A stretch of 64,000 bases of DNA from Candidatus Poribacteria bacterium (lineage in GTDB: Bacteria > Poribacteria > WGA-4E > WGA-3G): NCBI GenBank assembly GCA_965242965.1, contig OZ251518.1, forward strand, positions 1,056,001 to 1,120,000, given 5' to 3'. The position numbers and the translations under genes are program-made. Of this stretch, positions 1 through 64,000 are shown one piece after another. The number at the start of each line of letters is the position of its first letter. The stretch's first letter is position 1. The notes under the pieces are model-generated. The model worked only from the letters and a program-made list of their open reading frames with translations, was not told where the DNA came from and ran no database searches.

Positions 1-228
1 TCCTTCAAGTTTGCCACGAATCCAGCTCACCTCGCTCGTCAGCGTCTCGATGCGTTGGTTCGTTTCACGCGTCAGCGTCTCGATGCATTGGTTTGTTTCA
101 CGTGTCAACGTCTCGATGCGTTGATTCGTTTCGCGCGTCAGCGTCTCAAACCGCTGGTTTGTATCCTCGCGAAGGTTTTCAACGCTTTCTGCCAATTTTT
201 CAATAGCTTTCAAAATCTGTTTGTTCAT
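1..228 (-). CDS. Partial (runs off window start) coiled-coil protein with 11-aa repeats; not in the ORF track
   Basis: ATG at 228-226 with GAGG RBS upstream; reads MNKQILKAIEKLAESVENLREDTNQRFETLTRETNQRIETLTRETNQCIETLTRETNQRIETLTSEVSWIRGKLEG with no stop up to base 1. Confidence 0.75.
   Translation of the reverse strand, partial: MNKQILKAIEKLAESVENLREDTNQRFETLTRETNQRIETLTRETNQCIETLTRETNQRIETLTSEVSWIRGKLEG
37..168. repeat. 33-bp tandem repeat x4 (coding, ETLTRETNQRI unit)
   Basis: Units start at 37, 70, 103, 136; consensus CGTCAGCGTCTCGATGCGTTGGTTCGTTTCACG. Confidence 0.9.
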
Positions 229-251
229 AGTAGTAGTTCCTCTAGTGATGG

Positions 252-273
252 CAGATATGGATATCCATATCTG
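252..273. promoter_or_regulatory. Perfect 22-bp palindrome between two minus-strand genes (operator or hairpin)
   Basis: CAGATATGGATATCCATATCTG equals its own reverse complement. Confidence 0.5.
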
Positions 274-276
274 GGA

Positions 277-771
277 TTAGGTCGGCGCGAGTTTCAGCAC
301 GCTCGCTAGATTTTTGGTGCGCCTACCACATTTCCTTTTCCAAATAGGAAATGTCTGGCGGCGGAAACGGACTTCGTTTCGTTTCAATTTTGGGAGTTGT
401 GCGTCATGAATTCGCTTGCCGTGGAATACCACAGGGATGCAAGTCGTTTCAATATCCTCGGGCACTAATTCCTCGGCGAATTTGGCACCACTTTGCAATT
501 GTTGGAATACTTCTGTGGCGTTGACATTGCCGCTCTTCAGTTCAATTAAGACGACAACGAGTTTTTCGTCAACGTATAAGAGCATCCGGTCGCATCGTTT
601 GCCTTGCCTCTGGTTGACTTGGAACACCCGTTCAACGTCTACCACAATCCGCTCGCGGGGGACATCAGTCATATCCACATGACATCCATCGCCGCTACAG
701 GAGTTCGTAAGGTTCTCTTCGCCTACCTGTTTGCGGATTTCGTCAAGAACTTCACTCAATTTCACCAGCAT
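277..771 (-). CDS. Hypothetical protein, putative PD-(D/E)xK-like nuclease fold, coupled to the ATPase gene
   Basis: ATG 771 preceded by AAAAGGAGG; motif KRCD...VVLIELKSG; start overlaps the 3' end of the ATPase gene by 20 bp. Confidence 0.7.
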   Translation of the reverse strand: MLVKLSEVLDEIRKQVGEENLTNSCSGDGCHVDMTDVPRERIVVDVERVFQVNQRQGKRCDRMLLYVDEKLVVVLIELKSGNVNATEVFQQLQSGAKFAEELVPEDIETTCIPVVFHGKRIHDAQLPKLKRNEVRFRRQTFPIWKRKCGRRTKNLASVLKLAPT

Positions 772-2194
772 CCTCCTTTTCTCGCAGTTGCTGCTGAAGG
801 CGAATCCCGTTATCATAGAGTGTATCTGCGACTTCTTCGTAATCAGGTGGCTCTATACCCTCGATGCGATCAAACGAGATTTCCTCCACCGGCTTATTTC
901 GGTGGAACCACCATGTGCCGACTTCTTCCTTTGCCAGCCAATCGGTTGATGCTGGTGCGTTGTTTTTCTGTTTATTGACTTCTCCTTCGCGAATCAGGTT
1001 TCCGAGTTGCTGGAGGAGCCAGTCGCTATGCGTCGTGATAACCAACCGCACGCCTGCTCGGACCAGCCGTGCGAGGGTGCGCGCTATCGCAGTCTGGGCA
1101 CCTGGGTGCAGGTGCGATTCCGGTTCTTCAATGATGAGTAAATTTCCCGGCCTAACGATACCGCGCAAGAACAGCACTAAAGGCGCGAGTTCGGATACCA
1201 TGGACGATGATTGACTCAGACGGAGTTTCTCCGTTGTCTTCTTTGGATGATAGAGGAATTCCGGATACCCCTCTGGCACGGGCCGTCTTACCTCTATCTC
1301 CCCGTGCAGCACCTCGTTTTCCAATGCTTTGGCGATGCTCCTCATTTCGTCTGAAGAGCCGTGGTGCTCAGCATAGCGCACGATGAGTTTGAGAAAATCT
1401 GCTATCATCCCCGAAAACGCGGGCATCGCAGGAAAGCGTTCCAAACCAATGCGAGTGGCATTTTCTATCAGGGAGCTAGCGATGACTCCGTGGCTTTGCA
1501 TGATGCCGCTCCGCGCAGCAGGTAAGTAATACGCTGCTGTCGGCTGCCGCGCAGGCACCCAAAAAGAATCCGTAGGGTTAACGTCAAACATTTCCCGAAA
1601 CACCGCTGTAATGTCCGGAGAAACGGAGGTTTCTGGGTTGACATGTCCGCTTGCAGTAACTCCGATTCCGACATCCTGCAAATCGAAATTCCAGAGTGTT
1701 TGACAACCTTCGCGAACCTCCAATGAAACTTTCAGTTCGTTTTGTCCGCCATTGGAGAATCGGACTAATTTTGAAACAGAACCCAGATCGAAACACCGCT
1801 TGAGCCGGTTTTCAAAGACCTCAGAATCTCTCAGCCGATGCTGCAGCCTATGTTGCAACTCGTGAGGTAAATCCGAAAACGTGAACGGCCGCTCGGGTGT
1901 ATTCAATTTTTTGAGTGCCACCAGAATTTCTTCCTTTAAGGCAGCCTGATATTGGCCGATGGATTCAGAAAAGAAAAAATCGCGGGCAGACCAGGGAAAA
2001 CGTGAGAACCCCTCAAAATTCTGGTGCAGTGCATAAATAAGCGCGGAAAGATACGTCTTGCCGGTGTTACTCTCACCGACAAACACGGTGAGCGGACGTA
2101 GATCGATGTCCGCCTTTACTACCGGTCCAAAATTCTCGACAGAAATTTGGACATCTAGGGGCTTATCCGCGGGTTTGGTGTTTTTTGTCATCAT
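752..2194 (-). CDS. ABC-type ATPase (AAA_15/AAA_21 family)
   Basis: N-terminal VENFGPV, Walker A GESNTGKT, signature-like SQSSSMVSEL, Walker B IIEEPESHLHP, H-loop TTHS. Confidence 0.9.
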   Translation of the reverse strand: MMTKNTKPADKPLDVQISVENFGPVVKADIDLRPLTVFVGESNTGKTYLSALIYALHQNFEGFSRFPWSARDFFFSESIGQYQAALKEEILVALKKLNTPERPFTFSDLPHELQHRLQHRLRDSEVFENRLKRCFDLGSVSKLVRFSNGGQNELKVSLEVREGCQTLWNFDLQDVGIGVTASGHVNPETSVSPDITAVFREMFDVNPTDSFWVPARQPTAAYYLPAARSGIMQSHGVIASSLIENATRIGLERFPAMPAFSGMIADFLKLIVRYAEHHGSSDEMRSIAKALENEVLHGEIEVRRPVPEGYPEFLYHPKKTTEKLRLSQSSSMVSELAPLVLFLRGIVRPGNLLIIEEPESHLHPGAQTAIARTLARLVRAGVRLVITTHSDWLLQQLGNLIREGEVNKQKNNAPASTDWLAKEEVGTWWFHRNKPVEEISFDRIEGIEPPDYEEVADTLYDNGIRLQQQLREKEDAGEIE

Positions 2195-2299
2195 TCTCTC
2201 TATTCCTCTAAAGTGTTGTTTGCAATAAATTTTACCACATATTTGCAATCAATTTCAAGAAAAAAATAATTCCGTTTTTAGGGTCGCGTCCGGGAGGTT

Positions 2300-2378
2300 T
2301 TTCCTACCGTGGTGCATCGAGACCAGGAGGTCTCTCCTACCGGGGGAGCATCGAGACCGGGAGGTCTCTCCTACCGGG
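2300..2378. repeat. REP-like hairpins of the GTAGGAGAGACCTCCCGGTCTCGA family (reverse orientation)
   Basis: Two full copies of CGAGACC(A/G)GGAGGTCTCTCCTACC plus one degenerate copy. Confidence 0.8.
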
Positions 2379-2414
2379 GATAACCGAATCGCTTGAGTGC
2401 TGAAGAAATAACTG

Positions 2415-2443
2415 TTGCTTTTCGGGGCGGCATGTGTTAAAAT
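2415..2443 (+). promoter_or_regulatory. Sigma70-type promoter upstream of the BMP gene
   Basis: TTGCTT-17 bp-TAAAAT with TG extended -10. Confidence 0.55.
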
Positions 2444-2513
2444 TGTTTGGTAATTAGTATACCCTATGCAATGGGGAAAATGCAAAATCTTTTCCACTTT
2501 ACAAGGAGAAATT

Positions 2514-3518
2514 ATGAAGAATCTGAATGTGTTGACAAACGTTATCGTTTTAACCGCCATCTTCATCGGGATGTGTGGTTGCCAACGGGCCCAGGAGGTT
2601 ATCCTAACTGAACCGATGAGCGCGCCGATGCAGATAAGTGTCGTCTACCCCGGCGATTGCCTCGGGGATTCCTCTTTCTGCGATGTGCTTTACCACGGCG
2701 TGCAGAAATCGAAGACTGAACTCGGCATTGAAATTGCCGAGATAGAGAGCAACGCCGAGACATGGGAGACAGACTTGCGCGAGGCGGCGCAGCAGTCCCA
2801 ACTCGTGCTGACATCCGGTTTCCAGATGAGCGAACCTCTTGCAAGCGTGGCACCGGCGTTTCCCGATGTCAAGTTTGTCATTTTTGTGGGCGCGGTTGAC
2901 TTGCCCAACGTCGCCTCTTACACGCACAAGGCGAACGAAGGTGCGTTCCTCGTTGGCGCGATTGCCGGGTTAACATCGAAAACAGGCAAAGTCGGCTACC
3001 TCGGCGGTGCTGACGTGCCAGGGTTACATCAGTATGAGGCGGGCTACGTTGCCGGGGTGAAGGCAGTCAATCCGGAAGCAGAGGTGCTTATCGGTTATGT
3101 CGCGGACAACGCGCAGGGGTTCTACCAACCCGATGCGGCGAAAACCATCGCCTTGAGCCAGTATGAAGGCGGCGTTGATGTCATTTACTCGATGGCAGAT
3201 TCCGCGGGGTTCGGCGCGGTTGAAGCGGCGAAAACCGGCGAGGACAGATATGTCATTTGGACATTCATGGATGTTAACGATACCGCGCCGGAGGTTATTC
3301 TGACAAGTCTGCTTGTCGGAATTGATACCGATGCATATCGTGTTATCAGCGATTTCGCAGCGGGTAACTTCGCACCGGGTATTCATTCACCTGGGCTCGC
3401 GGAAGGCACTGTCAACTACGCGCCCGATGAGCAGATTTCTGCGGAGATAGTGGAGCAGGTTGAGGCATTGAAGGCGCAGATACTCTCGGGTGAAGTTGTT
3501 GTGCCGATGGAGAGATAG
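2514..3518 (+). CDS. BMP-family (PnrA-like) ABC transporter substrate-binding lipoprotein
   Basis: AAGGAG RBS; lipobox-like MCGC; motifs EGAFLVGAIAGLTSKTGKVGYLGG and GVDVIY. Confidence 0.9.
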   Translation: MKNLNVLTNVIVLTAIFIGMCGCQRAQEVILTEPMSAPMQISVVYPGDCLGDSSFCDVLYHGVQKSKTELGIEIAEIESNAETWETDLREAAQQSQLVLTSGFQMSEPLASVAPAFPDVKFVIFVGAVDLPNVASYTHKANEGAFLVGAIAGLTSKTGKVGYLGGADVPGLHQYEAGYVAGVKAVNPEAEVLIGYVADNAQGFYQPDAAKTIALSQYEGGVDVIYSMADSAGFGAVEAAKTGEDRYVIWTFMDVNDTAPEVILTSLLVGIDTDAYRVISDFAAGNFAPGIHSPGLAEGTVNYAPDEQISAEIVEQVEALKAQILSGEVVVPMER

Positions 3519-3535
3519 GAGTTACGGGGCCTGGT

Positions 3536-3882
3536 TCGCGAGGGACAGGCCCTCGCGCTACGTTTCAGGGGAGGTTTTTGTTTCAGAGAGATCGCGAGGG
3601 ACAGGCCCTCGCGCTACGTGTCAAGGTGGCCTCGCGGTAGGAGAGACCTCCCGGTCTCGATGTGGTATCATTGAGGGTTCGCGAGGGACAGGCCCTCGCG
3701 CTACGTTTTAGGGGAGGTTTCTGTTTTGGAATGGGTTCGCGAGGGACAGGCCCTCGCGCTACGTTTTGAGGGAGGTTTCTGTTTCAGCGAGAGATCGCGA
3801 GGGACAGGCCCTCGCGCTACGTTTCAGGGGAGGTTTTTGTTTTAAAGAGGGTTCGCGAGGGACAGGCCCTCGCGCTACGTTT
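3536..3882. repeat. Tandem REP-like array: six copies of TCGCGAGGGACAGGCCCTCGCGCTACG
   Basis: Copies at ~3536, 3592, 3679, 3737, 3795, 3853; linkers resemble each other (GGGAGGTTT(T/C)TGTTT). Confidence 0.9.
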
Positions 3883-3896
3883 TGAGGAGACCTCTA

Positions 3897-4697
3897 TCAC
3901 GGACGGTGATCGGTGTTAACTGGCGGTTCATCGTTTTGGAGGAACCGCTCAATAGTGTTATGCGTTGCTGGACGCGTGCGGAAATCGGCGATCCAAGGTT
4001 CACGGAAGTATGCCTGTTTCTCGCGCGGTAATGCTAAAAGCACTTCCGGTGGAATGCGCAGCCGATGCCAATGCGTTGCTAGATGCGCATAGGCATTCAA
4101 CACAGCGACGCGCGGCGTATCGCGCTGCCACACCGGTCCCGCATGACAAAGATTCTCGGTAAAGAAAATGGCACTCCCCGCCGGGCATTCGTAAGTCGTT
4201 AGAAACGGGCTGCGTTTGCCTTCCTCTAATGACATGTGCTCAGGATGCATCGGGAAGTTTGCCTTATGACTGCCGACGATGAAATGCGTTGCGCCGTCGG
4301 CTTTGGTAACATCGGTTAGTTCAAAAACGACGCGCACCATCCCCGCGTGAATGCGGCCGTTTTTGACGCGATACCCGAAAATCGGGTCTGCTTGGCCCGG
4401 ACCGCCGCCGTGAAGTCCGCCGTGTTCTTGTCCCTTTTTTCGCCAGACTGAGAAGGAGTTCTCAAGTCGGATATCGGGGCCAATAATTTCGTGCAAGACA
4501 TCGATGACCTTGGGGTGATCGATGAGGACGCTGGCGGGCCCGCCCGGCACCGCACGATGCGCTGGCGGTAGCGATTCAGGGTTGTGGTGGATTCTGTCAA
4601 TCTGTTCAACGATAGCGTCAACCTCGTCGCGGCTTAAAATCGCGGGGCGAACGAGGAAACCTGTCAGGTCGAAGCGAAATTTTTCTTCGTCAGTCAT
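3897..4697 (-). CDS. Phytanoyl-CoA dioxygenase (PhyH) family protein
   Basis: N-terminal EKFRFDLTGFLV, LHGGG, GATHFIVGSHK, AGSAIFFTENLCHAG, conserved R. Confidence 0.85.
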   Translation of the reverse strand: MTDEEKFRFDLTGFLVRPAILSRDEVDAIVEQIDRIHHNPESLPPAHRAVPGGPASVLIDHPKVIDVLHEIIGPDIRLENSFSVWRKKGQEHGGLHGGGPGQADPIFGYRVKNGRIHAGMVRVVFELTDVTKADGATHFIVGSHKANFPMHPEHMSLEEGKRSPFLTTYECPAGSAIFFTENLCHAGPVWQRDTPRVAVLNAYAHLATHWHRLRIPPEVLLALPREKQAYFREPWIADFRTRPATHNTIERFLQNDEPPVNTDHRP

Positions 4698-4763
4698 GGG
4701 TTTGAATCTCCTTATTTTGGTAAGCGCGGTTTGCCACCGCGCTTACGGGGTGCGTGCTACGCA

Positions 4764-5591
4764 TCAGAACCGAATCGCCTTAAACGCTTCGATCTGCGCG
4801 GTTATTGCGCGTTCTGTGGGGAGGCGTTCCGCACTAGAAGCACCGTAGAAACCGACAACGCCCTCGGTATTCTCCAAAACGTAACTTGCGTCTTCGGGTT
4901 CAGCGATGGGGCCGCCGTGGCAGATGACGAGGATTTCGGGGTTAACACCCTTCGCCGCGTCGTGGATTGTCTGCACGCGTTTGGCGGCATCCGCCAGGGT
5001 GAGTGATGTCTTCGCGCCGATGGAGCCCTTCGTTGTCAACCCCATGTGCGCGACGAGGATATCCGCGCCTGCGTCCGCCATTTGTTCCGCTTCTGTTGCG
5101 TTGAAGGCGTAGGGTGTAGTGAGCAGATTCATCTCGTGTGCCGTGCGAATCATCTCCACTTCCGGTCCGTAACCCATGTCGGTTTCCTCCAGCAACTGGC
5201 GGAATGTGCCGTCAATCAGCCCGACGGTAGGGAAATTCTGAACGCCGGAGAACCCGATGGCATCTATTTGCGAGAGGAAGATATCCATCAGCCGAAACGG
5301 GTCTGTGCCACAGACACCGGCGAGGACAGGCGTGTTTTGGACGACAGGGAGCACTTCACTCGCCATCTCCACGACAATCTGGTTTGCGTCGCCGTAGGGC
5401 ATCATCCCGGCGAGAGAGCCTCTGCCTGCCATGCGGAATCTGCCGGAGTTGTAGATAATAATCAGGTCGATGCCGCCGGCAGCTTCGCATTTAGCGGAGA
5501 TGCCGGTGCCGGCACCTGCGCCGATGATCGGTTTGCCAGCGTCAATGTTGGCGCGCAACTGGGCTAAAATTTCTTCACGTGCAAATTTCAT
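4764..5591 (-). CDS. Phosphoenolpyruvate hydrolase-like TIM-barrel protein (Tm-1-like TIM domain)
   Basis: [64 protein letters not shown]. Confidence 0.9.
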
Positions 5592-5685
5592 GTTTGCGTA
5601 TCCTTCTGCATGAGAGGGTTGATTTTTCAAGCATTATACCAAAATTGGGGATTTTACGCAATATGATTTTCGGAGAACGTTGCAT

Positions 5686-6108
5686 GGCGAGGGACAGGCC
5701 CTCGCCCTACGGTAACGCACGCCGTTTTTTCGTAGCGCGGGGGCCTGTCCCCCGCGATCTCTAACGTCACGATGTGTGTTTCCTCCTCTGTAGTTTGTGA
5801 TCGCCTGATCACAAACGGGTCAGGATCAGGCGATCCTGACCTACAGGGGTGACGAGGTCTGCTGGCCAAACGCATGGCGAGGGACAGGCCCTCGCCCTAC
5901 GGTAAACTTACGCGATTGCATGGCGAGGGACAGGCCCTCGCCCTACGGTAAATGTTACGTTATAGCATGGCGAGGGACAGGCCCTCGCCCTACGGTGAAG
6001 TGCCGTTTTTTCCGTAGCGCGGGGGTCTGTCCCCCGCGAACGTTGGATTCCGCGGACGATATTGAGACCGGGAGGGCTCTCCTGCACAGATTCATGAAAC
6101 CCCCTCAT
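5686..6108. repeat. Cluster of GTAG-type REP-like hairpins ending in an ATGAAACCCCCTC terminal-repeat motif
   Basis: Multiple GGCGAGGGACAGGCCCTCGCCCTAC, GTAGCGCGGGGGCCTGTCCCCCGCG and one GTAGTTTGTGATCGCCTGATCACAAAC doublet. Confidence 0.85.
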
Positions 6109-6126
6109 ATAATTTTCGGAGGAACT

Positions 6127-6588
6127 ATGAATATCACTATCCAAGTAAATCCTAAACTGACTGCCGACGCGTTGTTTGCTTTCTATGAGCGGAATGACAT
6201 CTGCGAAGTCGGGTTTGGCAAAGAGACGGCGGCGAAGATATTGGAGCATCCACACCTGATTGTGGCCGCGTTTGCGGACGAAGAACTCATCGGACTTGCT
6301 CGCGCGACGTTCGATGGGCTTTCTGCGCATATCATGGAATTCTCGCTAGCCCTTCGTTACCAAGGCGGCGCGCCGAAGTATGCGAACGGTTCGCTGATGG
6401 AGGCGGATGAAAGTGGGGTTGGCAAATCGCTTGGCGCGTGTCTGCTGCGCGAATTGGAAGCGATGGGCGCGACGTTCATCACCGGCTACATCGTCGCCGA
6501 TTGTGAAGAGGCGTTTTATGCATCGTTGGGTTTCAAGGAGAATGAGGGGCATTTGGTTTATCATATTGATAAGCGGCCGTATGCGTAG
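6127..6588 (+). CDS. GNAT-family N-acetyltransferase
   Basis: GGAGG RBS; ELIGLARA, YQG...GVGKSL, AFYASLGF. Confidence 0.8.
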   Translation: MNITIQVNPKLTADALFAFYERNDICEVGFGKETAAKILEHPHLIVAAFADEELIGLARATFDGLSAHIMEFSLALRYQGGAPKYANGSLMEADESGVGKSLGACLLRELEAMGATFITGYIVADCEEAFYASLGFKENEGHLVYHIDKRPYA

Positions 6589-6593
6589 TTTGC

Positions 6594-6984
6594 ATCGAGA
6601 CCTCCTGGTCTCGATTTTCCCGTAGCGCGGGGGCCTGTCCCCCGCGTTGGCCGTCGTCAAGTTATGTTTTTAGGTCCTACGGTCGCCTCTCTGTAGTTTG
6701 TGATCGCCTGATCACAAACAGGTCAAGATCAGGCGATCTTGACTTACAGGGCCTGGCGCGCGAGCGATGGCGAGGGAAACCCGCTCGGATGCGCGTATGG
6801 CATCCGAGGGCCCAAGCCCTACGGTGAGGGGGGGAGGCGTTTTCTTCCCGTAGCGCGGGGGCCTGTCCCCCGCGATCGCAGCATGGCGAGGGACAGGCCC
6901 TCGCCCTACGGGAAAGGGAAGCGTTTTTTTCTCCACAGCGCGGGGCCTGTCCCCGCGACGTTGAGCGATTTATGAAACACCCTC
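6594..6984. repeat. REP-like cluster ending in TATGAAACACCCTC
   Basis: Same hairpin families as elsewhere; terminal motif at ~6971-6984. Confidence 0.85.
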
Positions 6985-6990
6985 GGTTAT

Positions 6991-7019
6991 TTGACAAATT
7001 TCCGTGTGCATGTTATCAT
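6991..7019 (+). promoter_or_regulatory. Sigma70-type promoter
   Basis: TTGACA-17 bp-TATCAT with TG extension. Confidence 0.7.
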
Positions 7020-7054
7020 AAAAAAAACACGATTCTATACACAAACTCACAACG

Positions 7055-8221
7055 ATGGAAGCGCGCATGCAAAGAATTTTCTTAACCTTAATTTTCCTGA
7101 TTTTGACAGCAACCGTGGCGGTTTCCGGCGATGTGTATCGTATCCGCGAAGGCGATACGCTCCTCATCGCTGTTATCGGACAACCGGAATATACGCAGAC
7201 TGTGCAGGTTCGCGAAGATGGCATGATGAGTTATTTTAGCGGCGATTTGCATGTCGCCGGCAAAACGGCGGACGCGGTTGGCCAACGCATTCGTGCCTTT
7301 CTCGTCTCGGAGAACCTCGTCAGCAATCCTGTCATCATGGTATCTCCCGTGCCACAGGAAAACGGCATTTTCGTCGGCGGTGCAGTGAAAACGCCTGGGC
7401 GTTACGTCATCTCACCGAAAACGGACATCGGTTTATACCGCGCCATTACTCTCGCAGGCGGGATAGCAGAGAATGCCGATGTGCAGCAGGTGCAAGTCAT
7501 TCGTGCGCCTGTGCCGCTGGAAACCGCGCCTACCGAGGGGAAGGTTGAAACTTATGATATTTCCATAAATCAACCCTACCGCGATGTCCGCGTGAACGTC
7601 AGGGATTTAGTGTTTGTCATGCCGCTCAGCGTGGTGGAGGTGCAGGGACAGGTGCAGGTGCCGGGCAAACTTTTTATCCGCGGCAACATCGGCATCGCCG
7701 AGGCGTTGGCGCGGGCAGGCGGTTTAACGGCAGAGGCAGCCCTTGATGCCCTCGTTAAGGTGAGTCGCGACGGAACCCTCTCCGAATTCAGCGTGACAGA
7801 GCAGTTTTGGAAATCTACGGCGAACGGAAAGGCAACAATTGAGACAGAGCAGACTCTCTTACTGTCCGATGGCGACGTGCTGTTCGTGCCGAATGCGTTC
7901 AAGGTAGAGCCGATTTATGTCATCGGTTACGTTCGTAACCCCGGTGCTCACCGCGTGCGTGAACCGCTCACTCTCGCGCAAGCAGTCGCCTTAGCCGGTG
8001 GGTTTGAAGAAGCAGCAGAACGGAAAAATGTCACGATTCATCGGCGCGATGGCACCAGTCTTGAACATCCGTTTACGGCGAGCGGCACCGAGGTGATTTT
8101 CCTCTACCCGGGCGATATCTTGGAGGTAGACAAGCGGTTTCAATTGAGTTGGGGGTTGGTAAGTGCCATCGTCTCAACTGCCTCTGTCATCGCAACGCTG
8201 ATTGTTACGCTAACGCGCTAA
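7055..8221 (+). CDS. Polysaccharide export (Wza/OPX-like) protein with SLBB repeats
   Basis: Signal peptide; YRIREGDTLLIAV...VREDG Poly_export motif; three SLBB units (GAVKTPG, GQVQVPG, GYVRNPG...ALAGG); C-terminal hydrophobic helix. Confidence 0.85.
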   Translation: MEARMQRIFLTLIFLILTATVAVSGDVYRIREGDTLLIAVIGQPEYTQTVQVREDGMMSYFSGDLHVAGKTADAVGQRIRAFLVSENLVSNPVIMVSPVPQENGIFVGGAVKTPGRYVISPKTDIGLYRAITLAGGIAENADVQQVQVIRAPVPLETAPTEGKVETYDISINQPYRDVRVNVRDLVFVMPLSVVEVQGQVQVPGKLFIRGNIGIAEALARAGGLTAEAALDALVKVSRDGTLSEFSVTEQFWKSTANGKATIETEQTLLLSDGDVLFVPNAFKVEPIYVIGYVRNPGAHRVREPLTLAQAVALAGGFEEAAERKNVTIHRRDGTSLEHPFTASGTEVIFLYPGDILEVDKRFQLSWGLVSAIVSTASVIATLIVTLTR

Positions 8222-8235
8222 TCAAGGAAGAAAAT

Positions 8236-11200
8236 ATGAACATGGATGCAAAGACGACTCCGACTTTGGAGTTTTCCCCGGGTCAAATTGTTTGCCTGAG
8301 CTCAAACCCGTCTATCCGCGGTGCGGTTGTGGCCGTGTTACCGGGCACCCCTGAAAACCGATTTGACGTGTTCCTGAACGGAAACATTCAAACCTTTTAC
8401 GCGTCGCAGTTGCAAGTTGAAGCGCGTCCCGTTGCGGCATTTCAAGGGTTGTCAGGCGATGCGTTTCACGCGTATCTCACCGCGCTTCACATCCGCTATC
8501 CGGTGCTTTCCTCGCTTTACTCGCTTAACACGGCCAGCATCGATTTTATCCCGTATCAGTATCGGCCGGTGATGAAATTCATCAAGGCAGAGTTGCCGAG
8601 GATTCTCATCGCCGATAGTGTCGGTGTCGGGAAAACCATCGAGGCGGGCCTGATTTTGCGGGAACTCCAAGCCCGGCGCGAGATTAAATCCGCGCTCATT
8701 ATCTGTCCGCGTCCCCTCGTCGCTGAGAGAAAATGGGAGCAGGAGATGAAGCGGTTTGACGAAAATTTCACGCCGCTAGATGGAAACACGTTGCGATACT
8801 GCATTAACGAAACACATCTCGATGGCGAGTGGCCTGCGCAACATCCAAAGGTAATTGTTCCGTATTCGTTGTTAGACAAGACGCTCCTTTTTGGCCCAGG
8901 GGGAAGCCGCAAGAAGCGAGGCGGCAAGGGCCTGTTGGATTTGGACCCGCCACCGCACTTCGATCTGGTTATCGTCGATGAGGCACACCACATCCGAAAC
9001 CAGAACACTGCGAATCACGAAGCAGTTCGGTTTTTTTGTGAGCACGCGGAAGCCGCAGTCTTTTTGACTGCGACACCTATCCAACTCGGCAGCCACGATT
9101 TGTTTGTGCTGCTCAACGTGCTTCGTCCAGACCTGGTTTTAGACGAGGAGAGTTTCAATGAGATGGCGGAGCCGAACCCGTTTATTAACCGCGCCGTTGA
9201 CATGGCACGGGCACAAAAACGTGGGTGGCCGCGGCAAGCGGCGACGGAATTAGACAAGGCAGTAGCCACCGCGTGGGGACAATCGTTCCTCAGGGATAAC
9301 CCGGAGTTCCAGCGTATCCAGCGTCACATTGCCTCCGGGCGCGTTACGCAGGAAGAACGGGTGCAGCTCATCACGGATATGGAAGCGCAGCACACTTTCT
9401 CAGGGATAATCAACCGCACGCGTCGGCGCGACATCGGCGAGTTCACTATCCGACAGCCACAAACCGTGAAGGTTGAATTATCGGCGGACCAGGAGGAACT
9501 TCACAGTGCACTCCTGAAAATGCAAGAGGATATATTCCGCACGCTTCACGGAGACAGGAACGTCAAGTTCATGATGACGACGCTGCGCCGCCAACTCGCG
9601 AGTTGTCTCTATGGACTTGAACCCCTTCTTGAGGACATCTTGCATCGCCACCTTGACGAATTCGCCTGGGCAGAGGCCGATGCAGTTGACGCGATGCCGA
9701 ATGAAAAAGTTATCCCTGGGATTCGCGCCCAAGTTGAAGATGTTCTGAACCAAGCGAAATCTGTCGATTCCGACGATTTGAAACTGGCGGCTCTCCGCAA
9801 AATTGTCCGTGAGCGGCAAGGACTGCGCAATAACAAAATCATGCTATTTAGCAGTTTTCGGCACACGCTTGCGTATCTTTACAAGCACCTCAAAGCCGAT
9901 GGCGTGCGCGTCGGCGTGATTCACGGCGGTGTGCCCGACGAAGAACGCCTCGTGCTGCGAAATCGGTTTGAGAAACCGAAAACCGCGGACGACTGCATCG
10001 ATGTCATGCTGTTTTCCGAAGTCGGCTGCGAAGGACTTGATTATCAGTTCTGCGACTGTATCGTCAACTATGATTTGCCGTGGAATCCGATGAAGATTGA
10101 GCAACGCATCGGCCGCATTGACAGGAGGGGGCAAAAAAGTGAACGGGTTACCATTATCAACCTAATCACCCCCGGCACCGTCGATGCCGACATTTACGAA
10201 CGGTGCTTCCTCCGCATCGGGGTGTTTGAGAGTGCCCTCGGCGGCACCGAAGAAATCCTCGGCGAAATCACCACCGAAATTCAGAATATCGCCGAAAACC
10301 ATGAACTTAGTAGAGAGGAACGGAAGGAGCAGCTGCAACAATTGGCGGATAACCAGATCCGACTAATGCAGGAGCACGAAAGCCTTGAGGCACAGCAGTT
10401 GGAACTCTTCAGTATCCATCTCCCGGATAGACAGATAGAGAGAGACGTGGAAAACGCCACGAGTTTCTGGTTATCGGCACGCTCCATCCAGCGGCTCGTC
10501 ACGCACTATCTGCAGCAGCACTTCGGGCGTGACAGGGAATTTATCCTCGGCGGCGAAAGGCCGCTGAAAACGCTACGGCTTGCCGAAGACGCGCGACACA
10601 CCCTGCTGCAAGATTTTCGGGAACTCTCCAGAGAGAGAAGTCCTCTCTATCGCGAGTGGGAGGACTGGTTGAAGAGTGCAGTCCCGCATTTATCGATTAC
10701 CTTTGATTCGGAGTGCAAACGCCAGCATCCGGAGGCTACCTTCATCGTTCCGACGCATCCTTTGGTGAAACAGGCGGCGGCGCGGTTAGAAATTGAACCT
10801 AACGTTTTCGTCAAATTGAAGGTGCGCACGCGCGATGTCCCCGCGGGCCGTTATGATTTTGCCATTTACCAGTGGCAGTTTCATGGCATTAAGGGGAATC
10901 TGGTGCTGAAACCGGTCTCTTCGTCAGAAGTGTTAACGCCGCATCTGAACAAATTGCTGGAGAAAGCGGCGGATAGCGACATCCGAGAGGGTGATGCGCC
11001 GCCGGAACGTGAAGCGTTGGAAACGGCGCATCAGCAGCTGTGGGCAGAAGCACGTGAAGAGCACCAACGGCGCACGCGAGACTTGGCAGATCACCGTAAG
11101 AAGAATTTGTCAACAAGTCATCGGAAACGCATCGCGCTCCTCAAAAGTCAGCGCGACCGGGTGAGCGATGTCAACATTCGGCGGATGCGTGAAAGCGAAA

Positions 11201-11313
11201 TCGCTAATGCCGAAGCAGATTACAACCGCCGTATTCAGGAACTCAATGACGCAATGACGACGGCCGAGATTACGGCAGAAGCCGTGGCGTATGGCATCTT
11301 GGAAGTGGAGTAG
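8236..11313 (+). CDS. SNF2-family helicase (RapA/DrmD-like architecture)
   Basis: LIADSVGVGKT, DEAH, TATPIQ, GCEGLDYQF, PWNPMKIEQRIGRIDRRGQ; C-terminal coiled coil. Confidence 0.92.
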   Translation: MNMDAKTTPTLEFSPGQIVCLSSNPSIRGAVVAVLPGTPENRFDVFLNGNIQTFYASQLQVEARPVAAFQGLSGDAFHAYLTALHIRYPVLSSLYSLNTASIDFIPYQYRPVMKFIKAELPRILIADSVGVGKTIEAGLILRELQARREIKSALIICPRPLVAERKWEQEMKRFDENFTPLDGNTLRYCINETHLDGEWPAQHPKVIVPYSLLDKTLLFGPGGSRKKRGGKGLLDLDPPPHFDLVIVDEAHHIRNQNTANHEAVRFFCEHAEAAVFLTATPIQLGSHDLFVLLNVLRPDLVLDEESFNEMAEPNPFINRAVDMARAQKRGWPRQAATELDKAVATAWGQSFLRDNPEFQRIQRHIASGRVTQEERVQLITDMEAQHTFSGIINRTRRRDIGEFTIRQPQTVKVELSADQEELHSALLKMQEDIFRTLHGDRNVKFMMTTLRRQLASCLYGLEPLLEDILHRHLDEFAWAEADAVDAMPNEKVIPGIRAQVEDVLNQAKSVDSDDLKLAALRKIVRERQGLRNNKIMLFSSFRHTLAYLYKHLKADGVRVGVIHGGVPDEERLVLRNRFEKPKTADDCIDVMLFSEVGCEGLDYQFCDCIVNYDLPWNPMKIEQRIGRIDRRGQKSERVTIINLITPGTVDADIYERCFLRIGVFESALGGTEEILGEITTEIQNIAENHELSREERKEQLQQLADNQIRLMQEHESLEAQQLELFSIHLPDRQIERDVENATSFWLSARSIQRLVTHYLQQHFGRDREFILGGERPLKTLRLAEDARHTLLQDFRELSRERSPLYREWEDWLKSAVPHLSITFDSECKRQHPEATFIVPTHPLVKQAAARLEIEPNVFVKLKVRTRDVPAGRYDFAIYQWQFHGIKGNLVLKPVSSSEVLTPHLNKLLEKAADSDIREGDAPPEREALETAHQQLWAEAREEHQRRTRDLADHRKKNLSTSHRKRIALLKSQRDRVSDVNIRRMRESEIANAEADYNRRIQELNDAMTTAEITAEAVAYGILEVE

Positions 11314-11317
11314 AAAT

Positions 11318-13048
11318 ATGCTCACAAAACTTATCTGCCGCAACTTCAAATGCTTTGAAGAAGTCGAAATTGATTTGGGAAATCCTGTCGTCTTTGTCGG
11401 CCCAAATAACTCCGGCAAAACCGCTGCTTTGCAGGCACTTGCCCTGTGGGACATCGGGCTCAAACGGTGGAACGAGAACCGAAAAGGACGAGCTAACCCA
11501 GCAAAGCGTCCGGGTGTTACGATTAACCGCCGCGACCTTATCTCTGTTCCTGTTCCAAACGCAAGATTGCTCTGGCAAAATTTGCGGGTTCGGGATGCTC
11601 AGAGAATTGATGGGAAGACGCTCACGCAGAATATCTGTATGGAGATTATCGTCACCGGCGTTACTGCTGGCCAACAGTGGGAATGTGGACTGGAATTCGA
11701 TTACGCTAACACTGAATCCTTTTACTGCCGTCCTCTTCGGTTAGAGGAAAAGGAACGCAGCGTAACAAAACGAATGCCGGTTCCTGATCAGGCAGCGAAT
11801 CTCAATGTCGCTTTTCTACCACCGATGTCTGGGCTCGCATCAAATGAGACACGGCTTGACGAAGGAGCAATCAACGTCCGTATTGGTGAAGGCAGGACAG
11901 CGGAAGTGCTCCGCAATCTGTGCCATCAGGTAGAGCAAAACAGTCGGCAAACATGGGAAACGGTTTGTGAGCAAATCCGAGACTTGTTTGGCTTTCAACT
12001 TGAAGAACCTGTTTACATTCGGGAACGCGGCGAAATTGAGATGAGTTATCGGGACAGATCTGGCACCTCACTAGACCTCTCCTCTTCAGGACGTGGGCTT
12101 CAACAGACACTCCTCTTGTTCGCCTATATCGCCGCGCACCCGGGCTCAGTCCTACTACTTGACGAACCAGACGCGCATCTGGAAATCCTCCGGCAACGAC
12201 AGATTTATCAGATGCTCACCGATTTAGCGAGGAAACATGACAGCCAAATCGTCGCCGCCAGCCATTCCGAGGTTATCCTGAAGGAGGCAGCTGATCGGGA
12301 TGTCGTCGTCGCTTTCCTCGGTAAGCCGCATCGCATTGATGACAGGGGTAGCCACCTCCTGAAATCGCTTAAGGAAATTGACTTTGATCACTATTATCAG
12401 GCAGAACAGAGAGGCTGGGTTCTCTATCTTGAGGGGGCAACGGACTTAGCGATTTTAAAGGCATTCGCTGAGAAACTTGAGCATCCTGCGCTGGACGTAT
12501 TGGAAAGTCCGTTCGTAGAGTATGTCGGAAACCAACCTGCGAATGCCCGTAAACATTTTCATGGATTGCGAGAGGCAAAGCCAGACCTAGTTGGTTTCTG
12601 TCTCTTCGATCGGCTGGATCGTGAACTTCAAGATACCTCCGCGCTACGGGAATATGCTTGGAAACGTCGCGAGATTGAGAATTATGTAGTGGATAGAAAA
12701 GAGGTGCTCATTCATTGGGCGCAAGAAGAAGCCGCACAATGGCCCGAAGGACCGCTATTTTCTCATGCCTGGGCATCTACAATGGAAAAAACGATTGCGG
12801 ACATTGAAGGTGCCTTTCGGACGCTTGGGGAAGACTCGCCGTGGTCTCCAAATACCAAAGTGAGCACTGATTTCCTCGACCGGCTTTTCGAGAATTTTTT
12901 TAAAAAACTGGAACTGCCGAATCTCATGGAGAAAACGAATTACCATCGGCTTGTCCAGTGTGTTCCCGCGGAGAGTCTCGATTCCGAAGTATCAGAAGTG
13001 CTTGATGGTATTTTGGCGGTAGCGGAACAAGCAGTGCCGCTGACTTAA
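11318..13048 (+). CDS. ABC ATPase + TOPRIM domain protein (OLD-like ATP-dependent nuclease)
   Basis: GPNNSGKT, SSSGRGLQQ, LLLDEPDAHL, SHS; TOPRIM-like YLEGATD...FDRLD...REIENY; ATG 4 bp after the helicase stop. Confidence 0.85.
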   Translation: MLTKLICRNFKCFEEVEIDLGNPVVFVGPNNSGKTAALQALALWDIGLKRWNENRKGRANPAKRPGVTINRRDLISVPVPNARLLWQNLRVRDAQRIDGKTLTQNICMEIIVTGVTAGQQWECGLEFDYANTESFYCRPLRLEEKERSVTKRMPVPDQAANLNVAFLPPMSGLASNETRLDEGAINVRIGEGRTAEVLRNLCHQVEQNSRQTWETVCEQIRDLFGFQLEEPVYIRERGEIEMSYRDRSGTSLDLSSSGRGLQQTLLLFAYIAAHPGSVLLLDEPDAHLEILRQRQIYQMLTDLARKHDSQIVAASHSEVILKEAADRDVVVAFLGKPHRIDDRGSHLLKSLKEIDFDHYYQAEQRGWVLYLEGATDLAILKAFAEKLEHPALDVLESPFVEYVGNQPANARKHFHGLREAKPDLVGFCLFDRLDRELQDTSALREYAWKRREIENYVVDRKEVLIHWAQEEAAQWPEGPLFSHAWASTMEKTIADIEGAFRTLGEDSPWSPNTKVSTDFLDRLFENFFKKLELPNLMEKTNYHRLVQCVPAESLDSEVSEVLDGILAVAEQAVPLT

Positions 13049-13168
13049 CCCGTTTGGCGCGCTCATCGTGAACATCCCGGTGGGCTTGCGCCAGTGGATA
13101 CTTAATGTTTTACTGCGATTTTCACAAAACTGAAAACTGAATCGTTTTGGTGGGCGCACACTTTTTTC

Positions 13169-13198
13169 TTGACAAATACCACCGAATTATGATATAAT
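13169..13198 (+). promoter_or_regulatory. Strong sigma70-type promoter
   Basis: TTGACA-18 bp-TATAAT with TG extension. Confidence 0.75.
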
Positions 13199-13463
13199 TA
13201 AAAATATCCTAAAGTTTGGGCAATTTGTGCGAGCGCGGGGATGCGAACGGTTGCATCGGATCGATTCCCGCATAGACATAAGCGCGCGTTACGCGCTTCG
13301 TAAACCCCGACGACTCGAAGACAGAGGCAGTCAACTTGTAGCGTCGGCACGAGATTCGGCACTGCAACTCTATAGAGTTTATTTCGTAAATTTGATAAAG
13401 CAACGGGAATTTGATGCAGATTGTCTAAACTTCGGTAGAATTAAAGGTAAAGGAGGCTATCGC

Positions 13464-16400
13464 ATGCCAAGTGAGCAATTTGAACACATTCAGCGAATTC
13501 GGAATGACTTTCAGGCCACCAAGCGAGTTAAAGATAGTTTGAACAATTCAGTTCAGACTCTCGCGGCTGACCTTTACAACAAACATACCCATTTTATCTT
13601 TGAGTTAATCCAGAACGCTGAAGACAACGCCTACGATGAGCCTTCACCCTCCCTTTCCTTTCGGTTAACGAAAACCGATCCGACTGGGAGCAAGGATGCC
13701 GATGGCGCGTTGATTATCCAAAACAACGAAACCGGTTTTTGTCATGAAAACGTGGATGCTCTCTGTGCTGTTGGTAAAACAACGAAGCAGAAAGCACATG
13801 GCTATATCGGGGAAAAAGGGATTGGTTTCAAATCCGTTTTCCGCGTTACGGGAAATCCACACATTTTTTCCAACGGCTATCGCTTTTGTCTACCCGAGCG
13901 CGACGAGGAAACGGGACTAGGCTACATTGTGCCACGATGGGTGGATTGCCCGCCAGAAGAACTCAATCTCTCTCAAACGCATATCATTCTACCGCTCACG
14001 AAGAGGGAGTTTGGCTATGATAAAATTGAGGAGATGCTCCTGGAGCTTGAGCAGGAAACTATCCTTTTTCTCTCAAAATTGCAGGAAATCCGAATAGAGA
14101 CAGATACCGGAACCGATCTCACAATTTTGAAAAACGCTGATGAGTTCCCCAAAATTGAGGTTCTCATTGAAGGTAGGAAACAACGGTGCTCTTTCTCGAA
14201 AGTTGACAAGTTTTTGGTGTGTACCAAAAACTTTCACAAACCGGTGGAAGTTCATCACGAAAAGCGGGAAGGGGTAAATGAGCGAGATGTCTCAATCGCA
14301 TTTCCGATGGATGAAGATCCCACTGGCTCCGGAAAGATTTTTGCCTATCTGCCTGTATCCGACACGAATTTTCCATTTTTAATCAACGCTGATTTCATTC
14401 TAACGAGTTCGCGCGAAGGCATTCAGCAGGATGAGCGTTGGAATCGCTGGTTGATGGACTGCGTTGCAGAGGTAGTCGCGTCCGAATTACTATCCCTCTT
14501 AAAGAAGGAACAACTTTTAACGGTTCCCTTCCTCGAGACACTCGCGAGGAGTCTAAAAAACTTTGCGGCAGACGAGAGGAACCTATTTTATCCTATCACT
14601 AGGAAGGTGCGTGAAACTCTTATGACACAAGAGTTTCTTCCTGCTAATGATGGGACGTTTGTTTATGCGGAAAACGCGATGCTTGCACGCGGTGATGCCG
14701 TTAGGAATCTTCTCAGCCATGCCCAGTTAGGAGCATTGTTTTCTGGTTCTGAGAACGGAACCAAGTGGTTGTCCGCCGACATTACGGCGGACCGCACGCC
14801 TATTCTTCATCGGTACCTCATGGACTTGGGTATTGAGGAAGTCATTCCGATGACATTTGCACGAAGACTATCACCACCGTTCCTTGCAGCACAAACCGAC
14901 GACTGGTTCATTGAATTCTATAGGTTCTTATCAGGGCAGTCTGTTGTGACGCGTAATCTCCGTACCGAGCCTATCCTACGTCTCCAAGATGGCTCGCACG
15001 TTAGACCTTTCCAAGAAGACGCTTCACCTAACGCGTACTTGCCACTGATTGAAACGGATACCGATTCGTCACTGCCAACTGTGAAGTTAGAAATCGTTCA
15101 AGATGATGACGCTCGCGAGTTTCTGAAAAATTTGGGGATCCCAGAGTGGGACATCGTTGAAGAAGTCATCAGGGATATCCTCCCCAAATATGTGGATGAT
15201 TCGCCGATGGTCCCAATGGAGACTTATAGAAGCGATTTCGCCAAAATTGTGTATGCTCACAATACAGATTCGACTAAGCGGAGAGCACAACTCCGGAAGG
15301 CATTGTTCGCTACACCCTTTGTTTTCCTAGAAAATCCACCCGCAGGCAGCGCAAACTACCTCAAGCCAGCTCAACTCTATTTCGCAAACGATGATAGATT
15401 GTGGGGAAACTTTTCAGGAAACTATTCCCGCGTGTCCGTGCGTAAGGACATTTATGAGTTCCTGAAATTGCTGGGAACTCGTAAATGGAACGTCGTTGAG
15501 GAAGTTTACAAAACTATCCTGCCGAAATATGTGACCGGTTCACCGGCGGTTCCTCTTCAGAGTCACCGGGACGATTTCGCCAAAATTGCAGACGCTTACA
15601 CGACAAGTTCGCATTTACAGAAAACGGACCTTTGTGAGAAACTGCAGGGGATACCGTTTATCCTTGCCGAGCACCGTGACGCGGCCGAACCTGCCTATCG
15701 GAAACCAGATGAACTCTATTTCCTAACAGAGGAACTGCGCTTGTATTTTGACAAGAACGCTTCCTATAGGTTTGTAAGTTCTATCTATCCTGAAAGGTAT
15801 TTTGATATGCTCAACGAATTAGGGGTGAGGGATAGCATCCCAGTCATTTGTAGATCACGTCCCGGATTGACAGATGACATCACTCTTAAAAGCAAATGGA
15901 AAGAGTATTCACACTACTGTCACAGACGCGGATTAAAAGGGTTCGATCCAGACATTGAAGTCAAGGGTCTCGCAGATATCTTGAAGAATCCATCTCGTGC
16001 GCAAAGCGAGATAATTTGGAACCGCATAGCCCTCCCTTATCGGCATTGCATTAGAGGAACGGTTCTCTGGTCAAGCCGACAAGATTTTTCGCGTTCTGCA
16101 TCCGTCTATGAAGAAGAGGAAACGGTATCGCAACACTTTGGGCGTTTGCTAGTTGAGGCGGCATGGCTGCCAGATTCCGATTGGAACCTGCACAAGCCGA
16201 GTGAACTTAACCTCGACGAACTTCCCGAATCATTTGAACGTGATGAGCGGTTGGCCGACTTGCTTGGGATGAAGAAGGATAAAGTTGCTGAGTTGGCGGC
16301 CGAGACAGGGGTTTCAGCGGAAGTCATCAGAGACTTCATGCAAAACCCCGATGAATATGCGGAATATAAGGCGTGGAAGGCTGAAAAGCAAGAACAGCAT

Positions 16401-17039
16401 CAGCCTGCCCCTACAAATTTGGAAAATCCTGAATCTGCATCAGTTCCTTCGCGCAGAATTGATTATCCCACCGAAGTTGAAACCTCTTTTAACCGAGATG
16501 GGGAAACAGAAATCTACTCCACAATTACAGGCGATGGCACGGTAACGAATCCGGCACGCCGTCGTGAAAAAATGGGAGAAGAGCACCGTGAACTGTTCAA
16601 AGACGAGCCAAATGATAACGCACGCCGCGAACAGACGGTTCGCACGATACTTGAGGGAGCAAACCCACAAGTGAGAGAATATTTGGCCCAAATGTATGAT
16701 GGGAAATGCCAAATCTGTGATGAGACCTTTCCTGAACGAAGCGGACAACCGTTTTTCATAGCCAACTACATAGTTGAGCGAAAAATTGCTCAAGCAGTTG
16801 ACACTCCAGCCAATGCCTTATGCCTTTGTGCAGACCACTTCGCCAGATGGCAGCACGGAACTGTGGAGGCGGAAGACATTTTAGTCCAGATAGAAAACTT
16901 CCGGACTGAATCCGAAGGCGGGGAATGCGAACCCATTCTGGAGATTAAAATGTGCGGCGAAAAATGTGTGATTCGCTTTACCGAGAAACATCTCTTGGAC
17001 CTTCAGGAACTGCTCAAGGCTTCCAGATATGAAGTTTAA
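13464..17039 (+). CDS. Sacsin/NOV-like GHKL ATPase protein with C-terminal HNH-like domain
   Basis: AAGGAGG RBS; FIFELIQNAEDN, IGEKGIGFKSVF, FPFLINADFILTSSRE; C-terminal CQIC...NALCLCADH. Confidence 0.85.
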   Translation: MPSEQFEHIQRIRNDFQATKRVKDSLNNSVQTLAADLYNKHTHFIFELIQNAEDNAYDEPSPSLSFRLTKTDPTGSKDADGALIIQNNETGFCHENVDALCAVGKTTKQKAHGYIGEKGIGFKSVFRVTGNPHIFSNGYRFCLPERDEETGLGYIVPRWVDCPPEELNLSQTHIILPLTKREFGYDKIEEMLLELEQETILFLSKLQEIRIETDTGTDLTILKNADEFPKIEVLIEGRKQRCSFSKVDKFLVCTKNFHKPVEVHHEKREGVNERDVSIAFPMDEDPTGSGKIFAYLPVSDTNFPFLINADFILTSSREGIQQDERWNRWLMDCVAEVVASELLSLLKKEQLLTVPFLETLARSLKNFAADERNLFYPITRKVRETLMTQEFLPANDGTFVYAENAMLARGDAVRNLLSHAQLGALFSGSENGTKWLSADITADRTPILHRYLMDLGIEEVIPMTFARRLSPPFLAAQTDDWFIEFYRFLSGQSVVTRNLRTEPILRLQDGSHVRPFQEDASPNAYLPLIETDTDSSLPTVKLEIVQDDDAREFLKNLGIPEWDIVEEVIRDILPKYVDDSPMVPMETYRSDFAKIVYAHNTDSTKRRAQLRKALFATPFVFLENPPAGSANYLKPAQLYFANDDRLWGNFSGNYSRVSVRKDIYEFLKLLGTRKWNVVEEVYKTILPKYVTGSPAVPLQSHRDDFAKIADAYTTSSHLQKTDLCEKLQGIPFILAEHRDAAEPAYRKPDELYFLTEELRLYFDKNASYRFVSSIYPERYFDMLNELGVRDSIPVICRSRPGLTDDITLKSKWKEYSHYCHRRGLKGFDPDIEVKGLADILKNPSRAQSEIIWNRIALPYRHCIRGTVLWSSRQDFSRSASVYEEEETVSQHFGRLLVEAAWLPDSDWNLHKPSELNLDELPESFERDERLADLLGMKKDKVAELAAETGVSAEVIRDFMQNPDEYAEYKAWKAEKQEQHQPAPTNLENPESASVPSRRIDYPTEVETSFNRDGETEIYSTITGDGTVTNPARRREKMGEEHRELFKDEPNDNARREQTVRTILEGANPQVREYLAQMYDGKCQICDETFPERSGQPFFIANYIVERKIAQAVDTPANALCLCADHFARWQHGTVEAEDILVQIENFRTESEGGECEPILEIKMCGEKCVIRFTEKHLLDLQELLKASRYEV

Positions 17040-17051
17040 ATGGAGGAATGA

Positions 17052-17984
17052 ATGCAGAAATTATTTGTCCGAACGCTCATGAGCGTCCTCATCCTCGCAG
17101 CCATACCCGCAGCGGCACAAAACACCGACATTCACGAAAATGCCGGCACCCGCGCAATGACATTCCTGAAAATCGGCATCGGCGCGAAGGCAATGGGCAT
17201 GGGCGAATCACATGTCGCCGCAACCGATGATCTTTATGCATCCTATTGGAATCCCGCCGGCCTCGCACGGCTCCAACAGCCGCAACTCGCGCTGATGCAT
17301 AACGAATGGTTCGCTGGCATCAACCACGAATTCATCGGGTTCGCGCTCCCAATCGGCGAGATCGGGACAGTCGGCGCGAGCGCGAATTTCTTGTCCTTCG
17401 GTGAGTTGCAAGGCCGCGACCGGGATGGCAACGAGACAACTATCTTCCGTCCCTATGATCTGGCGGTTGTCGTCTCGTATGCGCGCAACATCACGCCGGC
17501 ACTAGCATTCGGCACCAACGCAAAGTTCCTGCGAGAGCAAATTGCCGATGAAAGCGGCACCGGTATCGCTTTCGATTTCGGTGGACTTTATACGTTATCA
17601 GAACTTCCGCTATCTCTCGGTTTCAACGCGCAGCACGTCGGACCGCGGGTGCGGTTCATAGAGGAGGCGTTCGGATTACCGTTTACGTTTCGGTTCGGCG
17701 CGGCTTACCGTCCGTGGGGTGATGCCTTCATGCTAACGGCGGATGTCGTTCGTCCTTCTGACAATGACATTACCACCGGCGTGGGTGCCGCCTATACGAT
17801 AGCGAACATTTTGCAATTGCGCACCGGCTACAAATACAAGTTGGGAGGCAACGATTTAGGCGGATCTTCGGGGTTGACAGGCGGGTTCGGGCTCACGCTT
17901 CGGCGATTCCAGGTCGATTACGCGCTGGTGCCGTTCGGTGTGTTGGGGTTAACGCATCGGTTTTCGTTGGTTGCGAATTTTTAA
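17052..17984 (+). CDS. PorV/PorQ-family (UPF0164) outer-membrane beta-barrel
   Basis: Signal peptide; FLKIGIGAKAMGMG, YWNPAGLA, DYALVPFGVLGLTHRFSL, terminal F. Confidence 0.85.
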   Translation: MQKLFVRTLMSVLILAAIPAAAQNTDIHENAGTRAMTFLKIGIGAKAMGMGESHVAATDDLYASYWNPAGLARLQQPQLALMHNEWFAGINHEFIGFALPIGEIGTVGASANFLSFGELQGRDRDGNETTIFRPYDLAVVVSYARNITPALAFGTNAKFLREQIADESGTGIAFDFGGLYTLSELPLSLGFNAQHVGPRVRFIEEAFGLPFTFRFGAAYRPWGDAFMLTADVVRPSDNDITTGVGAAYTIANILQLRTGYKYKLGGNDLGGSSGLTGGFGLTLRRFQVDYALVPFGVLGLTHRFSLVANF

Positions 17985-18019
17985 CGCGTCTTCGTTTTCA
18001 AATCTCCATACATCCCCCC

Positions 18020-18378
18020 GTAGGAGAGACCTCCTGGTCTCGATGCAATACCGTAGGAGAGACCTCCCGGTCTCGATGCATTAGGTAGGAGAGACTCCCG
18101 CTATCGTTTGCAATTGCCTTCTCTTGACCCGTTCAGGAGCAGGTGCTCCTGAACTACAGGCGGAACGCACGCTAGTTCTGTAGTTCGGGTGCGCCTGCAC
18201 CCGAATGGCGCGAGCGCGGGCAAGCCTTACCTCATCGAGACCGGGAGGGCTCTCCTACCCGAAGAATCAGGACAGGTAGGAGGGACATCCTTGTCCCGAT
18301 GGGCACATCAACAAAACGCATCGAGACCGGGAGGTCTCTCCTACCCGAAGAATCGAGACCGGGAGGTCTCTCCTACCT
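18020..18378. repeat. REP-like cluster between convergent genes
   Basis: GTAGGAGAGACCTCC(T/C)GGTCTCGA, GTAGTTCGGGTGCGCCTGCACCCGAA and GTAGGAGGGACATCCTTGTCCCGA in both orientations. Confidence 0.85.
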
Positions 18379-18429
18379 GGAGGGCATTGAGATTTTCTCA
18401 TATCATTGAATCGGCGATGGAGTCGTTTA

Positions 18430-19452
18430 TCATTCCGCTATCTCGATGTGCACAGGCAAATCCACTGCTGGAAACACTTCGTTAAGCAACGCGTAGAGTA
18501 ATGGATCTTGCTCTATCAACTTCGCGCGTTGCCACTCATCAGCTAAGTTGTTGCCGTGAATGTCCGTAAACCATTCTTGCGCACCGGTAGCCCAGTATTC
18601 CCCCTCGTTCGTCAGCGCATAATGGTCCGGGATGTCAAAAAAACCCTTGCCCTGCAGTGCCTTCTGATACGCCAGCGTATACGCCGTCCTCAAACGCGTA
18701 CCCCAATCTGGAAAGAGATGTGGATGCTGGGCAAACGCATAATCTATTGCATGCGCCATCTCATGCACCACTATCCCACTGGACAGTCCTGCCTTCTTGC
18801 CGTTTAAGTCCCAATAAATGCCGCTCACCGCAAAATCGCCCGCAAAAAAACCTAAGTATTGGCTGAGCTGCTGCAACTCATAAGGCATGTTCACCGCAAA
18901 GTTGAGGAAGCCCACCAATATATAGCGAAACCTATTTGCAGGCGACAGTGCCTCACGTAACTCGGGCCGTTTCGAGGTCATCGTCAGAATAATCTCGCGT
19001 GCCGCATACAGGAACTCATCGTCTACGCCCGCGGTTGAGGTCCGCTCGGAAGGCGCGATAATGGCGATACCCCCCGCGTCGATATATTTATCATAGAAAA
19101 GCCGGCGATGCACATTTTCGCAGAAGAACTGGAAGGGCCTCGGAGGCAACTTAGTCTGCTCCAGTTCGCCATCCGCATTGAGGTGCTGTCCGTGCCGGAT
19201 GCTTAACAGTTCTTCCAACCGATCGAGTCTTGAGTCCCAACTAAACCACAGCGCATCCTCAATCTCTGTCGGCACCGGTGACACCACCAGCTCGCTCCCG
19301 GTGCCAACAGCAATCTCTGCCGTCAACGGAACGCGCGCCGGCACCGGTGGCGCAGCATCCGGTAAAAGTTCCGTCAGGACCCCGCGGTCGCCATCAAAGC
19401 AACCGATACTCAAAACGACAAACGTCAGACAAACAAACGTGATGATTTTCAT
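18430..19452 (-). CDS. Lipoprotein with zincin-like metallopeptidase domain
   Basis: AAGGAG RBS; lipobox SIGC; VVHEMAHAID (HExxH) and downstream EYWA. Confidence 0.75.
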   Translation of the reverse strand: MKIITFVCLTFVVLSIGCFDGDRGVLTELLPDAAPPVPARVPLTAEIAVGTGSELVVSPVPTEIEDALWFSWDSRLDRLEELLSIRHGQHLNADGELEQTKLPPRPFQFFCENVHRRLFYDKYIDAGGIAIIAPSERTSTAGVDDEFLYAAREIILTMTSKRPELREALSPANRFRYILVGFLNFAVNMPYELQQLSQYLGFFAGDFAVSGIYWDLNGKKAGLSSGIVVHEMAHAIDYAFAQHPHLFPDWGTRLRTAYTLAYQKALQGKGFFDIPDHYALTNEGEYWATGAQEWFTDIHGNNLADEWQRAKLIEQDPLLYALLNEVFPAVDLPVHIEIAE

Positions 19453-19538
19453 GAGTCTCCTTGTTATTCGGGACTGCTTGCTAATTAGCAGACACGCCAG
19501 CAAAGGACTGCTGACGAAAAGAATCTAGTCAGCAGTTT

Positions 19539-20033
19539 GAGGGTATTTCATAACTCCGTTTCGGTATTTATCCGCCTAGGGGGCGGGCGACTCCTGTTCC
19601 CTCTGGGTAGGAGAGCCCTCCCGGTCTTCATGCAACATTAAGGTCCTACGGGCCTTGAGAGGGTGCGGCACGTTTTTCTATAGACATTCAGGTCCTACGG
19701 ACCTAAAAGAGCGGTTTGGTAGACCGCAGCATGGCGAGGGACAGGCCCTCGCCCTACGATGAAAGGAAGCCGTTCTGTCAAGAAGATGTCCGGTTCCCGT
19801 AGCGCGGGGGCCTGTCCCCCGCGAACGTGAAAAAACCGTCCGGTTCCCGTAGCGCGGGGGGCTGTCCCCCGCGAACGTCCCGTAGGAGAGACCTCCTAGT
19901 CTCGATTCCCCCGCGAACGGCCGATGGCACGCGTTAGGAGAGTCAGACCGCCTCACCCCTGTAGGTCAGGATTGTCTGATCTGACCCGTTCGGGAGCGGG
20001 TGCTCCCGAACTACAGAGTTATGAAACACCCTC
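19539..20033. mobile_element. MITE-like element (495 bp) with TIRs and REP cargo
   Basis: Ends GAGGGTATTTCATAACTC / GAGTTATGAAACACCCTC; flanked by AGTCAGCAGTTT and AGTTAGCAGTTT (11/12 direct repeat); no transposase. Confidence 0.75.
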
Positions 20034-20092
20034 AGTTAGCAGTTTAGCATATCGCACCGTTTTTGTCAACTTGCCGAGTTTCTAGTTGCTTG

Positions 20093-20341
20093 CTAATTAG
20101 CAGCCTCGTCCTCATCAGACGCGCCGACAACTGGGTGAAACGCGCCCGACATGATGCGCCCGGCATGCGGCCACGCCTGCGGTCCATCGCCATCAGCAGG
20201 CTGACACACGCTATTGACATGCGCCTGCAACCCCGATTCAAGTGCAGAAAGCGCAGACAGTAATTCTTCCTGATACGGCGAGCTCTCTGCTGAAACCGCC
20301 TGAATTAAGGCGCGATAGGTTTCCAAAATCTCCGTTGACAT
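20093..20341 (-). CDS. Small hypothetical protein (82 aa)
   Basis: AAGGAGAG RBS before ATG 20341; MSTEILETYRALIQAV... Confidence 0.55.
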   Translation of the reverse strand: MSTEILETYRALIQAVSAESSPYQEELLSALSALESGLQAHVNSVCQPADGDGPQAWPHAGRIMSGAFHPVVGASDEDEAAN

Positions 20342-20413
20342 CGTTCTCTCCTTGCTAATTAGCAAGAAAGCGTAGGGTGAGGGACAGCCCCGCGCCCTAC
20401 GCCATGCCGGGTT

Positions 20414-21703
20414 TTATTGACCATGAACGTCGAGATATATGCCGCCAGGGATAGTAAAAAGGACTTCATGGTACAGCTCCTCCTCTCCTTCCCAATACGG
20501 GTAGTCGGCGTAGAGCGCACCTTCGTCCCAACCCCAAATTTCTTGATTCTGGTCTCCAACAGGAACGGCACCGGGAGCATAGTCAGAGATGGCATCGCCA
20601 ATCACAATCATCGTCTCTTCGTGATGGAGAGGCATCCGATAATTAAAGACAATCTTGTTGTCCGAGTCCAAAAACAAAATGGCCTCGGTATACGGGTCCC
20701 ACATAAGCTCGTGATAAGAGTTAACAGGTTGTTCATCTTTCCCCGCTAAAAATTGCTTGTTCTTGAACGGTATGTCGGTCTCCAAAAATCCAGTCTCGTA
20801 TCTCACAAGAACGCGATGCGGGCCGGGACCGAGTGCTTCCGGTATATCAAAGTATATCGTCAGCCGGCCCGTATTGTCCGGTTTCGCATCGTTCGTATAC
20901 GAAATGCCGACGAAGCAAGCACCCTCTTTGCAGACTGTAGCGCGGACGAGCTCTTCACCCCTGAGTAACTGCGGTGTCTCCGCAACTGGCGGCGCAGCCG
21001 AATGTAACTCAAAAGAGCGTTCATAATACTGCCCATCTTCGTTCCAATCCGGGTCTATTGGCGGGTCTCCAACAGGAACGGCACCAGGAGCATCGCCAGA
21101 AATGGCATCACCAATGACAATACGCACCGAATCGGACCCCGGAGCGAACCGATACTTCAAGACAATCTTGTCATCAGCGTCCAAAACGAAAGCAGCCTCT
21201 GTATAGTCGACTTGCTTATACGGCGCGTGGACGTTCCCAGTCGGCTCACTTCTCCGCACAGATTGCTTGTTCTCAAGCGGTATGTCGGTTTGTAGATGGC
21301 CTTCCGGGTATCTCACAAAGACGCGATGTAGGCCGGGACCGAGTGCTTCCGGTATATCAAAGTATAGCGTTAGCTGGCCCGAACCATCCGGTTTCGCATC
21401 GTTCGTATAGGAAATGCCGACGAAGCAAAAATCGGTATCGCAGGCTGTCTCCGCGAGCGTCACTTCGCCGCGACGCGCCGGAAACGTCGCGGCGAGGGTC
21501 TCTTCTTCGGGTGCCGGTGGAGTTTCCTCAACCGCCACTTCTTCTTCCGGTGTCGGCTGAGTCTCCTCAACCGGCACTGTTTCTTCGGGTGCTGGTGCCA
21601 CTTCGCGTGTCACCTGTTCCATCATGGTTTGAGATTCATCGCACCCGCTTAAGAATCCCAGCAGTGCAACTACGGCGACTGCTGCTAGTGTTAAGGTTTT
21701 CAT
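20414..21703 (-). CDS. Lipoprotein with Pro/Glu-rich linker and two tandem ~170-aa domains
   Basis: AAGGAGG RBS; lipobox LSGC; CFVGISYTNDAKPD...YFDIPEALGPG and APGAVPVGD each occur twice. Confidence 0.85.
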   Translation of the reverse strand: MKTLTLAAVAVVALLGFLSGCDESQTMMEQVTREVAPAPEETVPVEETQPTPEEEVAVEETPPAPEEETLAATFPARRGEVTLAETACDTDFCFVGISYTNDAKPDGSGQLTLYFDIPEALGPGLHRVFVRYPEGHLQTDIPLENKQSVRRSEPTGNVHAPYKQVDYTEAAFVLDADDKIVLKYRFAPGSDSVRIVIGDAISGDAPGAVPVGDPPIDPDWNEDGQYYERSFELHSAAPPVAETPQLLRGEELVRATVCKEGACFVGISYTNDAKPDNTGRLTIYFDIPEALGPGPHRVLVRYETGFLETDIPFKNKQFLAGKDEQPVNSYHELMWDPYTEAILFLDSDNKIVFNYRMPLHHEETMIVIGDAISDYAPGAVPVGDQNQEIWGWDEGALYADYPYWEGEEELYHEVLFTIPGGIYLDVHGQ

Positions 21704-21791
21704 TATGTGCCTCCTTGTTTTCCATACATTCTAGCAGCGTTCGCCTGTGTTGTCAAGCATTACCTGCTTTCAAGGGGGCGTTTTTTTCACC

Positions 21792-22462
21792 GTAGCGCGG
21801 GGGCCTGTCCCCCGCGATCGCAGCATGGCGAGGGGAACCCGCTCGCATGCGCGTGTGGCATCCGAGGGCCCGCGCCTTACGGTGAAGGAGGCGATGTTTT
21901 TTTCGTAGTGCGGGGGCCTGTCCCCCGCGAGCTCCATTGTCAAGCGGTGGTGTTTTAGGTCCTTTAGGACCTACATGTCTATAGCAGCAAGTGTCGTCCG
22001 GTTTTCAAGGTCTGTTAGGACCTTAATCGTGGAAAACACGCTGCGAGTCAAAATCTATTAAGACCTAAAGGACCTTAGCGTTTTTTGCAGGCGCGCGTGC
22101 TATAGACATTAAGGTCCTAACGGACCTGAAGAGAACGCGCACCGTTTTTTTTTTCTGTAGTGCGGGGCCTGTCCCCCGCGGTCGTTCATTGCCGGGGAGT
22201 TGTTTCAGCGTTGCAGTTGGCATGGCGAGGGACAGGCCCTCGCCCTACGGTGAAAGGAACGTTTTTTACGGTGAAGGGAACGACGTTTTTTTGTAGTGCG
22301 GGGGCCTGTCCCCCGCGTGTGTTGGGGTGCACGAGCGATGGCGAGGGACAGGCCCTCGCCCTACGGTGAAAGGGGCGATGTTTTTTTTCGTAGTGCGGGG
22401 GCCTGTCCCCCGCGCGTGTTAGGGTGCGCGAGGCATGGCGAGGGACAGGCCCTCGCCCTACG
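21792..22462. repeat. REP-like cluster including a ~170-bp AGGTCC/GGACCT element (21955-22130)
   Basis: Alternating GTAG(C/T)GCGGGGGCCTGTCCCCCGCG and GGCGAGGGACAGGCCCTCGCCCTAC units. Confidence 0.85.
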
Positions 22463-22511
22463 GTGGTAGAGATACGGTGGGTAAGGCGGATTTCTCGGCC
22501 CGCCGCAATTG

Positions 22512-23198
22512 TCAGGAAGCCGCCTGAATGAACGCCTCAAACAACTTCACGCCGTGCGCGCGCTGCGCGCGCTCCTTGAGCATCCGTTCCGGATGATACT
22601 GCACGCCAAGCATAAACCGTTTGGTGGGATTTTCCATCGCCTCAACGATGCCATCTTCGGTGCGGGCCGTGACGACGAACCCATCGCCGAGCGCGTCTAC
22701 CGCCTGATGATGCGCCGAATTCACCGCGTCAACACGTGCGCCGATGATTCCGCTGAGCAAACTTCCCTCGGTTATCTCAATCTCATGCTGAGAATCGCTG
22801 TAGGCGACTTGTGTGTGACACAAGGTTTCCCGTGGCACCGTATCCTCAATATCCTGATACAGGCTTCCACCCATCGCGACGCTCATGATTTGGATGCCAC
22901 GGCAAATTCCAAAGACAGGGAGGTCTGCCTCCAGTGCCTTCTGGAATAGCGGAATCTCTAGTTCGTCGCGCTCTTCATTGACGAATCTCAGCGCGGGGTG
23001 CCACGGTTGGTTAAAATAATCGGGGTGGATATCGCCGCCGCCGGTCAGAAGCAGCCCATCAAGGCCGATGATGCTAGGTTCATCGTCTGGGGTAATGCAG
23101 CGAGGAGTGCCGCCGTGTTGCTTTATCGCGTGCGTATAGTTGTTCATCCCGGTGTCCGCGATGTTGTCTGTTAATGTGATTCCGATGATAGGGGACAT
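22512..23198 (-). CDS. Peptidase C26 / gamma-glutamyl-GABA hydrolase (PuuD-like)
   Basis: DGLLLTGGGDI, GICRGIQ, VNSAHHQAVD, GVQYHPE. Confidence 0.92.
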   Translation of the reverse strand: MSPIIGITLTDNIADTGMNNYTHAIKQHGGTPRCITPDDEPSIIGLDGLLLTGGGDIHPDYFNQPWHPALRFVNEERDELEIPLFQKALEADLPVFGICRGIQIMSVAMGGSLYQDIEDTVPRETLCHTQVAYSDSQHEIEITEGSLLSGIIGARVDAVNSAHHQAVDALGDGFVVTARTEDGIVEAMENPTKRFMLGVQYHPERMLKERAQRAHGVKLFEAFIQAAS

Positions 23199-23223
23199 GA
23201 TGTGCTCCTTTTTTGGTTGTGAT

Positions 23224-23362
23224 GGCGAGGGACAGCCCCTCGCCCTACGTTTGGCTCAGACCGCCTCACCCCTGTAGGTCAGGATCGCCGGATCCTTAAC
23301 CGTTCGGGCTCAGGTGCTCCCGAACTACAGAGGTGGGCGTTGAGCGATTTATGAAACACCCT
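23224..23362. repeat. REP doublet plus TATGAAACACCCTC terminal motif between the two C26 paralogs
   Basis: GTAGGTCAGGATCGCCGGATCCTT...CCCGAACTAC, then the TIR-like end. Confidence 0.8.
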
Positions 23363-23370
23363 CAGCATAA

Positions 23371-24102
23371 TTAGGATGCGGCTGCAATGAACGCCTCAAA
23401 GAGTTTCTCCGCGTGTTCGTCAAAGAGTTTCTCCGCGTGTTCGTCTATCCCCGACTTTTTCATCCGTTCCGGATGGTATTGCACGCCGAGCATAAACCGC
23501 TTGTCGGGATGCTCAATCGCCTCAATGATGCCATCCGCGGGGCTGCGCGCCGTGACGACGAATCCTTCGCCGACTACGTCTACCGCCTGATGATGCGCCG
23601 AATTCACCTCGGCAAAGGGCTCGCCGATGAGGTCGCGGAGTAAACTCCCCTCGGTTATCTCAATTTCATGCCGGGAATCGTCACCCGCTATCTTATGAGG
23701 TAAAGCCTGGGGGAGATTCGGAATATCCGGAATATGTTGGTGGAGGGATCCACCCATCGCGACGCTCATAATCTGGATGCCGCGACAGATGCCGAAGACT
23801 GGCATGTCTGCCTCTAGTGCCTTCTGGAATAGCTCTATCTCTAGCGCGTCGCGAGGGCGGCTAACATCGCCAATATTATCGTGCGGCTCTTGAAAATAAA
23901 CAGATGGATTGATGTCGCAACCGCCGGTCAGCAGCAGGCCATCAATGTGACTAAGGTATTCGGAAATAGACGCGAGGTGCGTGCGAATAGAACTGTCTAG
24001 TGCAGCAAAATTGTGCGGTTCTCCACCGAAATCCTCAATTGCAGTGATATAGTTGTCATCCGATCCGAGCCTATTTGTAGACGTGACTCCGATAACGGGC
24101 AT
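23371..24102 (-). CDS. Peptidase C26 / gamma-glutamyl-GABA hydrolase (PuuD-like), second paralog
   Basis: AGGAGG RBS; same catalytic motifs GICRG and HPE; 24-bp in-frame duplication DEHAEKLF x2. Confidence 0.92.
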   Translation of the reverse strand: MPVIGVTSTNRLGSDDNYITAIEDFGGEPHNFAALDSSIRTHLASISEYLSHIDGLLLTGGCDINPSVYFQEPHDNIGDVSRPRDALEIELFQKALEADMPVFGICRGIQIMSVAMGGSLHQHIPDIPNLPQALPHKIAGDDSRHEIEITEGSLLRDLIGEPFAEVNSAHHQAVDVVGEGFVVTARSPADGIIEAIEHPDKRFMLGVQYHPERMKKSGIDEHAEKLFDEHAEKLFEAFIAAAS

Positions 24103-24198
24103 AATGTTGCCTCCTGTCAAGTGCCTTATTTTTTTCTCAGACTCGTGACTTTCATCAATAATAGGATACCTTATTGCTAATGCAAAATGCAAATCAAT

Positions 24199-24227
24199 TT
24201 GCATTAATACCGAGATTATGGTATAAT
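24199..24227 (+). promoter_or_regulatory. Sigma70-type promoter for miaB
   Basis: TTGCAT-17 bp-TATAAT with TG extension. Confidence 0.65.
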
Positions 24228-24259
24228 TAACGACAAAATACGCGCAAGAGGCACAAAAC

Positions 24260-25651
24260 GTGGACAAAAACAGAATCACCCGTTTACCGATGTATCAGAA
24301 AATTGGGTTAAAACAGACCGCGCCTACCTCGCAAGCGCGCAAGATTTACATTGAGACTTACGGCTGCCAGATGAACGTCAGCGACAGCGAATTGATGGCG
24401 GGCATTCTCACACAGAACGGACACCTGACGGTGTCGCACTTGGACGATGCGGATGTCGTTCTGCTCAATACTTGCGCGATTCGGGAGAACGCCGAGACGA
24501 AGGTGCTTAATCGATTAAAGCAGTTGAACCATCGCAAACGCCGCGACCCGGATTTGATTATCGGGGTGTGCGGGTGCATGGCGCAACACCTCCGCGACCG
24601 GCTGGTGGCGGCGGCACCGTATGTCGATTTGGTGATGGGCCCCGATGCCTATCGACATCTGCCGATGGCACTGAAGGCGGTGACGCATCGCGACCCGTTT
24701 TTAGGCGTGCGGTTAGACAAAAGCGAGGACTACGCCGATATCGCGCCTATCCGCAAAGAGGGCATCCGGGCGTGGCTTACCATCCAGCGCGGGTGTGATA
24801 AGATGTGCACGTTCTGCATCGTGCCGTTCGTGCGCGGAAGGGAACGGAGCCTGCCGCTCAAACTGCTCGTTGAGGATGTCGAAAAATTAGTAGCACAGGG
24901 ATTCAAGGAGGTAGCCCTCCTCGGTCAAACCGTCAATTCATATCGCGACGACGATTACGATTTCGGCGAGCTGCTCTATGCCGTGAGTGATGTGAACGGC
25001 TTGGAGCGCGTCCGCTTTACCTCGCCGCATCCTGCCGATGCCACCGACAGCATGATAGACGCAATGGCGAACTCTCCGAAGGTTTGTAACCACCTGCATC
25101 TCCCGTTGCAATCTGGTTCTACGTCGGTGTTAGAACGGATGCGCCGCACCTATACAGCGGCGGAATACCGGGATTTAGTGGCGAAACTCCGTGAACGCAT
25201 CCCCGATATCGTCCTCACCACGGATATTATCGTCGGCTTCTGTGGGGAAACCGAAGCGGAATTCATGCAGACTTACGAGATGATGGCGGACATCCGTTAC
25301 GATTCGGCGTTTATGTTCAAATATTCTGAACGGGAGGGCACCCTCGCGCATAAGGCGTTTCCCGACGATGTGCCAGAGTCGGAGAAAGGGCGGCGATTAA
25401 CAGAAATCATCGCTTTGCAAGAGAAAATCTCCGCTGAGATTAACGATGCCGCTATCGGGCAAACCTTCACCGTGTTGGTAGAAGGCGTATCCCGGCGCGA
25501 CGCAGAACGGTATTACGGCAAAACAGATGGCTTCAAAACGACGGTATTTCCGAAGGCGGACAGCGCGGTAGGGGAGATGGTTGACGTTTGCATTGAGAGT
25601 GCCACGGCGCATACGTTGATTGGGAGAATTGTAAGGTCTGTAAGACCTTAA
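24260..25651 (+). CDS. miaB: tRNA-2-methylthio-N6-dimethylallyladenosine synthase MiaB
   Basis: TYGCQMNVSDSE, NTCAIRE, GCMAQ, CDKMCTFC radical SAM motif, C-terminal TRAM domain; start uncertain (GTG 24260 or ATG 24290). Confidence 0.95.
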   Translation: MDKNRITRLPMYQKIGLKQTAPTSQARKIYIETYGCQMNVSDSELMAGILTQNGHLTVSHLDDADVVLLNTCAIRENAETKVLNRLKQLNHRKRRDPDLIIGVCGCMAQHLRDRLVAAAPYVDLVMGPDAYRHLPMALKAVTHRDPFLGVRLDKSEDYADIAPIRKEGIRAWLTIQRGCDKMCTFCIVPFVRGRERSLPLKLLVEDVEKLVAQGFKEVALLGQTVNSYRDDDYDFGELLYAVSDVNGLERVRFTSPHPADATDSMIDAMANSPKVCNHLHLPLQSGSTSVLERMRRTYTAAEYRDLVAKLRERIPDIVLTTDIIVGFCGETEAEFMQTYEMMADIRYDSAFMFKYSEREGTLAHKAFPDDVPESEKGRRLTEIIALQEKISAEINDAAIGQTFTVLVEGVSRRDAERYYGKTDGFKTTVFPKADSAVGEMVDVCIESATAHTLIGRIVRSVRP

Positions 25652-26018
25652 TGTCTATAGCAGGCGCGCCCGCGAAGAACCCTAAGGTCCTTTAGGTCCT
25701 TAATAGTTTTTGCCAGGGCCGCGCGTGTTTTATTAAGGACCTAAAGGACCTTGAAAACGGGCAGACACGGGCTGCTATAGACATTAAGGACCTAAAGGAC
25801 CTAAAACGCCATCTCTTGACGCTGGCCAACGCGGGGGAAACCCGCTCGGATGCGCGTATGGCATCCGAGGCCCCCCGCCCTAGGGGAACATCAAGACCAG
25901 GAGGTCTCTCCTACGGGGATGTCGCTTGCATCGAGACCGGGAAGACGCGCCGACAGGAAGAAATCAAGACCAGGAGGTCTCTCCTACGGGGAAGCCAGCG
26001 AGATATGAAACATCCTCA
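25634..26018. repeat. Inverted ~170-bp AGGTCC/GGACCT element plus REP hairpins and TIR-like end
   Basis: Reverse-complement match to 21955-22130 and 39252-39422; supplies the miaB stop codon; ends TATGAAACATCCTC. Confidence 0.85.
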
Positions 26019-26061
26019 TTAAACTGGCACGCAGCTTTATTGGATTGGAATTTTTCCATCT

Positions 26062-26871
26062 ATGCAGAAAATTACGATTAAAAACCAACGTGAAATTGAA
26101 CGGATGCGCCAGAGTGGCAAAGCCGCCGCACACGTGCTACACCGCATCGCTGAGGCAATACAACCCGGCGTTTCCACCGCAGATTTGGAACAGGTAGCGA
26201 AAGAAGCAACGAAGGCTGTCAACGCTATTCCCTCGTTCCTGAACTACAAAATTCCGGACCATCCGCCGTATCCCGCGCGCATCTGCGTTTCACGGAACGA
26301 TGTCGTCATCCACGGCATTCCAAACAAGGCAGAGAAACTGCGCAGCGGCGACATCATCGGCGTGGATACAGCGGTGAAACTCGGCGGCTATCACGGCGAC
26401 AACGCCTTCACTTTTGCTGTCGGCGATGTCTCACCCCACGCGCAACGGCTCCTTGACATCACAAAAGCATCGCTATACGCCGCCATTGCAGAGGCGAAGC
26501 CGGGCAATCGCGTCGGCGACATCGCGGCGCAATTGCAAACCGTCGCCGAATCCGCGGGGTTTTCCGTAATTCAGAATTACGCGGGACACGGCATCGGACG
26601 GCACCTCCATGAGAAACCGGAACTCCCCTGTTTCGGCACACCGGGAAGAGGACCGCGGTTGAGAACCGGGATGGTGCTCGCCATTGAAGCGATGGTGAAT
26701 GCCGGCGGCGCAGACGTGGAATGCCAAGCAGATGGATGGACTATCGCAACTGCAGATGGCAACCTCTCCGCTTTCTTTGAACACACGGTGGCAGTGCTGT
26801 CGGACGGACCGGAAATTCTTACGGGGAGCCCTATCTGGGAGCAGGATTTCCAAGATTTCCAAGATTGCTAG
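26062..26871 (+). CDS. map: Methionine aminopeptidase type I
   Basis: HGIP, GDIIGVD, GYHGD, GHGIGRHLHE, LAIE, FEHTV. Confidence 0.95.
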   Translation: MQKITIKNQREIERMRQSGKAAAHVLHRIAEAIQPGVSTADLEQVAKEATKAVNAIPSFLNYKIPDHPPYPARICVSRNDVVIHGIPNKAEKLRSGDIIGVDTAVKLGGYHGDNAFTFAVGDVSPHAQRLLDITKASLYAAIAEAKPGNRVGDIAAQLQTVAESAGFSVIQNYAGHGIGRHLHEKPELPCFGTPGRGPRLRTGMVLAIEAMVNAGGADVECQADGWTIATADGNLSAFFEHTVAVLSDGPEILTGSPIWEQDFQDFQDC

Positions 26872-26920
26872 GATTTCTAGGATTAGCAAGCAGGATTAGC
26901 AGGATTTCCAAGATTTCTAG
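26839..26920. repeat. 9-bp CAGGATTT/CAAGATTT-type array overlapping the map 3' end
   Basis: GAGCAGGATTTCCAAGATTTCCAAGATTGCTAGGATTTCTAGGATT... Confidence 0.8.
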
Positions 26921-27002
26921 GAGTATAGTTTCCGTTCCGCGACAGTTTTCTTGCATCCGAGCAGGATTTTCGAGAGTGAGCGGGATTATCAGAGAGGAGG
27001 AC

Positions 27003-27671
27003 ATGATGAAGATTCTCACGGTTTTTACGGCAGCACTGCTTTTCGTCTCACTTTACCTCGTCTTCGGGTACGCGCCGATTGAAAGCACTATGCTGGAAGT
27101 TCAGAAGATTTTCTACTTCCATGTCTCTGCGGCTCTTACCGTTTTCGTCGCGTTCGGCGTGAACTTTGTGTTGAGTATCAAATACCTCATCAAACGCAAA
27201 CCGACGGACGATTTGCTTGCTGTCGCCGCCGCCGAGCTCGGCCTGGTTTTCTGCACTATCGCGCTTCTTTCCGGTCCGATTTGGGCGCGTTATGCGTGGA
27301 ATACTTGGTGGAATTGGGAACCGAGGCTGACTAGCACGCTGATCCTCTGGTTGATGTATGTCGGCTATTTTATTTTGCGTTCGGCGTTGGAAGAGGATAA
27401 ACGGAGAATCTACTCCGCCGTGCTCGGCATCATCGCCTACCTTGACGTGCCGATTGTCTATTACGCCGTGGACATCTGGCAAGGCGGGTTGCACCCCGAC
27501 CGGGGGACGAAGTGGAACCTCGCAGCTCCGATGCAGTGGACATGGATGGTATCGCTAGCGGCGTTTATCCTGCTGTTTGTCCTCCTCATGGTTTTGCGGT
27601 ATCAGCAAAAGAAGACAGAGCAGGATTTTCTGGATTTGCGGGATTTCCAGGATTACAACCCTCAGGTCTAA
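27003..27671 (+). CDS. ccmC: Cytochrome c biogenesis heme exporter protein CcmC-like
   Basis: KIFYFHV, SGPIWARYAWNTWWNWEPRLT (WWD motif), six hydrophobic helices. Confidence 0.85.
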   Translation: MMKILTVFTAALLFVSLYLVFGYAPIESTMLEVQKIFYFHVSAALTVFVAFGVNFVLSIKYLIKRKPTDDLLAVAAAELGLVFCTIALLSGPIWARYAWNTWWNWEPRLTSTLILWLMYVGYFILRSALEEDKRRIYSAVLGIIAYLDVPIVYYAVDIWQGGLHPDRGTKWNLAAPMQWTWMVSLAAFILLFVLLMVLRYQQKKTEQDFLDLRDFQDYNPQV

Positions 27672-27683
27672 GGAGAAGTGTTT

Positions 27684-28007
27684 ATGCGCATATTGATTTT
27701 AGCGAGTTGTCTGATTGTGTTCGCGCTCTTTTTGACGACCCAAGTTCCGGTAACCTTAACCGCCGACGAGGTATCGGGTGCGGTTTCGGATGCCATCGCC
27801 GAAGCACAGGTTAACGTTGACGAAGAGGAAGTCACCGCCGCTGTCCAACTTGCTATCGCGAAATTGGAAGCGGCGCAACGGAACCGCCTCAAATATCTCA
27901 CCGGTGCATACTTCGTCATCTGGTTAGTATTTATGCTTTACGTGTTGCGGATAGGACAGGAACAGAAAGCGTTAGACAAACGCCTCGCGCAATTGGAAGG
28001 AGAATAA
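27684..28007 (+). CDS. CcmD-like membrane protein with N-terminal extension
   Basis: C-terminal YLTGAYFVIWLVFMLYVLRIGQEQKALDKRLAQLE; directly after ccmC. Confidence 0.65.
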   Translation: MRILILASCLIVFALFLTTQVPVTLTADEVSGAVSDAIAEAQVNVDEEEVTAAVQLAIAKLEAAQRNRLKYLTGAYFVIWLVFMLYVLRIGQEQKALDKRLAQLEGE

Positions 28008-28010
28008 TAG

Positions 28011-28695
28011 AGGGTGTTTCGTATCTCGATGGCTTCCCGGTAGGCGAGACCTCGGGGTCTTGATGCAATATCGGGTAGGCGAGACCTCCCGGTCTCGATG
28101 CAATAGGGCGGCAGAAAGCCTCTCCTTCATCGTAGGGCGAGGGCCTGTCCCTCGCCAGCGTCCGCACACTCCAACGATCGCGGGGGACAGGCCCCCGCGC
28201 TACGGTTGTCAAGGCCGCCTCTCCTTCACCGTAGGGCGAGGGCCTGTCCCTCGCCATGCTGCGAATAACCCAACGCTCGCGGGGGACAGGCCCCCGCGCT
28301 ACGGTTCTCAAGGCTGCCTCTCCTTCACTCGCGGGGGACAGGCCCCCGCGCTACGGTTGTCAAGGCCGCCTCTCCTTCATCGTAGGGCGAGGGCCTGTCC
28401 CTCGCCATCGCTCGCGCGCCAGGCTCTGTAGGTCAGGATCGCCTGATCCTGACCCGTTTGTGATCAGGCGATCACAAACTACAGAGAGGAACGAAAAAAA
28501 CGGAGCGCGTTCTTTTAGGTCCGTAGGACCTAAAACGCCATCTCTTGCCGATGGAGATCGCGGGGGACAGGCCCCCGCGCTACGGTAAAAAAAACGGTTC
28601 TTGAGACATCGCGGGGGAAACCCGCTCGGATGCGCGTGTGGCATCCGAGGGGCCCCGCGCTACGGGAACATCGAGACCAGGAGGTCTCTCCTACG
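28011..28695. repeat. REP-like cluster beginning with TIR-like GAGGGTGTTTCGTA
   Basis: Repeated GTAGGGCGAGGGCCTGTCCCTCGCC / CGCGGGGGACAGGCCCCCGCGCTAC pairs. Confidence 0.85.
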
Positions 28696-28767
28696 GGAAA
28701 ATCGAGGGTGGGCGCGGCAACGGATTTATGGAATACTATCAGAATAATAGTCTGCTGGATAATCCTA

Positions 28768-29232
28768 ATGAAAACCTTTCGCTTCATTACACACCAGACG
28801 ATTGAACGGCAGCTCCCCGAGGTCTTCGCGTTCTTTTCGGATGCGCATAATCTGGCGACGATTACGCCGCCGTGGCTACGCTTTGAGGTGCTGACACCGG
28901 CACCGATTGTGCTGCAAGTAGGCACGCGGATTGACTATCGGTTGAAACTCCGCGGTATCCCCCTCCGTTGGCAGAGCGAGATAACGGCATGGCATCCGCC
29001 GCAGTCGTTCACGGATGAACAACGCCGCGGGCCTTACCGTCTCTGGCGGCATACGCATACGTTTGAAGAGACTGCGGCTGGCACCGTCGTCGGCGATGAA
29101 GTGGAATACGCCGTGTGGGGAGGTTCAGTGGTGAATACGTTGTTCGTTCGGCGGGATATAGCGAAAATTTTCGCGTATCGCGCCGAGACATTGGACGAAC
29201 TGTTTCACAGAAAGAACAACAATCCCCGATAA
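28768..29232 (+). CDS. SRPBCC-family protein
   Basis: EVFAFFSDAHNLATITPPWL, FTDEQRRGPYRLWRHTHTF. Confidence 0.9.
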   Translation: MKTFRFITHQTIERQLPEVFAFFSDAHNLATITPPWLRFEVLTPAPIVLQVGTRIDYRLKLRGIPLRWQSEITAWHPPQSFTDEQRRGPYRLWRHTHTFEETAAGTVVGDEVEYAVWGGSVVNTLFVRRDIAKIFAYRAETLDELFHRKNNNPR

Positions 29233-29873
29233 AATCTGAGGCGTTCATAATAACGCATCACTTTTTCGACGTAGTTCCGCGTCTCATCTGAACCGAGGAA
29301 ATAGCCGTGCGGCGGCTTTCCTTTCACGGGCCAGACGCGGCGGTGCAGTTGTGCATCTGCTGCCGTCAACCGCGAGAGTTCGCGGCTCACTTCTTTCCAT
29401 TCTAACGGATTTCCCTGCTGATACCGAACGATTTTTTGTGCGTCTCGGACGCGCCCTTTTCCGCCGTTGTAACTTGCTAGCGCGAGCCGGATGCGGGTTT
29501 CGTGCGGCGCGTCCGAAAATGCGTCATATAACTGCCGCAGGTATTTTGTCGCACCAGCGATGTTCTGCGCCGCATCAAACGGGTCGCGGACACCGAGTTC
29601 TTTTGCCGTGGCGGGCATGAGTTGTGCCAAACCTTGCGCGCCGACACTGCTGACAGCGTATTCGTCAAATCCAGATTCCTGCACGATGAGCGCGCTTATC
29701 AAAAGCCAATCTAGTCGCTGCTCCCGTGCATGTTTCTGAAGTGTCTGCCGGTATTTGAGGATTTTCGGGGACAGCGCGAACAACCGAAAGTCCTGTGTGC
29801 TGTCAATGCCAGCATTGAACAGGAAGATGAGTGCGACTGTTGCAATGATGAAAAAAAAGGTGCGTTTGCGCAT
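29205..29873 (-). CDS. Lytic transglycosylase (SLT domain, MltF-like catalytic domain)
   Basis: QESGF, AVSSVGAQGLAQLMP, ALASYNGG, ETRNYV; N-terminal membrane anchor; start uncertain. Confidence 0.9.
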   Translation of the reverse strand: MRKRTFFFIIATVALIFLFNAGIDSTQDFRLFALSPKILKYRQTLQKHAREQRLDWLLISALIVQESGFDEYAVSSVGAQGLAQLMPATAKELGVRDPFDAAQNIAGATKYLRQLYDAFSDAPHETRIRLALASYNGGKGRVRDAQKIVRYQQGNPLEWKEVSRELSRLTAADAQLHRRVWPVKGKPPHGYFLGSDETRNYVEKVMRYYERLRFYRGLLFFL

Positions 29874-30095
29874 TTTTTGTTGTTCGCGAGGCGTTCGATT
29901 AGGGTTTTTGGTGCGATGACGTTTTTCTGCGTAACCCCGCATGCGCCGTTGTTGCATGCTGCGGTTTCGTTTTTCGCAAGGCGTTTGACAAGGGTTTCTG
30001 GTGTAATGCCGTTTTTCTGCGTCCCGTTCGGGCTCAGGCGAGCCCGAACTACAGTCTTTTATGTTTCTCCGCGTCGTTTTCGACAGAATTTGGGA

Positions 30096-31658
30096 TTACC
30101 AGAGATATCCGAGTTGGAGGAACGCCTGATGCCCCTGGGCTGTTTTTCCTGCCGAGTGTTGATAATTTCGGGTATGTTGCCATGCGTAAGTGAGCCGGGC
30201 ATTCCACGCGCGGCGCGGGCGATATGTCACCGTTCCGCCGAACGCCGTGATACGTTCAACGACACCTGTCGGAAACGGCAACGCGTCAAAATCTTCGCCA
30301 TAAAACCGGTCGGCGATGGTCCCTTCTCCATTGCGTGAGAAGCGCGCGGCGAGCTCTGCCTTGGTGGAGACGGTGAACTGATAGGCGGCGCGCATCGTGA
30401 ACGTATCGGCATCGGTGCCGATGGGATGCCCTATCATCTCGCCGAAGTGCGTGAATTGGTTCTCCGGAACGAGGTGCGTATACGCCCACCGATTGACGCG
30501 CGCGTATTCGGTATGGATGCCGAGTTGACGCGCTAGTTTTTTTGGATACCACTCTACACCACAGAGCCAAGCGACAGCGTGCGGGTCCCGAGCTCCCGGC
30601 ACGTATTGAAAATCGTCAATAAGCCATTCACCATAGAGACGAACACCGTCAACAGGCCGGATAGCGATGTCAAAAGCGAACATGACGTTATCGTCCGCTT
30701 TGGCGTTATACTGCAAGGCGTAGTAAAACGTGACCGGGTTTGCGTATTTGAAATCCAGCGTTTGTGCGTCCCCGCCATAAAGCACCCATTCCGCAATGCC
30801 GATTTCGAGTCTGTCGTTGTGTTGATAATCCAGCCGATGTCCGCTGAGATAACGTTTTGCCAAGTAGCGGATATTTTCGTCGTTCCACGTTGCATCGAGT
30901 TGCGCGGTGAATGCAGTGGCTTTGAATTTTCCAAACGTTCCGGTGAGCCGCACCTGGTCAAACGGCGGCGAGTTATCTGAAATGCCGACAGATGTTTGCG
31001 GACTGGCACCCCAGAAAATTGCGTCTCTTCCCATCAACACGTTGAATTGTCCGGCGTTGATTTGCACGTATCCCCTTTTAACGTTCGCAGTATATCCGCC
31101 GCGCCATCGTTCAAGGCGTTGTTCTGCGGATGTGCCTTTCGCGGCGGGGGGATATAGAAAATTGTTTGAGTGATAAGGTTCATCAAAATTGTGTGCTTCG
31201 CATTCGGTATAGAGCGTGAGGTTTCCGTGCTGATAGTGAAACGCGCCTTGAAGTGCGGGCGCGATTTTCTCGGTTGTGGCGCGCAATTCCGGAAAAATTA
31301 ACGTAGTCGTTGACAATGTTGATGACGTTGACGTTGATGGCGGTATAGAAAATTCGCGTTTTAACTTCTCCAAGAGTTTCCTATCTATTTCCGAAGGCAC
31401 CACAACGCCTGTCTGAATGCGCGTTTCCGCCCGATGCAGTATCGCTACTACCTCCTCGCGGGAGAGAGGGGCAGTGTGGCGATGGAAACCGCCGGTGACA
31501 CCGTCTGTTTCTAGTTTAGCGAGTGCCTCGGTTACCCAACCGTCGAGATTTAGCGGCGGATTGGGTGCGGCGTATGCTGTCGATAGCCAGAGGAGGCACG
31601 CGATGACAACGAGAGCAGGATTTTCAAGATGTCCAAGATGTCCAAGATTAGGTTTCAC
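30096..31658 (-). CDS. Capsule assembly Wzi-family outer-membrane protein
   Basis: Signal peptide ending STAYA; GRDAIFWG, ISDNSPPFD, YGEWLIDD, IGHPIG; terminal W; start uncertain (GTG 31658 or TTG 31724). Confidence 0.75.
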   Translation of the reverse strand: MKPNLGHLGHLENPALVVIACLLWLSTAYAAPNPPLNLDGWVTEALAKLETDGVTGGFHRHTAPLSREEVVAILHRAETRIQTGVVVPSEIDRKLLEKLKREFSIPPSTSTSSTLSTTTLIFPELRATTEKIAPALQGAFHYQHGNLTLYTECEAHNFDEPYHSNNFLYPPAAKGTSAEQRLERWRGGYTANVKRGYVQINAGQFNVLMGRDAIFWGASPQTSVGISDNSPPFDQVRLTGTFGKFKATAFTAQLDATWNDENIRYLAKRYLSGHRLDYQHNDRLEIGIAEWVLYGGDAQTLDFKYANPVTFYYALQYNAKADDNVMFAFDIAIRPVDGVRLYGEWLIDDFQYVPGARDPHAVAWLCGVEWYPKKLARQLGIHTEYARVNRWAYTHLVPENQFTHFGEMIGHPIGTDADTFTMRAAYQFTVSTKAELAARFSRNGEGTIADRFYGEDFDALPFPTGVVERITAFGGTVTYRPRRAWNARLTYAWQHTRNYQHSAGKTAQGHQAFLQLGYLW

Positions 31659-31856
31659 GTTGATTAACAGTTTCCTTGGGTTCCGATGGCGTTTGGCCCT
31701 CGGATTTTTTGACGAGTGCGTCAAGACGAAGCAGGATTTACACGATTTACACGATTTACACGATTTACACGATTTCTAAGATTAGGTTTCACGTTGATTA
31801 ACAGTTTGCTTGGGTTGCGCTAGCGTTTGGCCCTCGTGTTTTTTGACGAGTGCGTC
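31644..31856. repeat. 79-bp imperfect direct repeat (period 134) around a 9-bp (CACGATTTA)n array
   Basis: 31644-31722 matches 31778-31856, the 3' end of nadE. Confidence 0.85.
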
Positions 31857-33983
31857 GATGCGGCGGAACTGCCATGTCCAGCGCGTCTGATAGAGGAACT
31901 GCCGCAAGTCAAACCGATTATCGTCCGGCGAGTAGGATTCGGCGTGGTAAGATGGCGTTAACGTTGTCATTTTGTGGCGATTGCTGGCGTAATGGGTGAA
32001 AAAGCGTTTCACCTTCTCGGCGACTTTGCGCGGCGGCAAAGTGTCCCACTCCTCAAGCAGTTTTTCAAACATGCTGACGGGCCCGCACCGTTCCATCTTT
32101 CGGAGTTGCCCGAATCGGCTCAATTCGGCATAAGTCATCCCCATATCATCCTCGTCTCTTTGCGTGTAGGTTTCGGTGATAGGTTCTAATTCGGCGGTTG
32201 GCGGTGCCTCAACAATTTCGGCGAGGGTGGTATAACCGAGGTGGTGTTGGGCCCACTGCAGAAATCTCCGAAGATCACGCTTGCTGATTCCGCCGATGGG
32301 ATTGATGTCGCCGCTGCTGCAATCATATTTTGTGAGGTAACCGCGCAGTGCTTCGTCAACGTTGCCTGTGCCGAGGACGAGCAGCGTTCCCTGTCGGTTA
32401 CGCACCCAGGGTAAGGTTTGCGCGAACAAATAGCTGAGCACCATCCGCAGGCGCGCTTGGATATTTTGGAGTGCTTGATTCTCCGTGTGTGAGCCGCCCT
32501 CCACTTTGAAACGCGGTGTTTTTTGGGTAATGCGCGTAAAAAGTGTTTTCAACGCAGTAACGAGCGCGTCCATATTGATGTCCAGATGATACGCGCCGAT
32601 TTGTTCTGCCAAGCGTTTCGCGCGCCGTTGCGTCTCGCGGGAACTATTCTCCGTGCCGAGGTAACAGGTATAGAGCAGCCGATTCGCTAGCACACTCGGT
32701 ACTGTGAAAACATCGGGGGTTTCGTCGCCGCGCAGCCACCGCCTTACGTCAGCGATAACCGTCGCCTCCTTTTCGCGAACGGCTCTCGCGACGAGTTGGC
32801 ACATTGAACCGACGAGCGTTGCAACTGCCCCGCTATCCGCGCCGCCGGAGAGCGGAATGAAGTAACCTTCGGCACCGGAACGACGCAGGTAATCCCACAG
32901 CCAACAAGCGGGCCCAAGCGCAATCTCCTCTTCAGGGATGTGATACCGCGGCTCAATAGGAGTGGTGTTATGAAAGCGAGACAGCGACTTCTCTCCTACC
33001 GGCGAATTCTGCTCGGATGCAGTGAACGGCGACTGCAATTCTGTAAATCCTGTAAATCCTGTAAATCCTGCTTCAAAATCGACATCAATCTGTGGCAGTT
33101 TCTCCGTTTGACTTGCCTGCACGGTGCGACTCGCCTTGGCCCCGCGATAGGAACGGACATCGTGCAAGTTCACCGTTGCCGTGACGACTTCCACATCTGA
33201 TAGCGAGAATTGTGAACCTTGCGCGAGGAGCTCGCCGTTTTGCGCAATCAGTGCGCAGCCGTCAAAATAGAGGCGGCCCCCATCGCAACCCTGCTGGTTC
33301 GCGTAAAGGTAAACGCCGCCGTTTTTCTCAGTTGCGTTCCGGATAAGCGCGATACGCGTATCCAATTTGCGTAACTCATGGTGTGAACCGGAACCGTTGC
33401 CGATAATCTCAACGCCGGCATTACCGAAGTGGATATGCGGACTCATCGGCGCGAACAACTCCTCGCATGTTTCCGATGCCAAGAGGGTATCGCCGAGGGC
33501 AATGGCGGCGATGCCGATAGGCACGGTGCATTGCCCGGTAATCGCGGCAATCTCGCGGGGGAGGCGATAGGGTTCGGTTTGCCACCCGTGCTGCCATGCG
33601 GCGAACCACCGCTGTTCGCGATAGTTGCCATCGCCCGCGAGAATCAGTTTTGGACGAATAAGCAGCAGCTTGCCATCTAACACGAAGACGCGGCAGTTGT
33701 ATCGGACATTCTTGTGCATCACCGGCATGCCGATGTCACAGAGGATGCCGTTGCTGTGGCCGCCTTCAAGAATGCAAGCGAGTGCCTCCCAACTGTGCCA
33801 GAGGGTATCCTGCTCCAAAAAATGGTCTTCGCAAGAATAGCCGGTGACTTCCAACTCCGGCCCTAACCGATACCGCGCGCCGCGCGCTTTGGCGATTTCA
33901 ATTGATTCAATAATACGCGCCGTGTTCCCTTCAAAGTCAAGGCTCCACTGGTTGAGGTTGCACGTTGCAAGAATCGTTTTCAT
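31782..33983 (-). CDS. nadE: Glutamine-dependent NAD+ synthetase (eukaryote-type sequence)
   Basis: Nitrilase domain with E/K/C triad (GPELE, IRPK, ETCEE); PLSGGADS; QNIQARLR; [21 protein letters not shown]. Confidence 0.95.
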
Positions 33984-33984
33984 G

Positions 33985-34280
33985 AGCAGGATTTCCAAGA
34001 GTGAGCAGGATTGAGCAGGATTTACAAGATTATCAAGATTTCGCAAGATATGAGCAGGATTTACAAGAGTATCACGATTAGGAGCAGGATTTTCAAGAGA
34101 AGACAAGATTTCACAAGATTAGGTTTCTGGTGCGCCGGCCCGGTTGGGCAGGCCCCGGGGCATTGGTGCATCATGCCCTAGAATCGTGGTAAATCATGAT
34201 AATCGTGCAAATCCTGCTCCTAATCGTGGTAAATCGCGATAATCGTGCAAATCCTGCTCCTAATCCTGCAAATCTTGCTC
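33985..34280 (+). repeat. Composite element: CAGGATTT arm, GC-rich core, inverted AAATCCTG arm
   Basis: Core TGGTGCGCCGGCCCGGTTGGGCAGGCCCCGGGGCATTGGTGCATCA; inverted copy at 35588-35837. Confidence 0.85.
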
Positions 34281-35571
34281 ATGTCTTCTGTGGCTTCTTA
34301 CGCGCCGCGGGAAACAGGATATTGTTTAGTATCAACCGATACCCCGGCGAATGTTTGTGCAAATCCAAATTCGTCGGAATTTTGCCTTCGCCGACGAGGT
34401 GACGGTAATCCTCCGGATCGTGCCCCCCAAGGAACGTAAACGTGCCTTTGCCGAGTTTGCCGTGGATATACTTCGCATAGTTTGTCCCTTCTACCTGCCC
34501 CAGAATCGTGATAGAACCGCGGATAGTAGCCATGTTAAACGATGTCGTCTGCCCAAGATAACCGGGGACAACGCTCACATGATTTTGCGTGAGCATCGTT
34601 GGAATCGGATCGTGCTTAGCAGCGAACTCAAACAAGGTAAAATCCTCAACCCCACTCTGTGCATCCATGTCCGGACGCGGATTGTCTATATCCGAAAATT
34701 CATAACGGAACGGATTCGTGTAGAGCGTGAAATTTTCAAACGCGAGCGTCCGCTGAAAGTCTAATTTTGCCTGTCCGTTCGCATCTATCGGCGTTCCATC
34801 TAATTCCGGTGCGACGATGTCCACGGCACCACCGCCTGTCGCCAGCGCGATGTCCAGCGTTTCGGGTGCAGAGCACATCGCGAAGATAAATCCGCCGTTG
34901 GTGATGTAGTCCGCAATCATCTGTGCTGTCTGTCCTTTGTGGCGTGCGACGCGCCGGAAACCGGCTTCGTCGGCGGCTTTCTCAAACATCAGCATCCGCT
35001 GCTGATACCAGACCTGGGTGGAGAAAGCGGCGTGGAATTTGCCGTGCTGCCCAGTGAAATCCTCGTGATGGAGGTGCAGCCAGTCGTAGCCTTGCGTCTG
35101 TAGGATGCCGTTCTGCACGTCTTTATCCCAAATTTCGTCGTAAGGAATTTGCGCGTAATCCAGCGCGATTTTAACGGCATCGTCCCAAGGGTCGCGATAC
35201 GGCGAATGCTCTGATGGCGCGTAGACTGCAATCTTCGGTGCTTTCTCCAACAGAATCTCGTCCATGTTGTTGCTCTGAAGGACCGAATCTTTGATAGTGT
35301 TGTATTCAGCGAGGCTCATCGGTTCAAAACGCACGTCCATGAGTGCGGCGCGCACGCGCACGTTTTGCGCATCGGGAAGGACGAACGCGCCGCCGCGGTA
35401 GTTTAACCACCAATAGCATCGATATTCACGCGGTGCTTCTAACGCCCAGTAGGTGAGCCCGTAGGCTTTGAGATGGTTTGTCTGCGCGCCGCTTTCCATC
35501 GGAATGATGAGCCATTGTGCGGCGGCGGTATTCATTAGTAGGAAAAAAAAGCAGAAGTAAAAATGTTTCAT
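34279..35571 (-). CDS. Conserved secreted protein of unknown function (family often auto-labelled asparagine synthetase B in Bacteroidota)
   Basis: Signal peptide; IPME..QTNHLKAYG, LNYRGGAF, YDWLHLHHEDFTGQHGKF, FAMCSA, GGHDPEDYRH, YRLILNNILFPAA. Confidence 0.85.
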   Translation of the reverse strand: MKHFYFCFFFLLMNTAAAQWLIIPMESGAQTNHLKAYGLTYWALEAPREYRCYWWLNYRGGAFVLPDAQNVRVRAALMDVRFEPMSLAEYNTIKDSVLQSNNMDEILLEKAPKIAVYAPSEHSPYRDPWDDAVKIALDYAQIPYDEIWDKDVQNGILQTQGYDWLHLHHEDFTGQHGKFHAAFSTQVWYQQRMLMFEKAADEAGFRRVARHKGQTAQMIADYITNGGFIFAMCSAPETLDIALATGGGAVDIVAPELDGTPIDANGQAKLDFQRTLAFENFTLYTNPFRYEFSDIDNPRPDMDAQSGVEDFTLFEFAAKHDPIPTMLTQNHVSVVPGYLGQTTSFNMATIRGSITILGQVEGTNYAKYIHGKLGKGTFTFLGGHDPEDYRHLVGEGKIPTNLDLHKHSPGYRLILNNILFPAARKKPQKT

Positions 35572-35587
35572 TAGTCGTTACTCCGAG

Positions 35588-35837
35588 TAGGATTTAGAGC
35601 AGGATTTTGAACAGGATTTGCACGATTATCAAGATTTCACAGGATTAGGAGCAGGATTTGCACGATTATCATGATTTACCACGATTCTAGGGACTGATGC
35701 ACCAATGCCCCGGGGCCTGCCACAACCGGGCCGGCGCACCAGAGCCCTAATCTTGTGAAATCTTGAAAATCCTGCTCTAAATCGTGATAATCTTGTAAAT
35801 CCTGCTCATATCTTGGTAATCTTGTAAATCCTGCTCC
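35588..35837 (-). repeat. Inverted copy of the 33985-34280 composite element
   Basis: Reverse complement aligns over ~240 bp, including the unique core. Confidence 0.85.
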
Positions 35838-35858
35838 GGATTTGCAAGATGACTATCC

Positions 35859-38750
35859 TCAATTGGAAATCCGGCTCACAACGACAGGCTGATGCCCGAA
35901 TACTACCTGTCCGTGATGCATTAACGGCATTTCGCTAGTTTCAGGGTTCAACGTATCAACTGTCCAGAGCTGCCCGTTGTTCTCATACAAAATCCAGCGG
36001 CCCTCAGGGGGCATCCAGACAGGGTGGCTGCCGCCGTATCGTGTCAACTGCAGTTCTGTCGGGACACCGGTGGCTGAATAGGTGACGAGCCAAATCTGTT
36101 GCGTCGCTTCAGTAGGAAGTTGCGCTTGGGAAGACTCTCCTACAACGGGTGCCTCGGGGCCGACAATGCGGGTAAATACGAGCTGATTCGGATTTGCTGG
36201 AGACCAGGTTGGCTCACTGTCCGCATACGGGGAAACCACAAGGGGCTCAATGCTTTTCTTGACCTGGTCAAACGCATAGATATTTCGCGAAAGGTCGGCT
36301 TCCGCCGAATTTTCAATCGTTCCTTCCGTGACATAGGCGAGTAGGCTTCCGTCCACATTCCACGCCGGTGTGAAGTTACGCTGCGCGGTTGAAGGAACAA
36401 TAAACTCCTCTTCACTCTGAAGGTGCCGAATGACGACACGGTGCCGTTCTCCGAACTCGGCGCGGGTGTAGGCGAGGTAATTCGCATCTGGTGAGAGGGC
36501 AGCCTCGCGCGCCATCGCCCGTGCGCTCAGCACCACGCGTCCCTGCGGTGCAGCGTTGTCGTGAAGGATAATAGCACCTTCCGGTCCTTGATAAAGCAGC
36601 GTGCCATCGCTTGCCACCGTGGGATTAGAGCCGGGACCCAACGCTACCAACCCTGCCACGGCGGAGAGATGCCAGACAACGTTGTCGTAAGCAAAGTAGA
36701 TGATTAACCGTTCTTCCAACGGCAAACCTGATGCCGAAGAGGTCAAGACTGGAGAGTCTTTCCTACCCGCGGGCATATCCGCAGGTGAGGTAACAGCGTC
36801 AAGTATTCTGCTGTCGCCGGCAAGTGCTTCTTGTGTCGGTTTAAATTCTTGTGCCTCAACGAATTTCCAGCCTGCGCCATCAGCCTGCCATAGGAATCCT
36901 ACTCCCTTCGTCCAATATTTCCATTCTTCGTATTGCTTTCCGTTGCGGGTGAACCTGAAAACATCCGCCGGTTGTCCGTACCGCCTCTGAATCTCCCATC
37001 GGCCGCCATCTTCGATTTCCGCCATCGTGCCATTTTCGTCAATGTAAGATGCGAATATCTCAATATCAATATGTGCTGTCGTGCGGCCGGGGTATACGGT
37101 GACAAGCGTTGGCTCACCGCGCACAGGGAAACGGGTGCCGTAAATCCCCACACCATCGGTGATGCCGACATTCCCATCGCCGTTTCCATCGATGACTGCC
37201 ATCACGTAGTAACGCCCCGGTAGCACATTGACGTGGTAAGTTCCGTCGTCTGTCAACGTGATAGGCATCGGCACCGGTGACTGGAAGTCCGACGTATAGG
37301 CGAGACTTAAAACACCGGAAACCTCTTTCATATTCGGCACCGGCGGTTTTCCATCGAACGTGATTCTGCCGGCAATGCTCCCCTGTTTGATATCTGTCTC
37401 AATGCCGGGCAACGCGGTTTGGAGTTGTCCGTTCGCATCATACCTTGCGCTGATGATGATGTCAACGGTGTGCTCTGCCTGTCCTTCGGAATGCGCTTTC
37501 GTTAAGACTAACGGCGTGGGCTGTTGCGCCGTGATGTCTGTGGTCCCGTAGCCGCCTAATCCATCGCCTTCGCTGTATTTGCCGTTTCCATCGGCATCAA
37601 GCGTTGCGATGAGATAGTATTCGCCGGGTGGGAGTTTGAGGCGAAACGTGCTTCCCGCATCAGTTTCGGTACTCGCGAGCGGCCTGACGAAGCGCGAGTC
37701 GGCGTAGGCGTGAACCCGCGCCTGCGCGGCTTGCGGCGGAGACACCGTGCCGATAACCTCAACTAGGGTTTCGCTTTTTTCAAGCATCGCCTGATACTCT
37801 TCGTTCTTACGAACAGCGTCATACGTCGCGGTAATGGCTATCCTTAAATCTTCTGTCCATTTATTAGCAGCGACTAGCACAGGCTGTGGCATCGCGCCGC
37901 GCGCCTGTAGGTTATCAACCCCATAGAACCCGAAATCGTCCCCGGCATCCAAAGTATTCGTGCCGTTGTTATCCAGAATCGCCATGAGGTAATACTTGCC
38001 GGGTGCCAAGTTGAGCGTCCATTCGCCGGAAGGCTCCACTCGCGCGATGCCGGCACGGTATTTCCACGACAAATCGGTGTAGGCGAGGATTAAAGCGTGA
38101 CGTTCCAAAGCAGGATTTACAGGATTTACACGATTTACAGGATTTCCAAGATTTCTAGGATTTCCAGTGTTACGATTTCCGCCAAGTATTAGGCTCCCGC
38201 GGCATCCACTGGTTGCTTTGCTCAGTGCCGTCTGAAATTGCCGGAGTTCACTGGCTCGATATTCGGAGGCAGGCACAATCTGAACCGCGCCATCAATTAT
38301 CTGGACACGGCCGGTTATCGGGATGTGAACGCCGTGAATCTTTTGGTTCTCCTGCAATTCGACGACCTGCTTCTTTTGTCCCTTGTCCCCCCACGCCGTG
38401 ATACCGAAATAGCCGATTCCATCGCCGCCATCAAACTTACCTGATTTGTCGGTATCGACATAAGCGACGAGATAATACCGCCCCGGCTCCACGCCGAGGT
38501 TGAACTTCCCATCGCTGTGCTGCGGGATACCCATGAGGTAGAGCTGCGTTAGCCCTTCATCCCGATAGACAGATACGTTCGCGTGGGAGACATCTTGCCC
38601 TGGCCACACAACTTTGCCAGCGATTATCGCTGTCATTCGTTTCGTTGTTCCGCGGTTTTGTGCGTTTGGTGCCGAAGGTATCTGTGAGAGCGCGGCAAGC
38701 GGATAGAGCGCAATGCATATTAGCGGTAGTAGGCGTAGCAATCGTTTCAT
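35859..38750 (-). CDS. Large secreted protein: four repeated beta-sandwich/Ca-binding-like domains plus TolB-like propeller
   Basis: Signal peptide; PG-x-YY-x2-A-x2-D-x(D/N)-x2-G...GD(G/D)-x-G-x-(Y/F)G four times; C-terminal PD40-like SPD/PAW/PTWSP repeats. Confidence 0.8.
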   Translation of the reverse strand: MKRLLRLLPLICIALYPLAALSQIPSAPNAQNRGTTKRMTAIIAGKVVWPGQDVSHANVSVYRDEGLTQLYLMGIPQHSDGKFNLGVEPGRYYLVAYVDTDKSGKFDGGDGIGYFGITAWGDKGQKKQVVELQENQKIHGVHIPITGRVQIIDGAVQIVPASEYRASELRQFQTALSKATSGCRGSLILGGNRNTGNPRNLGNPVNRVNPVNPALERHALILAYTDLSWKYRAGIARVEPSGEWTLNLAPGKYYLMAILDNNGTNTLDAGDDFGFYGVDNLQARGAMPQPVLVAANKWTEDLRIAITATYDAVRKNEEYQAMLEKSETLVEVIGTVSPPQAAQARVHAYADSRFVRPLASTETDAGSTFRLKLPPGEYYLIATLDADGNGKYSEGDGLGGYGTTDITAQQPTPLVLTKAHSEGQAEHTVDIIISARYDANGQLQTALPGIETDIKQGSIAGRITFDGKPPVPNMKEVSGVLSLAYTSDFQSPVPMPITLTDDGTYHVNVLPGRYYVMAVIDGNGDGNVGITDGVGIYGTRFPVRGEPTLVTVYPGRTTAHIDIEIFASYIDENGTMAEIEDGGRWEIQRRYGQPADVFRFTRNGKQYEEWKYWTKGVGFLWQADGAGWKFVEAQEFKPTQEALAGDSRILDAVTSPADMPAGRKDSPVLTSSASGLPLEERLIIYFAYDNVVWHLSAVAGLVALGPGSNPTVASDGTLLYQGPEGAIILHDNAAPQGRVVLSARAMAREAALSPDANYLAYTRAEFGERHRVVIRHLQSEEEFIVPSTAQRNFTPAWNVDGSLLAYVTEGTIENSAEADLSRNIYAFDQVKKSIEPLVVSPYADSEPTWSPANPNQLVFTRIVGPEAPVVGESSQAQLPTEATQQIWLVTYSATGVPTELQLTRYGGSHPVWMPPEGRWILYENNGQLWTVDTLNPETSEMPLMHHGQVVFGHQPVVVSRISN

Positions 38751-38761
38751 ACTTTTCTCCA

Positions 38762-39010
38762 TTAGCAGGATGCGTCGTCTTCTTGGTGCGGGTATCGTGC
38801 CAAGTTCGGCGGGACCGGGAGATACGTCCGTCCTTTCTTCCGCTCCTCTATTTCCTGCGCTACCAAATAATCGTGAAGTTCGTCAAGGCTATTGAATTCG
38901 GCGTTGAACTCCCGTTTCATCTGATAGTATTCTTCGAGAATCGGATCTGTGTAAGTTTCCGGATCGAAGTCGGGAATCGGATATTTTTGAGGCGTTTCTT
39001 TCATTGTCAT
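38762..39010 (-). CDS. Small hypothetical protein (82 aa)
   Basis: GGAGG RBS; MTMKETPQKYPIPDFDPETYTDPILEEYYQMKREF... Confidence 0.65.
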   Translation of the reverse strand: MTMKETPQKYPIPDFDPETYTDPILEEYYQMKREFNAEFNSLDELHDYLVAQEIEERKKGRTYLPVPPNLARYPHQEDDASC

Positions 39011-39126
39011 TTCCTCCATTAGGGTTGTCGGTGTGCAGACAGTGGCGAGGCGAAACCTTGACCGAGGTCTGCCGCGAAATAACTGACAACCCGTATTGAA
39101 ATAGGCACGCTGTCTTCTTCCCATAT

Positions 39127-39155
39127 ATTTTAACATAGAATACCTTTTTTTGCAA
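39127..39155 (-). promoter_or_regulatory. Sigma70-type promoter for the minus-strand gene run
   Basis: TTGCAA-17 bp-TAAAAT with TG extension on the minus strand. Confidence 0.6.
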
Positions 39156-39172
39156 ATTGAGGCAAATTCGTT

Positions 39173-39841
39173 GTAGGCGAGACCTCCCGGTCTCAATGTT
39201 CCCGTAGCGCGGGGGGCTGTCCCCCGCGATCGTTCGTCTCAAGATGCCGTCTTAGGTCCTTTAGGACCTACATGTCTATAGAAAAACGTGTTGTGCTGTT
39301 TTCAAGGTCCTTTAGGTCCTTAATAAAACACGCGCGGTGTGTCAAAACCTGTTAAGGACCTAAAGGACCTTAGGGTTCTTCGCAGCCTCACGTGCTATAG
39401 ACATTAAGGTCCTACGGACCTAAAACCGTTTTTTTCATCGTAGGGCGAGGGCCTGTCCCTCGCCAGCGTTCCTGCACGCGCCAGGCCCTGTAGGTCAGGA
39501 TCGCCTGATCCTGACCTGTTTGTGATCAGGCAATCACAAACTACAGAGAGGGGAAAACGAAAAAAAAAGGTATTCCTCGTAGGGCGAGGGCCTGTCCCTC
39601 GCCATGCGTTTTGGTGTCAGAACGCCTCCCCCCTGTAGGTCAAGATCGCCCGATCTTGACCCGTTTGTGATCAGGCGATCACAAACTACAGAGGTGGGCC
39701 CGATGCCTTCGCGGTAGGAGGGACATCCTTGTCCCGATACGAAAAATCGAGACCAGAGGTCTCTCCTACTCCAGCGTTCGCGGGGGACAGGCCCCCGCGC
39801 TACGGTAACCGGCACGGTTTCTTGAGTTATGAAACATCCTC
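39173..39841. repeat. REP-like cluster with AGGTCC/GGACCT element (39252-39422) and TIR-like right end
   Basis: At least five hairpin families; ends GAGTTATGAAACATCCTC. Confidence 0.85.
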
Positions 39842-39881
39842 AGTAAATTATAACACAATTCGCTGAAAATGTCAAAATAGG

Positions 39882-39911
39882 TTGCAATTTATTGCCAAAT
39901 TAAGGTATACT
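39882..39911 (+). promoter_or_regulatory. Promoter giving a probably leaderless mRNA
   Basis: TTGCAA-18 bp-TATACT; ATG follows after a 6-nt gap; no Shine-Dalgarno. Confidence 0.55.
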
Positions 39912-39917
39912 TAAATC

Positions 39918-42900
39918 ATGCCAACTCTCACCCTCAAACCGACGCATAAATCCATAGTTACCTACTACGATGCCCTGCACCAGTATCGCCGCCACGGTGT
40001 CTCCCACGAAACCGCAGTGCGCGCCGCCTTTCAAGCACTCCTCGAAGCATGCGCCCGGCAACGCGACTGGACGCTCATCTGCGAATATACGCGCCGCCTC
40101 CCCGGCAGCAATGCCATCCGCCTTGACGGCGCACTACTCGACGAACACAGCCTCCCCCGCGGCACGTGGGAAGCGAAAGGCATCAAAGGCACGCTCCGCG
40201 CCGAAATCGATAAGAAATTCGCCGCCGGGTATCCGCAGGACAACATCCTCTTCCAAACGCCAGAACGCGCGATTCTCTACCAAAACGGCGTGGAAGTGCT
40301 GGACGCAGACATCACCGAGGGTGAAACGCTTGTCACCGTGCTGCAGACATTTTTCGCCTACGAACGCGAACATGCCGCCGAATGGGATGCCGCCATCGCT
40401 GAATTTAAGGTGCGCGTGCCAGAACTCGGCCGTGAAGTGGCGGCACTCATCAAGCAGCAACACCAAACCAATGCGCGCTTCCGGACAGCGTTCGCCGATT
40501 TCCATCGTCTCTGCCAAGCCGCCATTCACCCGAACCTCTCCACGGCGGCGGTGGAGGAAATGCTCATCCAGCACCTCTTGACAGAACGCACCTTCCGCAC
40601 CGTTTTCAATACGCCCGACTTCACGCGCCGAAACGTCATCGCGCGGGAGATAGAGAAAGTGATTGACGCACTCGCATCCAAGGCGTTTAGCCGCGGCGTG
40701 TTCCTTCAGAAACTCGACCGGTTTTATCACGTCATTGAACGTGAGGCGGCGACACTCGTGGACTTTTCGCAGAAACAGCATTTTCTGAATACCATCTACG
40801 AGCAGTTTTTTCAGGGGTTCTCCGTGAAACAGGCGGACACGCACGGCATCGTCTACACGCCGCAGCCCATCGTCGATTTCATGGTGAAGAGCGTTGACGC
40901 GCTGCTCAAAACGCAGTTCAATCGTTCCCTCGCCGATGCAGGCGTTCATATCATCGATGCGTTCGTCGGCACCGGCAACTTCATCGTCCGGCTGATGCGC
41001 GAGATACCCAAGACGCAACTTGAACCGAAATACCGCGCCGAGCTCTGGTGCAATGAGGTGCTGTTGTTGCCTTACTACATCGCCTGTCTCAACATCGAAC
41101 ACGAATTTTACGAGGCGACAGGGGAATATCTACCGTTTGAAGGCATCTCCCTCGTGGACACGTTTGAGTTGGCGGAAGAACGGCAGTTATCGCTCTTAAC
41201 GCAAGAAAACACGGCGCGTGTGGAGAAGCAGAAAGCCTCGCCGATGTTTGTCGTCATCGGGAATCCACCGTATAACGTCGGACAGCAGAACGAGAACGAT
41301 AACAACAAAAATCGGCGGTATCCGGCGATGGACAAACGCGTGCAAGAAACCTACGCGAAAGACTCCACCGCCACCAACAAAAACGCGCTCTACGACACCT
41401 ATGTCAAGGCACTCCGTTGGGCTTCCGAGAGGATCGGCGAACAGGGGATTATCGCGCTCGTCACGAATAACAGTTTTCTTGACAGCACCTCGTTTGATGG
41501 CATGCGGAAACACCTCGCTGAGGACTTTGACGAAATCTATGTCGTCGACTTGGGTGGCAATGCGCGGCGTGATAAACTCGTCGCTGATGCGAGCGTTTTT
41601 GGCATCCGCGTCGGCGTGAGTATTAATTTTTTCGTCAAGGGCACGGCGAGGGACAGGCACCAGGGATTACGTAGCGCGGGGGCCTGTCCCCCGCGATCGC
41701 TGCATGGCGAGGAAAATTCCGCCCGCATCTTCTATTACCGCACCGATGACGCGTGGAACAAACACCAGAAATTCGATTTCTTGACGCAAACTGAACACGT
41801 TGGGAACGTAGACTGGCAAACGCTAGAACCCGATGCACGAAATACCTGGCTCACCGAGGGACTCACCCCTGAATTTTTGACGTTCATGCCGATAGGGAGC
41901 AAAGCGGCAAAACGGGAGAAAAAGGAGCCTGCCGGGGTGATATTCCACCAGTTCAGCAACGGTGTGCAAACAAGCCGTGATGCATGGGCTTACAATTTCA
42001 ACCGAGAAACGCTCATCGAAAAGGTGAAAGCCACAAGTGACACTTACAATACGGAGATGCTCCGGTGGCAGAACACCCCCGAAACCGCGCGTTCAAACAT
42101 TGATGACTTTGTGGTAGACGATAACACCAAAATCAAGTGGAGTTCAGGGCTCAAACAGAAATTATTGAGTGGACAACGTGCTGAATTCTCGCCCGAAAAC
42201 ATGCGGCAGGCTCTCTTCCGGCCCTTTACGAAAACGAACTTGTTCTTTGACAACGTCCTCACGCACCGAAGATCCATTTTTCCGGTAACCTTCCCGAATC
42301 TAGAAACCGAAGGGGAGAATCGCGTGTTTTGTGTGAGTTCCGTTGGCGCACTGAAACCGTTTCATGTCTTGATGGTATCCGCGATGCCAGATTACCATTT
42401 AACCGGTGATTCTCAGTGCTTCCCCTTCTACATTTACGATGAAGATGGGACAAACCGCCGCGAAAACATTACCGATTGGGCACTGCAAAACTTCCGTTCG
42501 CACTACGACGACGAAACTATCACGAAGTGGGATATTTTCAACTATACCTACGGCATCCTGCATCATCCCGAGTATCGCGAACGTTACGCCGCCGATTTGA
42601 AGCGAGATCTGCCGCATTTTCCTTACGCCCCTGATTTCTGGGCATTTGCGAATGCCGGTGCAAAACTCGCCGAACTGCACGTCCATTATGAGGCGCAGCC
42701 GGAATATCCACTCACGTTTGTGGAAGATGCGACGAAGCAACTGGATTTCCGCGTCAAGCGGATGAAGTTCTCCAAAGACAAGACATCGCTTATCTATAAC
42801 GAGTTTTTGACGTTGTCGGGGATTCCTGCGGAGGTATTTTCGTATCGCTTGGGGCAGTATTCGGCGTTAGAGTGGGTAGTGAACCAGTATCGTGTGAAGA

Positions 42901-43040
42901 CAGATGCGCGGAGTGGTATTGTGAACGATCCGAATGATGCGGCGAATCCGCGTTATATTGTGGAACTCATCGGTTCGGTGATTACGGTGAGTTTGGAGAC
43001 GTGTAAGATTGTTGAGGAGTTGCCGTCGTTTCGACGGTGA
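39918..43040 (+). CDS. Single-chain restriction-modification enzyme (nuclease + N6-adenine MTase + type ISP-like specificity domain; type IIG/IIL-like)
   Basis: RLDG...WEAK nuclease motif; GIVYTP; motif I DAFVGTGNF; motif IV GNPPY; C-terminal FRPF, YGILH..YRERY, SALEWVV..Y; no helicase motifs. Confidence 0.9.
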   Translation: MPTLTLKPTHKSIVTYYDALHQYRRHGVSHETAVRAAFQALLEACARQRDWTLICEYTRRLPGSNAIRLDGALLDEHSLPRGTWEAKGIKGTLRAEIDKKFAAGYPQDNILFQTPERAILYQNGVEVLDADITEGETLVTVLQTFFAYEREHAAEWDAAIAEFKVRVPELGREVAALIKQQHQTNARFRTAFADFHRLCQAAIHPNLSTAAVEEMLIQHLLTERTFRTVFNTPDFTRRNVIAREIEKVIDALASKAFSRGVFLQKLDRFYHVIEREAATLVDFSQKQHFLNTIYEQFFQGFSVKQADTHGIVYTPQPIVDFMVKSVDALLKTQFNRSLADAGVHIIDAFVGTGNFIVRLMREIPKTQLEPKYRAELWCNEVLLLPYYIACLNIEHEFYEATGEYLPFEGISLVDTFELAEERQLSLLTQENTARVEKQKASPMFVVIGNPPYNVGQQNENDNNKNRRYPAMDKRVQETYAKDSTATNKNALYDTYVKALRWASERIGEQGIIALVTNNSFLDSTSFDGMRKHLAEDFDEIYVVDLGGNARRDKLVADASVFGIRVGVSINFFVKGTARDRHQGLRSAGACPPRSLHGEENSARIFYYRTDDAWNKHQKFDFLTQTEHVGNVDWQTLEPDARNTWLTEGLTPEFLTFMPIGSKAAKREKKEPAGVIFHQFSNGVQTSRDAWAYNFNRETLIEKVKATSDTYNTEMLRWQNTPETARSNIDDFVVDDNTKIKWSSGLKQKLLSGQRAEFSPENMRQALFRPFTKTNLFFDNVLTHRRSIFPVTFPNLETEGENRVFCVSSVGALKPFHVLMVSAMPDYHLTGDSQCFPFYIYDEDGTNRRENITDWALQNFRSHYDDETITKWDIFNYTYGILHHPEYRERYAADLKRDLPHFPYAPDFWAFANAGAKLAELHVHYEAQPEYPLTFVEDATKQLDFRVKRMKFSKDKTSLIYNEFLTLSGIPAEVFSYRLGQYSALEWVVNQYRVKTDARSGIVNDPNDAANPRYIVELIGSVITVSLETCKIVEELPSFRR

Positions 43041-43066
43041 AAAAACGCCGTCCTTTCACGGAACGA

Positions 43067-43352
43067 TCGCGAGGGACAGGCCCCCGCGCTACGGTATCCG
43101 GAACGGCTCCCTTTACCGTAGGGCGAGGGCCCTCGGATGCCACACGCGCATGCGAGCGGGTTCCCCTCGCCATGCTGCGATTACCAGGGTCTGTAGGTCA
43201 GGATCGCCTGATCCTGACCCGTTTGTGATCAGGCGATCACAAACTACAGAGGGGGGGAAACGAAAAAAAACGCCACCCCCTCACTCCAACGATCGCGGGG
43301 GACAGGCCCCCGCGCTACGATAAAAAAAACGGTTCTTGAACCATCGCGGGGG
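43067..43352. repeat. REP-like cluster
   Basis: Same GTAG hairpin families. Confidence 0.85.
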
Positions 43353-43385
43353 AAATTGGAATTTTGATTGAATTGTGAAAAATAT

Positions 43386-43414
43386 TTGACATTTAACGAA
43401 AAATATGATATAAT
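43386..43414 (+). promoter_or_regulatory. Consensus sigma70 promoter
   Basis: TTGACA-17 bp-TATAAT with TG extension. Confidence 0.8.
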
Positions 43415-43493
43415 ATACGTAACCTGCATATCGTCACCTTGCGATATGAAATTGTCAAACCGAAACAACGAAGTTGAAGAGGAGACAAAGACA

Positions 43494-44255
43494 ATGAGAA
43501 AAGCCTATTTTGTTTGCGCAGTGCTGCTGATGCTGAGTTTTTCCCTATCGGCGTTTGCGCAAAACGCGCAAGAAGAACACCTGCTCGGCTGGTGGCTCTT
43601 TGATAGCGAGAAAGACGAGATGGGGAATTGGGATGACATCGCCCTACACGGTGCCGAACTCAAGGACGGGCAACTCGTCGTTGAAACCGGCAGATGGGCG
43701 CACGCGCTTGAATATTCCGGTCCCGACATTGAAGAGAAAACCTTGATGTCGTGGGTAGCGTTGGATAACCTCGCCGCAACGGCAGGCTCCGCGCTGACGC
43801 TTGACAAGGAAACCGAAGACCAGTTCAACGGCATCGTCTACGCTGAACGGGAGCCGAACCAGTGGATGTCCGGCAGCAGCTGGTTTCACCGCACCGAAGA
43901 TTTCCCGAAAGCGTTCAACGAAAAAAAGGAAGGCGAGATGGTTTTCTTAGCCTTCACTTATGAGAATGACGGCGGGGATTACAAGGTCTCGGGGTATCGC
44001 AACGGCGAGAGCCTCGGCAGCTATACGAAAGGGGAACTCAAAACATGGCCGACAGGCGATGCCGAAGCGATTTGGGGCAAGCGGCATACAAACGGCTTGG
44101 GTGGCCCCGGTGAACTGAACGCGCATATCGAAGAATCCCGTATCTATGCGGTTGCTCTGACACAGGACGAGATTCAGACTTTGGAAATCGGCACGCTTTC
44201 AGTCGATGCGCAGGGGAAGCTTGCTACTCGGTGGGCATCGTTGAAGGCGAAGTAA
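43494..44255 (+). CDS. Secreted LamG/concanavalin-like domain protein with KLA-x2-W C-terminal motif
   Basis: GAGGAG RBS; signal peptide; LLGWWLFD...IEESRIYAVALT; tail VDAQGKLATRWASLK. Confidence 0.8.
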   Translation: MRKAYFVCAVLLMLSFSLSAFAQNAQEEHLLGWWLFDSEKDEMGNWDDIALHGAELKDGQLVVETGRWAHALEYSGPDIEEKTLMSWVALDNLAATAGSALTLDKETEDQFNGIVYAEREPNQWMSGSSWFHRTEDFPKAFNEKKEGEMVFLAFTYENDGGDYKVSGYRNGESLGSYTKGELKTWPTGDAEAIWGKRHTNGLGGPGELNAHIEESRIYAVALTQDEIQTLEIGTLSVDAQGKLATRWASLKAK

Positions 44256-44258
44256 CGT

Positions 44259-44690
44259 GAGGGGGTTTCATAAATCGACCAACGTTGCGGTGAAAAAACG
44301 CGCCCTCTCACCGTAGGGCGAGGGCCTGTCCCTCGCCAGGCAACGATCTGAGCAGCAAACAGCCGGAGTCTCTGGGCCGCGGGCGTTTTCCGCAAAGGTT
44401 GAGAGATCGCGGGGGAAACCCGCTCGGATGCGCGTATGGCATCCGAGGGCCCTCGCGCTACGATGAAAAACGCGTCCCCTCACCGTAGGGCGAGGGCCTG
44501 TCCCTCGCCATGCAACGATCTGAGCAGCAAACATCTGGGGTTTCTGAGCTGCGGGCGTTTTCCGCAAAGGTTGAGAGATCGCGGGGGACAGGCCCCCGCG
44601 CTACGGTGAGAGAAAAGCCGCCCCTTTACCGTAGGGCGAGGGCCTGTCCCTCGCCATGCCTAAGGTCTGGAAGACCTTAATGTCTATAGC
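44259..44690. repeat. REP-like cluster beginning with TIR-like GAGGGGGTTTCATAA; contains a ~180-bp tandem duplication
   Basis: ~44290-44415 recurs at ~44462-44587, including the spacer CAACGATCTGAGCAGCAAACA. Confidence 0.85.
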
Positions 44691-44716
44691 ATCCTGCATC
44701 TACCGGGCCCAGTCTC

Positions 44717-45403
44717 ATGGCACAATTTCGCACCTGTCTCGTGCAGGTTTTCATCCCATTTTTATTGCTTATCGTGTTCGCCGCAATTGGCGCGGCGGAA
44801 GAAGCACGCTGGACATTTGACGATACCGCCGCTGACTGGGTTGCCGCCAACGGCACCTGGGAGGTGCAGGACGGTGTCTATAAGCAGACGACGCGGTGGG
44901 GAAAAGCGATGCACGCGCTCGTAGACAACGACGTATGGACGGACCACGAGCTCTCGGCGAAGGTGCGGATTGAGGCAGGGCATTGGGCAGGCATCGTCTT
45001 TCGCGCGCAGAACGAGTTTGAATACTACGTGTATCTCCTCTGTCCGAAAGAGAACAAATCGGAGTTGTGGCGGCATCGGCGCAGTACGGCATTCAAGGAT
45101 GGGTTTGAAGGGCGCGACGAGATCGAGCATGACATTGAACCGATCGGTCTCACCCTTACCAAACAAGAGTGGTTCACTTTGAACGTGCGTGCCGAAGGCG
45201 ACCGGATTACGGTGGCGATTAACGGCATCCAACAGGGGGTCTTCACAGACAGCACTTATCCTGCGGGAACGGTAGGGCTGTGGGCATGGGATACGCAAGC
45301 CAGTTTTGACGATGTCAGCGTTACCGATGAACTAACGCCTGTCACACCGGTTGAACCGCGGGAGAAACTTGCGATTTCGTGGGCGGATTTAAAGCGGCAG
45401 TAA
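44717..45403 (+). CDS. Secreted DUF1080/lectin-like beta-sandwich protein with KLA-x2-W tail
   Basis: GTWEVQDG, AGIVFRAQ, GTVGL...FDDVSV; tail VEPREKLAISWADLK. Confidence 0.8.
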   Translation: MAQFRTCLVQVFIPFLLLIVFAAIGAAEEARWTFDDTAADWVAANGTWEVQDGVYKQTTRWGKAMHALVDNDVWTDHELSAKVRIEAGHWAGIVFRAQNEFEYYVYLLCPKENKSELWRHRRSTAFKDGFEGRDEIEHDIEPIGLTLTKQEWFTLNVRAEGDRITVAINGIQQGVFTDSTYPAGTVGLWAWDTQASFDDVSVTDELTPVTPVEPREKLAISWADLKRQ

Positions 45404-45406
45404 TCT

Positions 45407-45626
45407 GAGGGTGTTTCATAAATTTATCCCTTGAGGGGAGGCGCATCGGGCCCATCTCTGTAATTCGGGTGCGCCTGCACCCGAACGGTTCAGGAGCAGG
45501 TGCTCCTGAACTACTCTGAGGGTGTTTCGTAAATTTATCCCTTGAGGGGAGGCGCATCGGGCCCATCTCTGTAGTTCGGGTGCGCCTGCACCCGAACGGG
45601 TCAGGAGCAGGCGCTCCTGATCTACA
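45407..45626. repeat. 111-bp tandem duplication of TIR end + REP doublet
   Basis: Units start at 45407 and 45518 with GAGGGTGTTTC(A/G)TAAATTTATCCC. Confidence 0.9.
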
Positions 45627-45670
45627 GGGGATACGGTCTGACAGAACATTCACTATTTAGGAGATTATTC

Positions 45671-46138
45671 ATGGCAAATGTAGGAAGTGCCGCGCCGGCG
45701 TTTACGTTAACAGGCGCGTTGAACAACGAAGATGTTGAAGTTTCGTTAAGCGATTATGAAGGCAAAAACTTAGTGGTGCTTTTCTATCCACTCGCTTTTT
45801 CGCCGGTTTGCGCGGAGCAGGTTCCGGATTTCAACGCGAACCTTGCCGCTATCAAAGCGAAAGGTGCGGAGGTTATCGCCATCAACCGCGATTCGACCTT
45901 TGCGCACAAGGCGTGGAGTGCGGCACTCGGTGGTGTCGATTTCCCGCTTCTCGCGGATATGAACCTTGCTGTCTCCAAGGAGTTCGGCATGGCATTGGCG
46001 GAAGTCGGCATTACGACGCGCGGTGTTTTTATCGTTGACAAGGGGGGCGACATCGCTTTCAAACACGTGGAAGATGCGCCGCCGGACAATACGCTGACTG
46101 CCGAAGAGGTGCTGAGCGAGTTGGATAAATTGCAATAG
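45671..46138 (+). CDS. Peroxiredoxin (AhpC/TSA family, AhpE-like, single Cys)
   Basis: FYPLAFSPVC, FPLLAD, RGVFIVDKGG. Confidence 0.9.
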   Translation: MANVGSAAPAFTLTGALNNEDVEVSLSDYEGKNLVVLFYPLAFSPVCAEQVPDFNANLAAIKAKGAEVIAINRDSTFAHKAWSAALGGVDFPLLADMNLAVSKEFGMALAEVGITTRGVFIVDKGGDIAFKHVEDAPPDNTLTAEEVLSELDKLQ

Positions 46139-46165
46139 GTGCTGCTGCTGTATATTTCGCGCACC

Positions 46166-46608
46166 GTAGCGCGGGGGCCTGTCCCCCACGGATATCTCGC
46201 GCATCGTAGCGCGGGGGCCTGTCCCCCGCGATCGTTGGAGTGCGCGAGCACTGGCGAGGGACAGGCCCTCGCCCTACGGTAAAGGGACGGCTTTTCTCCG
46301 CCCGTAGCGCGGGGGCCTGTCCCCCACGATTGTTCGGTAGACCGAGGCATGGCGAGGGACAGGCCCTCGCCCTACGGTGAAACGGAGACGGCCTCCCCAA
46401 CCGTAGCGCGGGGGCCTGTCCCCCGCGATCGTTGAATTGCGCGAGCGATGGCGAGGGGGGGTGACGTTTTTTCATCGTAGCGCGGGGGCCTGTCCCCCGC
46501 GATCGTTGGAGTGCGCGAGCACTGGCGAGGGAAACCCGCTCGCATGCGCGTGTGGCATGCGAGGGCCCAAGCCCTACGGTAAAGGGACGGCTTTTCTCCG
46601 CCCGTAGC
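46166..46608. repeat. REP-like cluster upstream of tRNA-Gly
   Basis: About eight GTAG hairpins in alternating orientation. Confidence 0.85.
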
Positions 46609-46624
46609 GACGCGTCATTTTAAC

Positions 46625-46654
46625 TTGACACCACGGATATGCATGTGGTAAACT
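46625..46654 (+). promoter_or_regulatory. Promoter of tRNA-Gly
   Basis: TTGACA-18 bp-TAAACT with TG extension. Confidence 0.65.
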
Positions 46655-46663
46655 ATTAACAGT

Positions 46664-46735
46664 GCGGGTGTAGCTCAGCGGTAGAGCGTCAGCTTCCCAA
46701 GCTGAGGGTCGCGGGTTCAATTCCCGTCACCCGCT
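46664..46735 (+). tRNA. tRNA-Gly (CCC)
   Basis: GCGGGTG/CACCCGC acceptor stem; anticodon arm TCAGC-TTCCCAA-GCTGA; T-loop GTTCAATTC; CCA not encoded. Confidence 0.97.
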
Positions 46736-46918
46736 TCATTCAGAGTTGTCCTGAACGCGTATGGCGTGGGACAGGCCCTCGCCATGCCGCAAGGTAGGAG
46801 AGACCTCCCGGTCTCGATGCACTTGATGTGCCTATCGGGACAAGGATGTCCCTCCTACCAACCAGAAAAAAAGCAAATTCGCGCTACAACAGCGCGCGGA
46901 CCGGAGATAGAGAAAACC

Positions 46919-48043
46919 ATGGCACAAAGAAATCGACTCACCAAAGAGGAAATCCAAGAAGATAAGTTCGTTGAGGTGACGCTGCAGGCTTACGCGTTCC
47001 TGAGGGAGAACCTTCGCTCCATCATCATCGTCGTTGGCGTAGTCATCGTTGCGGTAGGCGGCTATGCGGCTTATCATCAAAATCAAGAGAACCGCCGTGC
47101 GGAAGCCTCCATCGCGCTCAACGCGGCAACGGAGGCGTATCAGAATGCTGAGGAAAGCCTTTTCGATTCAGCAAAGTTGACAGAAGGCGAGGAGGCACTG
47201 AAACAGGTGCAGCCGCAACTTCAGTCGGTGTTTCAGAAACACCCGAACACCGAGTTCGCCGACAAGGCGCGCTATCAGTACGCGAAAACCCTCTACTATC
47301 AGGGTGATTACGCCGGTGCGCGCACGCAGTTCCAAGCGATTGTCGACGCGCCGCAACCCGATAATCAGATTTACAGTCTCTACGCGCAAAAAGCGATAGG
47401 CAACTGCTATGAGCAGGAAGGTGACTACGCGAACGCCATCGCTGCGTATCAACCCAAGGCATTCCAACCTACGCCCCGGGTCTCGCCGGAAATTCGTCAA
47501 TATGTGCTTGCCAACGCCAAATTCAGCCAGGCACTCTGCTATGAAAAACAGGGCGAGCTGGAAACGGCGCGCGCCACCTACAAAGAGATTCTGGACGAAT
47601 TCCGCAGCACGCTTGAGGCGGGAGTTGCCCAGAAAAGCATGGAGAGGGTTGCAGAGGCGAAAGCGGTTATCGCCGCTATTAACGAAGAGGAGCCCTTCAC
47701 CGTTGCGAACGCCGAGCAACTGGAGGCAGAGCAACGTTATTTTGAGGCATTCGTTGCGTATACGGATGCAATCCGCACCTATAAGGTGAACAAAGACATT
47801 GAGAGCGGCTTGTCTTCAGAATTGCGGAAGCAGATTGGGCGTTTTGAAAAACGTGCTACCGCGATGATAAATAACGTGCAAGCCGCCCAGCGCGCCGACA
47901 CCGAAGGACAGCAGGGCACTTGGCTTTACAACTATAACCAAGTTGTCGAATTTGAGCATCTCGGATTAAGTCGCCGTCTCTACGAAAACGCAAGTCTGCA
48001 CTACAAACGTCTCACAACCGCGCCAAACGGCGAAGAAGAGTAA
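46919..48043 (+). CDS. Membrane-anchored tetratricopeptide repeat protein (YfgM-like N-terminus)
   Basis: KEEIQEDKF, one TM helix, TPR motifs AKTLYYQGDY, GNCYEQEGDY, ALCYEKQGE. Confidence 0.85.
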   Translation: MAQRNRLTKEEIQEDKFVEVTLQAYAFLRENLRSIIIVVGVVIVAVGGYAAYHQNQENRRAEASIALNAATEAYQNAEESLFDSAKLTEGEEALKQVQPQLQSVFQKHPNTEFADKARYQYAKTLYYQGDYAGARTQFQAIVDAPQPDNQIYSLYAQKAIGNCYEQEGDYANAIAAYQPKAFQPTPRVSPEIRQYVLANAKFSQALCYEKQGELETARATYKEILDEFRSTLEAGVAQKSMERVAEAKAVIAAINEEEPFTVANAEQLEAEQRYFEAFVAYTDAIRTYKVNKDIESGLSSELRKQIGRFEKRATAMINNVQAAQRADTEGQQGTWLYNYNQVVEFEHLGLSRRLYENASLHYKRLTTAPNGEEE

Positions 48044-48048
48044 ACCTT

Positions 48049-49086
48049 ATGAAACTTAAGAAATCTGTCTCACTGTTCGCACCGTTAGCACCGTCTGTTT
48101 CCCGAACATGGCTGACACTTGGTGCTTTCCTGATATGCCTGTCTCTGTTATCGGTGCCGTTCGCTAACGCCGCGCCGACCGGCAGACTCGCTTATGCCGT
48201 GAACGGCTTTGACGAGAATCTGGGCCGCTTTGACTGGAACCTCTACACCACCGTGCTGCGGGGCACCAAGGACTTCAAAGGACTCCCGCTGAATCATAAA
48301 GGAATGTATCCATCGTGGGGACCGCGGGGAGAACTGCTCTATTTCGTGCAATGGGATGCCGGGCAGGCAGACATCTATTCCATTAACCCCAGCAGCCCGA
48401 AAAATAAGAAACGCATCACCGAAATTTCTGGGACGTATCGGTTCCTTTCTGCATCGCCGAATGGGCAAAAACTCGCTTTCAGCGGGTGGACGATGGAGCA
48501 GGTGCCGCAGGAAAACCAGATCTGGGTGCTTGATGTCCCTAGCGGGGAAATGGAAGCAGTGACAGAGGTGCCGCACTTCGGATGGCCCTATTCTTTCTGG
48601 GGCATCTCCTGGGCACCGAGCGGAAAACGCCTCGTCTTCTCACTCGCCAGACCCGGGTGGTTGGAGCAACTCTATCTATTAGACGTTGAAACCAAAGAGA
48701 TAGAAATCTTAACCGAACTCAACAAAGACTTCTATCCCGTGTGGGCACCCGATGGCAAACGCATCCTTTTCCTCCGATGGAACAGGGAATTTGACACGTT
48801 CTGCACGATTGACGTTGAGACGAAAACGATAGAACCGCTGTTCGATGTTGACAAAGCCACCGGCTACTGGGGGGACTGGGCACCCGATGGCGACTACATC
48901 GTCTATTCGCGGTGGGGTACCCTCTACGTCTATGATTTCGAGACGATGGAGACAGAAGAGCTGCTAGAAGTAGACGGTAGCATTTTCGTCGTCTCGTGGC
49001 TGCGGGATATTACTAACCTGCCTGTCGAATCTCGGCACAAACTGGCGACGACGTGGGGACAATTGAAGCGTCCTGACAACAAGTAG
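48049..49086 (+). CDS. Secreted TolB-like beta-propeller with KLA-x2-W tail
   Basis: PD40-like SPNG/WAPSG/WAPDG repeats; tail VESRHKLATTWGQLK. Confidence 0.85.
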   Translation: MKLKKSVSLFAPLAPSVSRTWLTLGAFLICLSLLSVPFANAAPTGRLAYAVNGFDENLGRFDWNLYTTVLRGTKDFKGLPLNHKGMYPSWGPRGELLYFVQWDAGQADIYSINPSSPKNKKRITEISGTYRFLSASPNGQKLAFSGWTMEQVPQENQIWVLDVPSGEMEAVTEVPHFGWPYSFWGISWAPSGKRLVFSLARPGWLEQLYLLDVETKEIEILTELNKDFYPVWAPDGKRILFLRWNREFDTFCTIDVETKTIEPLFDVDKATGYWGDWAPDGDYIVYSRWGTLYVYDFETMETEELLEVDGSIFVVSWLRDITNLPVESRHKLATTWGQLKRPDNK

Positions 49087-49094
49087 GAGCCGCA

Positions 49095-49451
49095 ATGATG
49101 AAATTATTAAGCGTATGCCTTTGCATCGGCATTCTGCTTACGACTCTTCCGGCGTTCGCCGCTCTGAGTGTGGCAGATCTTGAGCAAATCCGCACAATCG
49201 TTAGAGAGGAAAATGCCGCCTTCGAAGCGCGGATGCAGGTGCAGATTGATGAGTTGCACACCCGACTTGATGGGTTGCAAACGCTGATAGAGATCCAGTT
49301 GGCGTTAGTGGCTTTCATCGCGGTTTTCATCTGTATTCCACAGATTATCGTGGCAATGCGGCGCAAAAAGGAACGCGAACTTGAGGAGAAAATCGAGGCA
49401 TTGCAAGCGGAAATAAACGCGCTCAAACAGCGATGGCTCGTCGGCCCCTAA
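49095..49451 (+). CDS. Hypothetical coiled-coil membrane protein
   Basis: AGGAG RBS; signal peptide, coiled coil, TM helix, coiled coil. Confidence 0.75.
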   Translation: MMKLLSVCLCIGILLTTLPAFAALSVADLEQIRTIVREENAAFEARMQVQIDELHTRLDGLQTLIEIQLALVAFIAVFICIPQIIVAMRRKKERELEEKIEALQAEINALKQRWLVGP

Positions 49452-49475
49452 CGCGGCTGCCGAGAGGAAAAAACG

Positions 49476-51905
49476 ATGTTAACCGGCGTTGAAACAGTCC
49501 TTGAATACGATAAGATTAAGGTGCTGCTGAAAAAGTATACCGCTTCGCAGCTCGGTGCGGCGCGCGTTGAGGCACTGATGCCATCGGACGATGTCGCCAC
49601 GGTGCGGCAACAGCAGAAGCTGTGCAGCGAAGCGAAAACTTTCCATCAGTTCCACGGTGGGATTCCGTTGGGCGGTTTAAAGCACATCGGAAGTTCGCTG
49701 CGTCACGCCGCCAAGGTAGGTTCAATTTTAGACGCTGAGGAGCTCATCGATATCGGCAAAGTTGCACGGATTCCATCGGATATCCACCGCGCGTTCGCCA
49801 AACGCAACCGGGACGATTTTCCACACCTCTGCTCTATCATAGACGCGCTTCCGAGGTTTCCTGCGTTAGTGGAAGCAATTGCCGATTGCATCAGCCCAGA
49901 TGCCGAAATTTTGGATAGAGCCAGTCCCACCCTGCGCGCTATCCGCAGAAAACTGTCAAGTCTCCGTCAAAACATCCATGAAAAATTAGAGGCGATGCTT
50001 CGCTCACCGGATTACCTGAAATCGGTTCAAGAACCAGTCATCACCTCGCGGAATAACCGCTACGTCCTGCCGATTAAGCAAGAAGCGCGCGCGTTTTTCC
50101 GCGGTGTCGTCCAAGGGCAATCGACGAGTGGTGCCACCTTCTTTATGGAACCCCTGGCCATCGTTGAGATGAACAACGCGCTCCATGAAGCAGCCGAAGC
50201 CGAACATCGCGAAATCCGACGCATCCTTTTGGAACTCGCAGACGTGGTGCGTGAGAACCTATCAGAACTTGAATACGCCTTGGAACTGCTGGCGGAACTC
50301 GATTTCCTGAATGCGAAGGCACGCTTCAGTCTCGCGTTGAACGCCGTTGAACCGGTGTTAAATACCGATGGCGTTGTTAAACTTGTTGACGCGCGGCATC
50401 CATTACTTGAATTCCACCTTAAAAAGGCAACACCGCCGCCGACAGGACAGGGGGGTAAACCCACCCCAGTGCGCGTCGTGCCGACGAACATCCATATCGG
50501 CAAATCGTTTAAAACACTCGTTATCACCGGCCCGAATACTGGCGGCAAAACTGTCGTCCTCAAAACAGTAGGATTATTGGCACTGATGGCACAATCGGGT
50601 TTGCACATCCCGGCGGCGCACGGCAGTCAAACCGCCATCTTCCATCAGATTTTTGCCGATATCGGCGATGAACAGGGGATTGAACAGAATCTGAGTACCT
50701 TTTCCTCGCACATCACGAAAATCGCTGCGATGCTGGACAGGCTCGCCGATGCTGACGATACGCACTCTCTCGTGTTATTAGACGAAATCGGTGCTGGCAC
50801 CGACCCGAGTGAAGGGACTGCTCTCAGCATGGCACTCCTTGATTGGCTCGCGCAGCACAAGGCGAACACCATCGTCACGACGCACTACGGCGCGCTCAAG
50901 GCGTATGCGCATGCTCAACCGCAGATGGAAAACGCCTCTATGGAGTTTGACTGGACAACGCTCCGGCCAACGTATCGCGTGCAGGTAGGCGTGCCGGGCA
51001 GTAGCAACGCCATCAAAATTGCGGCGCAACTCGGTATCCGCGATGAGGTGCTTGACGAAGCGCAAACCCACCTCGGCAACAATAACGTCGCTGTCGAAGA
51101 ACTGCTCGTAGAACTGCAAGAGCAAAAAGATGCGCTGGAAATCGAACGCGCTCTTCTTGAAAAGAAAATCCGCGAGGCGGAGAAGACAACACAAAAACAT
51201 GAGCAGTTAGTCCAAAACTTTGAAACCGAACGAAAAATCATAAAAAAGCAGGCTGAAACCGAGGCGATGGACATCGTTTCCAATGCCCGGCGCACCGTAG
51301 AGAAACTCATCGCCGATATCCGCCGCGAAAATGCCTCTAAAGCGAGCATCCAACAGGCGTTCTCTCAAATCGAAACCGCGAAAAAACAGCTGAAACCTAA
51401 ACCGAAACCGCAGCGCAAAAAACCGCAGAAATTCGCCACGCCGAAAGTTGCTGTCGGCGATAAGGTGCGTATCAAAAAATTAAACCGATTCGGGGAAGTT
51501 ACCGCAATCGCGCCGAAGAGCAACAGCCCGCTGAAAATCGTGGTAGGCAACATGCATGTCCAAGTCGCTTACGCCGAGATCGACCAGGTGCAGCCGAAGA
51601 GTCAGGTGGCAAACATCTCTGCTTCCGTGCTGGACATTCAGCATCAAAAGGCGAGCACCGTCCAGAGTGAACTCAACATTCGCGGCATGCTGGTGCACGA
51701 GGCGTTAGACATCACGGATAAATACTTGGACGATGCGTATCTCGCCGGCATGCCAACGGCGCGCATTCTGCACGGTAAAGGGACCGGGGCGTTGCGCACT
51801 GCTGTCCATGAGGAATTGCGCCACAATCCGCGCGTCACTAAGTATCAGTTCGCACCGCAGAGCCAGGGCGGCGAGGGAGTTACCGTCGTTACGTTCAAAG
51901 ACTAA
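49476..51905 (+). CDS. mutS2: Endonuclease MutS2
   Basis: ITGPNTGGKT, DIGDEQGIEQNLSTFSSH, LLDEIGAGTDP, Smr domain HGKGTGALR. Confidence 0.96.
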   Translation: MLTGVETVLEYDKIKVLLKKYTASQLGAARVEALMPSDDVATVRQQQKLCSEAKTFHQFHGGIPLGGLKHIGSSLRHAAKVGSILDAEELIDIGKVARIPSDIHRAFAKRNRDDFPHLCSIIDALPRFPALVEAIADCISPDAEILDRASPTLRAIRRKLSSLRQNIHEKLEAMLRSPDYLKSVQEPVITSRNNRYVLPIKQEARAFFRGVVQGQSTSGATFFMEPLAIVEMNNALHEAAEAEHREIRRILLELADVVRENLSELEYALELLAELDFLNAKARFSLALNAVEPVLNTDGVVKLVDARHPLLEFHLKKATPPPTGQGGKPTPVRVVPTNIHIGKSFKTLVITGPNTGGKTVVLKTVGLLALMAQSGLHIPAAHGSQTAIFHQIFADIGDEQGIEQNLSTFSSHITKIAAMLDRLADADDTHSLVLLDEIGAGTDPSEGTALSMALLDWLAQHKANTIVTTHYGALKAYAHAQPQMENASMEFDWTTLRPTYRVQVGVPGSSNAIKIAAQLGIRDEVLDEAQTHLGNNNVAVEELLVELQEQKDALEIERALLEKKIREAEKTTQKHEQLVQNFETERKIIKKQAETEAMDIVSNARRTVEKLIADIRRENASKASIQQAFSQIETAKKQLKPKPKPQRKKPQKFATPKVAVGDKVRIKKLNRFGEVTAIAPKSNSPLKIVVGNMHVQVAYAEIDQVQPKSQVANISASVLDIQHQKASTVQSELNIRGMLVHEALDITDKYLDDAYLAGMPTARILHGKGTGALRTAVHEELRHNPRVTKYQFAPQSQGGEGVTVVTFKD

Positions 51906-51949
51906 TTCTCCAAAGGCCTAATTCTCTAAAGGCCTAATGCTCTAAAGGA
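51902..51949. repeat. 16-bp tandem repeat x3 between mutS2 and dnaG
   Basis: CTAATTCTCCAAAGGC CTAATTCTCTAAAGGC CTAATGCTCTAAAGGA. Confidence 0.85.
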
Positions 51950-51962
51950 AAGACACAATATC

Positions 51963-53777
51963 ATGAACCGAAATCGGGCAAACACCCACATTCCGCGCGA
52001 GCTGGTTGATGAAATTCGGACGCGGAGCGATATTGTCGAAGTTATCTCCGAGTGCGGGGTGCCGCTGCGTGTCGCCGGCCGCGATTACAAGGCACTCTGT
52101 CCGTTTCACGACGAGAAAACGCCTTCTTTTAGCGTCTCCGTGGAAAAGCAGATTTTCTACTGCTTCGGCTGCCAGACTGGCGGCAATGTCATCTCCTTCG
52201 TGCAAAAGTATGAAGGGAAGTCGTTCCTCGAGACCATCACGTGGTTAGCCGACCGGCTCAACATCTCGTTACCGAGTCAGGACGCGCGCAGCAGTGCCAA
52301 TCGGAAAAAGTTCACATCGCTAGAGGAACTGAATCGCTTTGCGCTGCAGTATTACCACCGGCAACTGCTCACCAAAAATATCGGAGACCAGGCGATGCAC
52401 TATCTCCGGCACCGCGGTGTGAAACCGCAAACGTTCAAGCTGTTTCAACTCGGGTATGCAAAATCCGCCCGGCGCGATTTAGTCAAAGCCGCGACAGATG
52501 AAGGCTGGACTATCCAGCAACTCGTCGATGCAGGGTTAATCAAAAACGAAGAGCACGGCCCGCAAGACAGGTTTTGGGGCAGGTTGCTCTTTCCAATTCA
52601 GAATGAGCGTGGCACCCCGGTCGGCTTCGGGGGGCGCGCGTTATCGGAGGAACGTCAACCGAAATATCTGAATTCGCCGGAAACAATGTTGTATAACAAA
52701 AGCAAGGTGCTCTACAACCTTGACAAGGCGCGGCAAGCGATTTACAAAAAGGGGCGCGCGCTTCTCGTGGAAGGTTACATGGATGCGCTGATGCTTTACC
52801 AACACGGAGTTGAGAATGTGGTTGCCGCCTGCGGCACGTCTATGAGCGAAGACCACGCCGTTTTGCTAAAGCGGTTTACTCCGGAAGTTATCCTCGTTTA
52901 CGATGGAGATAGCGCAGGGGTCCAAGCGGCACAGCGCGGGTTGCACCGTCTCTTAGCGGCCGGTTTACGGGTGCGAATCGCCTTAATGCCAAACGGCGAA
53001 GACCCGGATTCGTTTACACGTGAGCATGGCGCGGAGGCGTTCGCGGCACTCACCGATAAGGCGATAAACCTGATCGAATTTCAGATTCAGACCGGGGTTC
53101 AACAGCAGAACCTCCACCGCGTTGATGTCAAAACGCAGGTGGCCAAGGAGATTTCGGCGACGTTGATGCATATCCAGAATCGCATCGAACGGAGCGAATA
53201 CGTAAAATACGCGGCAAAGGAACTCCATGTCAGTCCGGACATTTTGTGGCACGAATTGCGAGACTTGGGGCTTAAAGAGACACCCGCGCCTTACCGCACT
53301 CGGACAAAGAAGCCTGCCGCCGAAAAATTGTCGCCACGCGCGCAAATTGAAAGCCAACTGATTGAAGCGTTAATCCAAAGTCCGACGCTGATCTCCTACA
53401 TCAAGACACAATTTCACTACGCGGATTTTACGGAACCGAAATTCGTCCAGATTGCACAATTGTTATGGGAAGCAAGCGCGGAAAACGAGGGGTTTGATAT
53501 CCAAAACCTTCTCAACGACTGTCCTGATGAGCAGTTGAGGGCATTCATTTCCAACGCGTTGCTCCGCAAAACACCACCGCATTTACAAGCGCGAGTAGAC
53601 GGCTGTCTCCGCAAGTTACGGCATTTCATCTTCAAAGACATGGAGCAGCGCGTTCGTTCGCATGCCATCGCCGAAGGGGCTGACGAGTTCGAGACGCTCA
53701 AGGAACTTGTAAAACTGTCAGACCAGCGGCGCGCCCTTGACGCACAGCCGATTCATGAACCCGGCGCGTATGAATAG
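51963..53777 (+). CDS. dnaG: DNA primase
   Basis: CPFHDEKTPSF...CFGC zinc finger, FGGR, KYLNSPET, VEGYMD, YDGD. Confidence 0.97.
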   Translation: MNRNRANTHIPRELVDEIRTRSDIVEVISECGVPLRVAGRDYKALCPFHDEKTPSFSVSVEKQIFYCFGCQTGGNVISFVQKYEGKSFLETITWLADRLNISLPSQDARSSANRKKFTSLEELNRFALQYYHRQLLTKNIGDQAMHYLRHRGVKPQTFKLFQLGYAKSARRDLVKAATDEGWTIQQLVDAGLIKNEEHGPQDRFWGRLLFPIQNERGTPVGFGGRALSEERQPKYLNSPETMLYNKSKVLYNLDKARQAIYKKGRALLVEGYMDALMLYQHGVENVVAACGTSMSEDHAVLLKRFTPEVILVYDGDSAGVQAAQRGLHRLLAAGLRVRIALMPNGEDPDSFTREHGAEAFAALTDKAINLIEFQIQTGVQQQNLHRVDVKTQVAKEISATLMHIQNRIERSEYVKYAAKELHVSPDILWHELRDLGLKETPAPYRTRTKKPAAEKLSPRAQIESQLIEALIQSPTLISYIKTQFHYADFTEPKFVQIAQLLWEASAENEGFDIQNLLNDCPDEQLRAFISNALLRKTPPHLQARVDGCLRKLRHFIFKDMEQRVRSHAIAEGADEFETLKELVKLSDQRRALDAQPIHEPGAYE

Positions 53778-53803
53778 CCGCGCCGAAATAAAGGAGGAAA
53801 CCC

Positions 53804-55321
53804 ATGATGAATTTCAGAGATGAGCTTCCTGTCGATTCTTGGGAATCCGACAGCGTAGATGAATCCGATTACGAAGATGAGGTTTACTTGTCTTCGGAAC
53901 CGACGAGTTACCGCGATGACCCGGTCAAAGTCTACATGCGCGAGATGGGGAAATTTCCGCTGCTGAACAAGAAGCAGGAGGTGGAGCTCGCGCAACAGAT
54001 TGAGGCGGGGCATCGGGCCGCCCAGGCAGCGACTTTTGACACGCCGCTCGCTATTATCGAGATTCGGAAACTCCTCTATAAAATCGTGACGGCGAAAAAG
54101 CGCGCCTCCGATATTATCGATATGCCTGTCCCTAGCACCTCCACTCAGAACAAAGAACGCAAACTTCAAGACCACGTGAAGAGAGCGTTGAAGGTGATAG
54201 AGACATTAGAGGAAGAACGGCTCACGGCACCCGGCACCAAGGGGCAGCCGCCCACCGCTGTGTGGCGTGGCCACGCTAAGCTCATCGCGCAGCTTGATAA
54301 ACTGAAGATAGACAGGGAGGAAATTAGCAAAATTTCTGACCTGGTGAAGCAGGCGGAGGGACAAATTAGCAAGTGGGAAGAGGAAGCGCGCTCGCTGAAG
54401 GAGAAACACGGGATTCCTGATGCGTGCCTCACTGAACTTCCGAGTGACGAACTGTCCACCGCGCATCAAGCCGCGCGTGTGCAGATTATCCGTATCCTGC
54501 GCAACATTCGGCAGCAGATGAACGAGATCGGCGTTTCGCGCGAGAAACTCCGAGAGTTAACGCAGGAGATTGACAAGGGTGAAGCCGCCGCGCAGGGTGC
54601 CAAAATGGCCATCGTTGAAGCGAACCTCCGCCTCGTCGTCAGCATCGCGAAGAAGTATCGGCACCGTGCCGCCGGGTTGGAATTCCTCGACCTGATTCAG
54701 GAAGGCAACATTGGCCTGATGCGCGCCGTCGATAAATTCGATTACCAGCGTGGCTATAAGTTCAGCACTTACGCCACGTGGTGGATTCGCCAGGGCATCA
54801 CCCGCGCCATCGCCGACCAGGGGCGAACCATCCGCATCCCTGTCCACATGCACGAACGGATTAACAAAATCCGCCGAGTGCAACGTTCGCTTCTCCAAGA
54901 ACTGGGTAGCGAACCCACTGTGGAGCAAATTGCCGCCGACATGAAAATCGCTGTCAGCAAAGTCAGCGAGGCGTTAGAAGTCGCACCGGAAACCATCTCG
55001 CTGGAGACACCCATCGGCGACGAAGACGACAACTCCATCGGCGAATTCATTGAGGACACGACTATCAATTCGCCGGTGAAAGAGGCGGAATTGAACATCC
55101 TCAAGGAGCAAATCCGTGAGGTGCTCAACGATTTAAGCGAAAAGGAACGGAAGGTTATCGTCCTCCGATTCGGCATTGAGGGTGGGTACCCGAAGACGCT
55201 TGAGGAGGTAGGGGCCCAATTCAAGTTAACACGGGAACGCATTCGGCAAATCGAGGCGAACGCGCTCCGCAAATTGCGTCATCCGACTCGAAGCCGGAAA
55301 TTACGCGATTTCTTGCATTAG
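53804..55321 (+). CDS. rpoD: RNA polymerase primary sigma factor
   Basis: [50 protein letters not shown]; follows dnaG. Confidence 0.95.
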
Positions 55322-55472
55322 CGTGGAGCAATCAAGACCGGGAGGGCTCTCCTACGTCCACTCAACTTTGTCGGGCGAGGGATAGTTCTCCCTCGCCACG
55401 CCGCATTTGCATCAAATTGGGCATCAAATCCGTTTCGCGCCATTTTTCTCTCGCACGGAGGTGATTTTCCAC

Positions 55473-56078
55473 ATGGCTTACAGCAGTTTTACGTTAAACG
55501 AAGTCATCGAAACGTTTGAATTAGACATCGTTGACTCCGAAGATTTCTTTGCTGAAGTGGAACCGGTGGCACCGAGTGCGCATCTCACCACCGCGTTGGA
55601 GCGGAAGGTGCAACTGGCGAAAGCGATTAACACGGAAAAGGCGCGCTCGGAGTTGATTGTTACCGAGGTCCTTGTGGAACTCCGCGAGCAGCTGGACAGG
55701 CGCATCAGTCTGTTTTCAGGCATTGACTTCAGCGTTGATGCCAATGATGGCTTGATAGGCGTGTGTGACTTTCTCGTCAGTCTGTCGCCCGTGCAACATC
55801 TGTTACAAGCACCTGTCATCGCGCTTGTCGCGGCAAAGCGGGATGACTTTTTATCCGGGCTCGGGCAATGTGTCGCTGAAATGATTGCTGCCCAACGCTT
55901 TAACGCCAAAAGGGGGAATGATATTCCTGCTGTTTATGGCGCGAGCACAACCGGTTTAGATTGGCAATTCCTGAAATTAACAGAGAAGCGGTTGGGCATC
56001 GATGCGGCGAGTTATGCTATCCGCGAATGCGACAAAATCCTCGGCATTCTCGTCAGCATGGTGGCACAGAAAGTGTAA
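55473..56078 (+). CDS. Hypothetical protein, restriction endonuclease-like fold
   Basis: GGAGG RBS; MAYSSFTL, EKARSELIV, GVCDF, GLGQCVAEMIAAQRFN, YGASTTG..WQFL. Confidence 0.75.
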   Translation: MAYSSFTLNEVIETFELDIVDSEDFFAEVEPVAPSAHLTTALERKVQLAKAINTEKARSELIVTEVLVELREQLDRRISLFSGIDFSVDANDGLIGVCDFLVSLSPVQHLLQAPVIALVAAKRDDFLSGLGQCVAEMIAAQRFNAKRGNDIPAVYGASTTGLDWQFLKLTEKRLGIDAASYAIRECDKILGILVSMVAQKV

Positions 56079-56115
56079 TCCGGATAGGCATTTCGCGGAC
56101 GAAAGCAAAAAAAAT

Positions 56116-56144
56116 TTGCTTTTTAGTTAGAAATATGGTATAAT
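56116..56144 (+). promoter_or_regulatory. Promoter of the tRNA pair
   Basis: TTGCTT-17 bp-TATAAT with TG extension. Confidence 0.7.
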
Positions 56145-56149
56145 TATAT

Positions 56150-56337
56150 GAGAGTGTTTCATAACTCTGTTTCGGTATTTATCCCGCCTTGGAGGGTGGG
56201 CGAATACCGGCAGGTATTGGGCCCATCTCTGTAGTTCGGGAGCGCCCGCTCCCGAACGGGTCAAGATCAGGCGATCTTGACCTACAGGGGGGATGCGGTC
56301 TGTCACCGCGACGTTAAGCGATATATGAAACACCGTC
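56150..56337. mobile_element. MITE-like element (188 bp) with TIRs, 8-bp target-site duplication and internal REP doublet
   Basis: GAGAGTGTTTCATA...TATGAAACACCGTC flanked by AATTATAT at 56142-56149 and 56338-56345. Confidence 0.85.
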
Positions 56338-56354
56338 AATTATATGCTGATAAA

Positions 56355-56427
56355 GGGCCTATAGCTCAGTGGTCAGAGCCGCCGGCTCATAACCGGCTGG
56401 TCCTAGGTTCGAGTCCTAGTAGGCCCA
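56355..56427 (+). tRNA. tRNA with CAT anticodon, probably tRNA-Ile2 (lysidine)
   Basis: GGGCCTA/TAGGCCC acceptor; GCCGG-CTCATAA-CCGGC; lacks initiator features. Confidence 0.93.
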
Positions 56428-56442
56428 TCTCACGTTTTTTGT

Positions 56443-56515
56443 GGGGCGTTAGCTCAGGGGTACGAGCGCTACCTTCACACGGTAGAAGTCACTGGTTCAA
56501 ATCCAGTACGCCCCA
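56443..56515 (+). tRNA. tRNA-Val (CAC)
   Basis: GGGGCGT/ACGCCCC acceptor; CTACC-TTCACAC-GGTAG; GTTCAAATC. Confidence 0.95.
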
Positions 56516-56553
56516 TCGTTTCCATAGCATCCCCGCGAGCAAAGGAGGCACCG

Positions 56554-57657
56554 ATGGATAACACAGCAGATATTGAAGTTGCACAACAGTTGCGCACGAC
56601 ACTTCCCCCCTTTGTCCTGTCAGGTGTTCAGGCGATTGATTGTGATATTCACAATGAAGTGCCATCGTTAGAGACGCTTTTTCCGTATCTGTCTGATTTC
56701 TGGTGCGATTATTGTAGCATCTCCGGCTTCGGCGGTCCCGATGCAAACGATTACCCGCGCGGGGCACCGATAACGACGCATCCCGATGCGAAACCGCCTT
56801 GGGAAGTTGAATTGACAGATGTTCGCGAGCAATTATTGGATAGTTGGAATTTGGCATACGGCATCCTCAATTGCGCCTATCGTGTGCAAAGTGTGCATAA
56901 TCCAGACCTGGCGGCTGCCCTTGCACAGGCGATAAACGATTGGCAGATAGCGCAGTGGCTTGAGCCGGAACCGCGTCTCCGCGCGTCTTTAGTGATTCCG
57001 AGTCAACTGCCTGAACTCGCTGCCAAAGAAATTGCGCGCGCTGGGGAGCATCCGGGGTTTGTGCAAGTGATTTTGCCGGTGCGTTCGCGCACCCCCTACG
57101 GCAATCGGCTGTATCATCCGATTTATGAAGCGGCGGTGCAGCAGAACCTCGCTATCGGCATCCACTACGGTGGCGCGCCCGGCAATCAACCTTCACCGAC
57201 AGGGTGGCCCTCTACCTATTTAGAGGAATACAGCGGGATGACGCAGGTTTTCCAAGCGCAGGTGATTAGCCTCATCGCGGAGGGAGTCTTCGATAAGTTT
57301 CCTGAACTTCGCGTCGTCCTGATTGAAAGCGGTTTTACGTGGCTCCCGGCGATGATGTGGCGCATTGATAAAGAGTGGCGCGGGCTCCGCAACAACACGC
57401 CGTGGGTGAAGCGGCCGCCTTCTGAATACATGCGGGAGCATATTCGGTGCACCTTGCAACCTGTCGATGCCCCGCCACATCCGAAACAACTTCTCCAGAT
57501 TATCGGGCAACTTGAATCCGAGGAGATGGTGATGTTTTCAACGGATTATCCGCACTGGCAGTTTGACACGCCGCAGGACGCGCTTCCATCGACACTGCCA
57601 CCTGGACTTGCCCGCAAAATTCTGTATGAAAACGCGCGCGCGTTCTATCAACTTTGA
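56554..57657 (+). CDS. Amidohydrolase_2-fold protein, subunit 1
   Basis: IDCDIH, AINDWQIAQWL, IGIHYGG, LIESGFTWLP, FSTDYPHW. Confidence 0.9.
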   Translation: MDNTADIEVAQQLRTTLPPFVLSGVQAIDCDIHNEVPSLETLFPYLSDFWCDYCSISGFGGPDANDYPRGAPITTHPDAKPPWEVELTDVREQLLDSWNLAYGILNCAYRVQSVHNPDLAAALAQAINDWQIAQWLEPEPRLRASLVIPSQLPELAAKEIARAGEHPGFVQVILPVRSRTPYGNRLYHPIYEAAVQQNLAIGIHYGGAPGNQPSPTGWPSTYLEEYSGMTQVFQAQVISLIAEGVFDKFPELRVVLIESGFTWLPAMMWRIDKEWRGLRNNTPWVKRPPSEYMREHIRCTLQPVDAPPHPKQLLQIIGQLESEEMVMFSTDYPHWQFDTPQDALPSTLPPGLARKILYENARAFYQL

Positions 57658-57673
57658 GTGGAGGCAAAACGCA

Positions 57674-58741
57674 ATGGCAAACATGACTCCCAAACATTCA
57701 AAATTTCCGGTCATTGATTGTGACATTCATAACGCCGTCGCCCCGGGCGGATTGCAGCCCTACTTATCCAAACGGTGGCAGGAACACCACAAAAACTTCG
57801 GGTTGCGCGGCAGACCTGGCGGTTATTATCCGCGCGCCTTACCCCACGCCGCCCGACACGATGCGTGGCCCCCTTCCGGAGTCCGTCCCGGTGCCGACTT
57901 GGGTTTCCTGCAGCAACAACTTTTAGACGCGTGGAACATTGAATACGGCGTGCTGAACCCGTTAATTTCTGTCGCCGAAGAACTGAATCTCGATTACGGT
58001 GCCGCGCTCGCGCAGGCAGTCAATGAGTGGCAGGTCGCGGAGTGGTTGGAGCCTGAGCCGCGGCTGCGCGCCTCCATCGTCGTGCCTTACGAAGATGGCG
58101 AATTAGCGGCAGCGGAGATTCACCGTTGTGGCCCGAACCCTGGATTCGTCCAAATTCTGCTCATCGCGCGTTCAAAGGAACCGCTCGGCAACCGCAAATA
58201 CTGGAAAATCTACGAAGCGGCGGCGGAATATAACCTCCCCATCGGCATTCACTTTGGCGGTGTCGCCGGGCCGATTACCGGCGCAGGCTGGCCCTCCTAT
58301 TACATTGAAGACCACGGTGGCATGCCGCAGGCATTCCACACGCAGGTGAATAGTTACGTTTGCGAGGGTATTTTTGAACGCTTTCCAACGCTCAAAGTTA
58401 TCCTGATCGAAGGCGGTTTCGCGTGGCTGCCACCGCTCATCTGGCGGTTAGATGCGACGTGGAAGAGAATGCGCGGCGAGGTCCCGGCACTTAAACGGCA
58501 ACCGTCGGAATACATCCGAGAGCACTTCTGGCTCAGCACGCAACCGATGGAAGAACCACCGAAGCGGGAGTATTTTGAGCAATTGTTGGAGCAGATGGAC
58601 ATGAACGACAAACTCATGTTCGCGACAGATTACCCGCATTGGGATTTTGATGCGCCGGATCGGGCTTTGCCAAGTTTCCTCAAACCTGAATTACGCAGGA
58701 AGATCCTTTCGGATAATGCGCGTGCGCTCTATCAGTTTTAG
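57674..58741 (+). CDS. Amidohydrolase_2-fold protein, subunit 2
   Basis: IDCDIH, IGIHFGG, YIEDH, LIEGGFAWLP, TQPMEEP, FATDYPHWDFD. Confidence 0.9.
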   Translation: MANMTPKHSKFPVIDCDIHNAVAPGGLQPYLSKRWQEHHKNFGLRGRPGGYYPRALPHAARHDAWPPSGVRPGADLGFLQQQLLDAWNIEYGVLNPLISVAEELNLDYGAALAQAVNEWQVAEWLEPEPRLRASIVVPYEDGELAAAEIHRCGPNPGFVQILLIARSKEPLGNRKYWKIYEAAAEYNLPIGIHFGGVAGPITGAGWPSYYIEDHGGMPQAFHTQVNSYVCEGIFERFPTLKVILIEGGFAWLPPLIWRLDATWKRMRGEVPALKRQPSEYIREHFWLSTQPMEEPPKREYFEQLLEQMDMNDKLMFATDYPHWDFDAPDRALPSFLKPELRRKILSDNARALYQF

Positions 58742-58761
58742 GTGTGTTTTTCACCTAAGGG

Positions 58762-59047
58762 CATCGAGACCGGGAGGTCTCTCCTACGGGGAGGTTGCAT
58801 CGAGACCGGGAGGTCTCTCCTACCTGTAGGGCGAGGGCCTGTCCCTCGCCATTAACATGAGGGTGTTTCATAATTCCGTTTCGGTATTTATCCCGCCTTG
58901 GAGGGAGGGCGAATACCGGCAGGCATCGGGCCCACGTCTGTAGTTCGGGATCGCCTGATCCCGAACGGGTCAGGATCAGGCGATCCTGACCTACAGTGGT
59001 GAGGCGGTCTGCCAGCCAAACGCATGGCGAGGGACAGGCCCTCGCCA
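58762..59047. repeat. REP cluster with MITE-type left end (58859) inside the amidohydrolase-Rieske cluster
   Basis: 58859 onward matches the 56150 element over ~150 bp but lacks the right TIR. Confidence 0.85.
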
Positions 59048-59065
59048 AACTCATCAAAAAACCAA

Positions 59066-59491
59066 ATGGCGAAATACATAGTTGCAACCCCAGACGAAAT
59101 TCCGCCGGGCGAACGCAAAATCGTTGACATCGGCGGCCGCTCCATCGGCATTTTCAATATTGATGGCGAATTTTTTGCTATCCGGAACAGCTGCCCACAC
59201 CAAGGCGGACCGCTCTGTAAAGGGCACGTTACCGGCTTCTTAAAGTCGCCCGCGCCCGGAACGTATACCTATACCCGGCAAGGCGAGTTTCTGCGGTGTC
59301 CGTGGCATAACTGGGAATTTGACATCAAAACTGGGCAATCGTGGTGGAACCCGACGCAGCGGCGCGTCCGCAAATACGATGTCCACGTAGAGCGCGGCGA
59401 GGACATCTCCGCATCCGAAAAAGGCCCTTACGTCGCCGATACGTTTCCCGTGACTGTGGAACAGCAGTATCTCGTCATTGAAATTGCGTAA
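59066..59491 (+). CDS. Rieske [2Fe-2S] ferredoxin
   Basis: NSCPHQGGPL...RCPWHNWEFDIKTG. Confidence 0.93.
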   Translation: MAKYIVATPDEIPPGERKIVDIGGRSIGIFNIDGEFFAIRNSCPHQGGPLCKGHVTGFLKSPAPGTYTYTRQGEFLRCPWHNWEFDIKTGQSWWNPTQRRVRKYDVHVERGEDISASEKGPYVADTFPVTVEQQYLVIEIA

Positions 59492-59528
59492 TTTGCGCGG
59501 AGTTTTTCTTCACGGAAACCTTAACGCT

Positions 59529-60875
59529 ATGAAACTTACCCCCTTTTTCAGCAAAACTTGCCTCCTCCCGTGCCTCTGTATCGCGCTTATCCTGATGATC
59601 TCCAATGCGGCGGCAGAACGTTACACCTATCCCAGTGGCGGACAGATAGTCACGCTGCAAGGATTACCCCTCAATTTAACGCATTTCAACGCCAGAGCCA
59701 ACGGCTACATTCCGGATAAAGGCGGTAACGATTTTATCATTATGGAGCAGTTTAATCGCAACTGCGGTCCGAACAGCGTTCAGATGGTGCTTTATTATTA
59801 TAGAAACCATCGGCGGCTCAAGGACATTTGGGCGGCGGGGGATATCCATACGGTTGCGTTGGGGACACGGGCCGACAAACTGCGGCGCGCCCTAAACGAA
59901 TTGGACGTGCCGACACATTGGTATACCGAAAAGACGCTTGACGATGTGCGCCGCTATATCCGCAATAACCGGCCGCCTATCCTTCTCCTTAGGCGTTCAA
60001 ACACCGGTTACCATTGGGTAGTCGCCGTCGGTTACGATACGCAGTTAGACAAATTTCTCATCGCCGATCCGCAGGGCCGATTTCAGTGGTGGGCATCGGC
60101 AGAGCTCCAAGCCGGCTGGGACTTGCGCTGGCAGACAGCGTTTGAGAACAAAGAAGCGGCATGGTATGAATTCCAAATCGATGTCGGCCCGTTTGCCAAT
60201 CTCACCCTCAAGCGGAATACGGTAGTCGTGCCGTTGGAACCGCCCTCGTTTGAGCGCAGGTATCATCCCTATTGGACAGACATGCAGGCGATAGAGATTT
60301 ATGGCAGCAGTGGCAATAATTTCTGGCGAGAAACGCGCACGTGGGAAGAGACGGTGAACTTTGACAATCCGTTCGTCCTCGCGCAAGTATCCGATATTGA
60401 GCTCGTCAGTTCTACTGCTACTGCGCGGCTAGATGGGTGGGAGCGCGTCGGCGATAGTTCTATCCGCCTCTGGGGAGAGGTTGGGGACGGGTTCGTCCTG
60501 CACGGCAGAATGTGGGTAATCGTTCGCACTTTCTACTTTAACAACGGTGCCGCTGCGCCTCCAGTAACTGCGCCGCTCACGACAGAAACCGCTTTGTTGC
60601 CTAACTATCCCAACCCGTTTAACCCAGAGACGTGGATACCTTATCAACTCGCATCGCCTGCCGATGTCACGGTATCCATCTACGCCGCGGATGGGAAATT
60701 AGTGAGAACTTTGGAACTGGGTTATCAACCGGCGGGTATCTATCAGAGCCGGAGCCGCGCGGCGTATTGGGACGGCTGCAATGCGCAAGGTGAACGCGTG
60801 GCAAGCGGTGTCTATTTCTATACGTTCACGGCTGGTGATTTCTCGGCTACCGGCAAGATGTTGGTAAGAAAATAG
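59529..60875 (+). CDS. Secreted C39-like cysteine peptidase with FlgD-Ig/T9SS-type C-terminal domain
   Basis: Signal peptide; Q...NCGP, HWVVAVGYD, IADP; LLPNYPNPFNPETWIPYQL...WDG...VASGVYFY. Confidence 0.85.
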   Translation: MKLTPFFSKTCLLPCLCIALILMISNAAAERYTYPSGGQIVTLQGLPLNLTHFNARANGYIPDKGGNDFIIMEQFNRNCGPNSVQMVLYYYRNHRRLKDIWAAGDIHTVALGTRADKLRRALNELDVPTHWYTEKTLDDVRRYIRNNRPPILLLRRSNTGYHWVVAVGYDTQLDKFLIADPQGRFQWWASAELQAGWDLRWQTAFENKEAAWYEFQIDVGPFANLTLKRNTVVVPLEPPSFERRYHPYWTDMQAIEIYGSSGNNFWRETRTWEETVNFDNPFVLAQVSDIELVSSTATARLDGWERVGDSSIRLWGEVGDGFVLHGRMWVIVRTFYFNNGAAAPPVTAPLTTETALLPNYPNPFNPETWIPYQLASPADVTVSIYAADGKLVRTLELGYQPAGIYQSRSRAAYWDGCNAQGERVASGVYFYTFTAGDFSATGKMLVRK

Positions 60876-60880
60876 TGCGA

Positions 60881-61099
60881 TCGCGGGGGACAGGCCCCCG
60901 CGCTACGGTTTGCAAGGCCGTCTCTTTTTACCGTAGGGCGAGGGCCTGTCCCTCGCCGTGCCTCGGTCGAGAAGGAAACGGCCTTTGTCGGCGTGCGTTT
61001 TTCGCGCGGGTCGAACGCTCGCGGGGGACAGGCCCCCGCGCTACGGTTGGTGAGACGGCCTTGCCTAGACCCGTTCGGGATCAGGCGCTCCCGAACTAC
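60881..61099. repeat. REP-like cluster
   Basis: CGCGGGGGACAGGCCCCCGCGCTAC x2, GTAGGGCGAGGGCCTGTCCCTCGCC, GTTCGGGATCAGGCGCTCCCGAACTAC. Confidence 0.85.
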
Positions 61100-61123
61100 A
61101 ATTTTTTTATTCGCATTTTTAAT

Positions 61124-61152
61124 TTGACAAAAACGTAAAAAAATGGTATAAT
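61124..61152 (+). promoter_or_regulatory. Consensus sigma70 promoter
   Basis: TTGACA-17 bp-TATAAT with TG extension. Confidence 0.8.
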
Positions 61153-61208
61153 TAAGACAGTGTTTAATTTTCAATCATTTTTTCATCAATTTAAAGGAGA
61201 AAAAACTA

Positions 61209-64000
61209 ATGAGAATCCTATTCTCTCTCATTTTCGCGGGCATTGCTGTCCGCTTGAAACCTACCGTCACCGCGTTATTGCAGCACCCGCTGCAAAGATT
61301 CCGCGCGCATGCGCCCGCCGGTGACGCATCCAACCTGAAGACCCCCCCTCTCATCTACGCGCGTTAACTCCTGCAACTCTTAGCAGGAAGGCGCAGAAGG
61401 ACGGGGGACAACCGCGGTCCGCCGCGCGCATTCCTTCCGTTTTGATAGGCTGCCTACTGCTCACATTCGGGCTGCTGACGGTGCTTGCACCGCCGGGAGA
61501 GAGCCACGACGCATTCACGCGACAGGATATCGATTCTGATGCCGATGATCACCTCAATGACAGGCCAGGGGAAAGGGATATCGGCAAACGGTTGGTAACC
61601 CATGCGTTGCCAGCGACATCGTTTACTTCGGTGGCGGAATCGGCCCACGGCCACAGCCATGGGTTTAATATTGATGCCTTCTTTGGTGGCAATACGACCG
61701 CTATCCATCCGAAGCATTTTGAGATTGAGTGGATACGGGTCTATAAAAATCCGAAAACCACGCCGCTGATAAATACCGATGACGAGGATGGCGAGGACCT
61801 TTGGGTCGAAGGTGACAACTTTGAATCAGGCTTGGCCCTTCCCTTGACCCTCACGAGTCGTGTTATTGTGCCGCCCGGTTTTCCAAACCGGCGCGCGCGG
61901 GTTTTCCCGTCCTTATGGAAGGACTATAAGCAGATCGTGGATAAAAACGTTGCCCTGGATGACGTGGATGACACCTACTTCTGGGTTGATATCGATCCGA
62001 CGAGCGGCGAACTGATAGAAGATAAGAGCAAACCCGGCAACAGTGGGCGTGTCATGCCCGGGCAAAATGATACGGTAGTCCCCGGGGATATCGTCGCCAT
62101 TGCCATCAACGTCAAACTGACTTACTATACAGCGGTAAGGGAATTCGTGGTTCCGAATACGAAGGATCCGGAAGAATTTGCTAACGAAGCCCGTAGCGTC
62201 GATTGGAGGCAAAATGATTTGCCATTATGGTTCAAGGAAGGTCAAAAGGGGCCCGATCGAGGCGATGTCTGGGCGCGCAATTACGGCCTTACCGGTGTCG
62301 GACCCACTGCCGATAAGCCTCTAGGTCGAATCGATGAAATCGCCGGCGGGTCGATAGTTGCAGCCGTGGGCATTGAGCATGTCGGGATCCTGAATCCCAA
62401 TTACCCACTGGAACGCCACATAGGGAGTGGGCTGGTAAACTGGACCGTGACAGACTTCGCGGCCAGCCATAGGGACTGGGGGCATACGGGAGAGGATGGT
62501 TACCATACCATCGTCTACCAATTTACGGTGACAGAGGACCATCTTGAATTGAATGACTTGTTGCACGGGTGGTTGGCCGGGGATGGCACTACCGTGAGCC
62601 CGTTCAATGTCCCACACCGTAACAAAGGGCAGCCGCATTACCACGGTGCTGATTTCGATACCGTGAATTACCCCCACGGTCTCACCTACCAAGAAATCAC
62701 AACCCTGCGTGCGAGCACACTCGCCGATCACGATCCGGAGTTTGGATTCGCCGTGTCATTTAATTCTAATAACTATACCGCCGGTCAGCGATTGCGTATC
62801 TTTCACGACGTGTCTGCGTTTATAACGGGCGGACCCTACGCCGCCTTTCCAGAAGGCAGCAGCACAGCTGTCGACGACGATCCGGTAGTAACCCAGGCTG
62901 ACGTCAACTTATCTGGTACTGATCAGATTAAGTACACGTACGCGCAGGGTGATGGGGTAACTCTCAAGAGGACGCAATATCGGAGCCACAGGAGGACTTT
63001 TAAGGCTGATGAGGCGAATCGTTTCATCAGCCAAGGTCGCACCACCATCAACTACGCAGGTCGATACACACGCGGCGAGGTGCCTTTCCACGGTATCAGA
63101 AATATAGACCTTGACAGAAACAGCGATGGTCTTATTGACTACTTGCCAATAGTTGATATCGAGGCGGACAGCACCAATGCAAATGGTCGCGTCCGGCACT
63201 ATGCTGTCTCGGATGGTTTTTATGAGCACCATGCGGCGACGAGGTTTCCTCACTACTTTCCGCCCACGTATGATGGCACTATCGACTATCCGGCGGTAGT
63301 GATGCCTGTCGCCGCGATGACAGAGATAGTCGTGCCATCGGGGACACAAACCGGCCCGTTTACGTTGACATTGCAGTTCCAGGAGGACTACAGTGCAGTC
63401 GGGCATGGGAAAAGCCCTGCGTTTCATGATTTGACGAACGAAGAGCTGCTCACGACGCTTCAAACTGCGCTGTCTGCAGATGTTGGGGATAGCACGGTGA
63501 CGGTGAGCCGTCCTGACGCGGTGGATGCGTGGTTGCGGTATCCGGTGAGGGTGGTGCCCCCGCTCGGCTTTAAAGGCGCGCTGACGTTCCAAGTGCCGGA
63601 AAATACGGTGTTTGCCCACCTTGACCCGCTCGGCAATTTGGCTTCAAACAGTGTCACGGTGCAGGTAGACACGGTGCCGCCGGTAGACACGCTGCAGGTA
63701 GTTGTAGATGAGATTAAGGTCGTTGAGCCGGAAGGCGGTGCGTATCTTGCAGGGAACGAGATCTCCGTTGAAGTGTCGTTTGCGCAGGATGGGTTGACGT
63801 TTGAAGGCGAAAATCCGCCGTATGTGACAATCTACCTCGGCGACAAAGACGTGCCGGCAAATGCGCGGCATGCGACGTGGCAGAAAGGCGCGGAGCGTTC
63901 AGGTTCGACGATTGTGCCGTTTGCGTATGTTTTGCAAGCGACCGATCCGCCGGCTGCGTCGGTGAGCGTAGATTTAAACACTCTGTCGATTCCGCGTGAG
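61209..64000 (+). CDS. Large surface/secreted protein with Ig-like domains, partial; apparently frameshifted at a C7 tract; not in the ORF track
   Basis: AAGGAGA+ATG 61209 gives 52 codons then TAA; the -1 frame is stop-free from 61325 to 64000 and contains a signal-like LIGCLLLTFGLLTVLA and Ig-like GPFTLTLQF...GNLASNSVTVQVDTVPP. Confidence 0.8.

What the first reader, a model, noticed from the sequence alone, without database searches (positions are those of the whole stretch)
41645..41712. Intact REP hairpin inserted in-frame inside the restriction-modification gene
Seen: a perfect GTAGCGCGGGGGCCTGTCCCCCGCGATCGC (41671-41700), flanked by fragments of the partner REP (GGCGAGGGACAGGC; ATGGCGAGG), is translated as ARDRHQGLRSAGACPPRSLHGE between INFFVK and ARIFYY. 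The 1040-aa frame stays open. Inference: a recent insertion trimmed to keep frame in a surface loop near the MTase/specificity boundary, evidence that these repeats are mobile and can enter coding DNA.
Basis: partly seen in the sequence, partly recalled or inferred. Interest (0 to 1): 0.7.

Follow-up and report, generated by a model that had tools for sequence, protein, structure and literature searches.

The report
REP hairpin inside a restriction-enzyme loop
A copy of this sponge-symbiont genome's commonest selfish hairpin repeat is read in frame as a floppy turn of an apparently intact restriction-modification enzyme; this is a known kind of event, and here the repeat was most likely copied in from a sister gene and did not jump in freshly.

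Summary
41671-41700 is an exact GTAG-headed REP hairpin ("A"). A truncated partner REP ("B") precedes it and a B head follows it. All are read in frame in the 1040-aa ORF 39918-43040.

The gene is a DrdV-type Type IIL restriction-modification enzyme (PDB 7lo5, E 5e-191), one of 22 paralogs in the genome. The repeat lengthens a beta-hairpin turn of the methyltransferase domain from the family's modal 11 aa to 30 aa.

The "recent trimmed insertion" reading is only partly right:
- Eight homolog clusters share the same peptide and junctions.
- Those clusters are orthologs of another paralog of this genome (C1:420151-423489).
- The roughly 0.5 kb around the loop is 88-98% identical in DNA to that paralog. 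The rest of the gene is 93-100% identical in protein to a different homolog group that carries other loops.

So the hairpin most likely came in by gene conversion between paralogs.

The turn is a REP nest. Eight of nine close paralogs carry REP-derived loops of 22-134 aa. Hairpin A is read there in four of its five open reading modes, and one paralog is frameshifted at this turn.

This scan found the same phenomenon before, in a paralog of this genome and in other genomes. Intragenic REPs are in print (PMC3733652). I rate it a new member of a known kind.

The parts
39918..43040 (+). [quoted passage not shown]
   Evidence: Pfam Type_ISP_C 9e-101, ISP_coupler, N6_Mtase, Eco57I. PDB 7lo5 DrdV E 5e-191 over residues 27-1037.
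40125..40178 (+). Nuclease motif residues D70 ... E85-x-K87
   Evidence: Invariant columns in alignment A1 of 69 homologs. They align to DrdV's N-terminal nuclease region. Reading them as a PD-(D/E)xK motif is from recall.
41262..41273 (+). MTase motif IV NPPY (N449-Y452)
   Evidence: Invariant in A1.
41637..41726 (+). Turn K574-R603 (30 aa, 90 nt) between predicted strands 567-574 and 603-608; family mode is 11 aa
41645..41670 (+). Decayed REP B (B'): intact left arm and loop GGCGAGGGACAGGC, then a private 12-nt tail ending TTAC in place of CCTCGCCCTAC; read as (A)RDRHQGL
   Evidence: the 21-mer across the break is unique in the genome.
41671..41700 (+). Intact GTAG-headed REP A hairpin (stem CGCGGGGG / CCCCCGCG, loop CCTGT); read in codon phase 2 as RSAGACPPRS
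41702..41712 (+). Head of a second REP B (GCATGGCGAGG), truncated and fused to the native end of the turn (G-E-E-N-S-A-R)
   Evidence: The junction ATGGCGAGGAAAATTC occurs in 3 paralogs.
41388..41957 (+). Segment sharing its history with paralog C1:420151-423489 (gene-conversion tract). DNA identity to that paralog is 88-93% upstream of the loop, 67-70% in the loop and 95-98% downstream, against about 80% before and 50-60% after the tract

Best explanation
The 66-nt stretch is a degenerate REP doublet: a truncated B, an intact A and a B head. Both belong to the genome's two most abundant GTAG-headed REP families. It sits as passenger DNA in a solvent-exposed beta-hairpin turn of the methyltransferase domain of a DrdV-type Type IIL restriction-modification enzyme.

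The protein tolerates almost any peptide at this turn. Selection filters only for a total length divisible by three and for the absence of stop codons. The peptide RSAGACPPRS has no function of its own.

The doublet was not inserted into this gene by a fresh transposition. It was already present in the lineage of another paralog (today at C1:420151-423489, whose orthologs in other assemblies still carry it). It was copied into this gene with about 0.5 kb of flanking coding DNA by homologous recombination (gene conversion) between paralogs.

The turn behaves as a REP nest in the whole subfamily. Once seeded, it turns over quickly through further REP gain, loss and exchange.

Shown: the anatomy, the shared peptide, the mosaic history and the multiple reading modes. 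Inferred: neutrality of the peptide, the direction of the conversion and the enzyme's activity.
For: Element and gene:
- REP identity and abundance. The cores have 1935 (A) and 2100 (B) exact copies.
- REPs are rare in long ORFs. 36 of 2226 A copies and 46 of 2368 B copies have at least 150 aa of open frame on both sides, against 1176 of 4000 random sites.
- Gene family: (DrdV, E 5e-191). Catalytic motifs are invariant.
- Turn: modal length 11 aa in 72 of 102 loci. The AF2 model gives strands 567-574 and 603-608 with residues 577-600 below pLDDT 50.

The peptide is not selected:
- At this same turn the own paralogs read hairpin A as VARGPVPR (6 paralogs), SAGACPP (this gene), AGDRPPRY and RGTGPRA (paralog at 420 kb). 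That is 4 of the 5 stop-free reading modes.
- Homologs also carry at least three further REP families here (sources read).

The frame filter is visible:
- The split paralog C1:4435205-4438650 has the same 3' junction, with A in phase 0 plus 8 nt, which puts it out of frame. This gene has A in phase 2 plus the same 8 nt, which keeps it in frame.
- Genome-wide spacing of A copies shows no 3-periodicity (185/169/166).

The insert is not private:
- P0002, 3, 5-10 share the peptide and junctions.

The gene is a mosaic:
- Residues 1-525 and 691-1040 are 93-100% identical to P0013, 12, 11, 16 and 4, which carry other loops.
- Residues 526-675 are 90-100% identical to P0002, 3, 5, 6, 8 and 10.
- Trees: P0001 is sister to P0013 in the two outer segments (support 0.965 and 0.926). 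It sits with all 8 X-group proteins and 0 Y-group proteins in the middle segment with the loop excluded (support 0.87).
- The X group are orthologs of the own paralog at 420 kb (90-100% in most windows of residues 1-780).
- DNA identity to that paralog is 91% and 97% in the 240 nt on either side of the loop. The other 19 paralog pairs, leaving out one pair of recent duplicates, give 70-81%.
Against: - I had no DNA for the X or Y homologs, only proteins. The direction and age of the conversion therefore rest on protein identity, trees and one paralog's DNA.
- The paralog at 420 kb in this genome no longer carries this loop, so the donor state is inferred from its orthologs elsewhere.
- Identity to that paralog is higher downstream (95-98%) than upstream (88-93%) of the loop. 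More than one event is possible.
- Every in-gene A copy is a perfect 25-mer. This could reflect selection on the hairpin or continuing homogenisation, not pure neutrality.
- The AF2 model is only moderate (mean pLDDT 66, pTM 0.58) and has other low-confidence stretches, so low pLDDT in the turn is weak evidence of disorder.
- Enzyme activity and expression are untested.
Confidence: 0.8

Rival explanations
1. Fresh transposition: a REP unit recently moved into this gene in this lineage, by a RAYT-type transposase or otherwise, and was trimmed to keep the frame.
For: - REP A is amplifying in this lineage: 1850 copies here against 263 and 104 in the two same-genus genomes and 0-1 in 18 other relatives.
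- The closest backbone relatives (P0013, P0011-16, P0004) have other loop contents, so the loop differs between close strains.
- 11-nt direct repeats GCAYGGCGAGG flank the unit.
- A RAYT gene exists in the genome (NF047646, 117 bits against a cut-off of 80).
Against: - The same peptide and junctions occur in 8 homolog clusters that are only 50-90% identical elsewhere.
- The flanking coding DNA travels with the loop.
- The left B copy is a unique decayed form, not an active family member.
- The direct repeats are REP B heads (1016 copies), not a target duplication.
- The only intact RAYT is flanked by a different GTAG family, and no A or B copy lies within 1.5 kb of it.
Confidence: 0.07
2. Functional element: the REP nest is used by the cell. 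It could act as an ON/OFF switch of restriction genes through repeat-number changes that shift the frame, as a recombination boundary or cassette for shuffling segments between paralogs, or as an mRNA hairpin that tunes expression.
For: - Eight of 9 close paralogs carry REPs at exactly this turn, and one of them is frameshifted there.
- Identity to the 420-kb paralog steps from 91% to 97% across the loop.
- The two paralogs appear to have exchanged loop types relative to sister strains.
- All in-gene A copies are perfect.
- The RNA fold of 41630-41725 has a free energy of -43.1 kcal/mol.
Against: - The conversion tract's outer ends lie about 250 nt from the loop on both sides, not in the REP.
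- A heterologous loop would stop heteroduplex extension without having any function.
- The z-score of the fold is only -2.14, and 4 of 200 shuffles fold as well.
- 87% of all near-consensus A cores in the genome are exact (1935 of 2226), so perfection is not special to genes.
- 33 of 37 other REP-holding ORFs scanned carry Pfam domains of unrelated families. That fits random entry plus tolerance.
- No length polymorphism of this gene's loop could be shown.
Confidence: 0.1
3. No insertion: a native long loop whose DNA happens to resemble the repeat.
For: Even the 11-aa 'empty' loop KRGEGQREPAR of same-genus homologs contains 12 nt of the B head (GGCGAGGGACAG). The native loop and REP B are therefore not cleanly separable.
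Against: - There is a 30-nt exact match to a family with 191 identical copies, and no shuffle gave any match.
- The modal family loop is 11 aa, with unrelated hydrophilic sequences in other genera.
Confidence: 0.01

Closest known systems
Intragenic GTAG- and CGTC-tagged REPs (Di Nocera, De Gregorio and Rocco 2013, BMC Genomics 14:522, PMC3733652; passages read, Additional file 3 searched)
   Same: - GTAG-headed GC-rich palindromes, mostly intergenic, with some found in frame inside genes.
- Dimers encode 20-30 aa and clusters 43-82 aa.
- Different REPs lie at about the same site in recB of two Xanthomonas species.
- An N-6 DNA methylase (O. terrae Oter_3011) is on their list.
- The authors also suggest neutral inserts in flexible linkers or loops.
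   Different: - Here one turn of one enzyme family is hit again and again: 96 of the 120 best homologs have a turn longer than 13 aa, up to 135 aa.
- The same hairpin is read in four reading modes.
- This copy reached its gene by conversion between paralogs.
- None of these three points appears in the passages I read.
Rickettsia palindromic elements (RPE) in protein-coding genes (Ogata et al. 2000, recalled; named in the Di Nocera passages as RPE-1, -4 and -6)
   Same: Selfish palindromic repeats inserted in frame and translated in otherwise functional proteins.
   Different: RPE-1 is longer (about 100-150 nt, recalled) and belongs to an obligate intracellular alphaproteobacterium. The elements here are 25-30-nt GTAG REPs in doublets and arrays in a sponge symbiont.
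REPIN / BIME doublets with RAYT transposases (Bertels and Rainey 2011, PMC3116915; Nunvar et al. 2010; both recalled, not read here)
   Same: Two inverted REPs (A and B are near reverse complements, 2 mismatches in the 19-nt core), thousands of copies, tandem clusters, and a RAYT gene in the genome flanked by GTAG REPs.
   Different: The RAYT found is flanked by another GTAG family, so no cognate transposase is shown for A and B. In the gene, one partner is truncated.
[quoted passage not shown]
   Same: Same architecture and full-length alignment (E 5e-191). The turn corresponds to about DrdV 577-589, just after F562 and K567, which contact the flipped adenine.
   Different: DrdV has a short turn. 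Here it is 17 aa longer and made of REP DNA. This genome holds 22 paralogs.

Membership tests
GTAG-tagged REP | Short GC-rich palindrome with a GTAG tetranucleotide at one end | tested here: met
   GTAG + CGCGGGGG CCTGT CCCCCGCG at 41671-41695.
GTAG-tagged REP | High copy number, predominantly extragenic | tested here: met
   1552 exact 25-mers. Only 1.6% of A and 1.9% of B copies lie deep in long open frames, against 29% of random sites.
REPIN / BIME | Two REPs in inverted orientation forming a unit, often in tandem clusters | tested here: met
   A and B alternate in inverted orientation at 46140-46600 and 39180-39800. This was not quantified genome-wide. The in-gene unit has one truncated partner.
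REPIN / REPtron | Cognate RAYT gene flanked by the same REP family | tested here: inconclusive
   One intact RAYT (NF047646, 117.3 bits, cut-off 80) is flanked on both sides by a different GTAG family. No A or B copy with up to 3 mismatches lies within 1.5 kb. A second Y1_Tnp hit has 2 TGA stops.
Mobile element (this copy) | Filled versus empty site in otherwise identical flanks | tested here: inconclusive
   Read laying on 4 runs gave only short contigs. No empty-site joint was among the 15 joints shown, and 69 were not shown. Two metagenome scans found no close relative.
DrdV-type Type IIL RM enzyme | Single chain: N-terminal nuclease, connector, gamma-class N6A MTase with NPPY, C-terminal TRD | tested here: met
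   D70, E85, K87, the G351-x-G353 motif and N449-Y452 are invariant.
DrdV-type Type IIL RM enzyme | Methylation and cleavage activity | not testable with these tools
   No methylome or biochemistry is available. No RNA holder was listed.
Type ISP (LlaGI / LlaBIII) | RecA-like ATPase/translocase domain between the nuclease and the MTase | tested here: not met
   P0001 aligns only to LlaGI 585-1403 and LlaBIII 749-1575. There is no helicase Pfam hit and the length is 1040 aa.

The most novel reading that the evidence does not exclude
The REP nest in this turn is more than a passenger. It may act as a shared, portable junction that lets the roughly nine close paralogs of this restriction enzyme exchange the segment next to the target-recognition domain. 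Through repeat gain and loss it may also switch copies off and on. Hints are the frameshifted paralog, the step in identity across the loop, and the apparent swap of loop types between two paralogs. This would be a repeat-driven way to diversify or phase-vary a large restriction-enzyme repertoire in sponge symbionts.
Probability: 0.1. Interest if true: 0.6.

Novelty: new member of a known kind. Interest (0 to 1): 0.3.

Why it matters
This locus is a clean natural experiment on how much foreign sequence a protein turn can absorb. The same 25-nt hairpin is translated in four different ways at one position of one enzyme family, and a frameshifted sibling serves as the negative control.

It also shows that a repeat found inside a gene need not mark a transposition event there. 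Recombination between paralogs can move it together with its flanks. That matters when intragenic repeats are used to infer repeat mobility or to date insertions.

For sponge-symbiont biology it adds detail to the known enrichment of restriction systems: 22 DrdV-type paralogs in one genome, evolving as mosaics.

Tried and rejected
- Cyanobacterial HIP1 idea. GCGATCGC at the hairpin's end suggested a cyanobacterium. I dropped this: there are only 391 copies in 5.7 Mb, and the relatives are sponge-associated MAGs titled Poribacteria, Latescibacterota and Caldilineaceae.
- DNA of the homologs that share the peptide. An exact junction pattern in metagenome contigs gave 0 hits. The search for related loci with the 171-aa tract gave 18 loci, the best at 54%. 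The species-representative genomes of the same genus carry other loops. Synonymous-site dating was therefore not possible.
- Reads. 15 holders in 8 studies, all Logan contigs; no RNA holder listed. The contigs laid were short. An exact contig stops at 41645, and two diverged contigs bridge the 5' junction (41493-41689, 25 differences, 2 gaps) and the 3' junction (41679-41813, 13 differences). No empty-site joint was listed. This neither supports nor refutes polymorphism.
- Near-identical whole donor in the same genome. None was found; the best long match is about 80%.
- RAYT next to A or B REPs. Not found.
- REP as the crossover point of the conversion. The outer tract ends are about 250 nt away on both sides. 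Only the inner step in identity coincides with the loop.
- Structure prediction was not accepted and was run later. The model is of moderate quality.
- No structure search and no complex prediction were run, because the sequence match to DrdV made them unnecessary.
Full report
**1. Observation**

The window reads GTAGCGCGGGGGCCTGTCCCCCGCGATCGC at 41671-41700. With up to 3 mismatches this 30-mer has 26 copies in the 64-kb window. None of 100 dinucleotide-preserving shuffles gave any match.

The window lies at C1:1056001-1120000 of a genome of 5.70 Mb. In that genome:
- The 25-nt GTAG-plus-stem part ("A") has 1552 exact copies, and the 30-mer has 191.
- The 19-nt cores of A and of its near reverse-complement partner "B" have 1935 and 2100 exact copies.

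- GGCGAGGGACAGGC (41645-41658) is the first 14 nt of B (1703 copies).
- GCATGGCGAGG (41702-41712) is B's standard head (1016 copies).
- The 21-mer running on from the left piece is unique in the genome, so that B copy is a private, decayed one.

The ORF 39918-43040 is open for 1040 aa and reads ...INFFVK GTARDRHQGLRSAGACPPRSLHGEENSAR IFYY....

**2. The gene**

Pfam finds Type_ISP_C (9e-101), ISP_coupler, N6_Mtase and Eco57I. Against solved structures the best match is DrdV (7lo5). It aligns over residues 27-1037 with E 5e-191. LlaGI and LlaBIII match only from their coupler onward. [quoted passage not shown]

D70, E85, K87, the G-x-G motif and NPPY are invariant among 69 aligned homologs. The gene looks intact. 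Activity was not tested.

A profile search of all six-frame ORFs of the genome finds 23 ORFs scoring above 700 bits, that is 21 intact genes plus one gene split in two. It also finds 6 distant relatives. The related genomes that the search for related loci returned are sponge-associated MAGs titled Poribacteria, Latescibacterota and Caldilineaceae. Runs holding the stretch include ones labelled sponge metagenome. Earlier notes of this scan call the genome Poribacteria; I did not test the phylum.

**3. Where the repeat sits**

I parsed the stretch between the conserved V573 and I604 in 102 of 118 related loci. It is 11 aa in 72 of them, 9-13 aa in 83 and longer than 13 aa in 19. Here it is 30 aa. 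In the DrdV alignment 17 residues have no partner.

DrdV's authors put the MTase domain at 295-635 and the TRD at 636-1029. They name F562 and K567 as residues at the flipped adenine (passages). The turn aligns to about DrdV 577-589. That places it in the C-terminal part of the MTase domain, about 45 residues before the TRD.

An AlphaFold2 model built with the 69-sequence alignment has mean pLDDT 66 and pTM 0.58. It places strands at 567-574 and 603-608, and residues 577-600 fall below pLDDT 50 (10-residue block means 26 and 31). This fits a loop bulging out of a beta-hairpin turn. The model has other weak stretches, so this evidence is soft.

**4. The turn is a REP nest**

Nine paralogs of this genome score above 1800 bits. 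Eight of them, counting this gene and the split one, carry REP-derived turns of 22 to 134 aa. The ninth has an 11-aa turn without REP. Of the 13 lower-scoring paralogs, the 8 that my pattern parsed have short REP-free turns and 5 were not parsed. None of the 13 appears among the ORFs with embedded A or B cores.

At the DNA level every in-gene A copy is a perfect 25-mer. Hairpin A has five stop-free reading modes; the sixth begins with TAG. Four of the five occur at this turn in the own paralogs:
- VARGPVPR in six paralogs.
- SAGACPP in this gene only.
- AGDRPPRY and RGTGPRA in the paralog at 420 kb.

Among the 120 best homologs from the protein search:
- Turn length is at most 13 aa in 24, 14-30 aa in 53 and more than 30 aa in 43, up to 135 aa.
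- 78 carry at least one of eight REP peptide signatures. SAGACPP occurs in 21, ARGPVPR in 20 and the B-derived ARDR(P/F)S(P/R) in 34. The remaining signatures come from three further repeat families whose DNA can be read in this window.

The split paralog is an instructive control. It shares this gene's 3' junction (ATGGCGAGGAAAATTC, 3 copies in the genome). It has A in phase 0 followed by the same 8 nt, which shifts the frame. Here A is in phase 2, so the total stays in frame. Genome-wide, the spacing of neighbouring A copies has no 3-nt periodicity (185/169/166 of 520 pairs). The in-frame state of genic arrays therefore reflects filtering, not a property of the repeats.

**5. REPs inside genes in general**

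REPs are strongly depleted from long open frames. 36 of 2226 A copies and 46 of 2368 B copies have at least 150 aa of open frame on both sides, against 1176 of 4000 random sites. They are not absent, however: 44 ORFs hold such copies.

Seven of the 44 are paralogs of this gene. I scanned the other 37 against Pfam, and 33 have a hit at E <= 1e-5. The hits include a PLP enzyme, URO-D, a class I/II aminotransferase, a PfkB kinase, a class I tRNA synthetase, a UvrD-RNase T helicase, a PBP and a histidine kinase.

For PALP, URO-D, Aminotran_1_2, PfkB and DAGK_cat the Pfam match is in two stretches. For the first four, the end of the best stretch abuts the REP position. An open frame on both sides does not prove for every ORF that the REP is inside the true coding sequence.

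**6. This copy was not a fresh insertion here**

P0002, 3 and 5-10 carry ARDR(H/D/S)QGLRSAGACPPRS with the same junctions.

A sliding-window comparison shows that P0001 is a mosaic:
- Residues 1 to about 525 and 691-1040 are 93-100% identical to P0013, 12, 11, 16 and 4 (group Y). Those proteins carry other loop contents.
- Residues 526-675 are 90-100% identical to P0002, 3, 5, 6, 8 and 10 (group X). Group X is only 50-90% identical in the N-terminal part and 30-50% identical in 690-830.

Segment trees agree. In 1-520 and 691-1040, P0001 is sister to P0013 (support 0.965 and 0.926) inside a Y clade with no X member. In 526-574 plus 604-680, with the loop left out, it sits in a clade with all 8 X and no Y (support 0.87).

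Group X turns out to be the orthologs of this genome's own paralog at C1:420151-423489. P0002 is 90-100% identical to it in most windows of residues 1-780.

DNA identity between this gene and that paralog changes along the gene:

| Region | Identity |
|---|---|
| Up to 41360 | about 80% |
| 41388-41627 | 88-93% |
| Inside the loop | 67-70% |
| 41718-41957 | 95-98% |
| Beyond 41990 | 50-60% |

Among 21 pairs of 7 paralogs, this pair has 91% and 97% in the 240 nt on either side of the loop. Apart from one pair of recent duplicates, the other pairs have 70-81%.

The simplest reading is gene conversion between the two paralogs that carried the loop along. In this genome the 420-kb paralog now has a different loop with two reverse A copies. 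That loop matches the loop of P0013 at 31 of 36 residues. Relative to sister strains, the two paralogs therefore look as if they had exchanged loops.

I could not get DNA for X or Y homologs. Direction and dating are inferred. The unequal identity on the two sides of the loop allows for more than one event.

**7. What moves the repeats**

REP A is confined to the genus among the 21 genomes searched. It has 1850 copies here, 263 and 104 in the two same-genus genomes, 1 in one other genome and 0 in 17. The family has therefore amplified recently in this lineage.

One intact REP-associated tyrosine transposase is present (NF047646, 117 bits, cut-off 80). It is flanked on both sides by a different GTAG family, and no A or B copy lies within 1.5 kb. 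A cognate transposase for A and B is therefore not shown.

The 11-aa "empty" turn KRGEGQREPAR of same-genus homologs already contains 12 nt of the B head. This hints that the site was seeded long ago, or that microhomology helps REP DNA to be captured there. That point is inference.

**8. Reads**

Fifteen runs in 8 studies hold part of the stretch, all as contigs, and no RNA holder was listed. In four runs the contigs are short. One exact contig ends at 41645. Two diverged contigs bridge the 5' and the 3' junction. No joint that would mark an empty site was among those listed. This is inconclusive.

**9. Comparison and verdict**

Intragenic GTAG REPs are in print. Di Nocera et al. 2013 report dimers encoding 20-30 aa and clusters encoding 43-82 aa. 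They also report different REPs at about the same site of recB in two Xanthomonas species, an N-6 DNA methylase among the hosts, and the idea of neutral inserts in loops. Rickettsia RPEs are the classical case (recalled, and named in those passages).

This scan has already reported the same phenomenon in the 420-kb paralog of this genome (e1-782088, e1-782089). It has also reported it in restriction genes of other genomes.

What this report adds:
- The loop-bearing segment reached this gene by recombination between paralogs.
- One hairpin is read in four modes at one turn.
- A frameshifted sibling shows the frame filter at work.

I rate it a new member of a known kind, of modest interest.

Noticed in passing
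genome G000, C1 (list); this window holds one copy at 39918-43040: Twenty-two DrdV-type Type IIL restriction-modification paralogs (21 intact, 1 split) plus 6 distant relatives in one 5.7-Mb genome. A related genus genome (G004) gave 25 matches. The paralogs are mosaics of each other.
   Followed up: partly
G000 C1:4435205-4437508 and 4437250-4438650 (outside the window): A paralog split into two ORFs by a frameshift exactly at the REP turn. It shares this gene's 3' junction, but hairpin A is in another codon phase.
   Followed up: partly
G000 C1:420151-423489 versus window 41637-41726: Relative to their closest homologs in other assemblies (P0002 type and P0013 type), these two paralogs appear to have swapped loop contents.
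   Followed up: partly
L131 and L132 (G001 C93, C207), turn DNA AAGCGCGGCGAGGGACAGCGCGAACCGGCGCGC: The 11-aa 'empty' turn of same-genus homologs contains 12 nt identical to the head of REP B. Truly REP-free turns are seen only in more distant homologs.
   Followed up: no
G000 C1:3147502-3148611 (L112:1420-2529, minus strand): A RAYT gene (NF047646) flanked on both sides by arrays of another GTAG REP family (GTAGTTCGGGAGCRCCYGCTCCCGA). The open frame runs 370 aa because the upstream repeats are stop-free.
   Followed up: partly
G000 C1:1052465-1055707 (just before the window) and 36 other ORFs: Other genes carry REP A or B deep inside the open frame, for example a UvrD-RNase T helicase, a class I tRNA synthetase, URO-D, an aminotransferase and a PfkB kinase. 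33 of the 37 scanned have Pfam hits. In several, the domain match is split at the REP.
   Followed up: partly
window 46664-46735: tRNA-Gly(CCC) sits directly after a 450-nt array of alternating A and B REPs and is followed by another B copy.
   Followed up: no
window 39847-39875, minus strand: A perfect sigma-70-like site (TTGACA, 17 nt, TG-TATAAT; 12 of 12) points away from the restriction gene into the repeat-filled spacer 39200-39850. That spacer also holds several other palindromic repeat families.
   Followed up: no
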